A stretch of DNA of 64,000 nucleotides, taken from the IMG/VR virus record IMGVR_UViG_3300009495_000011. The stretch is one strand, 5' to 3'. Source of the stretch: an uncultured virus (IMG/VR IMGVR_UViG_3300009495_000011) (taxonomy: Duplodnaviria; Heunggongvirae; Uroviricota; Caudoviricetes). Each line of letters begins with the position of its first letter. Positions within the stretch are counted from its first letter, which is position 1. The notes beneath the pieces are model-generated. The model searched no databases. It was not told the DNA's origin and saw only the letters and a list, made by a program, of their open reading frames with translations. Of this stretch, positions 1 through 64,000 are shown in pieces. The translations under genes and the position numbers were made by a program.

Positions 1-3000
1 CCGTATGCTAGATCGTTTGTACTTCCATCTAAACCAAAGTGTACAGCATAGTCACCGCCAATATGGAATGTCATAAATGCATCGTAACTATTAGCACCGT
101 TGCCTTGATATAACTGTAATGTGTTAACTTCGCCAGTGTTTTGAATTGTTGTTGCAGGAGCACTAATCTTAAATACACCACCACTAAATGCAGCACCAGT
201 ATCAACACGTAGGAAGCTGGATGCATGTAAGCCGTCTAGCAAGTCTGCGTTTAAGCCTGAGCCATCACCGTCATTAGCGTCAGTCCAAATTGCACCACCG
301 TTAATGTAACCAGTTGTAGCATTAAAGCTACCGCCAACATCTAAGTTGTAAGTACCGCTTGGATCTTTGTTAATACCAACCTTGCCGTCGCCTCTTGCAC
401 TTAGTACAATGTTACCATTAGTTTGACTTACGTCATTGTTAATGCGGAAGAATGTACTTGCAGCAGCATTGTTAGAGTTAGTATCAAGTCTTACGTTAAC
501 ATTGTTGTACGAGTTAATACTTAAACTATCGTTAGCTCCCCAAGTTTCGTTACGTGAACTAATACCATGGTTTACATAACCGCCGACTGCGCCGTAGTTG
601 CCGTCCCAGTCAAAGCTAATGCCGTGTACTTTTGAAAGTTCACCAGTTGTGCCACCGCTTGAAATAAAGCGTCTGTTAGTGTCAATTACTTCAATACCGC
701 CTACATTGTAACTGTTACCATCAATAGCACCAGTTAGTGTAAGTTCAGCAGCAACTAAGTTACCACCAACATACAAGTTCTTACCAAAACTACCGCCTCC
801 GTCTACACGTAGCGCACCTGTTGTAGTACTAACTGCTTGGTCAGCGGAGTTAACGTGCAAGTAACCACTTGATGCACCGATGTCAATAGCTGTTGCAGCG
901 CCACCAATATTAAGTGTTGTTGCAGTATCATTAACAAGATCAAATGTTGATTGATTTGTGCCTAAGCTAGTTGCTTGTGTAATAACATCTTTGTTTAGTC
1001 TAATAGCGTCTCCTGAGAAACTTGCAATTAGTTCACTACTTTGTATGCCACTACCAGAACCGATACTATTTGAACCGTAAATGTTAACTTTAGCACCTTG
1101 TCCCGAACCTGTACCGGCGCCTGGCGTTAGTTCTAATACCGAACCGTTAACGTTAAACTGTCCAGTAATAGGACCTTTAACACCAACCTTACCAATTTGC
1201 TGCGTACCTTGTGAACTTCTACCAAAGTCTAAGTTATGTGTATGATTGTCTGATCCGCTAATTTCTACACGATTTACTTGTGTATTTGAAGTACTGCCGC
1301 TTGATCCACTAGCACCAGTATCAATGAATACTGATCCTGCTACGCCACTACCTGTACTTGCGCCGCCTTGAATAGTTAAATCTGGACCTTGCTTGTTAGT
1401 ACCTAGTGAATTTGGTGCTTTAATTTTTGCATCAACTGGCTGTGTTTCTATTGAGTCACCGCCAACTACTAGAGTTGCATTTCGTACTCTTAGTTCACCA
1501 GTTTTATCTGCGCCAATAGTAACTGAAGTTGCAGCTCTACCAATGCTTAGTGATGTAACTGTAGTATCGTATACAGTTGCACTTGTTTTAGTAGTTTTAA
1601 TATCACCACCGTCAACATTTAAGTCACCGTCAATAGCTAAGTTACCTAATGAGTCTAGTACCATACGCTCTGCTAAGAAGCCTGCTGCCATTAAGTTAAA
1701 CTTAAAGCTAAAGTCTTCTGAACCAAATGTTACGTCTGATGCAACAGCGTCAATAGTGCCGCCAACTTCTCTGTTATTGTTAGCAGTTTCAACCTGGAAC
1801 TGCATACCAACACCAATGCCAACTGCTGGAGTATTTGTTACGTCATGTCGTATTTCTAGTGGTCTTGAAACACCGAAGTTATTAGTATCTTCAACAAACG
1901 GAGCAACGTCATTTGACCATGCTGGGTTCCCTAATTCATCAACAACCATAACAGCACCTTGACTACCAATTGGCAGTCTGTTTAGTGTTGTTGGAGATGT
2001 TGCATAAATCATATCCCCGGCAATATATTGATCTATCTGTGTACCGCCACGTGATACAGGAACTGGATTTAGTAAGTTTCCTGGATCTAGGAAGTATTGA
2101 CTATCTAGTCCGTCTAGTGTTCCTGCATCTAGTACTCCTGCTTTTAGTTCAACTTCACCTGAGTTTACGTTAAACTGTGCTTTACTAAATGCTGCAACAC
2201 CAAGGTTAGTGAAACTTTGGTTACCTAAAGTGCCATCAGTTCTGTCAATATCAAACTGTGTGTTCTTGAAGTAGAAGTTTTGACCGCCGCTTGTATAGAA
2301 GTTACCAGTTATGTTAAGCGGTGAATTAAGTGCTGTACGAACTGTACGTGTTGCATAATCCCAACTGCTGTCACCTTTTAAGTAAGTATCACTATTCGCT
2401 GTACCAACTGCTGCCAAACGTGATGTACTAATAACACCCGACACAATGTTTGATGCGTCTACGTTTGCACTACCAGTTAGTGCCCAGTTAGTTTCTACAT
2501 TACCTGATGTGTTAACTTCTCCGTAAATTGTAATATTTTGGTGAATAAAGTCTGCACTACCGCTACCAGTTTGAATAAAGTTAATAGCACCTTGAGTTAC
2601 TCCATTAACACTGTTTTCTGCGTCTTGCTGGAATTCGTGTACCGAGAATGTATTCTGACTTACTGTACCAGCATAGTAGTATCCGCCGCTTGCCATGCCA
2701 GTTGGAGGATTAGCTCCTACAAAACGGAATGCTTGTCCGTTAGTAAATCCGTGGTCCTGTGCATAAATGCGATCTTTACGTGTGTCAACATAGTTAATAA
2801 TAAACGCATGTGTGCCTGTAGAACTGGAAGTAAATATTACTTTATTTGCAGCATTTAAATCGTATCTGTTGTAAAGTTCAATAGTGTTTGCATCAACAAC
2901 TTTAACAAAGTAACTTTCACCTTGTATAAATCCGCCAATTGCTGGATTTGGTGAACTAGCATAGTTAACTACATCTCCGTTATCAAATATATGCGAATTA

Positions 3001-6000
3001 ATTGTTATTCGTGAAGTTGGATAATCAACATTACCGCCGTTGCCAATAGTGTCAGCATTAAATGCAGTAAGTGTTGTATTTCCTAACGGTACAGTAGTTA
3101 CTACTGCGTTGCCGTCTTCAGTATAATCATTTGAACTTGTTGTAGCAACAAACTTTCCTGCTAGCAACTCAACAAACACTCTATTATCAACTCCAAGTAT
3201 GCTAACCTGGAAGTCTTGTGTGTTCTGTCCGCCTAGTTGGTCAACTGTTGCAGTTAATGCATTACCAACAGCATATCCGCTGCCGCCTCTTGTAAGGTCA
3301 ACGTTTGTAACTTTGCCGTTGGTTACACTAATGTCTGCAATAGCACCTGTGCCTGTTCCGCTAACATTTGAAAGTACAACACCTTTATATGTTTGTGAAC
3401 CAGTTGATGGAACATATCCATTACCTGTACTAATATTTCCAAGATCAAGTGCCAATGCAACACCTTCAACTTGACCGGTAATTACACCTTGTGTCTTTGA
3501 ATTAGCTGCTGTAATGGTTTGTCCATTAACAAAAGCTGCGCCTGATGGTAAGTATCTTAGGAACTGACTCGACGAGTCTTGTACCATTGTGTACTGAATG
3601 TCTCGTACTTCACTTGAACCAGTATTAGTAATATATGTAGTAGTGTTACTTCCTCTTACATTAAGTACGTTTCCGCTAATATTATTACTAAACGTTCCTT
3701 CGATGTTAGCAAGATAAACAGTAGCCGCGCCGCCGTTGTCTTCATCAACAATAGCAGTTGCTCCAGTGTTTAATTCAATAATAACATCGTCTTCATTCAA
3801 TGCTATTGGCGCACTTAATGTAAAGAATGTACGTGAGTAACGTTCTTGTGCAATATCGCCTTGTAGCGGTTCCTGCGCAGGAATATCATCAGTTAGGTTA
3901 AATCTACCAAACTTCTTATCTGTTGTGAACAAACTAAAGTTACGTGTTGCTGGAATAATATCCGAGTTTAACAAGCCTTGTGCGTTCATCTGCGGAACAG
4001 CACCACTAACTGAGTTAGTAGATACGTTCTTGTCAATGAAGTCACCTAGTCTGTTTGCTAAGAAGCTACGTGCTGCATTCTGCGTAATCAAACGTGTATC
4101 TGTAGCACCACCTGGTTCGTTGTCGCCTAGTCCTGGATCAGTTGAAATTGCTTCAATAACAACATCCGAAACTGCAAGTTTCAGTGCTGAAAGTTCACCA
4201 ACTGTAACTGTGTTTTTAAATGTAATGTTACCAGTTCTGTTTTCTGCAACAATGAAGTCACCAACTTTAAAGTCACCAAGTTCGTTAGTACCTGAAGAGT
4301 AAACTCGTCCTGGTAAGTCACTAAACTGTTCAAATTCTTCTCTTGTAATACCGCCGTTCTGTGGTAGAGCGTTATAGTCTGTACCTGAACCTGCATATTC
4401 CCAAGTGTGTGACGAACTGTTAACAATTGAAGGTCTATGCAAGCGAATAAATGTTCCTTTTAACGCACCTGTATTAGTTAGTACGCCACCTACAATAGTC
4501 GGATCAATTGTAAACTCTGCTGTAAATAAGTCTGTTCTAGAAGTAAATCCTGTTACAGGTATATTACTTTGCGGAATAGCACTACTATCTCTATCAATAA
4601 TCGAAGTTGCATCAAAGAAGATTCTTGTTAGTGAACCTGAATTGTCTGCTTTCTCAACTGATACAGTTAGCTGTCTTGTTGCAGCTTCGTAGGTATAAAC
4701 AAACGCCTTGTTTCTATAAACCCCAGTTGTTGCTTCAATAGTGTCACCTGGTTCAAAGTTATATGTTCCTGGTGCAAGTGTTAACACCTGATACTTGTTG
4801 TGTGTTAGTTTATTGCTATCTGCATCAAGAATGATATCATCGATAAAGAATTCTTCAGTCTGTGTTTCGAAATAATGTTGTCCTGTTGATACGTCAATAA
4901 TATCTGCAACGAATCCTCTTGAGTCATCTTGATATAGTCTAATAATATCATCAGTTAGAACCTCGACATAATACAAACCTTGGTCTGCAAAGCCGTTAAT
5001 TTCAATATTACCGTTTCTGCGATATGTTAATGCATCTCCTGTTACTAAGCCGTGTCCCGGAATAGTAATAGTATTGTCTTCAAGACTTAGTGAACCTTCT
5101 TCGTTTACAGGGTAGTTAGTTCCGTCAAAAGTCAATGTAGTAAGTGTTACTATGTCACCAATATTCGGTAAAGTAGTTACTTCAATTTCTAAAGCACCGT
5201 TTGTATTATTATACGAAGCTGACAATACTGCTGCTGGATTAAATGCACCGTTTATGTCAACTGTGCCGCCTTCGACCCAAGATCCTAAGTTTTTGCCAGA
5301 TCCTATTTGTACTGTAAATGTAGTTGACCCTACTGCTACAACTTCGTAGTTTGCAGCATCGCCATATAATTCTCCAAGTTCGCCTGCATTAAAGTAAACA
5401 ATATTTGGAATAGTTTTAAAGCTGTTTGTAATATCGTTTGCTAAGTTATTGTACTCGTCATCGTCGTACAATCTAATAACGAATTGGTTAACTGGAGTAC
5501 GCTTAGTACCAACTGTGATAAGTTTTTGCTGCGATGCTTGGGCGCCGACTTCTGCAATAACACCACGGTCAAACACAAAGCTGTTTGCAGAGTAACCTGA
5601 CGAACGTAGTGCGTATAGACCAAAGTTAGTAGCAGAGTTAGTAACAGAAAGGTAAGCACCTGACTGACACCAGCAACCATTTCCAAGGAAAATTTGGAAA
5701 CACGAAACGATCTGTGCGTATGCATCGTTAGTTAAGCGCCAGCCAATACCACCAAATGATAGCATAGTATATGCGTTAGCAACCATTGACTTACCTTGTT
5801 CAGGTGTTTCACCAAATACTGGATTTTCAGCTTCGATAGCAAAACGCGGTACGTTCGGTGTAATAACTTTTGAACCGTCTACTAAACAACCGCTTAGACC
5901 TAAGAACGAAATAATAGATACGTTTTGTATGTATGGCGACTGTGTAATAAGCGGACGATCTCTTAGTCCTATATAACCAGTACGATCAACACCTGTGTCA

Positions 6001-9000
6001 AACGGATCGTCAAACGCAGTACAATATCTACCTGTAAAGCTAGGTACGTTAAATGCATCTAGTCCATCTTTAAATGTAACACCTAACAAATAAGCACCGT
6101 TACGAATACGGAAAATATCTTGGTTAGCATTTAGCGGACGAATAATAGTTGTACGCAAGTTATCGCCAACAATAGATACATAGTCTGGAATAATAACTGG
6201 GTTGTCTTCTTTATATTCACCAGTTGACACCATAATAGTTGTGTAACTGATATTAAATGCGCCTTCAACTTCTGTAGGAATGTTAGGCGATGTAGGACCA
6301 TTTTCAATAATATCAACAATAGTATTAAATTCCGCTTCAACAATTCCTAGTGTTGTGCCGTCAACTATCTTAGTTGGGTCAGTAATTTGACCAGTAACAT
6401 TTTGATAAAGTTTCTTGTTAACAATGTTTTGTAATATGTTGTCTACTAATGACTGGAAGTATCTATTAGCAAGAACTGTTTGGAATTCTTGTCCCGGAAT
6501 AACAATAGTATTACCAATATAGTATGATTTACCTGCTTCAATAGCACGTTCGTTACCACCAAAGATCAAATCATATTGTATTGCATCAATAAACAAGCCA
6601 ACATCTCTGTAACAGAAATCAGTGTCATAAGTGAAGTTTGTAAAGTAAGTATTAATGTAACTTACTACTTCAGCTTGAATAAACGATCTGTTTAGTGCAA
6701 TCAAATCTGCTGCGTTTTGTACAGCTATGTTTGAATTTGGAACAATTCCGTTTCCAAAGATAGTAACACCTGCAGTTGCACTTGCTCCGTCAATAACAAT
6801 GTCTTCGATTAGTGCGCCAAGTTCTGCAATCTTAGTAATTGCTTCTGCGCTGCCTGGATTTAAATTGTCAGTTACTTGTGCAGCAGTATTTTGGAAACTT
6901 ACTACTGGATAGTTTTCAACTACCTGCTGTGCTAATCTAATAGCATGCATGATACCGTCAATAGTTTGTACTAACTGACGCTGTAGTGTTAGCTGACTGC
7001 TTTGTTTAAAGTATGCAATACCAGCAGCAACAGCATTAGATGTTCCGCCCCATGTTAAGTCAAAGTTAATTGCATCTAGAATTAAACCAACATCGCGACT
7101 GCAAGTTGTTTGATTATAGTTACTTGAGAAGTTAATCCAACTTCCGTCAACATAAGCAACTACTTCTTTTTGTATGAATAGTTTGTTCGAAGCAATCAAT
7201 GCGCCTGCATCAAGTATGTCTTGATCAGTTGTTAATGCGCCGTTTGCTGTAATGTTAATATAAGGACTTAGTCCATCGTCAACAATATCAATAACAATAT
7301 CAGCTAGTGTTCCTACTGTGTTTGCACTTGTTACATCACCTGGGTTTGCACCGTCAAATACTTGAGGTGTTGCACTATATGTAACGTCAACTGTTACGTT
7401 ACGAACAACTTTTTGTGCAAGTTCTTTTAGATGCACTAGGCCTGCTAAAGTTTCTGTACTTTGTCCAGTGACTACAAGTGCTGCTGCTTGTCTATAGTAT
7501 GCTGTACCTGCTGCAATACTATTTGTATTACCGCCGTGTGTTAAGTCATACGCAATAGCATCAACAATTAATTCAACGTCTCTGCGACATGAAGCTTGGT
7601 CATATGTTAGTCCAGGATATTGATTATTAATATACCCAAGTACTTCTTCTTGCAAAAATGCAGTGTTTGCTTGCAACAATGCTTCAGTGTTTAACGCACC
7701 AATTCCGGTAGTTTTTGTAAAGCTGTTAGTTGTACCTAACCCATTCTTAAGAATAGTTAATATAGTATTAGCACGATTAAAAACTGTTTGTGCTACACTT
7801 GTTGTGCTTGGATTTGTGCCGTCGAATGTTTGCGTTGTTCCACTTTGGTAAAGATTTGATACTGCATTTTGTAATACAACGTTTGCAAGCAAATCTCTAG
7901 CATATTCTACAGCGTCTAATGTAGGCTGTAGTTGCTTTCTTAGAACTTCAATAGCATCGCCTGTGATTTCCCCAGTGCCAGTTGTTACATTGTTGTAATA
8001 ACTTATCCCTGCAAAAATACTTTCAGCATCGCCACCGTGTTCAATATCAAACTTAACTGCATCAACAATTAAGCCAACATCTCTTTCACATGCAACTGGA
8101 TCGTAATTAAAGTTGCCAAAGTTTTCTTCAATAAACGCTACAACTTCAGCTTGAATAAATTCTTTGTTTGCTGCAAGAATTGCATTAGCATTTACTGTAT
8201 CTTGAACTGCACTTGGTACAGAGTTATTAGGATCAATGTCTAGGCCAATAGTAGTACTATCGCCATCTGTGATGATATCGTCAATTAAGCTGCCTAATCC
8301 AGTAAGTATAGTTTGTGAAGTTGCATCGCCTGGATTGCCTGCGTCTTTAAACTGTGCAAATATACCTTGATAACTAGTAGCAGGATCTTGGTTAACAATA
8401 ACAAGTTTAGCAAGATCAATTGCATATGTAATTCCTGCTCTTGTTTCTGCCAATTGCAAGTTAACTGCATCTTTTGCAGTCCACTGGTAATACGCTAGTG
8501 CTGCTTGAATACTTTCATTGTTACCGCCATGTGTTAAGTCGTAACTAATAGCATCTAAAATATATCCTACATCTCTACGACACTTGTTCTGATCGTATGA
8601 AAAGCCTGGATAAGTTGTAGTTAAGTATCCAATAACTTCTTCTTTAATAAAGTCTTGGTTTTGATCAATAAGTGTTTCTGAATTTAACTTGCCTGCATCA
8701 GTCGTTACTACTCCGTTAGCAGTACCAATACCGTTGTTTAGGATTGAATAAACTTTGCTAATGTTATTAAAGACTGTTGTTGCTTCAGTTTGCGTACCAG
8801 GAGTTAATTCAGTGTTTTGTGCCACTGTTGTTTGATACAAGTAATCAACTTGCTGGCCTAATACAACTTTTTCTGCTAGAGATCTAGCATAGTCAATGCC
8901 TGCAAGTGTTTCTTGTTTTTGATCCGAACGTACTAAAGATGCTGTTGCATTTAAGTAAGTTATACCTGCATAATGAGATTCTGCATTACCACTGTATAGT

Positions 9001-10232
9001 AAGTCAAAATTTGCAGCGTCAACAATATACCCAGTATCTCGAGAACATTTAGCTGCATCAAAACTAAATCCGCTGTACTTATTATTTAAGAAAGCAATAA
9101 CTTCGTTTTGAATAAAGGTTTTGTTGTTGTCAATTAATGTTTCAGCATTTAGTAGACCAACATCTTGTGTTTGAGTTTCGTTAGGAGCTTCGCCAACGCC
9201 GTTGTCGTAAAAGTCGACAACTTTTTGTCCTAGTGATTCAACTGTTGCTGCTTCGCTTGCTGTTGCAGTTTTTGTACCGTCAAATTGCTGCGCTACTGCT
9301 ACTTGTGTTGTATCAATAATAGGCGTGTTAGTAACAACTGATTTAGCAAGATCTCTAGCACGTTGTAAACCGTATGATGTAGCAACATCTTGAGCTTGTT
9401 TAACTAGTGCAGAACTTTCTAATGAATATGCTGCACCTGCGTGTGAGGTAGCTGCATCGCCGCCAAAGCGCAAGTCATTTTCAATTGCATCAATAATTAA
9501 GCCAACATCTCGTTCACACTTAGCTTGATCATAAGTAATGTTAAATGCTTTAGTACTAAAGTTTAGAACTTCTGTTTGCAAGAAAGTTCTGTTTACTTCT
9601 AATAAGTCTTTAGCTGCATATGCACTTTCACCTGGATCAACAACTGGTGTAAAAATACCGTCGGATGCAATTTGTGCAGCACGTTTAATTGTTTTAACAG
9701 CGCCTGTGCGTCCGTCATTTGTATCGTCACCGTACTCTGCACTTACGTAAACTCTGTTACCACCTAAGGAGCCTGGGTCACTCCATTTAGTTTGGCCAAA
9801 GCCTAGATTCTGTAAAATTTGTCCTTTGCGAGCATCGGTATCTGGAAGTATAATATCATAAGACTCTTCCAATTCTGGCGGTGCTTTAATATTAACTGAA
9901 CTACTACCAAATTGTCCAAGTTCTTTTAATTTAATCGATCCTTGATCATCAATTTCTAAATCATCGGATACATAAACCTTTGTACCGTCTACACGTAATT
10001 TTTCAATGCCGTCGACTTCCATTGTAACAACGCCATTTCCTTGGTCGTTTACTACAACTCGTGTGTCACCTTTTTCAATTTGTTGTGTTACATCTTTAAT
10101 ACTGCCGTCGGACTGTTTAATAAACATTTTACCATCAGCAGTGTTAATAGCAATTTCGCCTAGGTCTAATTGCTCTGCAAGAGGCTCTTGTCCGCTAACA
10201 TTATTTCGTTTGTGTAATATTTTATTTGCCAT
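1..10232 (-). CDS. Giant tail fibre / virion structural protein (>3410 aa, 3' end outside window; not in ORF track)
   Basis: ATG at 10232 gives MANKILHKRNNVSGQEPLAEQLDLGEIAINTADGKMFIK, a typical T4-like fibre N-terminus. The same frame is protein-like at every spot-check down to base 3 (GSGLNADLLDGLHASSFLR and AFMTFHIGGDYAVHFGLDGSTNDLAY, gp34-like motifs). ATAAATA box upstream. Not every codon was checked for stops. Confidence 0.88.
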   Translation of the reverse strand, partial: MANKILHKRNNVSGQEPLAEQLDLGEIAINTADGKMFIKQSDGSIKDVTQQIEKGDTRVVVNDQGNGVVTMEVDGIEKLRVDGTKVYVSDDLEIDDQGSIKLKELGQFGSSSVNIKAPPELEESYDIILPDTDARKGQILQNLGFGQTKWSDPGSLGGNRVYVSAEYGDDTNDGRTGAVKTIKRAAQIASDGIFTPVVDPGESAYAAKDLLEVNRTFLQTEVLNFSTKAFNITYDQAKCERDVGLIIDAIENDLRFGGDAATSHAGAAYSLESSALVKQAQDVATSYGLQRARDLAKSVVTNTPIIDTTQVAVAQQFDGTKTATASEAATVESLGQKVVDFYDNGVGEAPNETQTQDVGLLNAETLIDNNKTFIQNEVIAFLNNKYSGFSFDAAKCSRDTGYIVDAANFDLLYSGNAESHYAGITYLNATASLVRSDQKQETLAGIDYARSLAEKVVLGQQVDYLYQTTVAQNTELTPGTQTEATTVFNNISKVYSILNNGIGTANGVVTTDAGKLNSETLIDQNQDFIKEEVIGYLTTTYPGFSYDQNKCRRDVGYILDAISYDLTHGGNNESIQAALAYYQWTAKDAVNLQLAETRAGITYAIDLAKLVIVNQDPATSYQGIFAQFKDAGNPGDATSQTILTGLGSLIDDIITDGDSTTIGLDIDPNNSVPSAVQDTVNANAILAANKEFIQAEVVAFIEENFGNFNYDPVACERDVGLIVDAVKFDIEHGGDAESIFAGISYYNNVTTGTGEITGDAIEVLRKQLQPTLDAVEYARDLLANVVLQNAVSNLYQSGTTQTFDGTNPSTTSVAQTVFNRANTILTILKNGLGTTNSFTKTTGIGALNTEALLQANTAFLQEEVLGYINNQYPGLTYDQASCRRDVELIVDAIAYDLTHGGNTNSIAAGTAYYRQAAALVVTGQSTETLAGLVHLKELAQKVVRNVTVDVTYSATPQVFDGANPGDVTSANTVGTLADIVIDIVDDGLSPYINITANGALTTDQDILDAGALIASNKLFIQKEVVAYVDGSWINFSSNYNQTTCSRDVGLILDAINFDLTWGGTSNAVAAGIAYFKQSSQLTLQRQLVQTIDGIMHAIRLAQQVVENYPVVSFQNTAAQVTDNLNPGSAEAITKIAELGALIEDIVIDGASATAGVTIFGNGIVPNSNIAVQNAADLIALNRSFIQAEVVSYINTYFTNFTYDTDFCYRDVGLFIDAIQYDLIFGGNERAIEAGKSYYIGNTIVIPGQEFQTVLANRYFQSLVDNILQNIVNKKLYQNVTGQITDPTKIVDGTTLGIVEAEFNTIVDIIENGPTSPNIPTEVEGAFNISYTTIMVSTGEYKEDNPVIIPDYVSIVGDNLRTTIIRPLNANQDIFRIRNGAYLLGVTFKDGLDAFNVPSFTGRYCTAFDDPFDTGVDRTGYIGLRDRPLITQSPYIQNVSIISFLGLSGCLVDGSKVITPNVPRFAIEAENPVFGETPEQGKSMVANAYTMLSFGGIGWRLTNDAYAQIVSCFQIFLGNGCWCQSGAYLSVTNSATNFGLYALRSSGYSANSFVFDRGVIAEVGAQASQQKLITVGTKRTPVNQFVIRLYDDDEYNNLANDITNSFKTIPNIVYFNAGELGELYGDAANYEVVAVGSTTFTVQIGSGKNLGSWVEGGTVDINGAFNPAAVLSASYNNTNGALEIEVTTLPNIGDIVTLTTLTFDGTNYPVNEEGSLSLEDNTITIPGHGLVTGDALTYRRNGNIEINGFADQGLYYVEVLTDDIIRLYQDDSRGFVADIIDVSTGQHYFETQTEEFFIDDIILDADSNKLTHNKYQVLTLAPGTYNFEPGDTIEATTGVYRNKAFVYTYEAATRQLTVSVEKADNSGSLTRIFFDATSIIDRDSSAIPQSNIPVTGFTSRTDLFTAEFTIDPTIVGGVLTNTGALKGTFIRLHRPSIVNSSSHTWEYAGSGTDYNALPQNGGITREEFEQFSDLPGRVYSSGTNELGDFKVGDFIVAENRTGNITFKNTVTVGELSALKLAVSDVVIEAISTDPGLGDNEPGGATDTRLITQNAARSFLANRLGDFIDKNVSTNSVSGAVPQMNAQGLLNSDIIPATRNFSLFTTDKKFGRFNLTDDIPAQEPLQGDIAQERYSRTFFTLSAPIALNEDDVIIELNTGATAIVDEDNGGAATVYLANIEGTFSNNISGNVLNVRGSNTTTYITNTGSSEVRDIQYTMVQDSSSQFLRYLPSGAAFVNGQTITAANSKTQGVITGQVEGVALALDLGNISTGNGYVPSTGSQTYKGVVLSNVSGTGTGAIADISVTNGKVTNVDLTRGGSGYAVGNALTATVDQLGGQNTQDFQVSILGVDNRVFVELLAGKFVATTSSNDYTEDGNAVVTTVPLGNTTLTAFNADTIGNGGNVDYPTSRITINSHIFDNGDVVNYASSPNPAIGGFIQGESYFVKVVDANTIELYNRYDLNAANKVIFTSSSTGTHAFIINYVDTRKDRIYAQDHGFTNGQAFRFVGANPPTGMASGGYYYAGTVSQNTFSVHEFQQDAENSVNGVTQGAINFIQTGSGSADFIHQNITIYGEVNTSGNVETNWALTGSANVDASNIVSGVISTSRLAAVGTANSDTYLKGDSSWDYATRTVRTALNSPLNITGNFYTSGGQNFYFKNTQFDIDRTDGTLGNQSFTNLGVAAFSKAQFNVNSGEVELKAGVLDAGTLDGLDSQYFLDPGNLLNPVPVSRGGTQIDQYIAGDMIYATSPTTLNRLPIGSQGAVMVVDELGNPAWSNDVAPFVEDTNNFGVSRPLEIRHDVTNTPAVGIGVGMQFQVETANNNREVGGTIDAVASDVTFGSEDFSFKFNLMAAGFLAERMVLDSLGNLAIDGDLNVDGGDIKTTKTSATVYDTTVTSLSIGRAATSVTIGADKTGELRVRNATLVVGGDSIETQPVDAKIKAPNSLGTNKQGPDLTIQGGASTGSGVAGSVFIDTGASGSSGSTSNTQVNRVEISGSDNHTHNLDFGRSSQGTQQIGKVGVKGPITGQFNVNGSVLELTPGAGTGSGQGAKVNIYGSNSIGSGSGIQSSELIASFSGDAIRLNKDVITQATSLGTNQSTFDLVNDTATTLNIGGAATAIDIGASSGYLHVNSADQAVSTTTGALRVDGGGSFGKNLYVGGNLVAAELTLTGAIDGNSYNVGGIEVIDTNRRFISSGGTTGELSKVHGISFDWDGNYGAVGGYVNHGISSRNETWGANDSLSINSYNNVNVRLDTNSNNAAASTFFRINNDVSQTNGNIVLSARGDGKVGINKDPSGTYNLDVGGSFNATTGYINGGAIWTDANDGDGSGLNADLLDGLHASSFLRVDTGAAFSGGVFKISAPATTIQNTGEVNTLQLYQGNGANSYDAFMTFHIGGDYAVHFGLDGSTNDLAY
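6550..9530 (-). repeat. Seven tandem ~155-167-aa helical protein repeats, core motif C-x-R-D-(V/T)-G-x-x-x-D-A-x-x-x-D-L-x-x-G-G
   Basis: In-frame Cys codons at 9516, 9045, 8580, 8088, 7587, 7101 and 6612, e.g. KCERDVGLIIDAIENDLRFGGD, KCRRDVGYILDAISYDLTHGGN, FCYRDVGLFIDAIQYDLIFGGN. Confidence 0.9.
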
Positions 10233-10269
10233 TATTGGTTACTTCCCAGTTACGATATTCTTGTATATG

Positions 10270-10276
10270 TATTTAT
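10270..10276 (-). promoter_or_regulatory. T4-type late promoter (ATAAATA) for the giant fibre gene
   Basis: Intergenic ATAAATA ~38 nt upstream of ATG 10232; the motif recurs before most structural genes and a gp55-like sigma is encoded in the window. Confidence 0.7.
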
Positions 10277-10300
10277 TTCTTTGAGAAGGATACGGATTTT

Positions 10301-13300
10301 TTAGAATGTGCCGCCATCAATTGTGAAGTTATTAATGTAACTTAAATCAATTCCAGCGCCTTCTAAATCTTGTCCAACGTAGATATCTCTACCAACGCCA
10401 ACTCCGCCCTCTACTACTAATGCTCCGGAAGTAGTACTTCCCGACTCAGTAGTTGATTCGATTTGCATAATGCCAGCAACGTTTATATTCTCAGCAATGC
10501 CAACACCGCCGGTTACTAATAACGCTCCTGTTGTACTAGATGTAGAACTAGTTGGATCTTCAAGTCTTGTAAGGCCTGCAACATAAAGTGCTTTGCCAAT
10601 ACCAACTCCGCCTTCAGTTACTATTGCACCAGTTGCTGCACTTGTAGAATCTACTGTATTGGTAGCATTAATAATGCCGCCGACATAAACGTTCTCAGCA
10701 ACACCGATGCCGCCTTTAAATATTGCACCACCTGTTAGTACACTAGTGCTAGAGTCTGTTGACTCAAAGGAAGTTTGTCCAGTTGTTGCGCCAAATTCAA
10801 TACTAATTGCACTGTTAAATGCTCTTAAGAACTGTATGTTATCTCTAAGAAGATCAAAGTTTTCTTGTGCAGTACGGATTTCACCGCCTTGTACAGCTAG
10901 GTCTCCGAGTACATTAATATTTTCTCCGACTCCCAATCCGCCGCCAATAACAACAGCGCCGCTATTATATGCTAACGATCCGGTGTTAGAATTAAATCTA
11001 GTTGTACCTGCTGCATTACCAAAACTAATGTTTGTTGCTTGACCGAATGCATTTATAGTAGTAGCTGTTGTGTTAAAGACATTCTGAGTAGTTGAACTAC
11101 CGTATAAGTCACCTTCAATAAACAACTCACCTTCAACGGTCATGTTTTTCATTGAAACAATTCTACCGTTGCCTGCTGCATCAAGTTGCAACGGAGCATT
11201 TGTATTAAGTGTAGCTATTCGTGTACCAAACACTCCAACTTCGTCAAAGTAAACATTCTTTAGGAAGTATGCATCTTCAGCAACAGTTAAGAAATCCGAA
11301 AATACTTCAGGGGTGTTAATATTTGCTGTGATGTTTAGTATGCCATCAATAGTAGTGTTTCCGTTAATATTTGTAGGAACATTTACTGTTAATTCAGTGT
11401 CATCAAACTGCAAGTTGTCACTAGTTTGTATTTCATTTTGAAAGTCAATGTATGCAATTCTGTTTATTAGTTCGCCTGTAATAAATGCTCTAGGAGTAGT
11501 TACCCAATTGCTTGCATTTAAAACACCAGTAACGTTTGTATTTGCATCAAGATTAACTTCGCCTGTGCCGTTTGGCATAATGTCAATATCGGAGTTTGAC
11601 TGTAGTGTTTTAATTGCATTGCCTTCAATGCTTAAATTGCCATCAATTAATATTCCGCCTTGGAAGCCTTGATTGTTAAGTCTTAGTAACTCAATGCCGC
11701 CGCCATAGAAGAACAATGTGTCTTCGTTAGATCCTGGACTTGTTTCTGGAATTATGTAAGTGTCGCCGTCTACATCACGAACGCCGCCTAATGAACTCCA
11801 TGCAATACCGTTGTATCCTTCATACTGATTAGTATCAGTATTAAAGCGTACTTGTCCAAGTTCTCCTGCAGGTCTTACAGAATTGCCGCCAACTGGTATT
11901 ACTAATGCCGAATCGCCGATGATTCTAACTTGACCGCTGCCAGCTGCTTGAATTTCAAAATCAGCATTTGTGTTTATAGTGCTAATTCTATTTTGAAATA
12001 ATCTAAAATCTGATGTGTTAACTTCTGCAATGTACGCTGCACTAAACATCGAAGTTGTATGACCAATGTCATACGCCATATTAACGTCAGGAATAATATC
12101 ACTTGCAAAATTTTGTGCTGCTAAACTTGTAATAGATAGCGTTGCATTAGGCGCACTAATAGTGCCGCCTGGCAATACAATGTCGCCTTCAATATGAACT
12201 GTTTTGTTAAAGAAGAATTCACCAGTTCCACCTGGAGTTATTTCAAAACGATAGTTAGTATCAATGTCTGTCATTTTCATGACATTATTTTCAAACGTAA
12301 AGTTGTTGTTATTAAATCTAGTAGAATTTACTGTAAGATCATCAAAGTCCCACTGTCCGATTAATGTTCCGCCAGCGTATATATCAAACCTATCATCGTT
12401 AGACCCTGGAGATACTTCTGGAGTAATATATGTATTACCGTCAATGTCTTTAATGCCGCCTAGTGAGCTCCATGCTGTTCCCTGATAACCTTCAAACTGC
12501 TGAATTTGTGTGTTGAATCGGATAGCACCTGCTTGTGCATTTGGACCACGTTCGGGTGTATTACCTACTGGTACTTTAAGATAAGTTGTACCTCCAATGA
12601 GAACACTACCTGCACCGCTTGGTATAATTTCTAAATCAGAGTTAGTATTATTAACTGAGATTTTATTATCTTCTAAACGTATGTCATCTACTTGCACTGC
12701 ACTTGCATACAGTGTTGCCCAGACTGCGTCAGGTTGTCCTAAGTCCCATATCCCTGTAAATTCAGGAGCTGGCTGTATGTTGCTTTCAACAAACGATTTA
12801 AATTTAGTTACATGAGGAAAGTCATCACCTTGTAATAGCGGATCAGTACCAAGTTGGATTTCTCCTCGTAAAATAATTGGCCCACCAGTGATTTCTAGTT
12901 GCTGTGTTCCGTCAGCTGCATTGATTGATATGTCACCTTCAGCAGCATACAATGTCATTGCATCTAACGAATCAATTTCTAGTATATCAGTTGATCCAAT
13001 AGCGTTGCTTGTGAAAGTTAAAAATCCAGTTGTTAGTTCAGTAGCAGTAATACTACTCTTGTTTCCTGCGCCGTCATCAAATACTAATCCACCTGCTAGC
13101 GCACCAAAATTAAGCCCACTGCCGTCAATTTGCACTTCCCCTGTTTCTTGTGATACATAAAACAGATCGCCTACACGGAAGTCGCCTAAATGGTCAGTTG
13201 ATGTATAGCGAACTTTAGCACCGTTAGTTTCAACAACTTCGTTTGCTTGTATTGCATCCGAAGCACGGTTAGATGTTAGTTTGCCTGCGCCAATGTATGC

Positions 13301-14803
13301 AAAGTTGTGTCCAATTAAGCGCAAACTTACACCTGGTCCATCAGCAACAACACCTGTGTTACCGTATACCATTGCGGAGCCAATTGCTCTTAGTTCTGCG
13401 CCAAACTCAAACTTTGTAACTTCTACAATATTTTCTGCTTGTACACCAGAAACTGTACCAATAATTGAACCACCTTGACCATATTGCGGTGTAAAGTCAA
13501 CTCCGTCGAGTCCAGTATATAGTCCTGTAATTGACAATGTTTGAGTTGATACGTCCCAGCTTGATATTTGGAACTGTGCTACTGTTGAACCATCTGTTGA
13601 AGTGTAACGTACTGTTTCGCCCGGAATAAAGTTTCCGCCGGTGACATTGTTAACAATGACATAAGTTTGCCCAGTGCCGCCCCAGCCTTGTGTTCCTGTA
13701 GTTGCATGTATTGCTTTGTCTGCTAGGTAAACAAATGAGTTTAAATACTCCATACGTGTACCGTTTGTCAGTACAATAGCAGTTTGTCCTGGGCAAAAGA
13801 ATGTAGCTTCGTTTACAAGGAAACTTGGTTCTATAGAATTTCTATTAACGTATCTGCCGTCAGCTTTAATACCACGGCCTGCATCACCTGCACTATATCC
13901 GTATGGATCATCCGGTGAGTTAATGCCTAAACGTACTGTTGATCCGAAGTTAAGAACAGTTACGTTCATAATGTAAGGACCACGAGTAAATGTTGCTGTT
14001 GTTGACTCATCGTAACAGAAAGCATAACCTCTATCAGCTATGCTATTATATTCCATTTCTCGAACAGTCAAGTCTTTAACTGATGCGCCGCCTCTAAACT
14101 GGAAACAGTTTTGATCACGTGTCGCAGCAGTTGGTTTAATTTGTGTAGAGCGTATTCCTTGTCCGTTAATAGACACGCCGGGATATACAGTTAATGGAAA
14201 GATTTCTTCAAATGTCCCTGTTCCGATTTTAACAGTATCTCCGTTACGTGCAATAATAAGAGCTTGTCTAACAGTTGCAAGTGCGTCTTGCATACTTTCG
14301 CCTGTATTGCCGTCACTACCATTTGCAGTAACCCAAATTACATTACCTTCTGTTTTAGTAATGTCTACACCGTTAGCATAAATTCCTTCTGTACCGGCAC
14401 TATCTAAATAAAGTCCGGTATTTGAATCAATTGCTGATATACCTGTGCGACCGCCGTCGCCATCTAGTCTCAAGTTGTTGATGTTAACAACTTCGCCTGT
14501 AAAAGTAGTTGCAGTTTCGCCAACGGTAAGCAAGTTGTTAATAACAACATTACCAGTACCACTTGCACGTATAGATAAGTCGCCATTTGAGAACTGTGGT
14601 TCTAATACAGTTGCTTGCAATACGTTAGCGTTAAGTGTATCAGATACATTTGCACTTCCGTTGACATCTAATTCTACAATTGGACGCGAAGATTTACCAA
14701 TAGACATTTTACTGTCTGAAGTTACTTCACCATATCTATTAATCTTTAATGCTTCGTCTTTTACATTTTTAGAAGCAAGTGTATTACGTTTTAAAAACTT
14801 CAT
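10301..14803 (-). CDS. Large virion structural/fibre protein (1500 aa) with beta-helix-like domain and internal repeats
   Basis: NVIWVTANGSDGNTG...GDTVKIGTGTFEE beta-helix start; two RFNT..FEGY.G.AWSSLGG..D.DG.TYI.PE repeats; C-terminal S.TTGALVV.GGVG repeats typical of aquatic T4-like virion proteins. Confidence 0.75.
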   Translation of the reverse strand: MKFLKRNTLASKNVKDEALKINRYGEVTSDSKMSIGKSSRPIVELDVNGSANVSDTLNANVLQATVLEPQFSNGDLSIRASGTGNVVINNLLTVGETATTFTGEVVNINNLRLDGDGGRTGISAIDSNTGLYLDSAGTEGIYANGVDITKTEGNVIWVTANGSDGNTGESMQDALATVRQALIIARNGDTVKIGTGTFEEIFPLTVYPGVSINGQGIRSTQIKPTAATRDQNCFQFRGGASVKDLTVREMEYNSIADRGYAFCYDESTTATFTRGPYIMNVTVLNFGSTVRLGINSPDDPYGYSAGDAGRGIKADGRYVNRNSIEPSFLVNEATFFCPGQTAIVLTNGTRMEYLNSFVYLADKAIHATTGTQGWGGTGQTYVIVNNVTGGNFIPGETVRYTSTDGSTVAQFQISSWDVSTQTLSITGLYTGLDGVDFTPQYGQGGSIIGTVSGVQAENIVEVTKFEFGAELRAIGSAMVYGNTGVVADGPGVSLRLIGHNFAYIGAGKLTSNRASDAIQANEVVETNGAKVRYTSTDHLGDFRVGDLFYVSQETGEVQIDGSGLNFGALAGGLVFDDGAGNKSSITATELTTGFLTFTSNAIGSTDILEIDSLDAMTLYAAEGDISINAADGTQQLEITGGPIILRGEIQLGTDPLLQGDDFPHVTKFKSFVESNIQPAPEFTGIWDLGQPDAVWATLYASAVQVDDIRLEDNKISVNNTNSDLEIIPSGAGSVLIGGTTYLKVPVGNTPERGPNAQAGAIRFNTQIQQFEGYQGTAWSSLGGIKDIDGNTYITPEVSPGSNDDRFDIYAGGTLIGQWDFDDLTVNSTRFNNNNFTFENNVMKMTDIDTNYRFEITPGGTGEFFFNKTVHIEGDIVLPGGTISAPNATLSITSLAAQNFASDIIPDVNMAYDIGHTTSMFSAAYIAEVNTSDFRLFQNRISTINTNADFEIQAAGSGQVRIIGDSALVIPVGGNSVRPAGELGQVRFNTDTNQYEGYNGIAWSSLGGVRDVDGDTYIIPETSPGSNEDTLFFYGGGIELLRLNNQGFQGGILIDGNLSIEGNAIKTLQSNSDIDIMPNGTGEVNLDANTNVTGVLNASNWVTTPRAFITGELINRIAYIDFQNEIQTSDNLQFDDTELTVNVPTNINGNTTIDGILNITANINTPEVFSDFLTVAEDAYFLKNVYFDEVGVFGTRIATLNTNAPLQLDAAGNGRIVSMKNMTVEGELFIEGDLYGSSTTQNVFNTTATTINAFGQATNISFGNAAGTTRFNSNTGSLAYNSGAVVIGGGLGVGENINVLGDLAVQGGEIRTAQENFDLLRDNIQFLRAFNSAISIEFGATTGQTSFESTDSSTSVLTGGAIFKGGIGVAENVYVGGIINATNTVDSTSAATGAIVTEGGVGIGKALYVAGLTRLEDPTSSTSSTTGALLVTGGVGIAENINVAGIMQIESTTESGSTTSGALVVEGGVGVGRDIYVGQDLEGAGIDLSYINNFTIDGGTF

Positions 14804-14806
14804 TCT

Positions 14807-15139
14807 TTATACCCTCACGTAACTAGAGGTCACTGTAACTACGTTTGCAGTACTAGCAACAACTTGAATTCCGTCATTCTCTTCCATAACAAATTTTTCA
14901 GTATCTAAACTAAAACTTTCGCCTGCTGGAATCGACAAATCTTTCATTATTTGATTGTCTTCTCCTGCTGCATCACCAGCAGCAACAACGTGTAGATCAA
15001 CTGTTACGTCTGTGCTAGCAGATGTATTGCACAAAATCATTATAGTAACAGCTATATCATTACCGCCGCCTACAGCTTGATCATTGAGCAAAACTTCTGT
15101 TGCGTTAGTAGTGCTTATTCTTACATTTTTTATAGCCAT
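14807..15139 (-). CDS. Small beta-rich virion structural protein (110 aa)
   Basis: Co-oriented, tightly packed ORF in the fibre cluster, beta-strand-rich; function unassigned. Confidence 0.7.
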   Translation of the reverse strand: MAIKNVRISTTNATEVLLNDQAVGGGNDIAVTIMILCNTSASTDVTVDLHVVAAGDAAGEDNQIMKDLSIPAGESFSLDTEKFVMEENDGIQVVASTANVVTVTSSYVRV

Positions 15140-15150
15140 TTTTATATCCC

Positions 15151-16233
15151 TTAAAACAACAATCCGTAAATGATTGCCTTTCGTCTGCTTGCTAACTCGT
15201 CTCTGCCTTCTTCAGTTGCAGCATACAAGCCAGTGCCGCCTCCGCCTATTTCTCCACCGTATAACTTAGTTCCAGTGCCCGGAGGAGGAAGTGCAGGCTC
15301 GCTGCTATTCTTAACCATTAATAAATCATCTAGTATGCGTATGCTTCCTGAACCACTAACTGTTAGTGTAAGATCCGAGTTTGATCCCATACTTTCGATT
15401 AATGTTCCGCTATCGTAACCTTTTATTCTAAGTCCTTGTGCATCAATAGCATTGTAAAATTCAAAACCATCTTCATTCGATGCTCTAAAAGCAGGAACAT
15501 CATCGATAGTCATTTCAATTTCACTATTCTGCGTCCAGTTAACACCTTCTTGTTTAACTGTTATCGCAGTAGTAGAGATTGGTGCAAATGTAATTGGATC
15601 AGCAAGCGTACTAGAAATTGTAGGTACACCAGTTATGTTTAGATAGTCAACAATTTTCCAATCTACATAACCTTTGTTAGCAAGTATTTTATCGTCATCG
15701 TTTGTAAACCAACCCGATGCTCTAGGATCAATAGATTCTGCATATGCTGCACTATCTACTTCAAGTACACCTGTACTACCTAGACCTTGGAATAAAAATT
15801 TAGTTCCAGGGGTAATAACAATACTTTGTGTCTTTAATGGAACAGAAGTTTCTATTCTTGTTCCGCCGCCTGTAAACGATTCTTGGAAAAAGTTAATAAC
15901 ACCGTATGATTGTGCTCCAGTATAAGGATCAGTGAATGTTACGTCTTCGTCGTGGACTATATAAGTGTCCGGAATGCCATTACCTCTATTAATGTGCAAA
16001 CCGGCTTTTCTAAAACTTATAGCTCCTTGTGTGCCCGGATCACCTTCGTTTAAAGTTATTATAGGGTCTTTAATCGTTGTGATAGTAGAATTAACTGTAG
16101 TAGTGTTACCTGTTACAGTTAAATTACCATCAACGACTACGTTACCAGATGCGCCTGGATCGAGTGTGATCTTTCCACCTGGTTTAGTTTTTAATTTATA
16201 GTCGCCATCGGGTACACTAACTAGTCTTAACAT
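15151..16233 (-). CDS. Fibre-like virion protein (360 aa)
   Basis: VDGNLTVTGNTTTVNSTITTIKDPIITLN motif, also present in the fibre at 58908+. Confidence 0.7.
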   Translation of the reverse strand: MLRLVSVPDGDYKLKTKPGGKITLDPGASGNVVVDGNLTVTGNTTTVNSTITTIKDPIITLNEGDPGTQGAISFRKAGLHINRGNGIPDTYIVHDEDVTFTDPYTGAQSYGVINFFQESFTGGGTRIETSVPLKTQSIVITPGTKFLFQGLGSTGVLEVDSAAYAESIDPRASGWFTNDDDKILANKGYVDWKIVDYLNITGVPTISSTLADPITFAPISTTAITVKQEGVNWTQNSEIEMTIDDVPAFRASNEDGFEFYNAIDAQGLRIKGYDSGTLIESMGSNSDLTLTVSGSGSIRILDDLLMVKNSSEPALPPPGTGTKLYGGEIGGGGTGLYAATEEGRDELASRRKAIIYGLLF

Positions 16234-16261
16234 TATGATTCCTTATATTGAAAATATCAGC

Positions 16262-16678
16262 TTATGGTGCTGGGTCATCGCCTTCGAAGTCGTCTTCATC
16301 AACGCCTACATTGTCGATAACAGCATCATCGCCTGCTTCTTCCATTTCAACAGTTGCACCAGTTCCAGTGAAGTCCCAGTTAATAGTTAAACCGTTATCC
16401 ATTGTTACTTTGTGTGCAGCAATCTTTGTTACCTGACGTGGTGTTGCACCGTCAAGTACTGTAATAGTCATTTCACCAGCTGCTACTGCGCCTGATGCTT
16501 TGTCAACTAGTACACATGTTGCTTCGACAGTTCCGTCTGAGCATAAGAATTTTTTTGAACCTTTTTGTTTAACGATCCAGCCGTTTACACTAGCTGTTCC
16601 ATTGTGAAATTGTACTTTGATTTCGTTTCCTCCGGCAGTTGGTTCTCCGAAGTATCTTTTATTAAGTGGACGTCCCAT
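16262..16678 (-). CDS. Conserved virion protein (138 aa, MGRPLNKRYFG...), possible head decoration or fibre adaptor
   Basis: Strong AAGGAG SD, late promoter upstream, acidic tail; function inferred from position only. Confidence 0.65.
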   Translation of the reverse strand: MGRPLNKRYFGEPTAGGNEIKVQFHNGTASVNGWIVKQKGSKKFLCSDGTVEATCVLVDKASGAVAAGEMTITVLDGATPRQVTKIAAHKVTMDNGLTINWDFTGTGATVEMEEAGDDAVIDNVGVDEDDFEGDDPAP

Positions 16679-16684
16679 TGTTTT

Positions 16685-16745
16685 CTCCTTTTTGACGTTC
16701 TAGGTCTACGCGGCGGGTTTCCGCATAATTCCTCGCAATAGAGGA
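16685..16745 (-). promoter_or_regulatory. Structured 5' leader (three hairpins abutting the SD)
   Basis: Minus strand: TCCTC-TATTGC-GAGGA, TATGCGG-AAACCCG-CCGCGTA, GAC-CTAGAAC-GTC, then AAAAAGGAG. Confidence 0.5.
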
Positions 16746-16762
16746 TATCTCTATAACAAAAG

Positions 16763-16769
16763 TATTTAT
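16763..16769 (-). promoter_or_regulatory. Late promoter (ATAAATA)
   Basis: GATAAATAC just downstream of the 16800-16824 terminator and upstream of the fibre cluster. Confidence 0.7.
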
Positions 16770-16799
16770 CCATATCGACTGAAAGCATTATATGCAGAC

Positions 16800-16824
16800 A
16801 AAAAAGCCCGCTAATATGCGGGCT
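16800..16824 (-). terminator. Intrinsic terminator downstream of pqqA
   Basis: AGCCCGC-ATATTA-GCGGGCT stem followed by a T-tract on the minus strand. Confidence 0.85.
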
Positions 16825-16885
16825 ATGTTTTACTCACAATCTAATGTTTCTATTAGCTTGCTCATATCTACTTCTGGTAATGTTG

Positions 16886-16957
16886 TTACTTGTTCATCAC
16901 ATACATCGTTACTTCGAAGCCGAATCTCATCTCTGTTGCTTTCGGTGTTGTCCACAT
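16886..16957 (-). CDS. pqqA: Pyrroloquinoline quinone precursor peptide PqqA (23 aa; below the ORF-track cutoff)
   Basis: Translates to MWTTPKATEMRFGFEVTMYVMNK*, with the W-x-x-P N-terminus, R-x-G-F-E-V-T-x-Y core and E-x-x-x-Y pair of PqqA. GGAG SD 6 nt upstream. Confidence 0.95.
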   Translation of the reverse strand: MWTTPKATEMRFGFEVTMYVMNK

Positions 16958-17000
16958 AGTGTACTCCATAAATTAAGTTAATAAAAATTTACTACATTAC

Positions 17001-17006
17001 TATTTA
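17001..17006 (-). promoter_or_regulatory. Candidate late promoter (TAAATA) for pqqA
   Basis: TTTAAATAG between the capsid terminator and the pqqA SD; the context is AT-rich, so a chance match is possible. Confidence 0.5.
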
Positions 17007-17054
17007 AACATATTTGTACCTAAAAGTCATCCGTAAAATCATTAAAATTTAGTC

Positions 17055-17083
17055 AAAAAAATAGCACCCGAAGGTGCTATTTT
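17055..17083 (-). terminator. Intrinsic terminator after the major capsid gene
   Basis: AAAATAGCACC-TTCG-GGTGCTATTTT followed by more Ts; C(UUCG)G tetraloop typical of T4-like terminators. Confidence 0.92.
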
Positions 17084-17103
17084 CGTTTTATATAAAATAA
17101 AAC

Positions 17104-18276
17104 TTAGCTGAAGCTTACGTTCGAAATCGCAACACGCTCGACGTAGTCTGCTGCATTGCCTAGTGACGATGCAGTGTTGTTTAGTTCAACATAACCATAA
17201 CGTGTCATGAAGCTAACTACTGGCTCGAATGTATCTGGATCTAGTACAACACCGCTTGACATCAATGGGATGTATGGGCAGTAGAATGCAGCAGCATCAG
17301 ATTCTGAAGAACCTTTGTAGCCAACAAGAACGTCAGTTGCATCAGAAGCGTATGTATCAACATATACTTTCATTGCATTGTTCAATGTTCCAACGAACTT
17401 AGTGTTTGTTGGTGCTTCAAATGTACCTTCAGTAGTACGTGCAAACGCAGAAGTAGTTGCAGACTGCAATACTGTTAACGCGAATGGCGATACAACAGCA
17501 AAGTTACCTGCACCACGACGAGTGCGTTGTGCGATTTTGTTAGCCTGACGGTTGATTAGAACAGCTAATGCAGCATGCTCGTCACCAACGAAAGTAGCAG
17601 TACCACTTACAGCAGCCTGGTTAAAGGTCTCTGAAGCTGTTCCTGCTAATGAACGTAGACTGTTTAAGATTTCCTGATCAATTTCAGTTGTAATCTCTTG
17701 TGCAAGAGCTGCCATGATTTCAGCTTCGACATCAATGCCTTGCATTGACTGTGCGTCTTGAGCTGCTTCAAATGTCCAGCGAGCTGATAGCTTGCGTGAC
17801 TTTGCTTCAACAGTCTGTTTCAAGATCTGAATTGACATACGCTTACCTGCTGCACCTTCAAGTGTTGCAGTGTTGTTAGCTTTACCATCTGGATCAGCTG
17901 CATCGTTACCTGAGTAACCTTGAGCAATCTTGAATGGTGATAGAGCTTCTTCACCTGCTGTTACACCTGTTGCTGAATCAGCATAGCGTACTCTTAGTGT
18001 GTGGATTTGGCCCACTGGTCCTGTCATAGGCTGAACACCAACTAATTCGTTTGCGATTGTTGTTGGCATTACACGTCTGATGACGGGTAAAATAACTCTG
18101 TTAAGAGTTGCGACGTTACCGGCGGAGGTAGCACCTGCTGTAGCACTCTCTGACAAATACTTGCGAGTATTTTCAAGTGTAACAGCCATTACTGACTTAC
18201 GATTGCCTTCTAGGCCTTCGAGCAGTGCTGATTTAGTGTCCGACCAGCGGCTTTCTAGTAGTTCTGACATTTTCAT
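17104..18276 (-). CDS. gp23: Major capsid protein (T4 gp23-like)
   Basis: LVGVQPMTGPVGQI, KSRKLSARWTFEAAQD, AAFYCPYIPL and FMTRYG motifs. SD spacing favours the ATG at 18270. Confidence 0.97.
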   Translation of the reverse strand: MKMSELLESRWSDTKSALLEGLEGNRKSVMAVTLENTRKYLSESATAGATSAGNVATLNRVILPVIRRVMPTTIANELVGVQPMTGPVGQIHTLRVRYADSATGVTAGEEALSPFKIAQGYSGNDAADPDGKANNTATLEGAAGKRMSIQILKQTVEAKSRKLSARWTFEAAQDAQSMQGIDVEAEIMAALAQEITTEIDQEILNSLRSLAGTASETFNQAAVSGTATFVGDEHAALAVLINRQANKIAQRTRRGAGNFAVVSPFALTVLQSATTSAFARTTEGTFEAPTNTKFVGTLNNAMKVYVDTYASDATDVLVGYKGSSESDAAAFYCPYIPLMSSGVVLDPDTFEPVVSFMTRYGYVELNNTASSLGNAADYVERVAISNVSFS

Positions 18277-18283
18277 GTTCTCC

Positions 18284-19381
18284 TTATTTGATTCCTGCTA
18301 ATCGACGAATATCGAAAATATTATTTTCTGTTTCGCCTTTTGCACTACTGATACTAGTATTAACTTTGTTGCCTGTGATTTCTTTGCCTTCTGTCAGTGC
18401 CTTCTTCTTCGCTGGAGTTTTACCGTCAATTACCGCCGGTAGGTACTTTTCAAACTGTGCTGTTAGGCGTGCAGTCTGAACTGATTCCAGTAAGTCTGTC
18501 ATAATTTCCTTTTGCTCACCGTTAAGTGGGCCTAGGAGTTCTTGAAGCTTTTCTTTTCGCATCATTTGGCTGTTAGCTTCTGCAATTTCTCGCTGTTTGC
18601 TTTCAACCAAAGCAGTTTTTTCTACAATAGCTGCTTTCGCTTCTGCAAGCTCTAAGTCTTTTTTACTTAGTACTCTAAGAAGTTTAGCTGCCTCTGATTT
18701 CTCATTAAGGTAGCTGTTATTGTATTCTGATGCAAACGCTTCAAAGATCTTACGACCGAAGTCGTTACTACGTGCTGAATCGATATCTTCTTTCAGTGTT
18801 TTAATCTCTTTGTTAAGTGATTTTGCCACTGTTTCTGCAACAAGAGCTGAACTCTTTTTAACAAAAGTAGTTTTTACTTTTGCAAACTGAGCCTTCGCTT
18901 CTCTTATCAATGCAACTTTAGTTTCTGCTAGATCTTTTTTGTCTGTATGAAATTCTGCAATTTCCTTAGCTAGAGCTTCTACTACAAATTCTTCAAGTTG
19001 ACCATATTTTTCAGCCATAACTTTCTGATCTTCGTGTAACTCTGAAACTTCTTTAGTTAGTGATTCTACTACAAAGCCTTTTAGTAGATCTGCGTTTTCA
19101 CGCATTGCTACTGCATACTTTGCTTTTGCTTCAGCTAACTGTTTGCGGTCTTCTGCAAACTCTGAAATTTCAATTTGAAGACGGTCTTCAACTAACTTAT
19201 CGATAGCTTCTACCATAACGTTCTTGTCATGCGCATATTTCTGAGCAAACTCTTCACGCAGTTCTGACACTGCACTTTGCTTTGCTTCTGAAACTTTTGC
19301 ATTCCACGCTTCTTCAATTTCCGCTCTCACGCTTTCGGAAACAACATTGTTTTCAAATAGTGATTTTAATGCGTCCAACAT
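18284..19381 (-). CDS. gp22: Prohead core scaffold protein (gp22-like)
   Basis: Glu/Lys/Ala-rich coiled coil between protease and capsid, as in T4 gene order 21-22-23. Confidence 0.85.
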   Translation of the reverse strand: MLDALKSLFENNVVSESVRAEIEEAWNAKVSEAKQSAVSELREEFAQKYAHDKNVMVEAIDKLVEDRLQIEISEFAEDRKQLAEAKAKYAVAMRENADLLKGFVVESLTKEVSELHEDQKVMAEKYGQLEEFVVEALAKEIAEFHTDKKDLAETKVALIREAKAQFAKVKTTFVKKSSALVAETVAKSLNKEIKTLKEDIDSARSNDFGRKIFEAFASEYNNSYLNEKSEAAKLLRVLSKKDLELAEAKAAIVEKTALVESKQREIAEANSQMMRKEKLQELLGPLNGEQKEIMTDLLESVQTARLTAQFEKYLPAVIDGKTPAKKKALTEGKEITGNKVNTSISSAKGETENNIFDIRRLAGIK

Positions 19382-19395
19382 GTGTTTCTCCTCGT

Positions 19396-20019
19396 TTATC
19401 GGAGCCCGTTGATGATATTCACCAACTGATTCTTAAGATATTGTTGTGCCTTAGTATCTTCCCTAAGTTCTTGTGCTGTTCTAAATGCCTTATACCCACC
19501 CGTGGTATTCATAAGATGCTCATAAATTGGTGTAGGGTAGGCACCTGGAGCACTTGGTTGAGCAACTACATCAACTGTAATAATTTCAAAGTCGCTAACC
19601 TCTCCGGAACCGTCTTCACTTACGTTCCCGGAACCTCTCGAACTTACACCAAGTTTAACACCGGCCTCTAGCATTGTTTTTACTAGAGACCCCATTGGTG
19701 TTGGAATAAGTTTTAGTTTTCCATAACCGTTTGGGCCATCCATCCACATTTTTGTGATCATATGGCTTACACGATCTAAGTTTACATTAAGACCTTGCGG
19801 ATGATCTACTTCGCCAAGAACTGAATATCCCCCCTCGATCTGCTCGTTAAGAGTTTTGACAGCCCTGCCGATTTCGTTTACAGGATAAACACGCTGATTG
19901 GCATTTCTTACACCACCTTGGATGAAGATACCGCTCATGTGAAGATCTTTTCCTTCTTCAGCAGTCTCAACGATCATATTCGCTTGATCAAATGTCAAAT
20001 TCTCTTGGAGTACATTCAT
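19396..20019 (-). CDS. gp21: Prohead protease (gp21-like)
   Basis: GIFIQGGVRNANQRVYP, LGEVDHP, LGVSSRGSG, DVVAQPSAPGAY. Start moved to ATG 20019 on SD spacing. Confidence 0.95.
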   Translation of the reverse strand: MNVLQENLTFDQANMIVETAEEGKDLHMSGIFIQGGVRNANQRVYPVNEIGRAVKTLNEQIEGGYSVLGEVDHPQGLNVNLDRVSHMITKMWMDGPNGYGKLKLIPTPMGSLVKTMLEAGVKLGVSSRGSGNVSEDGSGEVSDFEIITVDVVAQPSAPGAYPTPIYEHLMNTTGGYKAFRTAQELREDTKAQQYLKNQLVNIINGLR

Positions 20020-20038
20020 CTTCAAGTTCTCCTTAGGC

Positions 20039-20809
20039 TTACGCTTTTGAGTAACCAGGTGCTTTTGCGTTACCTGATTTATTTACATTGCCAGCATCGT
20101 CTACTTTAGCAGCAGCAGCTTTGCTGCCCTTTTCTTCTGCAGAACCTTTTGCGATGTTTGCAGCAGTGCCGCCCATATCGTTCTTTTTAGCTACTGGTGA
20201 TGTTGCTTTGTTGTCTTCGCCTTTTGGCTCAGCAACTTTTTGCGTGTACTCGTCTAGCTGTTCGCCGTCTGTTTCAGTTGATTCAAACTCGAAAGATTCT
20301 TCTTCCATGTCATCTTCACCTGCTTCGTCGCCCATGTCTGCCATGTCGCCTTCCATGTCATCAGCTGGTGCTTCTTCGTCACCGCCGAGCATTGCTTGGA
20401 ATTCTCTTGATAGCTCGTCTAGGGCATCTTCGAGGTCTTCAATACGGTCTTCGATTTCTTCTTCTCCAGCTTCTTCGCCTTCGTCGCCTTCGTCGTCCAT
20501 ATCTGCCTCTTCATCATCGCCATCACCCATTTCGATGTCAGCGATCATATCGTCTGCTGGATCTCCAGCTTCGATTTCAAATTCGTCTAATTCTTCGTCA
20601 GTTGATTCTTCAACTGCTTCTTCATCTTCATCCGCTTCTTCATCAGTAGCTTCGTCGATGTCTTCGTCTTCTAGATCAGTTTCTAGTAGACCTTCATAAA
20701 TATCTCTTGATTTCTCTACAACAATCTCGTGAAATAGCTCTTCAGCTGCGTCACGGTCTTCGTTGATAAGGAGTTCAAGCATTTTTTCAAATTTTGTACG
20801 ATCAGTCAT
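20039..20809 (-). CDS. Highly acidic prohead core protein
   Basis: Asp/Glu-rich low-complexity 256-aa protein between portal and protease, where T4 has gp67/gp68; strong SD and late promoter. Confidence 0.7.
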   Translation of the reverse strand: MTDRTKFEKMLELLINEDRDAAEELFHEIVVEKSRDIYEGLLETDLEDEDIDEATDEEADEDEEAVEESTDEELDEFEIEAGDPADDMIADIEMGDGDDEEADMDDEGDEGEEAGEEEIEDRIEDLEDALDELSREFQAMLGGDEEAPADDMEGDMADMGDEAGEDDMEEESFEFESTETDGEQLDEYTQKVAEPKGEDNKATSPVAKKNDMGGTAANIAKGSAEEKGSKAAAAKVDDAGNVNKSGNAKAPGYSKA

Positions 20810-20853
20810 TGTTCTCTCCTATATGTTCGTAATATTACAAGGCTGTCAATAAG

Positions 20854-20859
20854 TATTTA
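20854..20859 (-). promoter_or_regulatory. Late promoter (TAAATA) for the core-protease-scaffold-capsid unit
   Basis: GTAAATAC in the intergenic region upstream of 20809. Confidence 0.65.
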
Positions 20860-20875
20860 CTATCTATACAATAAA

Positions 20876-21478
20876 CTACTCTGAAATAGGCTCAAAACGA
20901 GCCATTTTAAATTTTTCAAGCAATTTTTCGTATGTGATATTGGAAAAATTAGGATATCTTAATAATTCCGGGGGTGTAAACCTATGTTCTTTCGTTATTA
21001 ACCTATAATAATTTATGTTAGGATTATCCCTAACAGTTAGTTGTACCTGCTTAATCCAGTTGCCAAAATAGGTTGCTGGGCTTTCTGTAGGCTTGTAGTT
21101 TTTAGTTCCGCTGTATATGTTATTAATAGTATTTATATTACTTTGAAAATCAAATCCTACTAAACAGATACTTGATGATTTATTATGACTAGCAAGCCAT
21201 AATGCTGTAGGACCGCTACTCCATCCTAGTCGTTTTGGAATAATGTTTATATTGGGAATTTCAGTAAAGCGCCTATGTTCTCTAGTATAGAACTTGGTTA
21301 AAAGATGAGCCTTATTGTCAATTATCTCTTGAACCATGGGTGGATCTACTGCAACTAGATAGTCAACTAATTCGTCGCGATAAATTGCATTACAGCCATA
21401 TATGTTTCCATATTGCTTGTAGTGCTTTACATTAAATTCTTTTCGTGAGTTTCCGTTACCTAATACAAAGGATAACAT
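20876..21478 (-). CDS. Rossmann-like DUF115/MptE/Maf-type protein (possible glycosyltransferase-like enzyme)
   Basis: FVLGNGNSR, IYGCNAIYRD, DYLVAVD, GWSSGPTAL and ICLVGFD motifs. Confidence 0.6.
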   Translation of the reverse strand: MLSFVLGNGNSRKEFNVKHYKQYGNIYGCNAIYRDELVDYLVAVDPPMVQEIIDNKAHLLTKFYTREHRRFTEIPNINIIPKRLGWSSGPTALWLASHNKSSSICLVGFDFQSNINTINNIYSGTKNYKPTESPATYFGNWIKQVQLTVRDNPNINYYRLITKEHRFTPPELLRYPNFSNITYEKLLEKFKMARFEPISE

Positions 21479-21717
21479 TACATACCTGGCTGTGCTGGTA
21501 CGCCGTACATTTGTCTAACAAACTCTAGCTCTGCTTCTTTTTCTTGTTCGTGTAGGTCAGAAGCAACACGCAATTGATTAATCTGTTCTAGAGTTAATCG
21601 TGTTTTGCGTGTGTCACTTTTTTTGATCACATCAGAATCGTTTTCAGGAGTATAACGTCCGTCATTACTCATTTCTAATGTGTCTTTATCAAAGTAAAAG
21701 AGTTCTCTAAGTATCAT
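21478..21717 (-). CDS. Small head-region protein (79 aa, MILRELFYFD...)
   Basis: ATG 21717 lies 5 nt after a TAAATA box; the ORF-track extension to 21801 overlaps the portal gene and is unlikely. Confidence 0.75.
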   Translation of the reverse strand: MILRELFYFDKDTLEMSNDGRYTPENDSDVIKKSDTRKTRLTLEQINQLRVASDLHEQEKEAELEFVRQMYGVPAQPGM

Positions 21718-21722
21718 GTAAT

Positions 21723-21729
21723 TATTTAT
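21723..21729 (-). promoter_or_regulatory. Late promoter (ATAAATA), probably giving a leaderless mRNA
   Basis: GATAAATA-ATTAC-ATG with no SD. Confidence 0.65.
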
Positions 21730-21733
21730 CCTC

Positions 21734-23479
21734 TTATACGTTTTCGCCAGGGCCAGGACCTGTTGGCGCTGCGCCAGCTGCTGGAGTTTCACCTGTATCA
21801 CCTAGTGCGCCAGCTTCAGGTGCTGCTTCTGCATCAGGTGCTGCTGTTTCGGCTGCTCCTAAGTCTGCACTAATAGCACCTGCACTGATGCCTGCGCTTC
21901 TTAGTTCACCGCTAGCATCAGTTGGAAGATTTAGATTTTCATCATTTTCTTCTCGCCATAGTCTTTCATTTTCTGCAATTTCTTCGTCGCTAAGACCTAA
22001 GAAACGCTGTAGTGCAAAACGTTGGCTCATATAAGGAATCTGTTGTAACTGTGTAAATGTACCAATACGGTTGTTATCTAGTTCTGCTTGACGATAGCTT
22101 GCAAAGTTCTTAGGAGGTTGAAATCCTAGTTCAAACACACTAGTATCAACATTTACGCCTTTTTCAAGAATATATAATTTAAATTCTTCATCAAACTTGC
22201 TTTGTACTAAGCTCTGTAAGCGTTCGCAGTAGGTATTAAAGCGTAGCTCTTGAATGTATGCTGTTCCTACACGACCGTCACTAAACTGACTTTGTCCGTC
22301 ATCTGCTGCTGTAGGTAAGTAGCTACTAGGAATACGCAGTCCACGTACTAGTTTGTTAGTAAAGTATTTGAGATCGTCAATCTCTCCAAGGTTAGTACCG
22401 CCCGGCAGTGTTTCAACTTTAGAACCACGTCCTTCAGCTGTTTGTGGAAAGAAGTAGTCTTCGTTGATTGACAACGGATTGTAACTACTGTCAATAACAT
22501 TAGTGCCGCCGCCTGTTTGTGACGGAATACGTCTTTGATGAATTTCGTTCTTAACACGTTCAACAAAGTTCATAGCAAGGTGACTTGGCATGTTGCCTAC
22601 GTCTACATAAAATACTCTACGTTCTGGCGCACGTTGTACACGATAGATAATAATAGCATCTTCAAGCAATTCTTTTTGCTTGTATACTTTAAAGATTGTT
22701 TCAAGTAAACTGTTACCAAATGGATAGTTGTTGTCTAGTCCTTCTGATAAACTTAAATGCACAACGTGTTCAGCATCAACTGCAACTTCTTGTTGTGATG
22801 TTTCAAAACGTGAACCAGTTGATGCGCTACTTGGAGCAGAACCTGCCATACCTTTCGCGCCGCCTTGGAAGTATCCTGAATGACCAGAACTAGTTGATCC
22901 GCCCGGATCAGTGCTTAGTGTAGTAGCAACTAAGTTGCCAAAATTAATGTTAAGGTCTTTAACAACATACTGCTCAGGCTTTTTGCCTTCACTTTCATTA
23001 ACAATGATTTTAGTAACTTTTGCTGGATCAACATAAAACCATTTTTTAGTTTCTGGATCTCTAATAAAAAATGCATCACCGTATTTGAATACATTACGTA
23101 ATATACGGAAAATGCGAGTTTCGAAGTTTTGTAACTTACTCCATTGCTGTAAGTACTGCTTTAGAATTCTAATTTCAGAATTCGTAGCTTTTTCTTTAAA
23201 GTCTAAAGCAAATGGAGTTTTATTGCTTGTATTCTTTTGTGTGCAAAATTCTGCTAAAATGTCTAGTGCAGCATTAACTTCACTGTCGCTGTCCATTGTT
23301 TCGTACTGACCATAGCGTTCAACACGATTTGGACTACCAGTATATACATCTGGTAAGTAGCTTGAATAATTTGAACGTGCCGGCCCTGGTCGACTAGCAT
23401 TAGCGCCGTTACCTAACGGGCTATATGTTCCTTCTTGATTTCCTGTTGGTACAGGTGTAAAATATTTTTTCCAGCTCAT
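21734..23479 (-). CDS. gp20: Portal protein (gp20-like)
   Basis: LLEDAIIIYRVQRAPERRVFYVDVGNMP, EDYFFP, GRGSKVETLPGGTNLGEIDDLKYF. Confidence 0.97.
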   Translation of the reverse strand: MSWKKYFTPVPTGNQEGTYSPLGNGANASRPGPARSNYSSYLPDVYTGSPNRVERYGQYETMDSDSEVNAALDILAEFCTQKNTSNKTPFALDFKEKATNSEIRILKQYLQQWSKLQNFETRIFRILRNVFKYGDAFFIRDPETKKWFYVDPAKVTKIIVNESEGKKPEQYVVKDLNINFGNLVATTLSTDPGGSTSSGHSGYFQGGAKGMAGSAPSSASTGSRFETSQQEVAVDAEHVVHLSLSEGLDNNYPFGNSLLETIFKVYKQKELLEDAIIIYRVQRAPERRVFYVDVGNMPSHLAMNFVERVKNEIHQRRIPSQTGGGTNVIDSSYNPLSINEDYFFPQTAEGRGSKVETLPGGTNLGEIDDLKYFTNKLVRGLRIPSSYLPTAADDGQSQFSDGRVGTAYIQELRFNTYCERLQSLVQSKFDEEFKLYILEKGVNVDTSVFELGFQPPKNFASYRQAELDNNRIGTFTQLQQIPYMSQRFALQRFLGLSDEEIAENERLWREENDENLNLPTDASGELRSAGISAGAISADLGAAETAAPDAEAAPEAGALGDTGETPAAGAAPTGPGPGENV

Positions 23480-23487
23480 GTTATTAC

Positions 23488-25479
23488 TTATGTCCTATAT
23501 ACGTTTCCGCCGCTTCGTCTGATTTCGCGTGTGTTGTCTTTGTATGCATTCAACAATTGATCAAACTTGCCGTTTAGTTGTGTCATCATAACTTCCATCT
23601 GCTGGCCCATTTCTGGAGAGCTCTGTTGAAATTGACTTGCCATTTGTTTTAATTGTGGCTCAAATTGTGCAGCCATCTGTTCCATTTGTGGACGCATCTG
23701 TTCTGCCATTTGTTGCATCTGTGGTGCAATTTGTTTTGCCATTGTTTGAGCAGTTGCAATTAAATTGTTAGCACCTTTTGGGATAAGAAACTCAGGTCCA
23801 CGCTCGCCTACTATACTTGGTCTTAGTGCATCCATCATGCCGCCAAACATATTGTTATCAGTACTAGGATTATTTGGACGAGCTCCGTTACTTGTTTCGT
23901 TGTTCGGTATACTGCCAGTTTGGTTAGCTTCTTGACTATTACCTCGATTAGTTGCTGCTTGCACTGCTGCTTGACCAGTTAATACTCCAGCTTCGACGTT
24001 AGGAGTGTTATATGCACCTGCTATCCTAGTAGCTTCATCTCTAAAGGTAGTACCAAACTTTGTAATTTCGGCAGTAACTTTTACTCTAGTCGAATCTAAA
24101 TCTCTAGCAAATTCTCGTAGTTCTTCACCAACTCCTGCTGGTCCTAACAGTGTAGTTATTAATTCTGTTCGTACTGCTCGAGAAGCAGTTGCCATCGTCG
24201 ATTCAAACGAGCTAACTGCATCTGTTGCAGCATCAGCTGCTCCTGCTACTTTAATGTTACCTTCTGCATCTTTAGTTAATCCTGCTTGTCTTAACTCTTG
24301 GTCAGTCATTTGCATCATTCGAAGTCTAGCTTGTGCGCTAGTTAGTGATGTACTAGATTGTGCTTGTACTAACGAAATTTGATCATACATGTCTACGCTT
24401 CCGGCAAGGGCATCTTGGATATCTTTTATTATCCCACCATTCCCTCTAAGCATACCTAATTGTATATTACCTTGACTACGCAATGCATCCATTGCTTCGC
24501 CTTGTACGACTAATGATTGTGTTCTAAACGCTTCGCCGGCAGCTTTGTCTCCTGCTTCAATACTAAACAATCGCTGACGTAGTCCTGCTAAATTGTCTAT
24601 ATACTCGCTACCATACACTGCTGCTGCATTTGCACTTTCTCCTGTTAGAGATGCTTGCATCATCATATCTTCGTATGCTTTTGCTGCTAACGGTCCGTTT
24701 TGTTTTGCCATTTGCAGGCCTTCGTTAAACACTACTTGTTGCTCTTTATTTAGACCAGCAAGGAATGCTTGCACTCGACCATTGCGTCTATCTTCTTCCA
24801 TTTTCTTTGCAAGTTCTTTTCTACTTTGGTTAGTTAGCGTTGCCATTCTATCCATCGACACTGCAAAGGCCATAGCTGATCTATTTTGACTAGTTCCAGT
24901 TCTTACGTTTTCTAAAAACTGCAATCTATTAATTGATGCAAAATTAACTAGAGATTCGTTTATTTCTTCGTTGCTGTAGCCAATTGCTGATAGACCTTTT
25001 ACATAATTTTCTGAGCTGTTTGCAAAGTCACCACTCATTCGTGCAAACATTGCTGTTGCGCGGCCGCCTGTTCCGCCCATTATTCTTAACTGTTTAGCAT
25101 TAGCTTCTGCAAACTTGCCTAATTCTGCTACACTGTATCCAGCATCTGATGCTGCAAGTGCTGTGCCCGACAATGAGCCTCTTAAAGAAAATCCTGATCT
25201 ACTAAGTGATTTGTAGCCAGCATTCATCTCGTCTATAACTGATGCTGCTTTGTTTAATCCATCAGATAGAGCGCCCATTCCTGGAATAGGAAGTGCCTTT
25301 GCCATAGTTCCAAGCGCACCAGTGTAGTCTGCGATCTTTGTAGACCCGGATACAAGAGCGCCAGCAAACTGACTAGCGCCAGTAACTGCGCCCGACAGCG
25401 CACTAGTCCAACCTTGAATAGCTCTAGTATTTTTACGAATGTCGTCTTGTTGTGCTTGACTGTCTGCTGCGTCTGACAT
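23488..25479 (-). CDS. Tape-measure-like protein (663 aa)
   Basis: Ala/Gly-rich helical protein with an IVGERGPEFL motif and Gln/Met repeats near the C-terminus; next to a gp26/gp51 chaperone-like pair. Confidence 0.6.
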   Translation of the reverse strand: MSDAADSQAQQDDIRKNTRAIQGWTSALSGAVTGASQFAGALVSGSTKIADYTGALGTMAKALPIPGMGALSDGLNKAASVIDEMNAGYKSLSRSGFSLRGSLSGTALAASDAGYSVAELGKFAEANAKQLRIMGGTGGRATAMFARMSGDFANSSENYVKGLSAIGYSNEEINESLVNFASINRLQFLENVRTGTSQNRSAMAFAVSMDRMATLTNQSRKELAKKMEEDRRNGRVQAFLAGLNKEQQVVFNEGLQMAKQNGPLAAKAYEDMMMQASLTGESANAAAVYGSEYIDNLAGLRQRLFSIEAGDKAAGEAFRTQSLVVQGEAMDALRSQGNIQLGMLRGNGGIIKDIQDALAGSVDMYDQISLVQAQSSTSLTSAQARLRMMQMTDQELRQAGLTKDAEGNIKVAGAADAATDAVSSFESTMATASRAVRTELITTLLGPAGVGEELREFARDLDSTRVKVTAEITKFGTTFRDEATRIAGAYNTPNVEAGVLTGQAAVQAATNRGNSQEANQTGSIPNNETSNGARPNNPSTDNNMFGGMMDALRPSIVGERGPEFLIPKGANNLIATAQTMAKQIAPQMQQMAEQMRPQMEQMAAQFEPQLKQMASQFQQSSPEMGQQMEVMMTQLNGKFDQLLNAYKDNTREIRRSGGNVYRT

Positions 25480-25523
25480 AAATTTTCCTTAATCAGTAAT
25501 GATATATGCGTACTTTATGTCGC

Positions 25524-25545
25524 ATAAATACTTTTATATATTTAT
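25524..25545. promoter_or_regulatory. Overlapping divergent late promoters
   Basis: ATAAATA on + at 25524-25530 and ATAAATA on - at 25539-25545, between divergent genes. Confidence 0.7.
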
Positions 25546-25563
25546 CCTTAGGAGAATTACACG

Positions 25564-26391
25564 ATGAGTTCGGTTTTAACCAAGCACAAAAGACAGCCAA
25601 AAATCTTTGTTGATATTCCATCACAATTTAGATTTGTAAAAGAAGGCACTAGTAATAGTACATTCAAAGAAGTACCGATTTACTCAATGTCGGGTGCTGA
25701 TGAACTTATGATGAAAAATCCAGAAGCATTGTTAAGTGGACTAGCAACTAAGAATCTAATTAAGTCATGTATTCCTAGTATTGTTGAGCCAGGCAATATT
25801 TCTATAATAGACATCGAATTTTTGTTAGTAGCAATACGCATAGCATCCTACGGAGAAAAATATAATCAACACAGTTCTTGTCCACATTGTGGTGAGGGAA
25901 ACAAACACGAAGTAATTTTAGGACACATCTTAGAAAGTCTTAGTGATCGCAAGTATTTAGAAACTGTTAAAATGCACGAGCTAACTTTTAAACTTAATCC
26001 GTTAACTTACGATGCATACACTGCTATAGAAAAAGTATCTTTTGAAACTCAGCGTTTGATAGCACAAACTGCTAGCCAAAAAGACCTAACTGTTGAACAA
26101 CAGCGAGAAATTGAATACACTGCATATAAAAAACTAAATCAAGTAATTGAAGAAAGTATTGCAGGACAAGTTGTTGAAATTATCACACCTGATGGTTCAG
26201 AATACGACCCAGCACAAATAAGAGATTTTATTTTAACAAGTGATAGAGAATATTTTGAACTGTTAAAAAAGACAATTGAAAAAAATAACGAAGATCAGCA
26301 AATAAAACCGCTAGAGGTCAAGTGCGGTGAGTGCGCTAAAGGTTACACGCAGTTGTTCACAATGGATGATTCAAGTTTTTTCGGAAGCTAA
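25564..26391 (+). CDS. gp26: Baseplate hub / tail assembly chaperone (gp26-like)
   Basis: DIEFLLVAIRIASYGE, two CxxC pairs (CPHC, CGEC), C-terminal SSFFGS. Confidence 0.75.
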   Translation: MSSVLTKHKRQPKIFVDIPSQFRFVKEGTSNSTFKEVPIYSMSGADELMMKNPEALLSGLATKNLIKSCIPSIVEPGNISIIDIEFLLVAIRIASYGEKYNQHSSCPHCGEGNKHEVILGHILESLSDRKYLETVKMHELTFKLNPLTYDAYTAIEKVSFETQRLIAQTASQKDLTVEQQREIEYTAYKKLNQVIEESIAGQVVEIITPDGSEYDPAQIRDFILTSDREYFELLKKTIEKNNEDQQIKPLEVKCGECAKGYTQLFTMDDSSFFGS

Positions 26392-26615
26392 TAGGTAATC
26401 TCGAAGTCTCTGATATCGAAGCAGTTCTTGAACAGTACGAAGAAACAGAAAAAAGCCTCAAAGACGAAATGTACCGATTGGTATGGTATATGCGAGGCGG
26501 TGTCCAGTATCAAGACCTAATGTATTATATCGATGTAGCCGACAAGGCTATCCTTAATAAAATTATCAAAGAAAATTGGGAAAATACCAATAAGGCCGGA
26601 ATGCCGTTAATTTAA
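26376..26615 (+). CDS. gp51: gp51-like baseplate hub assembly protein, probably translated as a -1 frameshift extension of the upstream ORF (not in ORF track)
   Basis: The -1 frame is open 26370-26615 (FFRKLIGNLEVSDIEAVLEQYEETEKSLKDEMYRLVWYMRGGVQYQDLMY...ENTNKAGMPLI). First ATG only at 26469. Slippery T TTT TTC at 26376-26382. Confidence 0.7.
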   Translation, partial: FFRKLIGNLEVSDIEAVLEQYEETEKSLKDEMYRLVWYMRGGVQYQDLMYYIDVADKAILNKIIKENWENTNKAGMPLI

Positions 26616-26616
26616 A

Positions 26617-27651
26617 TTACCAAGTACCAGCGCCTACAATGTCTTTAAAACTTTGATTTGCTGCTGCTGGAGTTGGTGCAGCATCTGGTTGTTCTTGTTG
26701 ATTAAGTCTATCTTGAATTTCCTGCGGCATGTCTTGAACATCGTCTTCACTTACTCCGCCACCAAATTCATCCATACCGTTTAGTATAGTTTCAGCTTGT
26801 GATTCCATTTGAGTTTTTAGTGTATCTGCTACAGTTTCGCTAGCTGCACGAGCCGCATCTGACAGTCCTTCAGCAGATTCGAACCCTGCTTTAACTGCTA
26901 TAGACGCTGCTAAACCTATTACTCCTGGAAGCAATGCTTCAAGTGTCCAAATCCATGCGTCACGCATTTTTTGTTTGCCGTAATCAGTTGTCATAAACCA
27001 ACTTAGGCCAATCTGTGCAGCAAAAGTTCCTAACCAAACTATCGGAGCGCCAGGTCCAGTTGCAAGACCAAATCCTCTAACTACCCACATAATTGAGTTA
27101 ATAACTCTTGTCAATATTTTTGTACTTGCCCATATAGTTGTAATAAACACTGCTGCTGATCTTGCTATCGCAGGAAATACTTCTTTAAGGTGTGTCCATA
27201 TAGCTGCTGAAATTAAACTAGTAACTTCTACTGTGTCAAATTCTTCGCCTGCTGCTTCTGCACGTTCATTTTCTTCTTCAATGACGGCTGTAGCAATCCC
27301 GGCCATATCAGCAAACAGATCATTTAATAAGAATATCCATTTAATTTTACCAATGCCAGGTATACGTTGTAAACGTGTTGACCATTTTGCAAAAGCATTA
27401 TCCATGTTTTCCAACTTGAGAGCTGGATTATTAGCACTTCGCTTAAAATTTCTCCACTTAGCATTTGGCGATTGTAGTCTAGCTGTTCTGGCATTCCAGG
27501 TTCTTGCGGCTCTTCTTGCATCATCAGCACTAGTAGCTTTTACTGTTGTGCCATCAGGACGAGTTAACATCTCAGCTGCGTCATCCCAAACAAATCCAGG
27601 GAATTCACTAACTCGATATCTTGTTTCGTTTACAATGTCAAATACTTTCAT
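26617..27651 (-). CDS. Hypothetical late protein with several hydrophobic segments (344 aa)
   Basis: Own ATAAATA promoter; hydrophobic stretches such as AAVFITTIWAS, PIVWLGTFAAQIGLSWFM and LLPGVIGLAASIAV. Confidence 0.75.
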   Translation of the reverse strand: MKVFDIVNETRYRVSEFPGFVWDDAAEMLTRPDGTTVKATSADDARRAARTWNARTARLQSPNAKWRNFKRSANNPALKLENMDNAFAKWSTRLQRIPGIGKIKWIFLLNDLFADMAGIATAVIEEENERAEAAGEEFDTVEVTSLISAAIWTHLKEVFPAIARSAAVFITTIWASTKILTRVINSIMWVVRGFGLATGPGAPIVWLGTFAAQIGLSWFMTTDYGKQKMRDAWIWTLEALLPGVIGLAASIAVKAGFESAEGLSDAARAASETVADTLKTQMESQAETILNGMDEFGGGVSEDDVQDMPQEIQDRLNQQEQPDAAPTPAAANQSFKDIVGAGTW

Positions 27652-27681
27652 GAGATGTCCTAATAAGCTATTACTTAAATG

Positions 27682-27688
27682 TATTTAT
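27682..27688 (-). promoter_or_regulatory. Late promoter (ATAAATA) for the 344-aa gene
   Basis: CATAAATAC ~30 nt upstream of ATG 27651. Confidence 0.7.
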
Positions 27689-27781
27689 GTTAGAAATGAG
27701 CTAAAGCTCATTTTAGTTATCGCTAACGCTCAAACTACATCACTTCGTTTAATTTAAATGATTTAATATATGATATAATTG

Positions 27782-28192
27782 CATTATTACGAATGTAATA
27801 ATGTTTAAGTTTCATGTAGATCGTTTCAGTCAGACGGAACCTGTTACGGCCCCGTCGTCTAAAAGAAAAGCTTCATGTGAGTCTTATCCAGCCTAGACAT
27901 TGGAAGTAGGTGTTTGTTATACTGCTACACAATGGGCTCTGACCTTTCCCAACCTACGTCGACATCGTTGTTTCCAACTACCTCTCGCTTCGTTCCTATT
28001 GCTAAAGAGTTTTTATGTGTAATTTGCAGTTTTTCGACTGACAGCAATCAATCTATATCAACCAGTGAGCCCAATTTGTTTGATGGCTTCCTACCTCTGG
28101 GTAGTCGATCAATATGTTACGTGTGTCCTTCTCAGGGGACCTTTTCCACAGCGGTATTACAAACTGGCCCGCTAACCTTATGTGCTGTATTG
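27782..28192 (-). ncRNA. Putative large, highly structured (pseudoknotted) non-coding RNA
   Basis: The only long ORF-free gap in a densely coded window; three GNRA-capped hairpins, G-U pairs valid only on the minus strand, and several 6-7-bp long-range complementarities (see findings). Confidence 0.7.
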
Positions 28193-28193
28193 A

Positions 28194-28628
28194 TTATGCC
28201 TGTGGTGGATTGTTTTTGAGATGTTCTTTGAGAATAGTTGAACCGCCGACTCGTACATTGATAATACCGTTGTAGTATTGATCTGTTTCAAGTACTCTGC
28301 GTTCAAACTGTTCGCGGGCCTCTAAATAACTTGCTATGCCTCTGCTCGGACAAATATGTAATATTTCTCTTGTGAAATTTTCTGCGCCTAACCGTTCAAC
28401 GTCTGCGTTAAGTCTATCACTGGAACCCCAGTAATCTCTCCAATCACTTTCTTTTGTTGAACGTCTCTTATTCTTTTTGCCTTTGAGCGGTGGTTTAGTT
28501 ACCTTAAACTTTGCTAGTTTTTTGCCTACGTACATCATGCCATTAGTCTTGTTTGTGATAAGATAAACAAATGCTTCGCAGCCTTCTGGCAGTTCTTCAA
28601 TTTGTTTTCCTTCATAAGTCCAATGCAT
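28194..28628 (-). CDS. GIY-YIG family endonuclease (Seg-like, 144 aa)
   Basis: AFVYLITNKTNGMMYVGKK (GIY-YIG variant), ESDWRDYWGSS, NFTREIL, YLEAREQ, YYNGII. Start placed at ATG 28628, after a TAAGTA box. Confidence 0.85.
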   Translation of the reverse strand: MHWTYEGKQIEELPEGCEAFVYLITNKTNGMMYVGKKLAKFKVTKPPLKGKKNKRRSTKESDWRDYWGSSDRLNADVERLGAENFTREILHICPSRGIASYLEAREQFERRVLETDQYYNGIINVRVGGSTILKEHLKNNPPQA

Positions 28629-28656
28629 AATGTACTTAACATTTGCCTTAATTGCC

Positions 28657-28860
28657 TTAGTCGGTCTTGGTTTTTCTTGTAGTATTATGCTTAATATGTA
28701 TTTCTTCAGAACGCTCTTTAGCAAGCTGTCTCATGTCTCGAAGGCATCTCCGTACTTCTCTATGAGTACGTACGGAGTTGCGAGCTTCGAATTTTTCATT
28801 TGCCTTGAAGTATTCTAAATACATTTGCGTTAACTTATCGTGTGTGTCGTTGTCGTCCAT
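28657..28860 (-). CDS. Small basic helical protein (67 aa), possibly Hc1/histone-H1-like DNA-binding
   Basis: GAGA SD; ANEKFEARN..THREVRRCLRDMRQLAKERSEEI resembles the Hc1-like N-terminal pattern. Family call is tentative. Confidence 0.55.
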   Translation of the reverse strand: MDDNDTHDKLTQMYLEYFKANEKFEARNSVRTHREVRRCLRDMRQLAKERSEEIHIKHNTTRKTKTD

Positions 28861-28871
28861 CTACATTCTCT

Positions 28872-30644
28872 TTATTCAACAATATCAATATCGTTTTCAT
28901 AGTTTGTAAATCCGTTTTCTTTTACAACTCTCATAACATGATTAACTCGTCCGATAAGCTCGTCTTTATGTGAAATAAGGAATACATTCTTATCTCGTTC
29001 ACGTCCCATCTTTTTAAGTACGCTCAACGCACTTTCAACACCGGCTGTGTCCATGCCCGAGTCGATAAGTTCATCAATGAATAATAAGTTAACACCTTGA
29101 TACAATGATTCCCAAACGTCACGGAATGCAAAGCTCAGGCCTAAGATAAGTCTGTTGCGCTCACCTCTTGACAGGTTATCAAAGTCTAAGTCCTGTCCTA
29201 GCTGTGTAATTTCTACGTTCAAATCATTTAAGAATTGAACTTGATGCGGCAGTCCTAGCTTGTCAAGATAATATGTAAGTCTGTTGTTAAGATATGCTAA
29301 GTTTTGATCAATAATCTTTTTACGAATAAAACTATCTTTGTTAGTTAGAAGTTTAAGTAAAAATTCTTGATGCTCTTTAAACTCTGTCAGTTCATTAACA
29401 GCTGACCAATCAATTGCTTGCATTGCACTATTGTTTAGCTCGTCAATTTGTGTTTGATACGGATCAGTTTCTTGTTGTTTGTTTGACAGTGCTTGCTTCA
29501 AACTGTCAACATTTTGTCTATGGTCATATGCTTCTTTGGCACTTTCATAGAACGTTGTAGGCTTGCCATTGATGTCACCAATCTCTTCAAGTGCAAACGC
29601 AACTTCTTTTACTTTTCCTGTAATTTCTTCAGCATATGATTTAGCGTCGACAAGTTCTTTGTCTTTGCGAGCTGCAATCTCTGCTTTTTTATCTGCGTGA
29701 AGTTCTTGTCCGCATGTATAACATGTTGCATCTTCAAGATCTGCGATGTCTTTTTTGGCTTTTTCAACAGACTTGTCGGCACGTAATAGTGCTGGCTCTA
29801 ATGTGCTTAATTCTTTTTTAAGAGCCATAATAGCGTTGTTATGTTGCGTCCAGTTAGACAACTTTTCATGCGATTCAAGTTCAACTTCGATATCAAGTTT
29901 CTCTAATTCTGTAATACCTTGCAACAATTTTGCACAGTCTTGTTCTTTTTTAGACAGCCAAGCACGTTGTGTACGACCTAAACTATTAATAGTTGATTCA
30001 ATTTTACTATTAGCAGTTTGTATCGCATCAATTTTAAGAGTTTCGCTCGTGATGGCATCTTTAGTTACACGGATTTGATCTTTAAGATTAGTTGCCTTTT
30101 CAGAAAGGATAGTAATACCAAGCAACTGCTCGATAATAGCTCTTTGATCATTAGTACGCATACTAAGGAACGGTTCAGTGTATGTGTTAAGTGCAACAAT
30201 ATGTTTAAACATATCGTGCGACATGTCCAACAACTCGTTAATTGTTTCTTGTGTCTTGCGACTGTCGCCCTGTGACTCGTCGATCATTGCTTGCTCTTCG
30301 CCGTTGATGAAGAACTTGAGTACGTTAGGAGAACGTCCGCGTTCAATACGATAATCAACACCGTTCTTTTCAAAGTGCAGTGTAACTAGCATGCCTTTTG
30401 AGTTAGTTTTGTTAATTAAATTGTTGCGTTTAATGTTTGTAAGTGCCTGTCCGTACAGCGCATATGACAGAGCATTAATGATAGTAGTTTTACCTGTACC
30501 ATTACGTGATCCTGTATCGTCACCACCTTGGTCCAAATTCTCGCCTAGTACAAGCGTAAGTTGCTCTTTGTTAAAAGCAACTGCTTGGGTTTGATTGCCC
30601 ACGCTCATAAAATTCTTTACGGTTAAGTCTTTAATTTTAATCAT
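28872..30644 (-). CDS. gp46: Recombination endonuclease ATPase subunit (gp46 / SbcC / Rad50-like)
   Basis: Walker A NGTGKTT, coiled coil with CYTC zinc hook, LSRGE signature, Walker B LLFIDE, ISH. Confidence 0.96.
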   Translation of the reverse strand: MIKIKDLTVKNFMSVGNQTQAVAFNKEQLTLVLGENLDQGGDDTGSRNGTGKTTIINALSYALYGQALTNIKRNNLINKTNSKGMLVTLHFEKNGVDYRIERGRSPNVLKFFINGEEQAMIDESQGDSRKTQETINELLDMSHDMFKHIVALNTYTEPFLSMRTNDQRAIIEQLLGITILSEKATNLKDQIRVTKDAITSETLKIDAIQTANSKIESTINSLGRTQRAWLSKKEQDCAKLLQGITELEKLDIEVELESHEKLSNWTQHNNAIMALKKELSTLEPALLRADKSVEKAKKDIADLEDATCYTCGQELHADKKAEIAARKDKELVDAKSYAEEITGKVKEVAFALEEIGDINGKPTTFYESAKEAYDHRQNVDSLKQALSNKQQETDPYQTQIDELNNSAMQAIDWSAVNELTEFKEHQEFLLKLLTNKDSFIRKKIIDQNLAYLNNRLTYYLDKLGLPHQVQFLNDLNVEITQLGQDLDFDNLSRGERNRLILGLSFAFRDVWESLYQGVNLLFIDELIDSGMDTAGVESALSVLKKMGRERDKNVFLISHKDELIGRVNHVMRVVKENGFTNYENDIDIVE

Positions 30645-31655
30645 TTATAGCTCGTTATAGATGTCAAGTAGCATCTTCTTATTAAAGTTTTCAGTGTCTA
30701 GTGCAGAAATCTCACCTGCAACAATTTGATCAACACTTTCAAATTGTGCAATGTCTAGTTCAGTTGATATTTCTTCTAACTGCTTCTGCGGAATTAAAGT
30801 AATCTCTCTACAGTCATAGCCTGTTAAGAAAGTTTCTTTAATAAAACTTGCTTCTTCGAAGCTGATAGGAAGATCTAATTCAACACGAAGATACATCTTG
30901 CTCTTAATAAATGTATCTTGTTCGTCAATTAGTCTGCTTAGTTTAATTGTACGATACTTAGGACAGTTGGGCCAATTAATGTATTCGGGCTCTGCATCGT
31001 TTTGTCGATCAAGAATCATCATACCGCGATCATCGTCCCACGCATCTGCATAGTTGTGTGGAAATGCATTGCCGATGTAATGAATTGATCCTTGTACTTG
31101 ACGCTTATGGAAGTGTCCACTGAATACATATTTTTGATTAGCAAAGTTTTCTGGACGCAGTTCACCGTGATCAGGCATCTTTACAAGTGCGTTCATATAA
31201 AAGTTAGGAAGTTCAAAGTGTCCAAACATATATTTTGCTTTGCACTTTTGAATTTTCTTCCACTCATCGCCTACTAGCCACGGAACAAGTGCAACATCGT
31301 CCTCTTCATACATCTCGTCTACGATAGTAATCCCTGGAATATGACGTCCGAACATGGTTGATGTTACGTCACGCTTGTCTTTGTAGTACAAGTCATGGTT
31401 GCCAACAAACATATAGAACTTGTCAAATGCTTTACCTAGTTTTTCTAAAGACCTAATAGTAGCGTCCATAGTTGTAAGATTTAAGCTATTGCGATTGTGA
31501 TGCCAGTCTCCGCAGAAGATACCAGTTTCGCAACCGTTAGCTTTTGCCTGTTCAATATACCAATCTACAAATTCTTCACAGTCGTCATTGTGTGTTCGAC
31601 TGTTGCCTTTTAATCCAAAGTGGATATCTGTAAAAACTGCTGCTTTCTTAAACAA
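30645..31655 (-). CDS. gp47: Recombination endonuclease nuclease subunit (gp47 / SbcD / Mre11-like)
   Basis: Metallophosphoesterase motifs DIHFG, GDWHH, GNHD, GHFE, SGHFH. Confidence 0.95.
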   Translation of the reverse strand: MFKKAAVFTDIHFGLKGNSRTHNDDCEEFVDWYIEQAKANGCETGIFCGDWHHNRNSLNLTTMDATIRSLEKLGKAFDKFYMFVGNHDLYYKDKRDVTSTMFGRHIPGITIVDEMYEEDDVALVPWLVGDEWKKIQKCKAKYMFGHFELPNFYMNALVKMPDHGELRPENFANQKYVFSGHFHKRQVQGSIHYIGNAFPHNYADAWDDDRGMMILDRQNDAEPEYINWPNCPKYRTIKLSRLIDEQDTFIKSKMYLRVELDLPISFEEASFIKETFLTGYDCREITLIPQKQLEEISTELDIAQFESVDQIVAGEISALDTENFNKKMLLDIYNEL

Positions 31656-31685
31656 GTCAGACTTCTCCTATAATTTAATACATTA

Positions 31686-31714
31686 ATAATACTACACTTT
31701 AGCAGTAAAGTCAA
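31686..31714 (-). promoter_or_regulatory. Sigma70-type promoter for gp47-gp46
   Basis: TTGACT (31714-31709), 17-nt spacer, TATTAT (31691-31686). Confidence 0.75.
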
Positions 31715-31717
31715 CCA

Positions 31718-32545
31718 TTAATCGGGGGCATTGTTGGCGTCTCTTGCCAAACTAGCTTCCCATTCTGCATTACCAGTTCGTGTAAAGCTCGGATTCATGC
31801 CATTTGCTTCTAAGATATCATCTCGAATGTTTTGATTACGCTTTTCAATGTTGATAACACGTACAAAACTGTTAGTAACAGCAGCAGTATAGTATGCAAA
31901 CGGATTATTAGACTTTGATTCGTCAAACTGCAAACCAATCTGTGCTAACTGTAGGATAGCTTGTCCGCGCATCTCATCATTGTAAGTGTATCCACGTACA
32001 TTACCGCGAGTAGCATACCGATCACACAGCTTCATCCACATAAGAGCTAACTTATTTGTAGCTTTACCGTGTTTATGATTAAAGCAACCATTCTCCATAC
32101 CGCCTTCCCAGTGTGATTTTCCTACACACACAAGGTTTCCTTCGTCGTCAAACTTGTAATGCTGAAATGGCGGAAAGTTTAACTTTACTTTACGGTCTGC
32201 ATCTGTTTTTGGATTTTTCTTTCTTCCGGGTTCGTCTGGAATGTGATCAAACGTCATGATACGGAAGATTAATTCTTCCTTTGTAATACTTTTATAGTCT
32301 ACTTCACATTCAGCTTGCTTGACCTTCTCGCCATTAGCTTTACGTCGGTCATACTCAGCAGTGCTAAGGCGTTTTACTTTGTTGCGCTTTGCTTCTGCGA
32401 TAGTAAGATGATTAATTTTATCAGTACTTGGCAAAATTATGTCAAACTGATTGTAATCTGGGTCTACATAAGAGCAAAAAGTTGCCTTTGACTTATGTAT
32501 TTCGGACAGTATGTCCTTGTTGTTAAGATAATTTACTCTTTTCAT
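31718..32545 (-). CDS. gp55: Late-transcription sigma factor (gp55-like)
   Basis: NYLNNKD, NVRGYTYNDEMRGQAI, FDESKSNNPFAYYT; order 55-47-46 as in T4-like phages. Confidence 0.85.
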   Translation of the reverse strand: MKRVNYLNNKDILSEIHKSKATFCSYVDPDYNQFDIILPSTDKINHLTIAEAKRNKVKRLSTAEYDRRKANGEKVKQAECEVDYKSITKEELIFRIMTFDHIPDEPGRKKNPKTDADRKVKLNFPPFQHYKFDDEGNLVCVGKSHWEGGMENGCFNHKHGKATNKLALMWMKLCDRYATRGNVRGYTYNDEMRGQAILQLAQIGLQFDESKSNNPFAYYTAAVTNSFVRVINIEKRNQNIRDDILEANGMNPSFTRTGNAEWEASLARDANNAPD

Positions 32546-32569
32546 TGGATCTCCTAGGGTTCAACTACT

Positions 32570-32598
32570 AGTATAATATACTCTGTTAATAAAGTCAA
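32570..32598 (-). promoter_or_regulatory. Sigma70-type promoter for gp55
   Basis: TTGACT (32598-32593), 17-nt spacer, TATACT (32575-32570). Confidence 0.8.
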
Positions 32599-32605
32599 CT
32601 AAATA
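32599..32605 (+). promoter_or_regulatory. Late promoter (CTAAATA) for the baseplate operon
   Basis: TAAATA ~20 nt upstream of the AGGAG-led ATG 32625. Confidence 0.7.
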
Positions 32606-32624
32606 ATGTATAGGAGAACGCATT

Positions 32625-33491
32625 ATGTCATTTAGAAAAGTACTCAACACAGTTCAGCAAACAGCTAATACAGTTAGCACAGGATTGCGAACAACTGCGC
32701 AGTTAGGACAGGATATACAATCCGGAAACATCGGGCGTGTCCTTAGAACTAGTAGATCTTTGTTAGGATTATTAAATGGATCTGCAAGCGGTGGATCAGC
32801 TACTGCAAATTTTCCAAGTTCCGGCGATTGGCGAGTTAGATTATCAATGCCATCAACGTCAGCTTTTTTATCTAGTCCTTTAATAGCACCGCTACGTAAA
32901 ACAAACGGCTTAGTCTTTCCTTTTACTCCTACAGTTAACATAGTACACAGTGCAAATTACAATGCAATATCACCTACACATAGTATATATCCTATTCAAG
33001 CATACCGTAATAGTGCTGTGGAGCAGATTACAGTATCAGGTCAGTTTTTTAATGAAACAGCTGAAGAAGGATTGTATTGGCTAGGAATGTTGCACTATCT
33101 AAGAAGTGTAACTAAAATGGCATATGGTTCAGATAATGGTTCAGAGCAAGGATCGCCGCCGCCTGTATTAAGATTTAGCGGATACGGTGATTATGTTTTC
33201 AACAATGTTCCGGTTGTAGTTAGTAACTTTACACTAGATTTATCGCCAGACACTGATTATATTTCAATTAGCACCGACGGTGCATCTAGTTCACTAGCAA
33301 GTGCAGCAAATATTGCATCTCAAGTATCAGGAGGAGCAATTCCAAGACCAGGAAATGGTAATGTACACGTTCCGGTATCAAGTATGGTTAGTATTACATT
33401 AGTACCATCCTATAGTAGAAGAGAACAAGAGAAATTTAGTCTTAGAGGATTCGTCAACGGCGATCTTGTTAAAGGCGGAGGTTACATTTAA
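32625..33491 (+). CDS. Baseplate tail-tube initiator / tube-like protein (gp48/gp54-like)
   Basis: GLVFPFTPTV, GSPPPVLRFSGYG, NVPVVVSNF: contractile-tail tube-initiator pattern; precedes the gp53-like gene. Confidence 0.65.
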   Translation: MSFRKVLNTVQQTANTVSTGLRTTAQLGQDIQSGNIGRVLRTSRSLLGLLNGSASGGSATANFPSSGDWRVRLSMPSTSAFLSSPLIAPLRKTNGLVFPFTPTVNIVHSANYNAISPTHSIYPIQAYRNSAVEQITVSGQFFNETAEEGLYWLGMLHYLRSVTKMAYGSDNGSEQGSPPPVLRFSGYGDYVFNNVPVVVSNFTLDLSPDTDYISISTDGASSSLASAANIASQVSGGAIPRPGNGNVHVPVSSMVSITLVPSYSRREQEKFSLRGFVNGDLVKGGGYI

Positions 33492-33799
33492 TGGCATCAG
33501 CACAATATTCAAAATCAAGTCCTTGGTCAAATACAAAATTTTCAGGGTCGGGTAATTTAAGCTACTTTGAAATTAGAACAATTCCGTCTGAATCAGATGA
33601 TATACTCTATGAACTAGAACCACAGTACATATATAGACCAGATTTACTATCGTTTGACATTTACGGTACTCCTAAACTGTGGTGGGTTTTTGCACAGAGA
33701 AATATGGACGTATTACAAGATCCTATTTTTGATTTTAAGCCAGGTGTTCGAATATTTTTGCCAAAAAAAGATAACTTACTAAGAGCACTAGGAGTTTAA
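33491..33799 (+). CDS. gp53: Baseplate wedge LysM-like protein (gp53-like)
   Basis: YRPDLLSFDIYGTPKLWWVFAQRN motif. Confidence 0.8.
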   Translation: MASAQYSKSSPWSNTKFSGSGNLSYFEIRTIPSESDDILYELEPQYIYRPDLLSFDIYGTPKLWWVFAQRNMDVLQDPIFDFKPGVRIFLPKKDNLLRALGV

Positions 33800-33800
33800 T

Positions 33801-36437
33801 ATGGCAAGACCTACAGTTGATAAATTACTCGAGGGAATAAATCGAGTAGAAAGTGGCGTCCAGAGAATTGAAGAAGCTCAACAAACTTGGAATGAAGCAG
33901 TCCAAGTAGTAGACGACATTAAACAACTAGGAAATAATATTGCTTCAGCTTCTAAAGCAATTGTTTCTGATGCAAAATCATTACTCAATGGAGAACTGTT
34001 TAAAGGCAGTTCGTTAAATAATTTTTTATCAACTGGAAATGTTTTTTCCGGGGCAAAGCCAAACATATTAAATCAGTTTAGAAGTTTTAATTGTATTTTT
34101 GAACTTAGCTGCTTAACACGTGACTCGTATAACAATGCTACATATAGGTTTAATGGCGCTAGGCAAGTTATATTAAGAAGCGGCGGCGGAGCAAACCCTA
34201 AAGCAACTACTTCCTGGGAATCAAACGGCAAAGTTGAATACTTTATTGATAACGTTGAAATAGCAGCGCACATGGCAAATACAGCGTTAACAGGAACTAC
34301 AAATGCACACGGTATATCATTTGAAGTAACTGAACCGCTATCAATGGGTTTATTTTTACAAAGTTTACAAAGTGCAGCACTAGCATGTGGATATTCTAAC
34401 TACTTAATGGCACCGTTCTTGTTAACTGTTGAGTTTGTAGGACATACAGACCAAGACCAAACAGTGAATATTCCAGATGCAAAAAGATTTATACCTATTA
34501 GACTGTACGAAGCCAAGATGCGAGTTAGCGAAGCAGGGACCGTGTATGCTGTCAGAGCATATCCTTACAATGAGCAAGCAACATCAGACCAAGTAAACAA
34601 ATCGCAAGGTGCAATTACTATATCAGGACCTGAAGAAGGAACTGGATCGGTTCAAGAAATGTTACAAAAAGGTGACAATAGTCTTACCGCAGTAATAAAC
34701 AAAGCATATGCAGCAAGGGTTAAAGACAACCCATCAACTCCAGTTGAAGAAATATTCATAGTATTTCCAAAAGATAGCGCTGGCGGCGCAGGAATGGGAC
34801 TAGGTGCAGTTACAGGAGGCTTAGATAAATTATCATCAGCAGCTGAATCTGCAACTACTTTATTAGGAACAATAAACCAAGCAGCATCAGTAACACAAGG
34901 TGCAGTTGGAGAAGTATCTAGTGCGTTATCTCAATGGGGAGTCAACGCACCTGCTCTGCAAAATTTACAACAAGACCTAAACAATGCTAATCAAATAGCT
35001 AGCCAAGCAATTGATACTATTAATAATCTAGCAGCACTTCCGGGTGAAATTGGCTCAGTACTTTCAAATGCATTTAGTAGAATACCTGGATTACCGTCTC
35101 CAAAATCATTAGGAGCCGCTAAAGAACGTGCTTCTGAAGGTGAAGCAGCAGTATCGGCTGCACAAGCAACAGCTGACGGGTTCCAAATTGGCGGCGTCCA
35201 AGCATCACGTGAAGGTGAAACTAACAGTTTAGTGCAAGGCGAAGCTAGCTTAAACGACATTGGATCTAGCTTGATGGGATTTGATCAAACTAGTGGAGGA
35301 AATGTTCCGCAGGCTCCAGCTGGAATTGCAGAAGCGTGGGATAAAGACAACAATGTATTCAAACGTGGAAACACTACTATTTCAGCAAACAGACGAGAGT
35401 TTTCGTTTCCAGCTGGCGTTAAAATTACAAAGATCATTGAAGAAGTTATTTTATCTTCAAAGTATGGACAAGAATTTGCTGAAAGAGTAGACGATCAAGG
35501 AATGGTTGATTGGTTTACAATTGATCCGCAAGTATATCTAGTAGGTAAAGCATCTGATACTGCAAAAGGCGGCGAAAGCAAAGTGTATGTTTATAGAGTT
35601 ATTCCTACTAAAGTACATTCTAGTAAATTTATGGCGCCTACGCAGCAACCTAAAGGATACGGATCCATTGCTCCTAATGTAACTAAGGTATACAATTATA
35701 TTTACACAGGCAAAAACATAGATATTATAGATTTTAATATTGAGTTTGAAATGGCATTCCATACTGTGCTTCAAGCAGACTTTGGTAACCGAGCAAACGC
35801 AAATGCAGGACAAACAACTGTTGAAGATAAAGACGGAAACACAGTTAGCCCAGCCGGCGGCGAAACTCCTGCAGAAGGCGCAAGTGAAATAAAAACTAGT
35901 CCGACATATAACGGTGCAGTAGCGCCAGTAGGTGCTGGTCAAGAAACTGCCCCTATAAGAAATGCTAGAATGTTCCATCAAGCAATATTAGATAGCCAAG
36001 CAGATATGGTTACGTTGGATATGACAATCTTAGGCGATCCGTATTTTATGTCAGATACTGGCTTTGGAAATTATACTGCTGATCTTGGTCCGACTACTAC
36101 TGCAACAGCAGATGGCACTATGGATCATCAAAGACATGAAATAGACATTGTAGTAAACTTTAGGACACCGTTGGACTATGGTGGCCAAGGCGGATATATA
36201 GAAATGTTAAGTGATTCAGTTCCAGTGTCTCCATTTAGTGGACTTTATATGGTTACCGCAGTTACTAACGAATTTAATCAAGGTGAATTTAAACAACGAT
36301 TGTCATTAACTCGACGAAGAAATCAATCTGATTTATCGTCGCCGACTGTATCAGCTGGTTCTAGCGGAGGCGGATTAATAACATCTAAAGATCCACGTCC
36401 GAATACTGATGTAGTACCGCCAGTAGATGCCACATAA
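33801..36437 (+). CDS. Baseplate hub protein (gp27/gpD-like) with Ala/Gln-rich insertion
   Basis: Lies between gp53 and gp5; MTILGDPYF and FSGLYMVTAVTNEFNQGEFKQRLSLTR C-terminal hub motifs. Confidence 0.65.
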   Translation: MARPTVDKLLEGINRVESGVQRIEEAQQTWNEAVQVVDDIKQLGNNIASASKAIVSDAKSLLNGELFKGSSLNNFLSTGNVFSGAKPNILNQFRSFNCIFELSCLTRDSYNNATYRFNGARQVILRSGGGANPKATTSWESNGKVEYFIDNVEIAAHMANTALTGTTNAHGISFEVTEPLSMGLFLQSLQSAALACGYSNYLMAPFLLTVEFVGHTDQDQTVNIPDAKRFIPIRLYEAKMRVSEAGTVYAVRAYPYNEQATSDQVNKSQGAITISGPEEGTGSVQEMLQKGDNSLTAVINKAYAARVKDNPSTPVEEIFIVFPKDSAGGAGMGLGAVTGGLDKLSSAAESATTLLGTINQAASVTQGAVGEVSSALSQWGVNAPALQNLQQDLNNANQIASQAIDTINNLAALPGEIGSVLSNAFSRIPGLPSPKSLGAAKERASEGEAAVSAAQATADGFQIGGVQASREGETNSLVQGEASLNDIGSSLMGFDQTSGGNVPQAPAGIAEAWDKDNNVFKRGNTTISANRREFSFPAGVKITKIIEEVILSSKYGQEFAERVDDQGMVDWFTIDPQVYLVGKASDTAKGGESKVYVYRVIPTKVHSSKFMAPTQQPKGYGSIAPNVTKVYNYIYTGKNIDIIDFNIEFEMAFHTVLQADFGNRANANAGQTTVEDKDGNTVSPAGGETPAEGASEIKTSPTYNGAVAPVGAGQETAPIRNARMFHQAILDSQADMVTLDMTILGDPYFMSDTGFGNYTADLGPTTTATADGTMDHQRHEIDIVVNFRTPLDYGGQGGYIEMLSDSVPVSPFSGLYMVTAVTNEFNQGEFKQRLSLTRRRNQSDLSSPTVSAGSSGGGLITSKDPRPNTDVVPPVDAT

Positions 36438-36449
36438 AGGAATAGCAGA

Positions 36450-37970
36450 ATGCCACAAGAGTCTAGAACACCAGCAGCACAATCAGTAGCACCAAAAGAT
36501 CCGGGACCATATCGAGCAACTGTTGTAAAAACGCTTGATAGTACCTATATGGGCACTATAGTAGTGCAGCTGAAAAAAGAAACAGCATCAGGCGATGCTG
36601 TGGGCGAAGGTAGCACTATGTATAATGCAAAATATCTAAGTCCGTTCTACGGAACAACAGGAAAGCGTCATCTTAAGAAAAATAAAGATTATGCTAGTAC
36701 TCAAAACAGTTACGGATTTTTTATGGTTCCACCAGATCCAGGTACAGAAGTGTTAGTTGTATTTGTAGAAGGAACAACTAAAGAATGTTTTTGGATAGGT
36801 TGTATTCAAGATGACTTTATCAATATGCAAGTTCCTGGTGTTGCACCGGCAACAGACACACGCTGGAAAGATGATGAACCGGGCGACATAACAGGGTTTA
36901 GATTGCCTTCGGGTGAAATTAATACATTACTAGAAGATAATAAACCTAATAGTGATCCTACTAAAACTAAGCGTCCGTATCACCCGCATCAAGCTGCATT
37001 TTTACAAGAGCAAGGATTAATAGAAGACTGGGTTAGAGGAACAACAACTTCGAGTGCAAGACGAGATATGCCTAGTATGGTATTTGGATTTAGTAGCCCT
37101 GGACCGTTAGATAAAACTGGACCTAAGGGACCGTATGGAACTAAAGACGATAATATTCAACGTCATACATCTAGACTGGGCGGATCTAGTTTAGTAATGG
37201 ATGACGGCGATGAAACTCTTGTTAGAAAAACTCCTGCAGGCGAAGGCCCTCCGGAATATGCACCAGATAACAAGACTAATATTCCTCATAATGAATTATT
37301 TAGAATTCGCACCAGAACAGGTCATCAGATATTGCTTCACAACTCAGAAGACTTAATCTATATTGGCAATGCTAGAGGCACTAGTTGGATTGAAATGACC
37401 AGTAACGGTAAGATTGATATCTATGCACAAGACAGCGTTAGCATCCATACAGAAAATGACTTTAACTTTAAAGCAGGACGAGATGTTAATATTGAAGCAG
37501 GAAATGATGTTAATATTAGTGCAGGAAATAATATTTCGAGTCAAGCAGGTGCTAACTGGAGTGTAAGAGCAGAAGGCAATGGATTACTTACAGCACAGGG
37601 TACAGTAAACACTTATAGTGCCGGCGACACTATGATTACAGCTGGCGGCACAACAAATATTAATAGCTCAGGACATTACGAAACAGCAGATCCAATTCAT
37701 ATGAATGGACCAGTAGCAGCAACAGCAGCACAAGCAGGATCTGCAAACAAACCCGTGCGTGTTCCGTTACACGAACCGTGGTTCGGTCATGAACATCTAG
37801 ATCCAGAAGCAGCAACTCCTGATGCAACAGTAGCATCAGTAGGTGAAGGTGAAGAAACTAGCGAAATTGAAGGAACAACTCGAGAAAGCGAAATCGCAAA
37901 TCTTGACGAAACTAGATTCCCAGAAGAGCCACCAGCGTTCCCAACGATATCAGATACATTTAAGAGGTAA
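36450..37970 (+). CDS. gp5: Baseplate central spike (gp5/VgrG-like OB fold plus beta-helix)
   Basis: SYGFFMVPPDPGTEVLVVFVEG..CFWIGC OB fold; RTRTGHQILL; beta-helical repeats; followed by PAAR and gp25. Confidence 0.85.
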   Translation: MPQESRTPAAQSVAPKDPGPYRATVVKTLDSTYMGTIVVQLKKETASGDAVGEGSTMYNAKYLSPFYGTTGKRHLKKNKDYASTQNSYGFFMVPPDPGTEVLVVFVEGTTKECFWIGCIQDDFINMQVPGVAPATDTRWKDDEPGDITGFRLPSGEINTLLEDNKPNSDPTKTKRPYHPHQAAFLQEQGLIEDWVRGTTTSSARRDMPSMVFGFSSPGPLDKTGPKGPYGTKDDNIQRHTSRLGGSSLVMDDGDETLVRKTPAGEGPPEYAPDNKTNIPHNELFRIRTRTGHQILLHNSEDLIYIGNARGTSWIEMTSNGKIDIYAQDSVSIHTENDFNFKAGRDVNIEAGNDVNISAGNNISSQAGANWSVRAEGNGLLTAQGTVNTYSAGDTMITAGGTTNINSSGHYETADPIHMNGPVAATAAQAGSANKPVRVPLHEPWFGHEHLDPEAATPDATVASVGEGEETSEIEGTTRESEIANLDETRFPEEPPAFPTISDTFKR

Positions 37971-37976
37971 AACAAT

Positions 37977-38288
37977 ATGCCATTAGTAGCACGAGGAAAC
38001 GGAGTAGATGTAGTAAACACAGGACACGCAGTCTGCGTTGTGCCTGCTGATATTGCTACGTTAAGTGGAAGCGACAATGTTTTTGTATGCGAAGAGCCTA
38101 TTCACAGACTAACTGATACAAACACTCCTCATACACACTGTCCGCCGGTATACAGTACACTTATTAATAATGCTAGTCCAACAGTATTTGCAAATAATTT
38201 AGCAGTTGCACGCCTAGCTGACACCTACGATTGTACTGCATATGTAAAAGAAGTTACACAAACCACGGTGTATGCAGACGGTGAATAA
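37977..38288 (+). CDS. PAAR-like spike tip protein (gp5.4-like)
   Basis: PLVARGNG, GSDNVFV..PIHRLTD..PHTHC, SPTVFANNLAVARLAD. Confidence 0.85.
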   Translation: MPLVARGNGVDVVNTGHAVCVVPADIATLSGSDNVFVCEEPIHRLTDTNTPHTHCPPVYSTLINNASPTVFANNLAVARLADTYDCTAYVKEVTQTTVYADGE

Positions 38289-38294
38289 AGAGGG

Positions 38295-38301
38295 CTAAAT
38301 A
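38295..38301 (+). promoter_or_regulatory. Late promoter (CTAAATA), probably giving a leaderless gp25 mRNA
   Basis: TAAATA-CGTT-ATG. Confidence 0.6.
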
Positions 38302-38305
38302 CGTT

Positions 38306-38746
38306 ATGGCAGATCAGAGAATATATAAAGAGGTTGTTGTAAACACACCAAAGAGACCCCAAGCTCCTATTACTAGTAGGGCTTATAGAGGAGTGTCTAG
38401 TGTCGGAAGAACAATTAGTGATGCAGTAGTATACGATCTTGAACTTATTAAGCAAGATCTAGTAAACCATTTGCATATACGTCAGGGTGAAAAATTAGAA
38501 AATCCAAACTTTGGAACAATAATCTGGGACCTTTTATTTGAACCGCTCACTGACGAGTTAAAAGAAGCAATTGCTACTAATGTAACAGAAATTATTAATT
38601 ACGACCCGAGAATACAAGCTGAGAATATTTTTATAGACGAGTACGAATCTGGCATAATAATTGAATGTGAATTAACATACTTACCTTACAATATATCTGA
38701 ACAGCTGGTGTTAAAGTTTGACGAATCTAACGGCTTACTAGATTAA
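38306..38746 (+). CDS. gp25: Baseplate wedge subunit (gp25-like)
   Basis: LIKQDLVNHLHIRQGEKLENPNFGTIIWDLLFEP...YDPRI. Confidence 0.92.
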   Translation: MADQRIYKEVVVNTPKRPQAPITSRAYRGVSSVGRTISDAVVYDLELIKQDLVNHLHIRQGEKLENPNFGTIIWDLLFEPLTDELKEAIATNVTEIINYDPRIQAENIFIDEYESGIIIECELTYLPYNISEQLVLKFDESNGLLD

Positions 38747-38767
38747 GTACGCAGATATCTCAATCAA

Positions 38768-38774
38768 ATAAATA
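38768..38774 (+). promoter_or_regulatory. Late promoter (ATAAATA) for gp6
   Basis: Intergenic, 30 nt upstream of ATG 38805. Confidence 0.7.
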
Positions 38775-38804
38775 CATTATACTAAGTTAAGGTAAGAGAA
38801 GCAC

Positions 38805-41800
38805 ATGTCAACAACCAACAGACAAAACAGATTACTAGTAGCAGAAGATTGGAAACGTATCTATCAAAGCTACCAAAATGCAGATTTTAAAAGTTACGAC
38901 TTTGACAATCTAAGACGTTCAATGATTAATTATCTCCGTAAAAATTATGCGGAAGATTTTAATGACTATATCGAATCGAGTGAGTATCTTGCACTAATTG
39001 ACCTTATTGCTTTCTTGGGTCAAAACCTTTCTTTCCGCATCGACCTTAACGCAAGAGATAACTTTTTAGAACTAGCAGATCGTAGAGAATCAGTTCTCCG
39101 AATTGCTAGAATGCTTTCTTACAATCCTAAAAGAAATAAAGCATCAAATGGTCTGTTGAGGTTGTCAACAGTGCAAACAACAGAAAACATCTTTGATAAC
39201 AACGGTACTAATTTAAGTAATGTTACTATTGAATGGAACGACAGTTCTAATCCAGACTGGAACGAACAGTTTACTAAAGTCTTAAATGCTGGATTTACAA
39301 AGCGTAATCCAATCGGTACACCTATTCAACAAGGCACAGTGGGTAATGTTAAAACTAGCACTTACAAAGTAAATGCAAACAATAGAAAAGTTCCTATCTT
39401 TACTTTTAATAAAAATGTTGATGGTAGAAATTTAAACTTTGAAGTTACAAGTTGTAAACTAGAAGAAGGTTCGATTGTAGAAGAAAATCCGTTACCAGGC
39501 AACAACATGAGTGTACTTTATAGAGATGACGGCTCAGGACCAGGCAGTGCAAACACTGGATACTTTGTTCACTTCCGTCAAGGCTCTTTACAAAATGCAG
39601 ACTTTGCAGTAGAGAATCCTAGCAATAACCAAGTTGTTGCTCTTGATGTAGAAAATATCAACCATGATGACTTGTGGCTGTATCAATTAGATTCAAATGG
39701 CAGTGAGCAAAACTTATGGTCAAAAGTTGACGCAGTTGAAGGTAACAATGTTGTTTACAATTCACTAAGCAAAAACCTAAGAAACATTTACTTTCCGCAA
39801 ACACGTTTGGGAGACAGAGTAAATCTTGTGTTTAGTGATGGCGTATTTGGAAATTTACCAAAAGGTAACTTCCGTGCGTATTACAGAGTTTCGCAAAACT
39901 CTGCATACAGTATTACACCAAAGAATATTAGAAATGTTTCTATTAGCATTCCGTATGTTAGTTCTTCAGGAAAGATTGAAACATTAAGTTTAAATCTACA
40001 GCTTACAACTACAGTGTCTAATGCAGCTACGTCTGAATCAAATGCAGATATCAAAGTAAATGCTCCTGCACTTTATTATACACAGAACAGAATGATCACT
40101 GGGGAAGACTATAATATTGCTCCTCTAGCTGTAAGTCAAGATATTGTTAAAGTGAAATCAGTTAACCGTGTTTCAAGTGGATTTAGTAGATACTTTGATC
40201 TTAAAGATGCAACGGGAAAATATTCTAATACTAACATTTACGGCAACGATGGCATCATTTATAGAGATGAGTTTTTAGAAAAAACAGAATTTAGCTTTAC
40301 TAACAAAACCGAAGTTGAAGATATAATCTACAATACTATTACTCCTATTATTAGAAGTAAAAAATTGAGAAACTACTTTTACAAAAACTTTCCACAAACA
40401 GACATGATCTCGTACAACACAGAGTTTGTACAAGTTACTAATGAAACAAATATGTCAACCGGATACTTTATTAATACTAACGATAATAGTTTGTATAAGG
40501 TAGGTCCGGCATATACCGGCGGTAACTTTAAATTTATCCAACCAGGCGCAATGTGTAAATTTGTTTCACCTGAAGGTTACTACTTTGATAGTAATAATAA
40601 TTACGACCTTGTACAAGGTGATCCAGCAAATGTGTTTGGAGCAACAACATACAAGTGGACAAAAATTATTAATGTACAAGGCGATGGTACATCAAACGGC
40701 ACTGGGATTATTAACAGCCAGGGTGCTATACAAGTTAACGATACGATTCCAACTGGTGCGATACTTCAAAAGATTATTACAAAGTTATCTCAAGGCCTAA
40801 TAACTGATGTTGCTAATAAAGCAATTGATCTTATTTTTGCTTATAGAACTTTTGGTTTAAGATATGATGTAACAACTGCTACTTGGAAAATCATAACAAG
40901 TGACAATTTAAATTCGGCAGATCCATTTAGTTTAGGTAAAGCAGGAGATTCGTCCAATCAAAATCTTGATTCAAGTTGGTTAATACTATTTGAAACAAGT
41001 GGAACAAAGTACACTGTTACCTATAGAAATCTCCGTTATATATTCGAAAGCGAAGAAGAAACTAGATTCTTCTTTGATAGTAGTGATAAAGTTTACGATA
41101 GTAAAACAGGTAAAGTTATTAAAGACAAAATTAGTGTGCTAAACATTAATACATTGCCAGAAGCAACAATGCCGTTTACTATTAATCATGACTTGGAAAT
41201 AGTTGCAGAATACAAAGAACCTACAGGATATGTTGATACTAAAAAGATCGAAGTAACATTCTTTGACAGCGACGACGATGGGGTAGTTGACGATCCAGAC
41301 GTATTTGTACAATTAGTTAAACCTGCAACAAATCCGTTAAACAAATTTGTTATACAAAAACGCCGCAGTAATATCGACAAAGTTGAAGAGTGGAGTTTTA
41401 TTGATCCAACAGCTGAAGGTATAATAATTCTTTCTAACGAATTAGAAATGCAAACGGTTACAAGTTATACTAATAATCAACTGTTTTACTTTACACAAAC
41501 TAATGTTTTTAAAACACTTAATACAATAAATGCACGTATGACTATTACTAATAATTATAGAGCATTTGTTGGCCGCAAAGGTCTTAAATTCCATTATGTG
41601 CATGTTGCAGACTATAACCAACGTATTGATCCGAGTGCAAGTAATATTATTGATTGCTACTTATTAACAAGAAATTACGATGTTGAATTTACTCGTTGGT
41701 TAAAGGGTTTAAGTGAAACTAAGCCGCTTCCACCAAGTTCTAATCAAATGCAGTTTGATTACGGAAAACAGTTGAACAACATTAAATCTATAAGTGACGA

Positions 41801-42260
41801 AATAGTTTATCATCCGGTAAATTACAAAGTGCTATTTGGCAGCAAAGCAGAATCAGCATTACAAGCAAGTATTAAGGTTGTTAAAAATGAAGAATCAGTA
41901 GTAAGCGACAACGATATTAAAACTAGAATTGTTGTTGCTATCGATGAGTTTTTTGACTTACAGAACTGGGACTTTGGCGATATATTTTATTGGAGCGAAC
42001 TAAGTGCATACATTACATACAACCTTGCACCTGACATTGTAAGTGTTGTTATTGTACCATTGGATGCAGCAGGAGTGTTCGGTAACTTATTCCAAGTTAA
42101 CAGTGAAAACAATGAAATATTTAAAAGCGGAGCAACTGTTGATACTATCGAGATTATAGACGAAATTACAGCAGAAAAAATAAAAGCAAGTAGTAAGATT
42201 ACATATGCAGCATCAGGTGCAACTAATATTACATCAGCAGCATTTAACGGAGATAGCTAA
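38805..42260 (+). CDS. gp6: Baseplate wedge protein (gp6-like)
   Basis: DFDNLRRSMINYL, FNDYIESS, ARMLSYNPKR, FSDGVFGNLP, ES..IK.NAP..Y.TQNRMIT.EDY. Confidence 0.88.
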   Translation: MSTTNRQNRLLVAEDWKRIYQSYQNADFKSYDFDNLRRSMINYLRKNYAEDFNDYIESSEYLALIDLIAFLGQNLSFRIDLNARDNFLELADRRESVLRIARMLSYNPKRNKASNGLLRLSTVQTTENIFDNNGTNLSNVTIEWNDSSNPDWNEQFTKVLNAGFTKRNPIGTPIQQGTVGNVKTSTYKVNANNRKVPIFTFNKNVDGRNLNFEVTSCKLEEGSIVEENPLPGNNMSVLYRDDGSGPGSANTGYFVHFRQGSLQNADFAVENPSNNQVVALDVENINHDDLWLYQLDSNGSEQNLWSKVDAVEGNNVVYNSLSKNLRNIYFPQTRLGDRVNLVFSDGVFGNLPKGNFRAYYRVSQNSAYSITPKNIRNVSISIPYVSSSGKIETLSLNLQLTTTVSNAATSESNADIKVNAPALYYTQNRMITGEDYNIAPLAVSQDIVKVKSVNRVSSGFSRYFDLKDATGKYSNTNIYGNDGIIYRDEFLEKTEFSFTNKTEVEDIIYNTITPIIRSKKLRNYFYKNFPQTDMISYNTEFVQVTNETNMSTGYFINTNDNSLYKVGPAYTGGNFKFIQPGAMCKFVSPEGYYFDSNNNYDLVQGDPANVFGATTYKWTKIINVQGDGTSNGTGIINSQGAIQVNDTIPTGAILQKIITKLSQGLITDVANKAIDLIFAYRTFGLRYDVTTATWKIITSDNLNSADPFSLGKAGDSSNQNLDSSWLILFETSGTKYTVTYRNLRYIFESEEETRFFFDSSDKVYDSKTGKVIKDKISVLNINTLPEATMPFTINHDLEIVAEYKEPTGYVDTKKIEVTFFDSDDDGVVDDPDVFVQLVKPATNPLNKFVIQKRRSNIDKVEEWSFIDPTAEGIIILSNELEMQTVTSYTNNQLFYFTQTNVFKTLNTINARMTITNNYRAFVGRKGLKFHYVHVADYNQRIDPSASNIIDCYLLTRNYDVEFTRWLKGLSETKPLPPSSNQMQFDYGKQLNNIKSISDEIVYHPVNYKVLFGSKAESALQASIKVVKNEESVVSDNDIKTRIVVAIDEFFDLQNWDFGDIFYWSELSAYITYNLAPDIVSVVIVPLDAAGVFGNLFQVNSENNEIFKSGATVDTIEIIDEITAEKIKASSKITYAASGATNITSAAFNGDS

Positions 42261-42262
42261 GA

Positions 42263-45200
42263 ATGGCAAAAGATCAAGAAGAAATTAATCTTCCAGGCGA
42301 AAACAACGAACAAAGAAAAACATCGTTAGATCTGTTACCTAAATATTTTAGGTCCAATACTAATAAAAAGTTTTTGTCCGCTACATTAGACCCGTTAATT
42401 CAAGACGGTGTTATTGAAAAAATAAATGGATATCTAGGTAGAAAAACATCTAAGGCGTTTTCCACCGATGATAACTATATTCCAGATATATCTGACGATC
42501 GTCAAAATTATCAATTAGAGCCTGCATTAATTGTTAAAGACAACAATGATAATGTAGTATACTACAAAGACTATAATGATTATATTAACCAATTACGTGC
42601 TTTCGGCGCTAACACAACTAATCATAACAGACTAAATTCTCAAGAATATTATTCTTGGGATCCTCGAGTTGATTGGGACAAGTTAGTAAACTATAGAGAG
42701 TATTACTGGGTAAGCCAGGGCCCTGTTGCTATAAGTATTGCAGGCCAAGAAAAGGGTGTTACAAGTACATACACTGTTAAGATTGTTAACGACGGCGACA
42801 GTAATGCGTTTGTATTCAATCCTGACGGACTTACTAGAAATCCTACTATTAAACTTTATAGAGGTCTAACATATAAATTTGAAGTAAATCAAAAAAATAA
42901 TCCTTTTTGGATTAAAACAAAAAAGACAAAAACAGGATTCGAATATAACGAAAAAATTGATAACAATGGTACTGAAGTAGGTACAGTTACAATTACTATT
43001 GATCAAAACACTCCTGATATTTTACATTATGTAAACACAAATGATTTAGATTCGTCTGGACTTATTCAAGTACTGTCAATTGATCAAAATACTGAAATTG
43101 ATATTGATAAAGAGTTAGTTGGCAAAAAAGAATACCAGCTAAAGACTGGACATCAGTTAAGTAACGGAATGAAAGTAAACTTCTTAGGCGATGTTACTCC
43201 TGAAAAGTATTCTAAAGGTAACTGGTATGTTGAAGGTGTTGGTAAAGAAATTATTCTAATAAGTGAACAAGAATTAGAAACTTTATATCCCGGCCAAGCA
43301 TTAGAAGAATTGCAGTTTGATGATATTGGATTCGACGTTAATCCGTTTGATCAAAACTCAGAAAAAGATAAAGACTATATTACAATTAACCGCGCAGCAT
43401 ACGACGGCAACCATTGGAGCCGTGCAAACAGATGGATACATAAATCTGTTATTGAAACTAGTTATGAAATTTCTGGCACCACTCCGATATTAGATCAATC
43501 AGCAAGAGCAAGTAGACCGATTATCGAATTTATTCCAGGAATTCAGTTGTTTAATAATGGCTGGAACCGTGTTGGAGATATTGATCTAGTTGACACAGTG
43601 ACAACAGATATTATGTCGGAGATTGAAGGAACAACAGGATATTACGTTGATAACATTAATCTTATTGAAGGCATGCGAGTTATTTTTACTGCTGATAACG
43701 ATTTACTAATTCGTGATAAAGTGTTTACTGTGAATTTTGTTAGATTTAATAATGAACGAATCATAACATTAATTCCAGATGTACAGAACAATGTAGTAGG
43801 CGACACATTAGTAGTTAAATCCGGAAAATTAAATCAAGGTAAGCAGTTCTGGTTTGACGGAACAAAATGGACTGAAGCACAGCAGAAAACAGAACCTAAC
43901 CAGTTTCCGTTATTTGATCTATTTGATGCTGACGGTGAATCACTGAGTGACACTACAAAGTATGGTTCAACTAGCTTCAAAGGGAACTATGTGTTCTCTT
44001 ATCAAACCGGCAACGGAGCTCCAGATACAGTTTTAGGATTTCCTATTAAGTATTTGAGTATTAGTAATATTGGTGATATTTTGTTTAGCTCTAATATTCT
44101 AACAGACACATATGACTATATTAAAAATGAGAAAAAGTATTCGATCATTGCAAAAGACAGCTATATTAAAGTTTACAATAGACTTGGCAACTTTGGATAT
44201 CACAGTGCGTGGGAACGTGCGGCGTCTCATAGTGTTCAGCAAGTCATTAGACACTATATTGCTGACTTAAATAGAAACGATTTTGAGATTGATGTATACA
44301 ATGATGCTGCACTATTAACTGATTTAGATGTTAAAGTATTTGTAAACAACAAAATTACTAATCATTTTACATTAGTAACACAGAACAATAGATTATATGT
44401 TCATTTTGCAAATGACTTGAACGAAAATTCAAGCGTTATTATTAAAACACATAGTCTTGCAAACAAAAATGAAAATGGGTATTACGAGTTTCCATTGAAC
44501 TTGCAAAACAATCCTAATAACGAAGATCCTACACAAATTACGCTAGGCGAAATTACTGATCACGTTGAGACTATATTTAATGCAGCACCAGCAGTTGAAG
44601 GAACATTCCCAGGAATTTCTAATATTAGAGACCTAGGAACAGTTAGTGCTTACGGCAGCCGCTTTGTTAAGCATTCTGGACCGATTAACATAGCGATGTA
44701 TCACTTGACTAACAAGGATACAAACATTATTAAATCTCTTGATTATGCTGCAAAAAGTTATGACAAGTTTCAAAAGACATTCTTAGATAAAATTTCTACA
44801 GACGAAATTTTAGGAACGCCTAATATAGATGTTGATACTATTTTAGAAAGTATCACAGCAGAAAACAAAGAGACTGATAGCTTCTATAATAGTGGCATGG
44901 TTCCTTTTAGAGCATTTAACGAAATTAGACATACTGTAATTGACCCAACGTTTGAACTTTACGGTATTACAGAAATTTTTGAACCATACAAGCATCAAGA
45001 CAAAGCGATATTAGTTTATCTAAACGATACACAACTGTTACTAGGATCAGAGTACGAGTTCATTAATGATAATTTTGTTAAAATTAATGTAGCAAAAGAA
45101 GTCGACGATGTTATTGTTATTCGAGAGTATAGCACACTAGTAGGTAACTATATTGCTCCTACTCCTGCTAGATTAGGATTGTTGCCTAAGTATGAGCCTA

Positions 45201-48200
45201 AAAAATATTTAGACACTACTTTACAAACTCCGCAGAATGTAATTCAAGGACACGACGGAAGTGTAATACTGGCATTTAATGATTACAGAGATGACTTAAT
45301 CATTGAACTAGAACGTAGAATATATAACAATATTAAAATTGAATATACTAACGACCTTGTTGATTTTTATTCCTTTAAGCCAGGCGCTAATAGAACAGGC
45401 GAATATAGTCTAAAAGAAATAGATAACATTTTAAGACCTTTGTTTTTAAAATGGCATAAAAATCTTAATGTGTCTTACACTGATAATGTTTGGTTCGAGA
45501 CTGGTAATCAGTTTACCTATAACTATAAGACTGGTTCGTATAAAGATAAACAGCTTCCAGGATTTTGGAGAGGCATATACAACTATTGGTACGATACTGA
45601 CAGACCTCATTTAACGCCTTGGGAGATGCTAGGCTTCAGCATCATGCCAAGTTGGTGGGAAGATGAATACGGCCCGGCTCCGTACACTAGTGAAAACTTA
45701 CTAATGTGGAGAGACTTAGAAGTAGGCCGTATTAAAGAACCTGGTAATAATAGAATTAACAATGACTTTAGTCGTCCTGGCTTATTGGATATCATTCCAG
45801 TAGATGCAAACGGAAGACTTAGAGATCCTATTGAAGCAAATATTGCACAAAATTACGAATCAGCTGAGTTCGGTGCAGAATATGCGTTTGGCGATCAATC
45901 ACCAGTTGAAAACGCTTGGAGACGATCAAGTAGTTATCGCTTCTCACTGCTGTGCGCTTGGTTCTTAACTAAGCCTGCACAAATATTTGGAGTATATTTA
46001 GATCGCGCTCATACTTCCCGTGACGTCAGTGGCATTATTAAATATGCGGGAGAATATCCAACACTTTCGGGTCTTGCAGATAAAGTGTCTAATACTGCAC
46101 TTGCAAGCGGTTTGATTTCTTATGTTAACAATTGGCTATATCAAACAGGCGAGTCGTTTGTTACTGATTATTCTTTTAATTTAAAAAATGCAAATAACCA
46201 GCTAGGTGCAAAACTTGCAGGATATACAGAAAAGTCTAAATTTAGATTAATACTAGATAGTCGTACTCCTTTGAATGAAGGAAATGTTTTCATTCCAGAA
46301 GAAAACTATCAAATTGTGTTAAACACAAGTAGCCCTGTGGACGTATTATCGTACAGTGGCGTTATAGTTGAAAAAAGAACCAACGGATTCTTAATAAAGG
46401 GATATGATCAAAAGTTTCCATACTTCCAACATCGTAGAATAATAACTTCTCAAAACGACAGCCAAATAACAATAGGCGCAGTTAGCGAGTCATTTATTTC
46501 TTGGGATAGTGAAAAAACTTATATCCAAGGTAAAATTGTTGAGTATAACGGAATCTATTACAGATGTCGTGAAGATCACTTTAGTAGTGATACTTTTGAT
46601 TCTGATAAATTTGTTAAATTACCTTCCTTACCGTCAGTCGGCGGCAACAGCTATTTTTATAGAAGCAACTTCGATACCAGTGCATATTACACATTAGATT
46701 ACGGTACAATATTACCTACTGTACAAGCTGTTGTTGACTTTATGTATGGATACGGTGCTTACCTAGCTGAAGCTGGTTTTGTATTTGACAACTATGATAA
46801 CGAAAATTCTATACTACAAGACTGGGACACTTCGGTTAAAGAGTTTGTATACTGGACAACACAGAATTGGTCAGAAGGCACTGTTATTGCACTTAGCCCG
46901 GGTGCAAAAACATTTACAATCAATGTTGACTATACTAATGTTGATAGTTTACTAAATGACTTTTATGACTATGAAATATACAATAGTGCAGGAACTCGTA
47001 TATCGATAAACGATCTAGATGTTACTAGAGCAAATAATAAATTCACACTAGAAACTTTAGGCGATGACGGCATTTATTTTGCTAGACTACACTTAGTACA
47101 AACAGAACATGTACTTTTAATAGACAATACAACAGTGTTTGCTGATACGTTGTACGACAAACCGGCAGGTTACAGACAAGATCGTGTAAAGGTATTGGGA
47201 TACAAAACTGTTTTATGGGATGGTGGATTAACTACTCCGGGATTTATCTTTGATGAAGTTACTGTTAAATCTTGGACACCGTTTACACAGTTCCAAATTG
47301 GTGACGTAGTAAAACATAAAGAGTTTTATTATAGTGCAGAAGATAAAATAGTTTCTGGAGAAGTATTTAACGAAGAAAATTGGAAACGCCTATCTGGAAT
47401 TCAACAAAGTACTTTAATTCCAAACTTTGATTACAGAGCCGAACAGTTTACAGATTTCTTTGATCTAGACACAGACAACTTTGACACAGAGCAGCAGCGG
47501 TTAGCACAGCATACCATTGGTTACCAAAAACGCAGATACCTAGAAAACATTATTAATGACGATGTGAGTCAGTATAAGTTTTATCAAGGTATGATTCTTG
47601 ACAAAGGTACAAAAAATGTACTAAACAAAATGTTTGACAAGCTCGGCGCAGCTGATAAAGAAAGTCTTAACTTTTATGAAGAGTGGGCTATCAGATCAGG
47701 CGATTATGGCGCAGTAGATAGCTTTGTTGAAGTTGAATATAAAATTGATGAAGAATTTGTTAGACTTGAACCACAGCCGTTTGAGCTAGTATCGGTTATT
47801 GATTCTAATACAACTGACTTGGTTTATAGATATACTCCGGATCAAGCGTATGTAACATATGACGGTTACAATCATGCTCCGTTCAAAGCTACTACTAAAA
47901 TACCTTCTTTTATTAGAACAGCAGGCAACGTAGATGAAAATGATGTTGATTTTAGTGTAAAATACGTAGATGACATTGCAGCATTAAATATTGATGATTT
48001 TAATGTAGGCTCAACTGTTTGGGTAAGTTTCTATAATGCTTCTTGGACCGTACTAAGAATGCAAGATGCAAAAATAAATGTGTTGTCGGCAAAAAGAGGC
48101 AGCGGCACAGACATTATTTTAAGAACTAACGAATTGCTTGTTGCAGAAGTTGGAGATGTAATTGGCGTTAAGAACGTTTCCCCAGATGTTGATAAATTCT

Positions 48201-51200
48201 ATAAAATTAAATCAATTAACAGTTATGATGTTACAGTTGAAAGTGATAAGAAACTAGACGACGATGTTACAGTTGAAGATAGCAGTCAAGGAATTCTTTA
48301 CAATTTTGTTCATGCTAGAATTTCAGATACTAACGAAATAAATGTTATTACTCCTATCGACGGCTTTTCACAAGGCGAGCTTGTCTGGGTTGATGGAATA
48401 AACAACAACTGGAAAGTATTAGAAAAAAATAAAGTTTATCAGAAAAATATAATTTCAAATACTTTTGATACAACTGGCACATACGGCACAAGTGTGGCAG
48501 TTGACAGATATAATAGAGATTTTGTAGTAGGTGATCCTGCATATTCGACTACAAGTATAGAACAGCGTGATCAAGATACTGATGTATTGCAAAAGGTTAT
48601 TACAACCTCAGATGCAGCAGTATATGTATATGCTAGAGCAAATGATTTAACTGAACATAGGTTAATACAAACCATTGAGCTTCCTACATCGCTAACCAAA
48701 ACAGAGTTTAGTCCAGCTTATGGTGTAAGTGAAACATCACCATTATACGGCGGCTTTGGACAAGTGCTTTCACTGTCTCCGGATACAAAGTTTTTAGCAG
48801 TTGGTGTACCAAATGCCAGCGATGTTCCTACATATTTTACAGGCGAATGGAATGCCGGCGCAAATTATGTTCAAGAAGATGTTGTTGTTTACCAAGATAA
48901 ATTCTACAAAGCAATTGTTAACGGTTTAAATGCTACACCGCCGAACTTAGTAAGCGATTGGGTTGAATTAGGTTACAACGAAGTTGAAGGAAAATCAACA
49001 GCTACATCAGGTATTACAAATCAAGGCTGGGTGTCGGTATATGTAAGAACCGGCAGCGGCAACTTTAACTTATTGTTTATTATGCAGTCTCCTGAACCAC
49101 AGCCGGGTCAGCGTTTTGGCGAAAACATTACTATTAAAGAAGTAGGAAAGTTAGACTACAGAATGTTTGTGTCGGCACCTGGACATGACGGTATTGGTAA
49201 AGTTTATGTGTTTGACTGGAATCTAAGCACAGGCGGCAAATGGCAATGGGCTCCTACTAAGTCTTTACCCCTTGCTGCTACTGGAAGTAACACTGTTGAA
49301 GTAATTAACGCTTCAATGGACTTTGGTGTCGATGTTGAATTATCAGACAACGGCAACATACTCACAGTTAATGCGCCTTTTGCAAACAGTGCAATTGTTG
49401 AAAACTTTAAAGGCGAATATATTAATACTGCAACTTATGCTATCAATGAAGCAGTTAAGTATAATGGGCTATATTGGAAAAAATTAACAACAGCAAGTGC
49501 TGGTACTGCTCCAGCAGCTCCTAACTGGGAAGAAATTGCAGTAGATACTACTGGTGTTTACGGAAAGGTATTTGTTTATACTTACGAAAATGATGTATAC
49601 AATCTTGTACAAACGATATCTTCAAGCACACTTGGCGATAACGATGCATCCGGAGACGTGTTTGGACACAGTATTAGTTTAACTGAAGATGCACAAACAC
49701 TAGTAATTGGCTCGCCAAAATATGACAGCGTTGACAAACTTGATACTGGTAAAGTTTTTGTTCTAAATAATCAAGAAGCTGTGTCAAGTAATGCTGCTAA
49801 TTTTGTTATTGAGCAAACGATTGAAGTTAGATCTTCTGCAAATCAAGAATTTGGAAACAAAGTAAGTATTTCAGATAATAATCTAGTTATAGGTTCACGT
49901 CGTGGAGATCAAGTTGAACGAACTCCACTATCGGATAATACAACTTTTGACTCTAATGCAACCCACTTATCAAACATATTTAAAGATACAGGAAAAATAG
50001 ATGTATACTACAGATATGACGGCAAGTTTACCTACGAAGATTCAATTGTACTAGCTGACAGAGATGTTATTAATCTAGGAACAAATGTTCTTGCAAATAA
50101 AAATCATGTAATTGCAGGTGTGCCTAACTACAACAACAGAAACGGCGCAATAATCGACTTTTATAGAACAAGTAATGTTACTAGCTGGAATACTCGTAGA
50201 CAGGCAGTTGCTCCGGCTGATGTATCAAAAATTAAAAGTGCGTTCTTGTACAATACTAGAACAAATGTGTTAGTAAAAGAACTAGACATTATTGATCCTT
50301 TACAAGGAAAAATTGCAGGACCTGCTGATCAAGAAATAAAATATAAAACATTCTGGGATCCAGCAGTTTATACTGTTGGTGACGATAGTGTAAACATTGA
50401 TGAAGTTGGAGCCTGGGACGCAACTAATGTAGGCGATGTATGGTGGGACTTAACAACTTCACGCTTTGTAAACTATCATCAAAACTCAGCATTATATAGA
50501 GCTAACAATTGGAGTAAATTAAACCAATATGGCAGTATTGATGTGTACGAATGGGTAAGTTCAAAGTACAAACCAAGTGTATACGATGAGCTATCTGCAT
50601 CAGACGAAGGCCCTGCACTAGGTATTACCGGAACATCAAAATACGGAGATACTTCTTATGTAATTGCTAAAGAGTACGATCCGATAGCAAAAATATTTAC
50701 AAACAAATATATGTTCTGGGTTAAAAATAAAACAACTGTGCCTCAGAAAGACGGAAGAGCAATCGATGTTGCGTCTATTGCTAATCTAATTAAAGATCCG
50801 AGCGGACAGGGATATAGCTACATAGCAATAACCAGTAATAATAGTTTTGTACTATATAATGCCAAACAATATCTAAATGATGCAGACATTGCAGTTAATA
50901 TTAGATTCTGGACAACAGACAAAACTGATACTAACATACATAGACAATACCAAATTATCTCTGAAGGTTTAGATATTAGTATACCTAATGACCTATTAAT
51001 TAAAAAGTGGTATGATAGTTTAGTTGGATTTACAACTGATGGTTATCCAGTGCCAAATCCAAATCTAGGAGAAAAGCAACGCTACGGTATTTTAAATAAG
51101 CCAAGACAGGGCATGTTTAAAAATAGAATCGAAGCAATGAAACAAGCAATTGAATACATTAACTATGTATTCTCTAAAAACATACTTGTTGACGACTTCG

Positions 51201-54200
51201 ACATATCACCGTTCTTTGAGAAAGAATTAGTACCAACAGCAGAATCAAAACTGTTTGACATAGAAATATCCGATGACTTAGAGTTAAACTTTATTGCTAC
51301 TGGTAAACTTACTACTGCTGATATTAGTTTAAGAATTGAAAACGGCAACATAACAGATGTTGTTATTGACAATCCTGGTAGAGGATATTTACAAGCACCG
51401 GACATCACGGTAGTAGGCCAAGGTAAAGATGCAGTATTAGAAGCAACTATTGATGCATTTGGTAGAATAGACAGCGTCTCTATTGTTAACCCAGGTACTG
51501 GATATATAGACGATACTTATGCAGTAGTTAGACAATATACAGTTCTAAGTACAAACGTTAATAATACTAACAAGTGGGGACTATATGTTTACGATACTAG
51601 AAACAAGAACTGGCAGCTAACTAGAATACAATCGTATGATGTGTCAAGTTACTGGACTTACAGAGATTGGTATTCATCTGGCGTAACTGCAAATACACCG
51701 ATTGATTTCTTAATTGACGGGTCATATCAATTATTAAATATTTCGCCGCGCCCTGGACAAATAGTAAAAATTACCAATGTCGGCAGTAGCGGAACTTGGT
51801 TACTATTAAAGAGAAATAATGAAACTAATGAAAGTGATATCAACTTAAACTATACTGTAGTTGGAAGAGAAAAGGCAACTATAGAATTAAGTTCAGCATT
51901 ATATGATTTTGATCAAAACGTATTAGGATATGACGGTATTAGTTATGAAGAAGTAAACTACGATAGTATTCCGACTCAAGAAGCAAGAATCATTCTTGAT
52001 GCTATCCGTAATAATATCTTTATTGATAACTTACAAGTAGAATTTAACAACTTATTCTTTAACAGTGTTCGCTATGTGTTAACTGAACAGACACCAGTTG
52101 ACTGGATCTTTAAAACAAGTTTTGTAAAGGCAAAACACAATGTAGGAGAACTAGAACAGAGAATTACATATAAAAATGATAGTTTAACTTCTTATCAAGA
52201 TTACATCAACGAAGTAAAACCATATAGAACTAAAGTAAGGGAATTTGTAAGTAGCTATAACAAAACTGAAGTAGTTAGCACACTAACCACTGACTTTGAT
52301 TTAAAATCAACAAATAACATTAAAGTGTTTAATAACGATCTAGTATTAGATGGAAATACATCGTTGGATATATATCCAGATCAGAGTTGGAAAGATAACC
52401 ACACATACGGTGTAAGTGATATACAAATACAAAATGCCGGTATAGGTTATCAAACAGCACCTGAGTTAACAATCAGCGGTGGCGGCGGCCGCGGCGCAAC
52501 AGCTAAAGCATATATCGGTAGTGGCGGAAAAATCACTAATGTTGTGGTAACTAATTCAGGAACTGGGTATTACTCAAGACCTGATGTAATTATTAACGGC
52601 TCAGTTGATGATACAGGCGAAACTGCTACACTTATTGCTATCATTGATAATAATACAATTCGTAAAAACGACATAACAATTAAATTTGATAGGACACTAG
52701 GTCAATCAGAAGTACTAAATTTAGATGTTACAGAAACATTTTTAGGCACAGGCGTGCAAACAACATTTGCGCTAAAGTGGCCAGCTGATTTAAGAAAAGG
52801 TTTAACTACTGTTAAAATTAATGGCGAGGAATTGCTAGACAGCGAATATAGTTTAGGAAATGCTACTACTAAAGTCGACGGACTAACTAAGTTGTTCGGA
52901 CATTTAGAAATATTAATAGCAGCAGAAGCAACCGAAACTTTAACTATTGAATACAAAAAAGACATTTCGTTCTTAAGGGCCTATGATAGAATTAACTATT
53001 ATTACAACCCAACTGTTGGACAACTTGCAAAAGACCCGGCTGCGTTAATGACAGGCGTAGACTATGGCGGTGTAAGCGTAACAGGTTTTGGATTTGAACC
53101 TTCAGGTGGTTGGGGCACAGACGGAACAAGTTGGGACAACGTAACTTGGGAAGGTAGTGACGAAACATTTACAGATATCACACTTTACAATGATGCTACT
53201 GAGCTAACTTATACATTTGCAACTGCACCTGCGGTTGATGACATATGGAACGTTTATGTAAACGGAGTTCGTATTGATGATACTAACTGGAATGTAGGAA
53301 CAGGCATAACGAATACAAATGCAGTAATGCAAACTATTGCAGGTGACGGAGAAACAACAGACTTTACTATTCCGTTACAGAATTTGTCAAGTGTTATATT
53401 AGGTGATGCAGGACAAGAACAAGTTATCTTAAGAAAATCAACAAGTGATGGCAGCTTCATCCCAGTAGGCGTTGATATTGATAGTATTGTTAACGGCGGC
53501 GATCTAGGATATGCTCAAGCTACTGGGTATAATCCAGAAGATATCACAATGGATGGCGACGGATTTGTTACACCAACTACAAGCGGCGGCTTAGAAGAGC
53601 AAGTTCCGGGGCACGTTTCGGAATCTATTGACATGTTTGTTTATAGCTTGTCACGTAGTGGCGGCCCACAGATTAACAGCATTAGTTACGTAGCAGATGG
53701 AAGCACTAAGAGTTTTGCTTATATTGCAGATCCGCAAAGTAAAGATGCGCTAATAATAAAAGTTAATAATAAGATCCTGCGTCCAAACCAGTATCAGTAT
53801 ACTCCAAACTTTGCAGCGTACACTGACTTCTTAACAGCATACGAAAGTAACAAGGCTATTAAAGAAGAACAGCTTACTATAGTTTCGTCTAGAATTGACG
53901 AACTACAGGTATTAATTGCTCCATTAGAAACACAATTAGATGACATTGCAGTTGAAATAATCAATCAGCAGTCGTTACTAGATGCAATTGAAAATAGTAT
54001 ACTCTTTACACAGTCTCAAATTGCTTCATTAGAGTCACAGGTTGCATCGCTTAGTCCTCAGAGTCCTACTTACGAAAGTCAGCTAGCTAGTTTACTAAGC
54101 CAGATTAGTGTTCTGCAAGGTCAGTTGTCGGGTTACAATAGTCAGTTTAGTCAAGAAACAGTAGACCTTGCTGCACTAGTAGAAACTGAATCACAACTAT

Positions 54201-56176
54201 CTATAGCTATTAGTGATTATACAACAGAACTATCTACTTTGCAACCACAAAAAACATTGCTAACTAGTGAAGTAGCAGAGTTAGATGTTAATATACAGTC
54301 GTTAAATGATTACCTGATTAATCCAGGTAAAACTATAATATTGAATACAGTACCAAGCGTAAACGATGTTGTTACTATTATGACATTTGGTACAAACGGC
54401 AATGATATTATTTTAATTGACGGATTTACTGGCGACGGAAGTACAAGCGAATTTATTACTCCATTGAAATATACTAAAGACCTAAGAGTATTTGCAACAG
54501 TTAATGGCAAACGAGTTAAGCCAAGATTGCTTGTAACAGATGATTCTTACCAAGAATCTAACAGACTAGGTCTAGATTTTGATCCAACTCCGCCAACTAA
54601 CGCTGACATCAAATACACAGTATATAACGACGAGTCTCCAGATTATAGTTACATACAAAAGCAGCTAGAAACAGCTGACGGTAGTACAACACAGTTTGAT
54701 CTTGATGACACTCCGTATGGTGCTTCTCCAAGTGCTAACTTCTTAGTAGTATTTGCTGATGACAAAATGTTAAATGGCGGATACACACAGGTGTTTACAG
54801 CTAACGGCGCAGACGACTTTCAAGTTGACCTAAGTGACTTTGAATATGGCGAGTTTAGTTCAGGACACACAGAAGTTTATGTAGACGGTATAATTAAAGA
54901 ACTAGGGGTTGATTACCAAATTGATTTTGGATCTAACACAATTGCTTTCATTGCTGGTAAACTTAAATTAGGTCAAGAGATAAAAGTATTCATCATGACA
55001 AATGCACAATACTATGTGATGAACGGAAAGTTAGTAACTCCTACTGCATTACCGAGCGGCACAAACTTGATGATTATGAGTTTTTACAACACTGATGTGT
55101 TTGACACTCAGCATAAATCTAAGAGCGTACTAAGTAGACGTACATTAACTCCTGCAAGCAAATGGTACCGTAGTAGTGTTGCAGGCAATGCCGGAATTAT
55201 TCTTCTAAGCACACCAGTTTCAAATGCAAACTACGTACTAGTTGCAATCAACGGTTCTTTGTTAACTCCTCACAGAGATTACACACTAATCGAAGGCGGC
55301 ACCGCAGTACAAGTTGATATTGCTCGTAATATTAACAGTACTGATACATTTAGTATTGTTATATTTGATTATGATCCAGTTGAAAAGAGTTTTGCATTTA
55401 GACAGTTTACTGATAACTTGAATAGAACTCATTACAAAGCAGTTAATACTGAAAAGTCAACAAAGTTAACTACATTACTAAATTGGTATGACAGCAGTAT
55501 TGAGGTAGATGATGCTAGTGTATTAGACGATCCAATTGTAAGACAAAACGTTCCAGGAATTATATTCGTTGGATCAGAACGTATTGAGTACATGAAGAAA
55601 GAAGGAAATATACTATCACAACTAAGAAGAGGAACGTATGGCACTGCTACTAAAGAAATTTATCATGCTGCGACAGAAGTTCTAAATCAAGGTAAGAGTT
55701 TAACAATTGATTATCTTGACACAGAGCTTACTGAAGTATTTTACGGTGACGGAATAACACAAGAATATTCGCTTCCATACACTCCGAAGTTAAATACAGC
55801 TACAGTAAGAGCAAACAACGGTTGGAACAGAAATAACGAATTTGACCCAACTGCAACATCAATTCCTGAGACATATGGACAAGCAGATGATATTGAAGTT
55901 TTTGTAGAGGGTAAGAGAATGAACAAAGCGCCATGCACATTATATAACCCAGACAAAGACCAGCTAAGTCCGTTAGGTGACAGCGGGTTACCTGCAGATT
56001 TTAGTGTTAATGGAACACCGTCTGTGCGTTTAACAGTTGCTCCAAAAGTAGGCGCAAAGATAGTAATCAAGCGTAAACAGGGTGTAATATGGCAGAATCG
56101 TGGAGAAAGTTTATCAGATACAGAAAATGCAATAGGCAAGTTCTTACGTGCCCAAACAGTTTCGTTTCCTAAATAA
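42263..56176 (+). CDS. Giant baseplate wedge / structural protein (4637 aa; gp7-like position)
   Basis: Follows gp6; LLPKYFRS N-terminus; contains FG-GAP-like propeller repeats, CBM-like modules, NPG.GY..AP repeats and GDGST..F beta-sandwich repeats. Confidence 0.75.
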   Translation: MAKDQEEINLPGENNEQRKTSLDLLPKYFRSNTNKKFLSATLDPLIQDGVIEKINGYLGRKTSKAFSTDDNYIPDISDDRQNYQLEPALIVKDNNDNVVYYKDYNDYINQLRAFGANTTNHNRLNSQEYYSWDPRVDWDKLVNYREYYWVSQGPVAISIAGQEKGVTSTYTVKIVNDGDSNAFVFNPDGLTRNPTIKLYRGLTYKFEVNQKNNPFWIKTKKTKTGFEYNEKIDNNGTEVGTVTITIDQNTPDILHYVNTNDLDSSGLIQVLSIDQNTEIDIDKELVGKKEYQLKTGHQLSNGMKVNFLGDVTPEKYSKGNWYVEGVGKEIILISEQELETLYPGQALEELQFDDIGFDVNPFDQNSEKDKDYITINRAAYDGNHWSRANRWIHKSVIETSYEISGTTPILDQSARASRPIIEFIPGIQLFNNGWNRVGDIDLVDTVTTDIMSEIEGTTGYYVDNINLIEGMRVIFTADNDLLIRDKVFTVNFVRFNNERIITLIPDVQNNVVGDTLVVKSGKLNQGKQFWFDGTKWTEAQQKTEPNQFPLFDLFDADGESLSDTTKYGSTSFKGNYVFSYQTGNGAPDTVLGFPIKYLSISNIGDILFSSNILTDTYDYIKNEKKYSIIAKDSYIKVYNRLGNFGYHSAWERAASHSVQQVIRHYIADLNRNDFEIDVYNDAALLTDLDVKVFVNNKITNHFTLVTQNNRLYVHFANDLNENSSVIIKTHSLANKNENGYYEFPLNLQNNPNNEDPTQITLGEITDHVETIFNAAPAVEGTFPGISNIRDLGTVSAYGSRFVKHSGPINIAMYHLTNKDTNIIKSLDYAAKSYDKFQKTFLDKISTDEILGTPNIDVDTILESITAENKETDSFYNSGMVPFRAFNEIRHTVIDPTFELYGITEIFEPYKHQDKAILVYLNDTQLLLGSEYEFINDNFVKINVAKEVDDVIVIREYSTLVGNYIAPTPARLGLLPKYEPKKYLDTTLQTPQNVIQGHDGSVILAFNDYRDDLIIELERRIYNNIKIEYTNDLVDFYSFKPGANRTGEYSLKEIDNILRPLFLKWHKNLNVSYTDNVWFETGNQFTYNYKTGSYKDKQLPGFWRGIYNYWYDTDRPHLTPWEMLGFSIMPSWWEDEYGPAPYTSENLLMWRDLEVGRIKEPGNNRINNDFSRPGLLDIIPVDANGRLRDPIEANIAQNYESAEFGAEYAFGDQSPVENAWRRSSSYRFSLLCAWFLTKPAQIFGVYLDRAHTSRDVSGIIKYAGEYPTLSGLADKVSNTALASGLISYVNNWLYQTGESFVTDYSFNLKNANNQLGAKLAGYTEKSKFRLILDSRTPLNEGNVFIPEENYQIVLNTSSPVDVLSYSGVIVEKRTNGFLIKGYDQKFPYFQHRRIITSQNDSQITIGAVSESFISWDSEKTYIQGKIVEYNGIYYRCREDHFSSDTFDSDKFVKLPSLPSVGGNSYFYRSNFDTSAYYTLDYGTILPTVQAVVDFMYGYGAYLAEAGFVFDNYDNENSILQDWDTSVKEFVYWTTQNWSEGTVIALSPGAKTFTINVDYTNVDSLLNDFYDYEIYNSAGTRISINDLDVTRANNKFTLETLGDDGIYFARLHLVQTEHVLLIDNTTVFADTLYDKPAGYRQDRVKVLGYKTVLWDGGLTTPGFIFDEVTVKSWTPFTQFQIGDVVKHKEFYYSAEDKIVSGEVFNEENWKRLSGIQQSTLIPNFDYRAEQFTDFFDLDTDNFDTEQQRLAQHTIGYQKRRYLENIINDDVSQYKFYQGMILDKGTKNVLNKMFDKLGAADKESLNFYEEWAIRSGDYGAVDSFVEVEYKIDEEFVRLEPQPFELVSVIDSNTTDLVYRYTPDQAYVTYDGYNHAPFKATTKIPSFIRTAGNVDENDVDFSVKYVDDIAALNIDDFNVGSTVWVSFYNASWTVLRMQDAKINVLSAKRGSGTDIILRTNELLVAEVGDVIGVKNVSPDVDKFYKIKSINSYDVTVESDKKLDDDVTVEDSSQGILYNFVHARISDTNEINVITPIDGFSQGELVWVDGINNNWKVLEKNKVYQKNIISNTFDTTGTYGTSVAVDRYNRDFVVGDPAYSTTSIEQRDQDTDVLQKVITTSDAAVYVYARANDLTEHRLIQTIELPTSLTKTEFSPAYGVSETSPLYGGFGQVLSLSPDTKFLAVGVPNASDVPTYFTGEWNAGANYVQEDVVVYQDKFYKAIVNGLNATPPNLVSDWVELGYNEVEGKSTATSGITNQGWVSVYVRTGSGNFNLLFIMQSPEPQPGQRFGENITIKEVGKLDYRMFVSAPGHDGIGKVYVFDWNLSTGGKWQWAPTKSLPLAATGSNTVEVINASMDFGVDVELSDNGNILTVNAPFANSAIVENFKGEYINTATYAINEAVKYNGLYWKKLTTASAGTAPAAPNWEEIAVDTTGVYGKVFVYTYENDVYNLVQTISSSTLGDNDASGDVFGHSISLTEDAQTLVIGSPKYDSVDKLDTGKVFVLNNQEAVSSNAANFVIEQTIEVRSSANQEFGNKVSISDNNLVIGSRRGDQVERTPLSDNTTFDSNATHLSNIFKDTGKIDVYYRYDGKFTYEDSIVLADRDVINLGTNVLANKNHVIAGVPNYNNRNGAIIDFYRTSNVTSWNTRRQAVAPADVSKIKSAFLYNTRTNVLVKELDIIDPLQGKIAGPADQEIKYKTFWDPAVYTVGDDSVNIDEVGAWDATNVGDVWWDLTTSRFVNYHQNSALYRANNWSKLNQYGSIDVYEWVSSKYKPSVYDELSASDEGPALGITGTSKYGDTSYVIAKEYDPIAKIFTNKYMFWVKNKTTVPQKDGRAIDVASIANLIKDPSGQGYSYIAITSNNSFVLYNAKQYLNDADIAVNIRFWTTDKTDTNIHRQYQIISEGLDISIPNDLLIKKWYDSLVGFTTDGYPVPNPNLGEKQRYGILNKPRQGMFKNRIEAMKQAIEYINYVFSKNILVDDFDISPFFEKELVPTAESKLFDIEISDDLELNFIATGKLTTADISLRIENGNITDVVIDNPGRGYLQAPDITVVGQGKDAVLEATIDAFGRIDSVSIVNPGTGYIDDTYAVVRQYTVLSTNVNNTNKWGLYVYDTRNKNWQLTRIQSYDVSSYWTYRDWYSSGVTANTPIDFLIDGSYQLLNISPRPGQIVKITNVGSSGTWLLLKRNNETNESDINLNYTVVGREKATIELSSALYDFDQNVLGYDGISYEEVNYDSIPTQEARIILDAIRNNIFIDNLQVEFNNLFFNSVRYVLTEQTPVDWIFKTSFVKAKHNVGELEQRITYKNDSLTSYQDYINEVKPYRTKVREFVSSYNKTEVVSTLTTDFDLKSTNNIKVFNNDLVLDGNTSLDIYPDQSWKDNHTYGVSDIQIQNAGIGYQTAPELTISGGGGRGATAKAYIGSGGKITNVVVTNSGTGYYSRPDVIINGSVDDTGETATLIAIIDNNTIRKNDITIKFDRTLGQSEVLNLDVTETFLGTGVQTTFALKWPADLRKGLTTVKINGEELLDSEYSLGNATTKVDGLTKLFGHLEILIAAEATETLTIEYKKDISFLRAYDRINYYYNPTVGQLAKDPAALMTGVDYGGVSVTGFGFEPSGGWGTDGTSWDNVTWEGSDETFTDITLYNDATELTYTFATAPAVDDIWNVYVNGVRIDDTNWNVGTGITNTNAVMQTIAGDGETTDFTIPLQNLSSVILGDAGQEQVILRKSTSDGSFIPVGVDIDSIVNGGDLGYAQATGYNPEDITMDGDGFVTPTTSGGLEEQVPGHVSESIDMFVYSLSRSGGPQINSISYVADGSTKSFAYIADPQSKDALIIKVNNKILRPNQYQYTPNFAAYTDFLTAYESNKAIKEEQLTIVSSRIDELQVLIAPLETQLDDIAVEIINQQSLLDAIENSILFTQSQIASLESQVASLSPQSPTYESQLASLLSQISVLQGQLSGYNSQFSQETVDLAALVETESQLSIAISDYTTELSTLQPQKTLLTSEVAELDVNIQSLNDYLINPGKTIILNTVPSVNDVVTIMTFGTNGNDIILIDGFTGDGSTSEFITPLKYTKDLRVFATVNGKRVKPRLLVTDDSYQESNRLGLDFDPTPPTNADIKYTVYNDESPDYSYIQKQLETADGSTTQFDLDDTPYGASPSANFLVVFADDKMLNGGYTQVFTANGADDFQVDLSDFEYGEFSSGHTEVYVDGIIKELGVDYQIDFGSNTIAFIAGKLKLGQEIKVFIMTNAQYYVMNGKLVTPTALPSGTNLMIMSFYNTDVFDTQHKSKSVLSRRTLTPASKWYRSSVAGNAGIILLSTPVSNANYVLVAINGSLLTPHRDYTLIEGGTAVQVDIARNINSTDTFSIVIFDYDPVEKSFAFRQFTDNLNRTHYKAVNTEKSTKLTTLLNWYDSSIEVDDASVLDDPIVRQNVPGIIFVGSERIEYMKKEGNILSQLRRGTYGTATKEIYHAATEVLNQGKSLTIDYLDTELTEVFYGDGITQEYSLPYTPKLNTATVRANNGWNRNNEFDPTATSIPETYGQADDIEVFVEGKRMNKAPCTLYNPDKDQLSPLGDSGLPADFSVNGTPSVRLTVAPKVGAKIVIKRKQGVIWQNRGESLSDTENAIGKFLRAQTVSFPK

Positions 56177-56179
56177 ATA
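56170..56179 (+). promoter_or_regulatory. Late promoter (TAAATAAATA) overlapping the stop of the giant gene
   Basis: Tandem TAAATA ~22 nt upstream of ATG 56201. Confidence 0.65.
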
Positions 56180-56200
56180 CAATATGGTAGAGAGAAAAAT

Positions 56201-56812
56201 ATGACAAAAATTAATGAACCGAGTGGGATACACGTAGAAGGGCATATTAAAATATATGATCCGGAAACTAAGGAAGTCTATGTGAATAAGCGAAATGCTA
56301 TTCACTATGAGAACATGAGTATTGCGTTAGCTGAAAGTATTGCTAATGCTGGCCAAGGTAACATATATGAAATGAGCTTTGGTAATGGAGGAACTGCGGT
56401 TGACCCAACAGGCATTATCACTTACTTAACTCCTAACTCAACAGGAACCAATGCAAGTTTGTACAATCAAACATTTAGTAAGGTTGTTGACGATCGCAGT
56501 ACTGAAAACACTGACCCGCTAAGAAACAGAATTGAAACTCGCCATGTTACCGGTGTTAATTATACTGATATTGTTGTAAGTTGTTTACTAGACTACGGCG
56601 AACCAGAAGGTCAAGATGCTTTTGATAACTCTACCGATACCGAAGCATTATTTGTATTTGACGAACTTGGTCTAAAAGCAAAGCGCACTACAGGCGATAA
56701 CTTACTTGTTACTCATGTTATTTTCCACCCAGTACAAAAGTCACTGAACAGACTTATTCAAATTGATTATACAGTTAGAATTCAAAGTCTAAGTGGCGGA
56801 AGTGAGGTCTAA
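56201..56812 (+). CDS. Conserved baseplate/fibre-attachment protein (203 aa)
   Basis: FVFDELGL..LVTHVIFHPVQKSLNRLIQIDYTVRI; position between wedge and fibres. Confidence 0.65.
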   Translation: MTKINEPSGIHVEGHIKIYDPETKEVYVNKRNAIHYENMSIALAESIANAGQGNIYEMSFGNGGTAVDPTGIITYLTPNSTGTNASLYNQTFSKVVDDRSTENTDPLRNRIETRHVTGVNYTDIVVSCLLDYGEPEGQDAFDNSTDTEALFVFDELGLKAKRTTGDNLLVTHVIFHPVQKSLNRLIQIDYTVRIQSLSGGSEV

Positions 56813-56814
56813 GA

Positions 56815-58908
56815 ATGCCATATACTATTACATTTAGTGATACTACTAAAGAACCTATTGTTGTAGATGATCTTACTATTAATGAACAAACTGATTTAAA
56901 GTTTATTGGTAAAAATACTGCCGGTTATGCAGTTGCAACTGGCGAAAACTTTTTGCACTTATTAGAAAACTTTGCTAATATCGATGCTCCAAATAATCCT
57001 GTTGAAGGACAAATATGGTATAATACCACAACAAACGTTATGTACGTATTTGATAGTACACAGTGGGTTGAAATTGGCGGCCTTAAAAAATCAAATACGA
57101 AACCGACAGCGGCAGAAACACAAGAAGGCGATCTATGGGTTGACTCGCAAAATAAAACATTGTACTTGTTTGCTAATGGTGCTTGGATCTTAGTAGGACC
57201 AAACTATAGCGAAGGCAATAAAACAGGTATTATTGCAGAAGAAGTTGTTGATGTTAACAACAACACTTATTTTGTTATTAAAGTATTCATTGCAAACGAA
57301 TTAATTGCAGTTATTAACTCTGCTGAAGAATCAACAGGTATTCCTTACATTAGACCAAGAACTAAAATTCCAGGATTTGATTTATTGTACAAAGGAATTA
57401 CCCTTAAAAATGCAACATCTGGTTTAGCATTTAAATACTACGGAACAGCCGAACGTGCTGAAGCGTTAAGTATTGCTGGCAGTACTATTAGTGCTGATAA
57501 ATTTTTAAGAAATGATATTAGCGGAGCAATACAAGGCAATTTGCGTGTTAAAGCAGATGCGGGCGTATTCTTAGGCGAAGAAGGTACATTTAATGTTCGA
57601 GTTGCTGGCGGCGACGGAATTTTAACTAATAACGTTGACGGCGCCGACATCAAATTCCAAGTTAATAATGCTGGAATACAAACAACTCCGGTTACTATAT
57701 CCAACGCTGGAAACATAGTAGTAACTGGAAACAGTACTGTCATTAATAGCAATGCAACAGCAGTAGTTGTTACAGGAACAGAAGCAAGCACCAACAGTCA
57801 AACAGGTTCTATAAGAACAGCGGGTGGCATTGGTGTTGCTGGGCAGTCTTATTTTAACGACATTGTAAAAGTTAATGGAAACTTAACAACTACAAATCTT
57901 GTTACCGAAGGTCAAGGCATTCATGACATCGGTAGTGCATCTAATAAGTACAGAAATCTTTATACAAATACAGTTTATACTACAGTATTAAATGCAGAAA
58001 CCATTACTGGTAGTAACCTAACAATTGAAGGTAACGTTGAAAGTGCAACTTCGCTTGCTAACTCAACTACATTTAGATTAGTAGGAGATGTTACAAGCAC
58101 CGAAGTTGAATACGACGGTACTGCAAATGCTGGAACAGGCCAGTTTGTTCAAGAATTTGAAACTACACTTGGACCAGAACTTATTGGTAATAAAAGTTTA
58201 TTACCTAGAGCAGATATTAATAGAGAAGCAGACGAACTTTTAATCAATGACGTTGGCAACGCTTTAAGAAAAACCACAGTTAATGATTTATTAAGTTTAG
58301 TACCAACTTTGCCAGTGGGGAGTATTACGCCTTGGGCAGGTGATTGGAGTGTTGTAGCAACAAGACCTGCAGGATGGCTACTATGTGACGGAAGTCAGGT
58401 AAGTCAAACAAAATTTAATCAATTATATACTGTACTCGGCGGAGCAAGCAATTTATATCCACAGCTAGATGATCCACAGCCTGGTAATTTTTATCTACCA
58501 GACTTAAGAGGCCGTATGGTCCTTGGTGTAGATAGTATGAATAACTTAGAAGGCACTGGTGGCGGCGCAGCTAACCGCGTGTCAAATAATGCTGCTTCGG
58601 CAGTGGGTAGAACAGGCGGCGCAGAGTCAAGAACTTTAAGTGCTAGCAACCTACCAGAACACTCGCATAACATGGAAAGCACAACAGGTGATCCTTTCTA
58701 TGCTTACAGAGATTACAATGACGGGCAAACAGGAAACGGAATGTCAATTACTTCATCAGGAACAGTCACAGACGGTGGACAACTATCTTCAAATGCAGGT
58801 AGTGTAGTCGGTCCTGATGGCACTGAAGTACAAACAGGCACACCTTTAAATGTACTTAACCCTTACATGTCTCTCAACTTTATCATTTACGCTGGGGAAA
58901 TAACATAA
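56815..58908 (+). CDS. Short tail fibre / baseplate protein with tail-collar domain (697 aa)
   Basis: LPVGSITPWAG..PAGWLLCDGS..LYTVLG..FYLPDLRGRMVLG collar motif; C-terminal LNPYMSLNFII. Confidence 0.85.
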   Translation: MPYTITFSDTTKEPIVVDDLTINEQTDLKFIGKNTAGYAVATGENFLHLLENFANIDAPNNPVEGQIWYNTTTNVMYVFDSTQWVEIGGLKKSNTKPTAAETQEGDLWVDSQNKTLYLFANGAWILVGPNYSEGNKTGIIAEEVVDVNNNTYFVIKVFIANELIAVINSAEESTGIPYIRPRTKIPGFDLLYKGITLKNATSGLAFKYYGTAERAEALSIAGSTISADKFLRNDISGAIQGNLRVKADAGVFLGEEGTFNVRVAGGDGILTNNVDGADIKFQVNNAGIQTTPVTISNAGNIVVTGNSTVINSNATAVVVTGTEASTNSQTGSIRTAGGIGVAGQSYFNDIVKVNGNLTTTNLVTEGQGIHDIGSASNKYRNLYTNTVYTTVLNAETITGSNLTIEGNVESATSLANSTTFRLVGDVTSTEVEYDGTANAGTGQFVQEFETTLGPELIGNKSLLPRADINREADELLINDVGNALRKTTVNDLLSLVPTLPVGSITPWAGDWSVVATRPAGWLLCDGSQVSQTKFNQLYTVLGGASNLYPQLDDPQPGNFYLPDLRGRMVLGVDSMNNLEGTGGGAANRVSNNAASAVGRTGGAESRTLSASNLPEHSHNMESTTGDPFYAYRDYNDGQTGNGMSITSSGTVTDGGQLSSNAGSVVGPDGTEVQTGTPLNVLNPYMSLNFIIYAGEIT

Positions 58909-61900
58909 TGGCATATAGAATCAATAGAACAGATGGGACGCTGATTACAGAAGTAATTGACGGTACTATTGACAGTAATAGTATCGACATTACACTGATA
59001 GGTAGAAACTATGCAGGGTTTGGTGAGATACTAAACGAAAACTTTGTTAAGTTGCTTGAAAACTTTGCAAGTTCTACAAGTCCGCGCAATCCGTTGCAAG
59101 GTCAGTTGTGGTATGATAAAAACGAAAATAGACTTAAAATTTACGATGGTAGTACATTTAGAGCAGGCGCTGGCCCAATTGTTTCAGAAACACAGCCAAC
59201 TGCACTTGTTGCAGGCGACATTTGGATGGATTCGAAAGAAAACCAAATGTACTTTTATGATGGAACTGACCTTACATTAGCAGGACCTATTTACAGTAAG
59301 TCACAAAACACAAGCGGATTTGTTACTGAAACAATTAGAGATGATCAGCTACAGCCGGTAACTATTACTAAGATATTTACAGATGGTGTAATGCTAGGTG
59401 CGTACTCTCCAAAGAATTTTGTTCCATTAGCTGGCCAAATTCCAGAACTAGGTGACAACTTATATACCGGCTTTAATGCTAGTACTGCGCAGACATTTAC
59501 TAACAATAACGTAACAGTTGATACTGCAAAGTTCTTATTGGACGCTAGTGGTGTACGTAGAGATGCTTCGCAGTTTTTGTCAACTTATACTTCTGGAACA
59601 ATTAATGGTAGATTAACAGTTGCCTCAAATAACGGTGTTGTTCTAGGCGCACAAGGTCAGGTAACACATACTATGGAATCTGATCGCTACAACATTACTA
59701 ATACTAGAAGTAACCAAACAATGGCAATTAGTGTTAGTGTTGACGGCATTAGAGAAAACGCCATTACAATTAATACGCCTAACAGATCAGTTGGTATATT
59801 TTCTTCATCCCCAGAATATACACTTGATGTTGGCGGCGATGCCCGTATTACAGGTAATTTAAGAGTTGATGGAGAATTAACAACTATTTCAACTACGGAA
59901 GTTGTGGTTGAAGACAGTAATCTAACATTAGGCAGTGGCGCTATTAGTGCAGGTGACGTAAACGGTGGCGGCATTACACTTTCTGGTGCTAATGCTAGCT
60001 TAACTTACGATTCTTCTGATAGCGGATATTGGAGATCAAATCAAGACTTCGATCTACCTAGCGGCAAAAAATACTCAATTAACAAACAAATGATTTTGAG
60101 TGCAGACACTTTAGGTAATAGTGTTGTAAACTCTAACTTAACTAATGTAGGTATTTTAGAAGACTTACTTATTAGTTCAGTAAGTGGGTTATATTTACAA
60201 AATAGCACAATTGCTTCGTCTAGTCCAATAACTATCGATACAACTAGCGGAGTTCTTTTATTAGGACAAGCTGGAGTAAGAACAGTACAAATTAAAAACA
60301 TGTCTGAACCGACTTCTAGTACAGATGCTACAACTAAAAATTATGTTGATTTGCTTGTTGCAGCAAACGCCGGTGTTAACACAGTTCAAGGACTGGGCGG
60401 TACTGTTAGAGTTGACTCTAACAGATTGCCAGAAGGCACACAGGGCGATGCTGTATTTTGGAATGGTGCTGAATGGGCAGATGCAGTTTATACTAATGGG
60501 CTAGACGGCATAAGTGCTGATTTAAATAGAAAATACTATACTAACGAACGTGTTCAGTCGTACTTAACAGCCAACAACTACACAACTACTACCTATGTAA
60601 ACACAATTCGTGATAACATTCTTGGAACTCCGGCTCCTATTTCTAGTATGAATACGTTATCAGAAATTGCAGCAAGTATTGATAATAATCCAAACTTCAA
60701 AGCGTATGTTGATGCAGAAGTTGCAACTCGTATTAGCGCAGGCGTAAACGTATTTGCTGGTGCAGGATTAGTGGACGCAGGTAATACACAGCTAACAGGA
60801 GATGTTACTATTAACGTTGCTGCTGGTAATGGTATTATAGCAACAGCTAACGAAGTGCGTGTTGATATGACAGTATTTGATACTGATGATTTAACTGAAG
60901 GTACTGTTAATTTATACTTTACTGCTCTAAGATCTAGACAATCATTAACAGGTGCAAACGGTGTTACATACAACAATACTACAGGTACTATTGCAATTGG
61001 TCAAGATGTTGCTCCTACAGCAATTCCTACATTTGGTGGATTAATAACCACAGGTAACACAACATTAGGCGGCTCAACAACACAGATTAACTCAACAAAC
61101 TTGCGTTATGCAGGCCTTACATTGTTAATGAATTCTGATGAAACTGCTGCTCCAACGCAGGATATTAACTTTACAGTTGAACGTGGATCAGCAAACAACG
61201 TAGGTATACGTTGGAATGAAACTAATGATCAATGGGAATTTTCAAACAACGGTATAACATATACTCCGTTAGGTAGTGCTAGTGTGTTTACTGGAACAAC
61301 AGACGGTGTTCCGGAAGGCGTTGTTAATCTTTACTATACAGATGCGAGAGCAAGAGCTGCACTAAGTGGCAGCACAGGCGTAACATATAATAATACAACT
61401 GGTTCTATTGCAATTGGTCAAGATGTTGCACAATCAGCATCGCCTCAGTTTGTTGGTTTAACAACTACAGGACTTGCTTTATTAGAAAACTTAGATGTAA
61501 ACACGGCAGCTGACATTGGCGACATTAGTATCAGCGGAAACACAATTACACAAGTTAATACTCCTGGAAATATCCAAATTGGCGCAACTCCGGGTGGCTT
61601 TATTGACTTCTTTAGTCCTGTACAAGGTACTGACATTTATAGTGCAAGGTTTACTACTGATGCATTGTTTATAGAAGGAAACAAAATACGTACAGCAGTT
61701 TCTAGTTCAGATCTAGAACTTGATGCATTTGGTGGCGGCAGTGTTCGTGTACTAACTGGAATGATTGTCGAAGGCGACTTAACTATTACAGGCACAACTA
61801 CTACAGTTAATTCAACAACAGTTAATATTGCAGATAATATTATTACACTCAATTCAAACCAAACAACTCTTCCTACACTCAATGCAGGTATTGAAGTTGA

Positions 61901-64000
61901 ACGAGGTTCATTAACTAATGTATTAATACGCTGGAACGAATCGTCAGACAGATGGGAAGCAACAAATGATGGCGCTGGATATTTTCCAATAGCAGAATCT
62001 ACTGATGCGTTATCTGAAGGATCAACTAATGTATATTATACTCAAGGTAGATTTGATACGGCATTTGGTGCAAAAGATTCAGATGATCTAAGCGAAGGAA
62101 TAACTAACTTCTACTATACTAACTCTAGGTTTGCAGCATCACTATCGAGTACTACAACAAACGCTTTAGCAGAAGGCACGTCAAACTTATACTTTACAGA
62201 TGCTAGAGCAAGAGCAGCTATTAGTGTAACTGGCGACGGTACTTACAACAGCGGCACAGGTATTATCACAATTGATTCGCCTGTAGACAGTGTTAACGGT
62301 TTAACTGGAGTAGTTACACTAACTTCAAATGAAATATCTGAAGGAAATAATAATAGATATTTTACAGAAGCAAGAGCAAGACTAAGTTTAGCAGGCAGCA
62401 CAGGTGTTACATATGATAATGCTAGCGGACAAATCGCAATAGGTCAGCCAGTTGAAACAACTTCTAATGTACAGTTTAATAATCTAACACTTACTGGCAC
62501 ACTAGATACTGACGGCAATGCAACTGTTGCTAAGGATCTTAATACAGTTAACTATGCACAAGATGCACAACTAAAAGTTACAGGGGCAAATAATACTAAT
62601 TTTGTACTTGGTATGGGTTACGAAACAAACGCAGACTTTGCATTTATTGAAGCAAAGGAATTGAGTCAAGGCGGACGTAACTTAGCAATTCAACCATTAG
62701 GAACTGATACGCAAGGTCGTGTTGCAATTGGTAAAACAACTGCACAAGCATTGCTCGATGTTAACGGTACTGTTAAAGCACTAGCAGTTGATACAGCTTC
62801 GCTTAATGTTAACGAGTTAACAATTGGCGGAACTATTAACTTTAGAGATAACGTAATTAGTACAATAGATAGTAATGCAGATATTGAACTAAGGCCACAA
62901 GGCACAGGCGATATTTACATTCCAAATGGAAAACTAGGTATCGGGTACGATCCTGTAATTTACGGAGCAACTCCTAGACCTGCAACATATAAACTTGATG
63001 TTGATGGAGTTTCAGATCTTGTAGTTGCTAGAATTAAAAATACAGAATCAACAACTGACGCAGGTCCGTACTTTAATGTGTACAGAGATTCTGCAAACCC
63101 TGCAGATAGTGACTTTATTGGTGGTATACAGCTAACTGGCAATGATAACTTAGGCAGCGAAACTGCATTTAGTAGAATAAGATCACAGATTTTAGACTTT
63201 ACAGCATCAACCAAAGCGTCACGCACTATTTTTGAAAACTACAAAAACAACGTTTATGTAGAGCATTCGTTTGGTAACAATGAAGTTGTGTTCAACGAGA
63301 CGGGCGCAGATGTTAACTTCCGAATTGAAGGCAACGGCGCACCTGATGCACTGTTTGTTAACGGCGCAGACGGTAATGTTGGCTTTGGTACACAGAGTCC
63401 GGTGCAGCGTTTAGATATTAATGGCAACCTTGGTATCGGAAGTGTTGAAGTTATTACCGCAGCTAGAAGTTTAACAAACATTGTTGATTATGCTGCTACT
63501 GGACAACTACAGATCAACGGCTCGGCAACACTTGGCGACTTGACATATGCATCAAATCATGCTATGAACGGTAGTGTTACATTTAGTGATAATACAAGTT
63601 CTATGGTTATTGACGGTTCAGAGATGCGTTCACAAGGTGGCATTACAGTACGACTAGATACTGACGTTTCAAACGGTGCAAATGAATACTTTAAAGTTAT
63701 TAATAACTCCGGAACAGAACTATACAGTGTTAACTCAAGTACAGGCGTTTCTAAATTTGCAAATGCATTTACAATTCCAGCAACAGACGGATCAGCAAAC
63801 CAAGCTCTTATTACTAATGGACTAGGAGCAGCTACTTGGCAAACTATTAGCTCAACTGTTGTTGCAGAAGGAACTAACTTATACTATACACAATCACGTT
63901 TTGACACTGCTTTTGGAAATAAATCAACTACAAACTTAGGCGAAGGTCTAAACTTGTACTACACTGATGCAAGAGTACAGACAAAACTTGCAAATGTTAG
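58908..64000 (+). CDS. Long tail fibre protein (>1697 aa, 3' end outside window; not in ORF track)
   Basis: ATG overlaps the upstream stop (TAATG): MAYRINRTDGTLITEVIDGTIDSNSIDITLIGRNYAGFGEILNENFVKLLENFA. Same frame at the window end (YTDARVQTKLANV). Confidence 0.88.
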   Translation, partial: MAYRINRTDGTLITEVIDGTIDSNSIDITLIGRNYAGFGEILNENFVKLLENFASSTSPRNPLQGQLWYDKNENRLKIYDGSTFRAGAGPIVSETQPTALVAGDIWMDSKENQMYFYDGTDLTLAGPIYSKSQNTSGFVTETIRDDQLQPVTITKIFTDGVMLGAYSPKNFVPLAGQIPELGDNLYTGFNASTAQTFTNNNVTVDTAKFLLDASGVRRDASQFLSTYTSGTINGRLTVASNNGVVLGAQGQVTHTMESDRYNITNTRSNQTMAISVSVDGIRENAITINTPNRSVGIFSSSPEYTLDVGGDARITGNLRVDGELTTISTTEVVVEDSNLTLGSGAISAGDVNGGGITLSGANASLTYDSSDSGYWRSNQDFDLPSGKKYSINKQMILSADTLGNSVVNSNLTNVGILEDLLISSVSGLYLQNSTIASSSPITIDTTSGVLLLGQAGVRTVQIKNMSEPTSSTDATTKNYVDLLVAANAGVNTVQGLGGTVRVDSNRLPEGTQGDAVFWNGAEWADAVYTNGLDGISADLNRKYYTNERVQSYLTANNYTTTTYVNTIRDNILGTPAPISSMNTLSEIAASIDNNPNFKAYVDAEVATRISAGVNVFAGAGLVDAGNTQLTGDVTINVAAGNGIIATANEVRVDMTVFDTDDLTEGTVNLYFTALRSRQSLTGANGVTYNNTTGTIAIGQDVAPTAIPTFGGLITTGNTTLGGSTTQINSTNLRYAGLTLLMNSDETAAPTQDINFTVERGSANNVGIRWNETNDQWEFSNNGITYTPLGSASVFTGTTDGVPEGVVNLYYTDARARAALSGSTGVTYNNTTGSIAIGQDVAQSASPQFVGLTTTGLALLENLDVNTAADIGDISISGNTITQVNTPGNIQIGATPGGFIDFFSPVQGTDIYSARFTTDALFIEGNKIRTAVSSSDLELDAFGGGSVRVLTGMIVEGDLTITGTTTTVNSTTVNIADNIITLNSNQTTLPTLNAGIEVERGSLTNVLIRWNESSDRWEATNDGAGYFPIAESTDALSEGSTNVYYTQGRFDTAFGAKDSDDLSEGITNFYYTNSRFAASLSSTTTNALAEGTSNLYFTDARARAAISVTGDGTYNSGTGIITIDSPVDSVNGLTGVVTLTSNEISEGNNNRYFTEARARLSLAGSTGVTYDNASGQIAIGQPVETTSNVQFNNLTLTGTLDTDGNATVAKDLNTVNYAQDAQLKVTGANNTNFVLGMGYETNADFAFIEAKELSQGGRNLAIQPLGTDTQGRVAIGKTTAQALLDVNGTVKALAVDTASLNVNELTIGGTINFRDNVISTIDSNADIELRPQGTGDIYIPNGKLGIGYDPVIYGATPRPATYKLDVDGVSDLVVARIKNTESTTDAGPYFNVYRDSANPADSDFIGGIQLTGNDNLGSETAFSRIRSQILDFTASTKASRTIFENYKNNVYVEHSFGNNEVVFNETGADVNFRIEGNGAPDALFVNGADGNVGFGTQSPVQRLDINGNLGIGSVEVITAARSLTNIVDYAATGQLQINGSATLGDLTYASNHAMNGSVTFSDNTSSMVIDGSEMRSQGGITVRLDTDVSNGANEYFKVINNSGTELYSVNSSTGVSKFANAFTIPATDGSANQALITNGLGAATWQTISSTVVAEGTNLYYTQSRFDTAFGNKSTTNLGEGLNLYYTDARVQTKLANV
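60880..63975 (+). repeat. Dispersed protein repeats (T/S)-x-x-L-x-E-G-x-x-N-L-Y-(Y/F)-T-x-x-R in the long fibre
   Basis: About eight copies near 60880, 61300, 62000, 62080, 62155, 62330, 63860 and 63930. Confidence 0.8.

What the first reader, a model, noticed from the sequence alone, without database searches (positions are those of the whole stretch)
27782..28638. GIY-YIG nuclease immediately followed by a ~410-nt ornate ncRNA: candidate novel ribonucleoprotein system
Seen (minus strand): a TAAGTA box, a 144-aa single-domain GIY-YIG gene with a basic insert (KPPLKGKKNKRRSTK) but no obvious appended DNA-binding domain, then straight after the stop a long ORF-free tract. It has GNRA hairpins CCT-GAGA-AGG (28136-28127), TTA-GCAA-TAG (28005-27996) and GTTG-GAAA-CAAC (27978-27967), and hairpins AGCGG/CCGCT (28173-28150), CTACC/GGTAG (28104-28091) and GACGGGGCC/GGTTCCGTC (27856-27833; G-U pairs only on this strand). 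Long-range pairs: ACAGCA/TGCTGT (28188-28183 with 28046-28041); loop GCCAGT/ACTGGT (28168-28163 with 28066-28061, a pseudoknot); TGGGCTC/GAGCCCA (28073-28067 with 27939-27933, crossing GTAGGT/ACCTAC at 27957-27906); and TAGATTG..TCAGTC with GACTGA..CGATCTA (28055-28036 with 27831-27817). ACATGAA occurs twice near the 3' end. I cannot match it to tRNA, tmRNA, RNase P or group I/II introns. Known: compact nucleases with an adjacent structured RNA define IscB/HEARO and TnpB systems, and large ornate RNAs (GOLLD, ROOL) occur in phages. Inference: a co-transcribed nuclease-RNA pair (RNA-guided or scaffolded nuclease, ribozyme, or replication/recombination primer acting with neighbouring gp46/47).
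Basis: partly seen in the sequence, partly recalled or inferred. Interest (0 to 1): 0.88.

Follow-up and report, generated by a model that had tools for sequence, protein, structure and literature searches.

The report
Folded phage RNA beside swappable nuclease
A large, intricately folded RNA followed by DNA hairpins sits at one fixed spot in a family of giant water-borne bacterial viruses; the DNA-cutting gene beside it is interchangeable, so the RNA more likely helps start copying of the viral genome than guides that enzyme.

Summary
The tract is a real, conserved, pseudoknotted element with no Rfam match.

It is not a GIY-YIG partner. In the same slot (gp46, nuclease, element, baseplate hub) the nuclease is often an unrelated RusA-like resolvase: 58 of 80 RusA-anchored loci carry the element and 0 of 85 have the GIY-YIG nearby. 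A complete 382-kb genome has the window's own subtype and no such GIY-YIG. Close GIY-YIG relatives occur without it.

The 3' hairpins have DNA-type loops (GNYA 70, GNRA 32; C-GNA-G on opposite strands), as at primase sites and downstream of the ColE1 origin. Best model (0.45, untested): an RNA-primed replication origin. The GIY-YIG is probably a junction resolvase. This scan reached a similar reading before on another genome (e1-5735907).

The parts
28872..30644 (-). gp46/SbcC-like recombination nuclease subunit (gp47-like 30645-31655 and late sigma factor 31718-32545 upstream); fixed left neighbour of the locus
   Evidence: synteny
28657..28860 (-). 67-aa ORF of no known family, conserved between gp46 and the GIY-YIG
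28633..28638 (-). TAAGTA box 5 nt before the start codon; possible late-promoter-like site (function inferred)
   Evidence: 75 of 95 loci
28194..28628 (-). 144-aa SegE-like GIY-YIG nuclease with invariant Y22, Y33, G35, E103, N120; predicted homodimer; occupies a slot held by a RusA-like resolvase in relatives
28036..28190 (-). RNA 5' domain, subtype A: pseudoknot 28188-83 with 28046-41; hairpin 28174-49; stem 28150-47/28123-20 enclosing hairpin 28140-25; long stem 28115-06/28064-55; optional hairpin 28104-091; hairpin 28053-36. Replaced by a different 5' domain in subtypes B and C
   Evidence: alternative domain
27891..28031 (-). RNA core: long-range helix 28031-15/27932-14 crossing helices 27963-59/27895-91 and 27957-52/27911-06; stem-loop 28009-27981 with invariant GGAA that can pair with 27905-02; variable-length hairpin 27978-67; hairpin 27951-33 whose loop can pair with 27834-28
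   Evidence: the last two pairings are nearly invariant, so covariation does not test them
27871..27878 (-). direct repeat 1 (ACATGAAG)
27833..27856 (-). conserved hairpin between the repeats, followed by a TGACT-type motif
27810..27817 (-). direct repeat 2 (ACATGAAA), always changing together with repeat 1
   Evidence: six columns identical in 97 of 97 sequences
27782..27803 (+). perfect hairpin 1; in homologues its loop reads C-GNA-G on the strand opposite to the RNA
27740..27781 (.). A+T-rich spacer (82% over 27740-27810; genome 62%), possible unwinding element
27716..27735 (-). hairpin 2: tandem G-A pairs under a GCGTTAGC mini-hairpin (DNA-type GNNA loop)
27694..27713 (-). perfect hairpin 3 (C-TTTA-G here, C-GNA-G in 68 of 134 homologues)
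26617..27651 (-). 344-aa ORF of no known family behind a TAAATA box (27682-27687); not conserved at this place in most relatives
25564..26391 (+). baseplate hub gene, fixed right neighbour of the locus

Best explanation
The locus is most likely a single-copy, RNA-primed replication origin of PA5oct-related large myoviruses. Shown: a conserved pseudoknotted element, then an A+T-rich spacer flanked by hairpins with DNA-type loops on opposite strands, whose orientation follows the RNA and not the flanking genes. Inferred: the transcript (read through from the nuclease gene or from its own sigma70-type promoter) folds so that its 3' part stays hybridised to the template as an R-loop and primes leading-strand synthesis, as ColE1 RNA II and T4 oriF transcripts do. 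The displaced strand then folds the mini-hairpins that load primase or helicase. The paired direct repeats would be lineage-specific protein-binding or re-annealing sites. The adjacent nuclease, GIY-YIG or RusA-like, is probably the phage's junction resolvase: a neighbour, not a specific RNA partner.
For: One copy per record in 4 of 4 large records with a profile hit, at one syntenic place. Nuclease interchange. Loop statistics: GNYA 70 vs GNRA 32; C-GNA-G in 68 of 134 third hairpins on the RNA-like strand and 60 first hairpins on the opposite strand. PMC13037366 (passages) places GCGNNAGC/GCGNAGC mini-hairpins at primase sites of G4, St-1 and alpha3 (GCGTTAGC, as here) and in ssiA. ColE1 has one GAGCG-N-AGCGA match (0.07 expected), downstream of its RNAI region on the strand opposite RNAI. 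T4 oriF = promoter plus A+T-rich element forming an R-loop (PMC3016281 passages). In an inverted locus the module still follows the RNA. Own sigma70-type promoters precede it in L006, L066, L381. Contigs of RNA libraries cover it in 4 of 4 runs laid.
Against: No direct evidence of initiation. Fourfold-site skew follows gene strand with no replication switch in 3 records. Raw skew minima lie within 6 kb in 4 of 6 records but match the divergent-transcription point in the window's genome. The spacer is the most A+T-rich 70-mer only in the window's genome; 19-142 places equal it in the other five. T4 oriF needs no structured RNA, and this RNA's invariant, multi-pseudoknot core looks more elaborate than priming requires. 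Atu_ph07 and Vibrio phage 2.275.O have no model hit in the fetched slot. The ColE1 motif is short (14 of 200 shuffles match). Nearest-neighbour energies do not favour DNA folding.
Confidence: 0.45

Rival explanations
1. A free-standing structural or catalytic non-coding RNA (GOLLD/ROOL-like scaffold, or a ribozyme that uses the two repeats as alternative substrate sites); the DNA hairpins are a separate neighbouring signal.
For: Invariant core, several pseudoknots, A-rich linkers and swappable 5' domains. 20 RNA runs from 17 studies hold part of the stretch, and contigs lie on the element in 4 of 4 runs laid.
Against: The hairpin module travels and inverts with the RNA. No internal segment was seen to co-vary as a complement of the repeats (by eye). 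No Rfam ribozyme match. Contigs show neither strand, ends nor level.
Confidence: 0.27
2. The element works with whichever resolvase sits beside it: a recombination, fork-arrest or concatemer-resolution site where RNA-opened DNA hairpins or cruciforms are cut by the GIY-YIG or RusA-like enzyme next to gp46/47.
For: A nuclease gene stays adjacent in most loci, in either orientation. The two families exclude each other in the records tested. The GIY-YIG models as a homodimer (0.69, best control 0.16; mark reached by 20 of 30 solved pairs and 1 of 23 single chains; runs agree in 100% of contacts, pLDDT at least 88).
Against: gp46 and the hub gene are equally constant neighbours. Extra genes intervene in some loci. 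The same GIY-YIG serves phages with no element after it.
Confidence: 0.15
3. One reading: a specific GIY-YIG ribonucleoprotein, RNA-guided or RNA-scaffolded like IscB or TnpB.
For: 72 of 73 eligible loci found by an RNA pattern had the GIY-YIG within 1 kb upstream. The protein has a basic insert and no separate DNA-binding domain.
Against: The same subtype lies behind RusA-like genes (profile E 1e-48 to 1e-65 in 11 loci) and in a complete genome without PF19835. Element-less GIY-YIGs fall next to the window's protein in a quick tree (supports 86-88, not starred). No guide-like variable unpaired segment is seen. The gene is single-copy and shows no sign of mobility.
Confidence: 0.05
4. A cis-regulatory 3' UTR or leader (stability, antitermination or translation control of neighbouring genes).
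For: It begins at, or overlaps, the stop codon of the upstream nuclease gene in many loci.
Against: Upstream and downstream genes and their orientation vary; some copies have their own promoter and diverge from the nuclease gene.
Confidence: 0.08

Closest known systems
ColE1 RNA II preprimer with downstream primosome-assembly region
   Same: Long structured transcript, then a GA-GC-GNA-GC-GA hairpin motif on the same strand (one match in ColE1). The identification of that stretch as the assembly site is recalled.
   Different: No sequence similarity; no RNAI match in the window; pseudoknots, paired direct repeats and a hairpin on the opposite strand; in 350-kb-class lytic phages.
T4 oriF/oriG R-loop origins
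   Same: Promoter, transcript and A+T-rich element near a switch of transcription strand (PMC3016281 passages).
   Different: T4 R-loops need no specific sequence or fold; here the fold is strongly conserved.
Primase sites with DNA mini-hairpins (G4, St-1, alpha3 origins; ssiA)
   Same: GCGNNAGC/GCGNAGC hairpins, including GCGTTAGC (PMC13037366 passages).
   Different: Those act on single-stranded genomes or strand-displacement replicons without an upstream ornate RNA.
ARRPOF, GEBRO, PAGEV plasmid motifs
   Same: 223-349-nt structured motifs proposed to act in replication, perhaps as ssDNA (PMC5737381 passages).
   Different: No Rfam match; plasmid-borne.
GOLLD / ROOL ornate RNAs
   Same: Large, multi-pseudoknot, phage-associated.
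   Different: No Rfam match; no tRNA in the window; tied to a DNA hairpin module.
IscB-HEARO/omegaRNA and TnpB-reRNA
   Same: Small nuclease gene next to a structured RNA.
   Different: GIY-YIG fold, interchangeable nuclease, single fixed locus, no guide segment, no HEARO match.
SegE-like GIY-YIG PF19835 / phrog_447 (labelled 'NAD synthetase' in databases)
   Same: The protein is a member (E 4e-33, 3e-37); I-TevI catalytic domain is the closest fold (Z 8.6, rmsd 2.7, 82 aligned).
   Different: No DNA-binding tail; its exchange with a RusA-like gene suggests a resolvase role rather than homing.

Membership tests
OMEGA RNA-guided nucleases (IscB/TnpB) | RuvC/HNH nuclease | tested here: not met
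   GIY-YIG by profile and fold
OMEGA RNA-guided nucleases (IscB/TnpB) | RNA obligately paired with its nuclease family | tested here: not met
OMEGA RNA-guided nucleases (IscB/TnpB) | variable guide at an RNA end; mobile, varied contexts | tested here: not met
   fixed single locus; variable part is a self-paired hairpin (by eye)
Rfam families (RNase P, tmRNA, group I/II introns, HEARO, GOLLD, ROOL, OLE, ARRPOF and others) | covariance-model match | tested here: not met
   none at gathering score; two chance snoRNA hits at E<=10; none in six distant loci; no tRNA/tmRNA
ColE1-type RNA-primed origin | long structured transcript upstream of the initiation site | tested here: inconclusive
   structure met; transcription only from RNA-library contigs; initiation site unknown
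ColE1-type RNA-primed origin | ssDNA primosome hairpin downstream on the displaced strand | tested here: inconclusive
   motif and loop types fit; binding untested
ColE1-type RNA-primed origin | antisense RNA I and sequence homology | tested here: not met
   no RNAI match in the window though the model finds it in ColE1; no plasmid similarity
ColE1-type RNA-primed origin | persistent RNA-DNA hybrid, RNase H processing, priming | not testable with these tools
   needs experiment
T4-type R-loop origin | promoter plus downstream A+T-rich unwinding element | tested here: inconclusive
   spacer 75% A+T on average vs 55% in the RNA body, exceptional in 1 of 6 records
GIY-YIG superfamily, SegE-like | fold and conserved Tyr, Gly, Glu, Asn residues | tested here: met
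Holliday junction resolvase (function) | dimeric nuclease that cuts four-way junctions symmetrically | tested here: inconclusive
   dimer predicted; replaces RusA-like gene; cleavage not testable

The most novel reading that the evidence does not exclude
An undescribed class of ornate RNA that is the core of a phage replication origin and does more than anneal: it folds into a defined tertiary structure, possibly catalytic, that positions or makes its own primer end at one of two co-evolving repeats and hands the opened DNA to hairpin-loaded primase, with an interchangeable resolvase kept alongside.
Probability: 0.2. Interest if true: 0.92.

Novelty: new variant of a known kind. Interest (0 to 1): 0.7.

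Why it matters
I found no account of how PA5oct-related jumbo phages start replication, and the cultured PA5oct probably carries a distant copy, so the question becomes testable. The RNA is a new large pseudoknotted family with modular domains, a good structural target whatever its role. The gene swap also gives a functional hypothesis (junction resolvase) for a GIY-YIG family with matches in 780 phage records that is often mislabelled 'NAD synthetase'.

Tried and rejected
Rfam, ARAGORN and blastn against phages and plasmids found nothing meaningful. Group I, group II and RNase P resemblances were considered from recalled motifs and dropped: no model match, and the pairings they need do not covary.

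Skew as an origin test was uninformative. The 'most A+T-rich window' result did not generalise. The repeat spacing (49-77 nt, mostly 53-62) is not locked to helical phase.

PA5oct was not hit by either covariance model or by the profiles. Its membership rests on synteny, one genome-wide match to a conserved hairpin motif at 76347 and a similar 3' module seen by eye. The G001-type copies score only E about 0.05, although the single whole-genome hit is in the slot. Model R1 gave two weak hits in Melnitz away from its GIY-YIG (E 0.01, 0.05), taken as noise.

The four ncRNAs listed for PA5oct (PMC7318152 passages) lie elsewhere; of its supplement I saw the file list and parts 1-2 of the spreadsheet only. 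In run X5 the GIY-YIG gene had almost no contig cover while the element did; contigs cannot rank levels, so this is not used. Of 119 pattern matches in cellular genome contigs, 3 were true elements and give no reliable host. The PDB sequence search gave no significant hit. The careful protein tree did not finish. The metagenome-contig collection and the large protein searches were not used.

Full report
Setting. The window is part of a 159.6-kb phage contig, about 44% complete. Its gp46 is closest among annotated records to PA5oct-like, Phosso and Atu_ph07 jumbo phages (45-49% identity). On the minus strand: late sigma factor, gp47, gp46, a 67-aa ORF, the GIY-YIG (28628-28194), the non-coding tract and a 344-aa ORF; the baseplate hub gene converges from the other side.

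The element is real. No Rfam family, tRNA or tmRNA matches it. Of 80 loci fetched with the protein, 2 had no downstream DNA, 7 run straight into an S-adenosylmethionine decarboxylase gene, and 71 of the 78 show the element, by profile or by eye. In 51 subtype-A sequences the 5' helices pair in 88-100% of cells, with changes on both sides in 1-5 pairs each; G-U outnumbers A-C (for example 157 to 2), fixing the minus strand. The long-range helix 28031-15/27932-14 gives -10.2 kcal/mol for cognate against -6.6 for non-cognate partners. The stem at 28009-27981 scored only 0.74 in the register I gave and rests on covariation seen by eye. In 97 core sequences the 3' helices pair in 96-100% of cells. 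Two pseudoknots there are nearly invariant and therefore untested. These counts are not phylogeny-corrected significance tests.

Modular family. Subtype B joins the A core to a different 5' domain, which it shares with subtype C (95.5% paired, 16 of 22 pairs with double changes, 0 of 500 shuffles as high). A model of the C 3' core placed 13 of its 15 hits at E<=1 in 361 kb on the syntenic element, including A and B copies. All subtypes end alike: repeat, hairpin, TGACT-type motif, repeat. The repeats differ between lineages but match within a copy: six columns are identical in 97 of 97 sequences, including all 11 substitutions, and other lineages use AGATAATG, GGATAATG, GGGACAGA or ACAGGAA (153 elements). 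I found no internal complement that follows them; this remains unexplained.

Not a GIY-YIG partner. A search starting from an RNA motif gave 72 of 73 eligible loci with the GIY-YIG upstream, but gp46 and the hub gene were as constant. Starting from gp46 showed an ORF-free gap in this slot in most loci with enough downstream DNA. The GIY-YIG was adjacent, one gene away, inverted (L209, L238) or absent, and then usually replaced by a RusA-like resolvase, phrog_244. Among 80 loci fetched with a RusA alignment, 46 had the 3'-core model (E<=0.1), 20 the 5'-domain model and 11 the full window-type profile at E 1e-48 to 1e-65; the union is 58 of 80, leaving out 12 loci with only short or weak profile hits. 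None of 85 RusA loci had the GIY-YIG nearby. G021 (381.9 kb, 100% complete) has the window's subtype, a RusA-like gene and no PF19835. PF19835 was absent from 13 of 14 RusA-slot records, the exception being a weak hit in a 298-aa frame; both controls rang. phrog_244 was absent from 14 of 14 GIY-slot records (29-75% complete, so absence is not proven) and present in both controls. Conversely, Methylophilales phage Melnitz has a 73% identical GIY-YIG after its ribonucleotide reductase genes with only about 150 nt of intergenic DNA behind it.

The protein. It is a one-domain GIY-YIG (pLDDT 92; I-TevI catalytic domain Z 8.6) with invariant active-site-type residues. A homodimer through residues 101-137 is supported but not shown: 0.69 against a best control of 0.16, a mark reached by 20 of 30 solved pairs and 1 of 23 single chains, with full agreement of runs and pLDDT at least 88. 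Four of six cultured phages with this short GIY-YIG have neither endonuclease VII nor phrog_244; one has a weak and one has strong endonuclease VII hits. Inference: it is the junction resolvase.

The 3' module. After repeat 2 come a perfect hairpin, an A+T-rich spacer, a tandem-GA hairpin and a third hairpin. In 134 distinct modules the tandem-GA tetraloops are GNYA 70, GNRA 32, the reverse of the RNA preference. The third hairpin has C-GNA-G (68) or C-TTTA-G (28) on the RNA-like strand, and the first has C-GNA-G on the opposite strand (60). PMC13037366 (abstract and passages) describes GCGNNAGC and GCGNAGC as very stable in DNA, much less so in RNA, and present at primase sites of G4, St-1 and alpha3 and in ssiA. 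That TTTA loops are DNA-type is recalled. ColE1 carries one such motif downstream of its RNAI region. Where the element is inverted the module still follows it, so it is not simply a terminator of the convergent gene.

Mechanism. Shown: structure, strand, single fixed locus, nuclease exchange, loop types. Inferred: transcription (contigs of RNA libraries cover the element in 4 of 4 runs laid, and 20 runs of 17 studies hold part of the stretch, without strand, ends or level), R-loop formation, priming and primosome loading, by analogy with ColE1 and T4 oriF (PMC3016281 and PMC5778457 passages). Against: no replication-specific skew, a spacer that is exceptional in only 1 of 6 records, and no detected copy in the slot of Atu_ph07 or Vibrio phage 2.275.O. 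I put the origin model at 0.45, a free structural or catalytic RNA at 0.27, a resolvase-coupled site at 0.15, a UTR at 0.08 and a GIY-YIG ribonucleoprotein at 0.05.

Novelty. Eight literature searches returned no description of this RNA. I read keyword passages of PMC7318152, PMC5778457, PMC13037366, PMC10085705, PMC5737381, PMC3016281 and bioRxiv 10.64898/2026.09.22.753630, and only listings and abstract openings of the rest. Large published lists of candidate viral RNAs, whose supplements I did not see, could contain it. Earlier notes of this scan on other genomes reached a similar reading; I had recorded mine, and they are not evidence. New here are the RusA exchange, the complete GIY-less genome, the co-varying repeats and the strand-specific loop statistics.

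Noticed in passing
window 16676-16746 (-): Rfam freshwater-2 RNA just above its gathering score (52.1 vs 49.9), directly before a start codon.
   Followed up: no
window 28194-28628 and 780 phage records: phrog_447 is labelled 'NAD synthetase' but is a short GIY-YIG; its exchange with a RusA-like gene suggests it is a widespread phage junction resolvase.
   Followed up: partly
L202 9140-10390 (PA5oct 75.8-77.0 kb): Sigma70-type promoter, then about 1.2 kb annotated only with tiny ORFs; probably a distant copy of the element rather than coding.
   Followed up: partly
L208 about 9200-9900; L222 about 9020-9870: A different-looking conserved structured sequence fills the same slot and ends in the same kind of tandem-GA module; no Rfam hit in L208 and no hit of my models in either.
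   Followed up: no
L006-L008 3430-3510; L066 3410-3445; L381 2900-2940: Sigma70-type promoter inserted between the nuclease gene and the element.
   Followed up: partly
L009, L011-L013, L018, L020, L029: GIY-YIGs 82-86% identical to the window's, followed by an S-adenosylmethionine decarboxylase gene: the nuclease in another context without the element.
   Followed up: partly
L014, L021-L024, L035, L037 variable hairpin: The optional internal hairpin often carries GCGAAGCGG-type sequences, themselves DNA mini-hairpin motifs.
   Followed up: no
L565, L578, L586: True copies of the element inside cellular genome assemblies, probably phage contigs in bins.
   Followed up: no
L205 764-999 and 14452-14902 (PA5oct ncRNA001, ncRNA002): Two very abundant published ncRNAs of unknown function; no hit with my profiles or the 5'-domain model.
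   Followed up: partly
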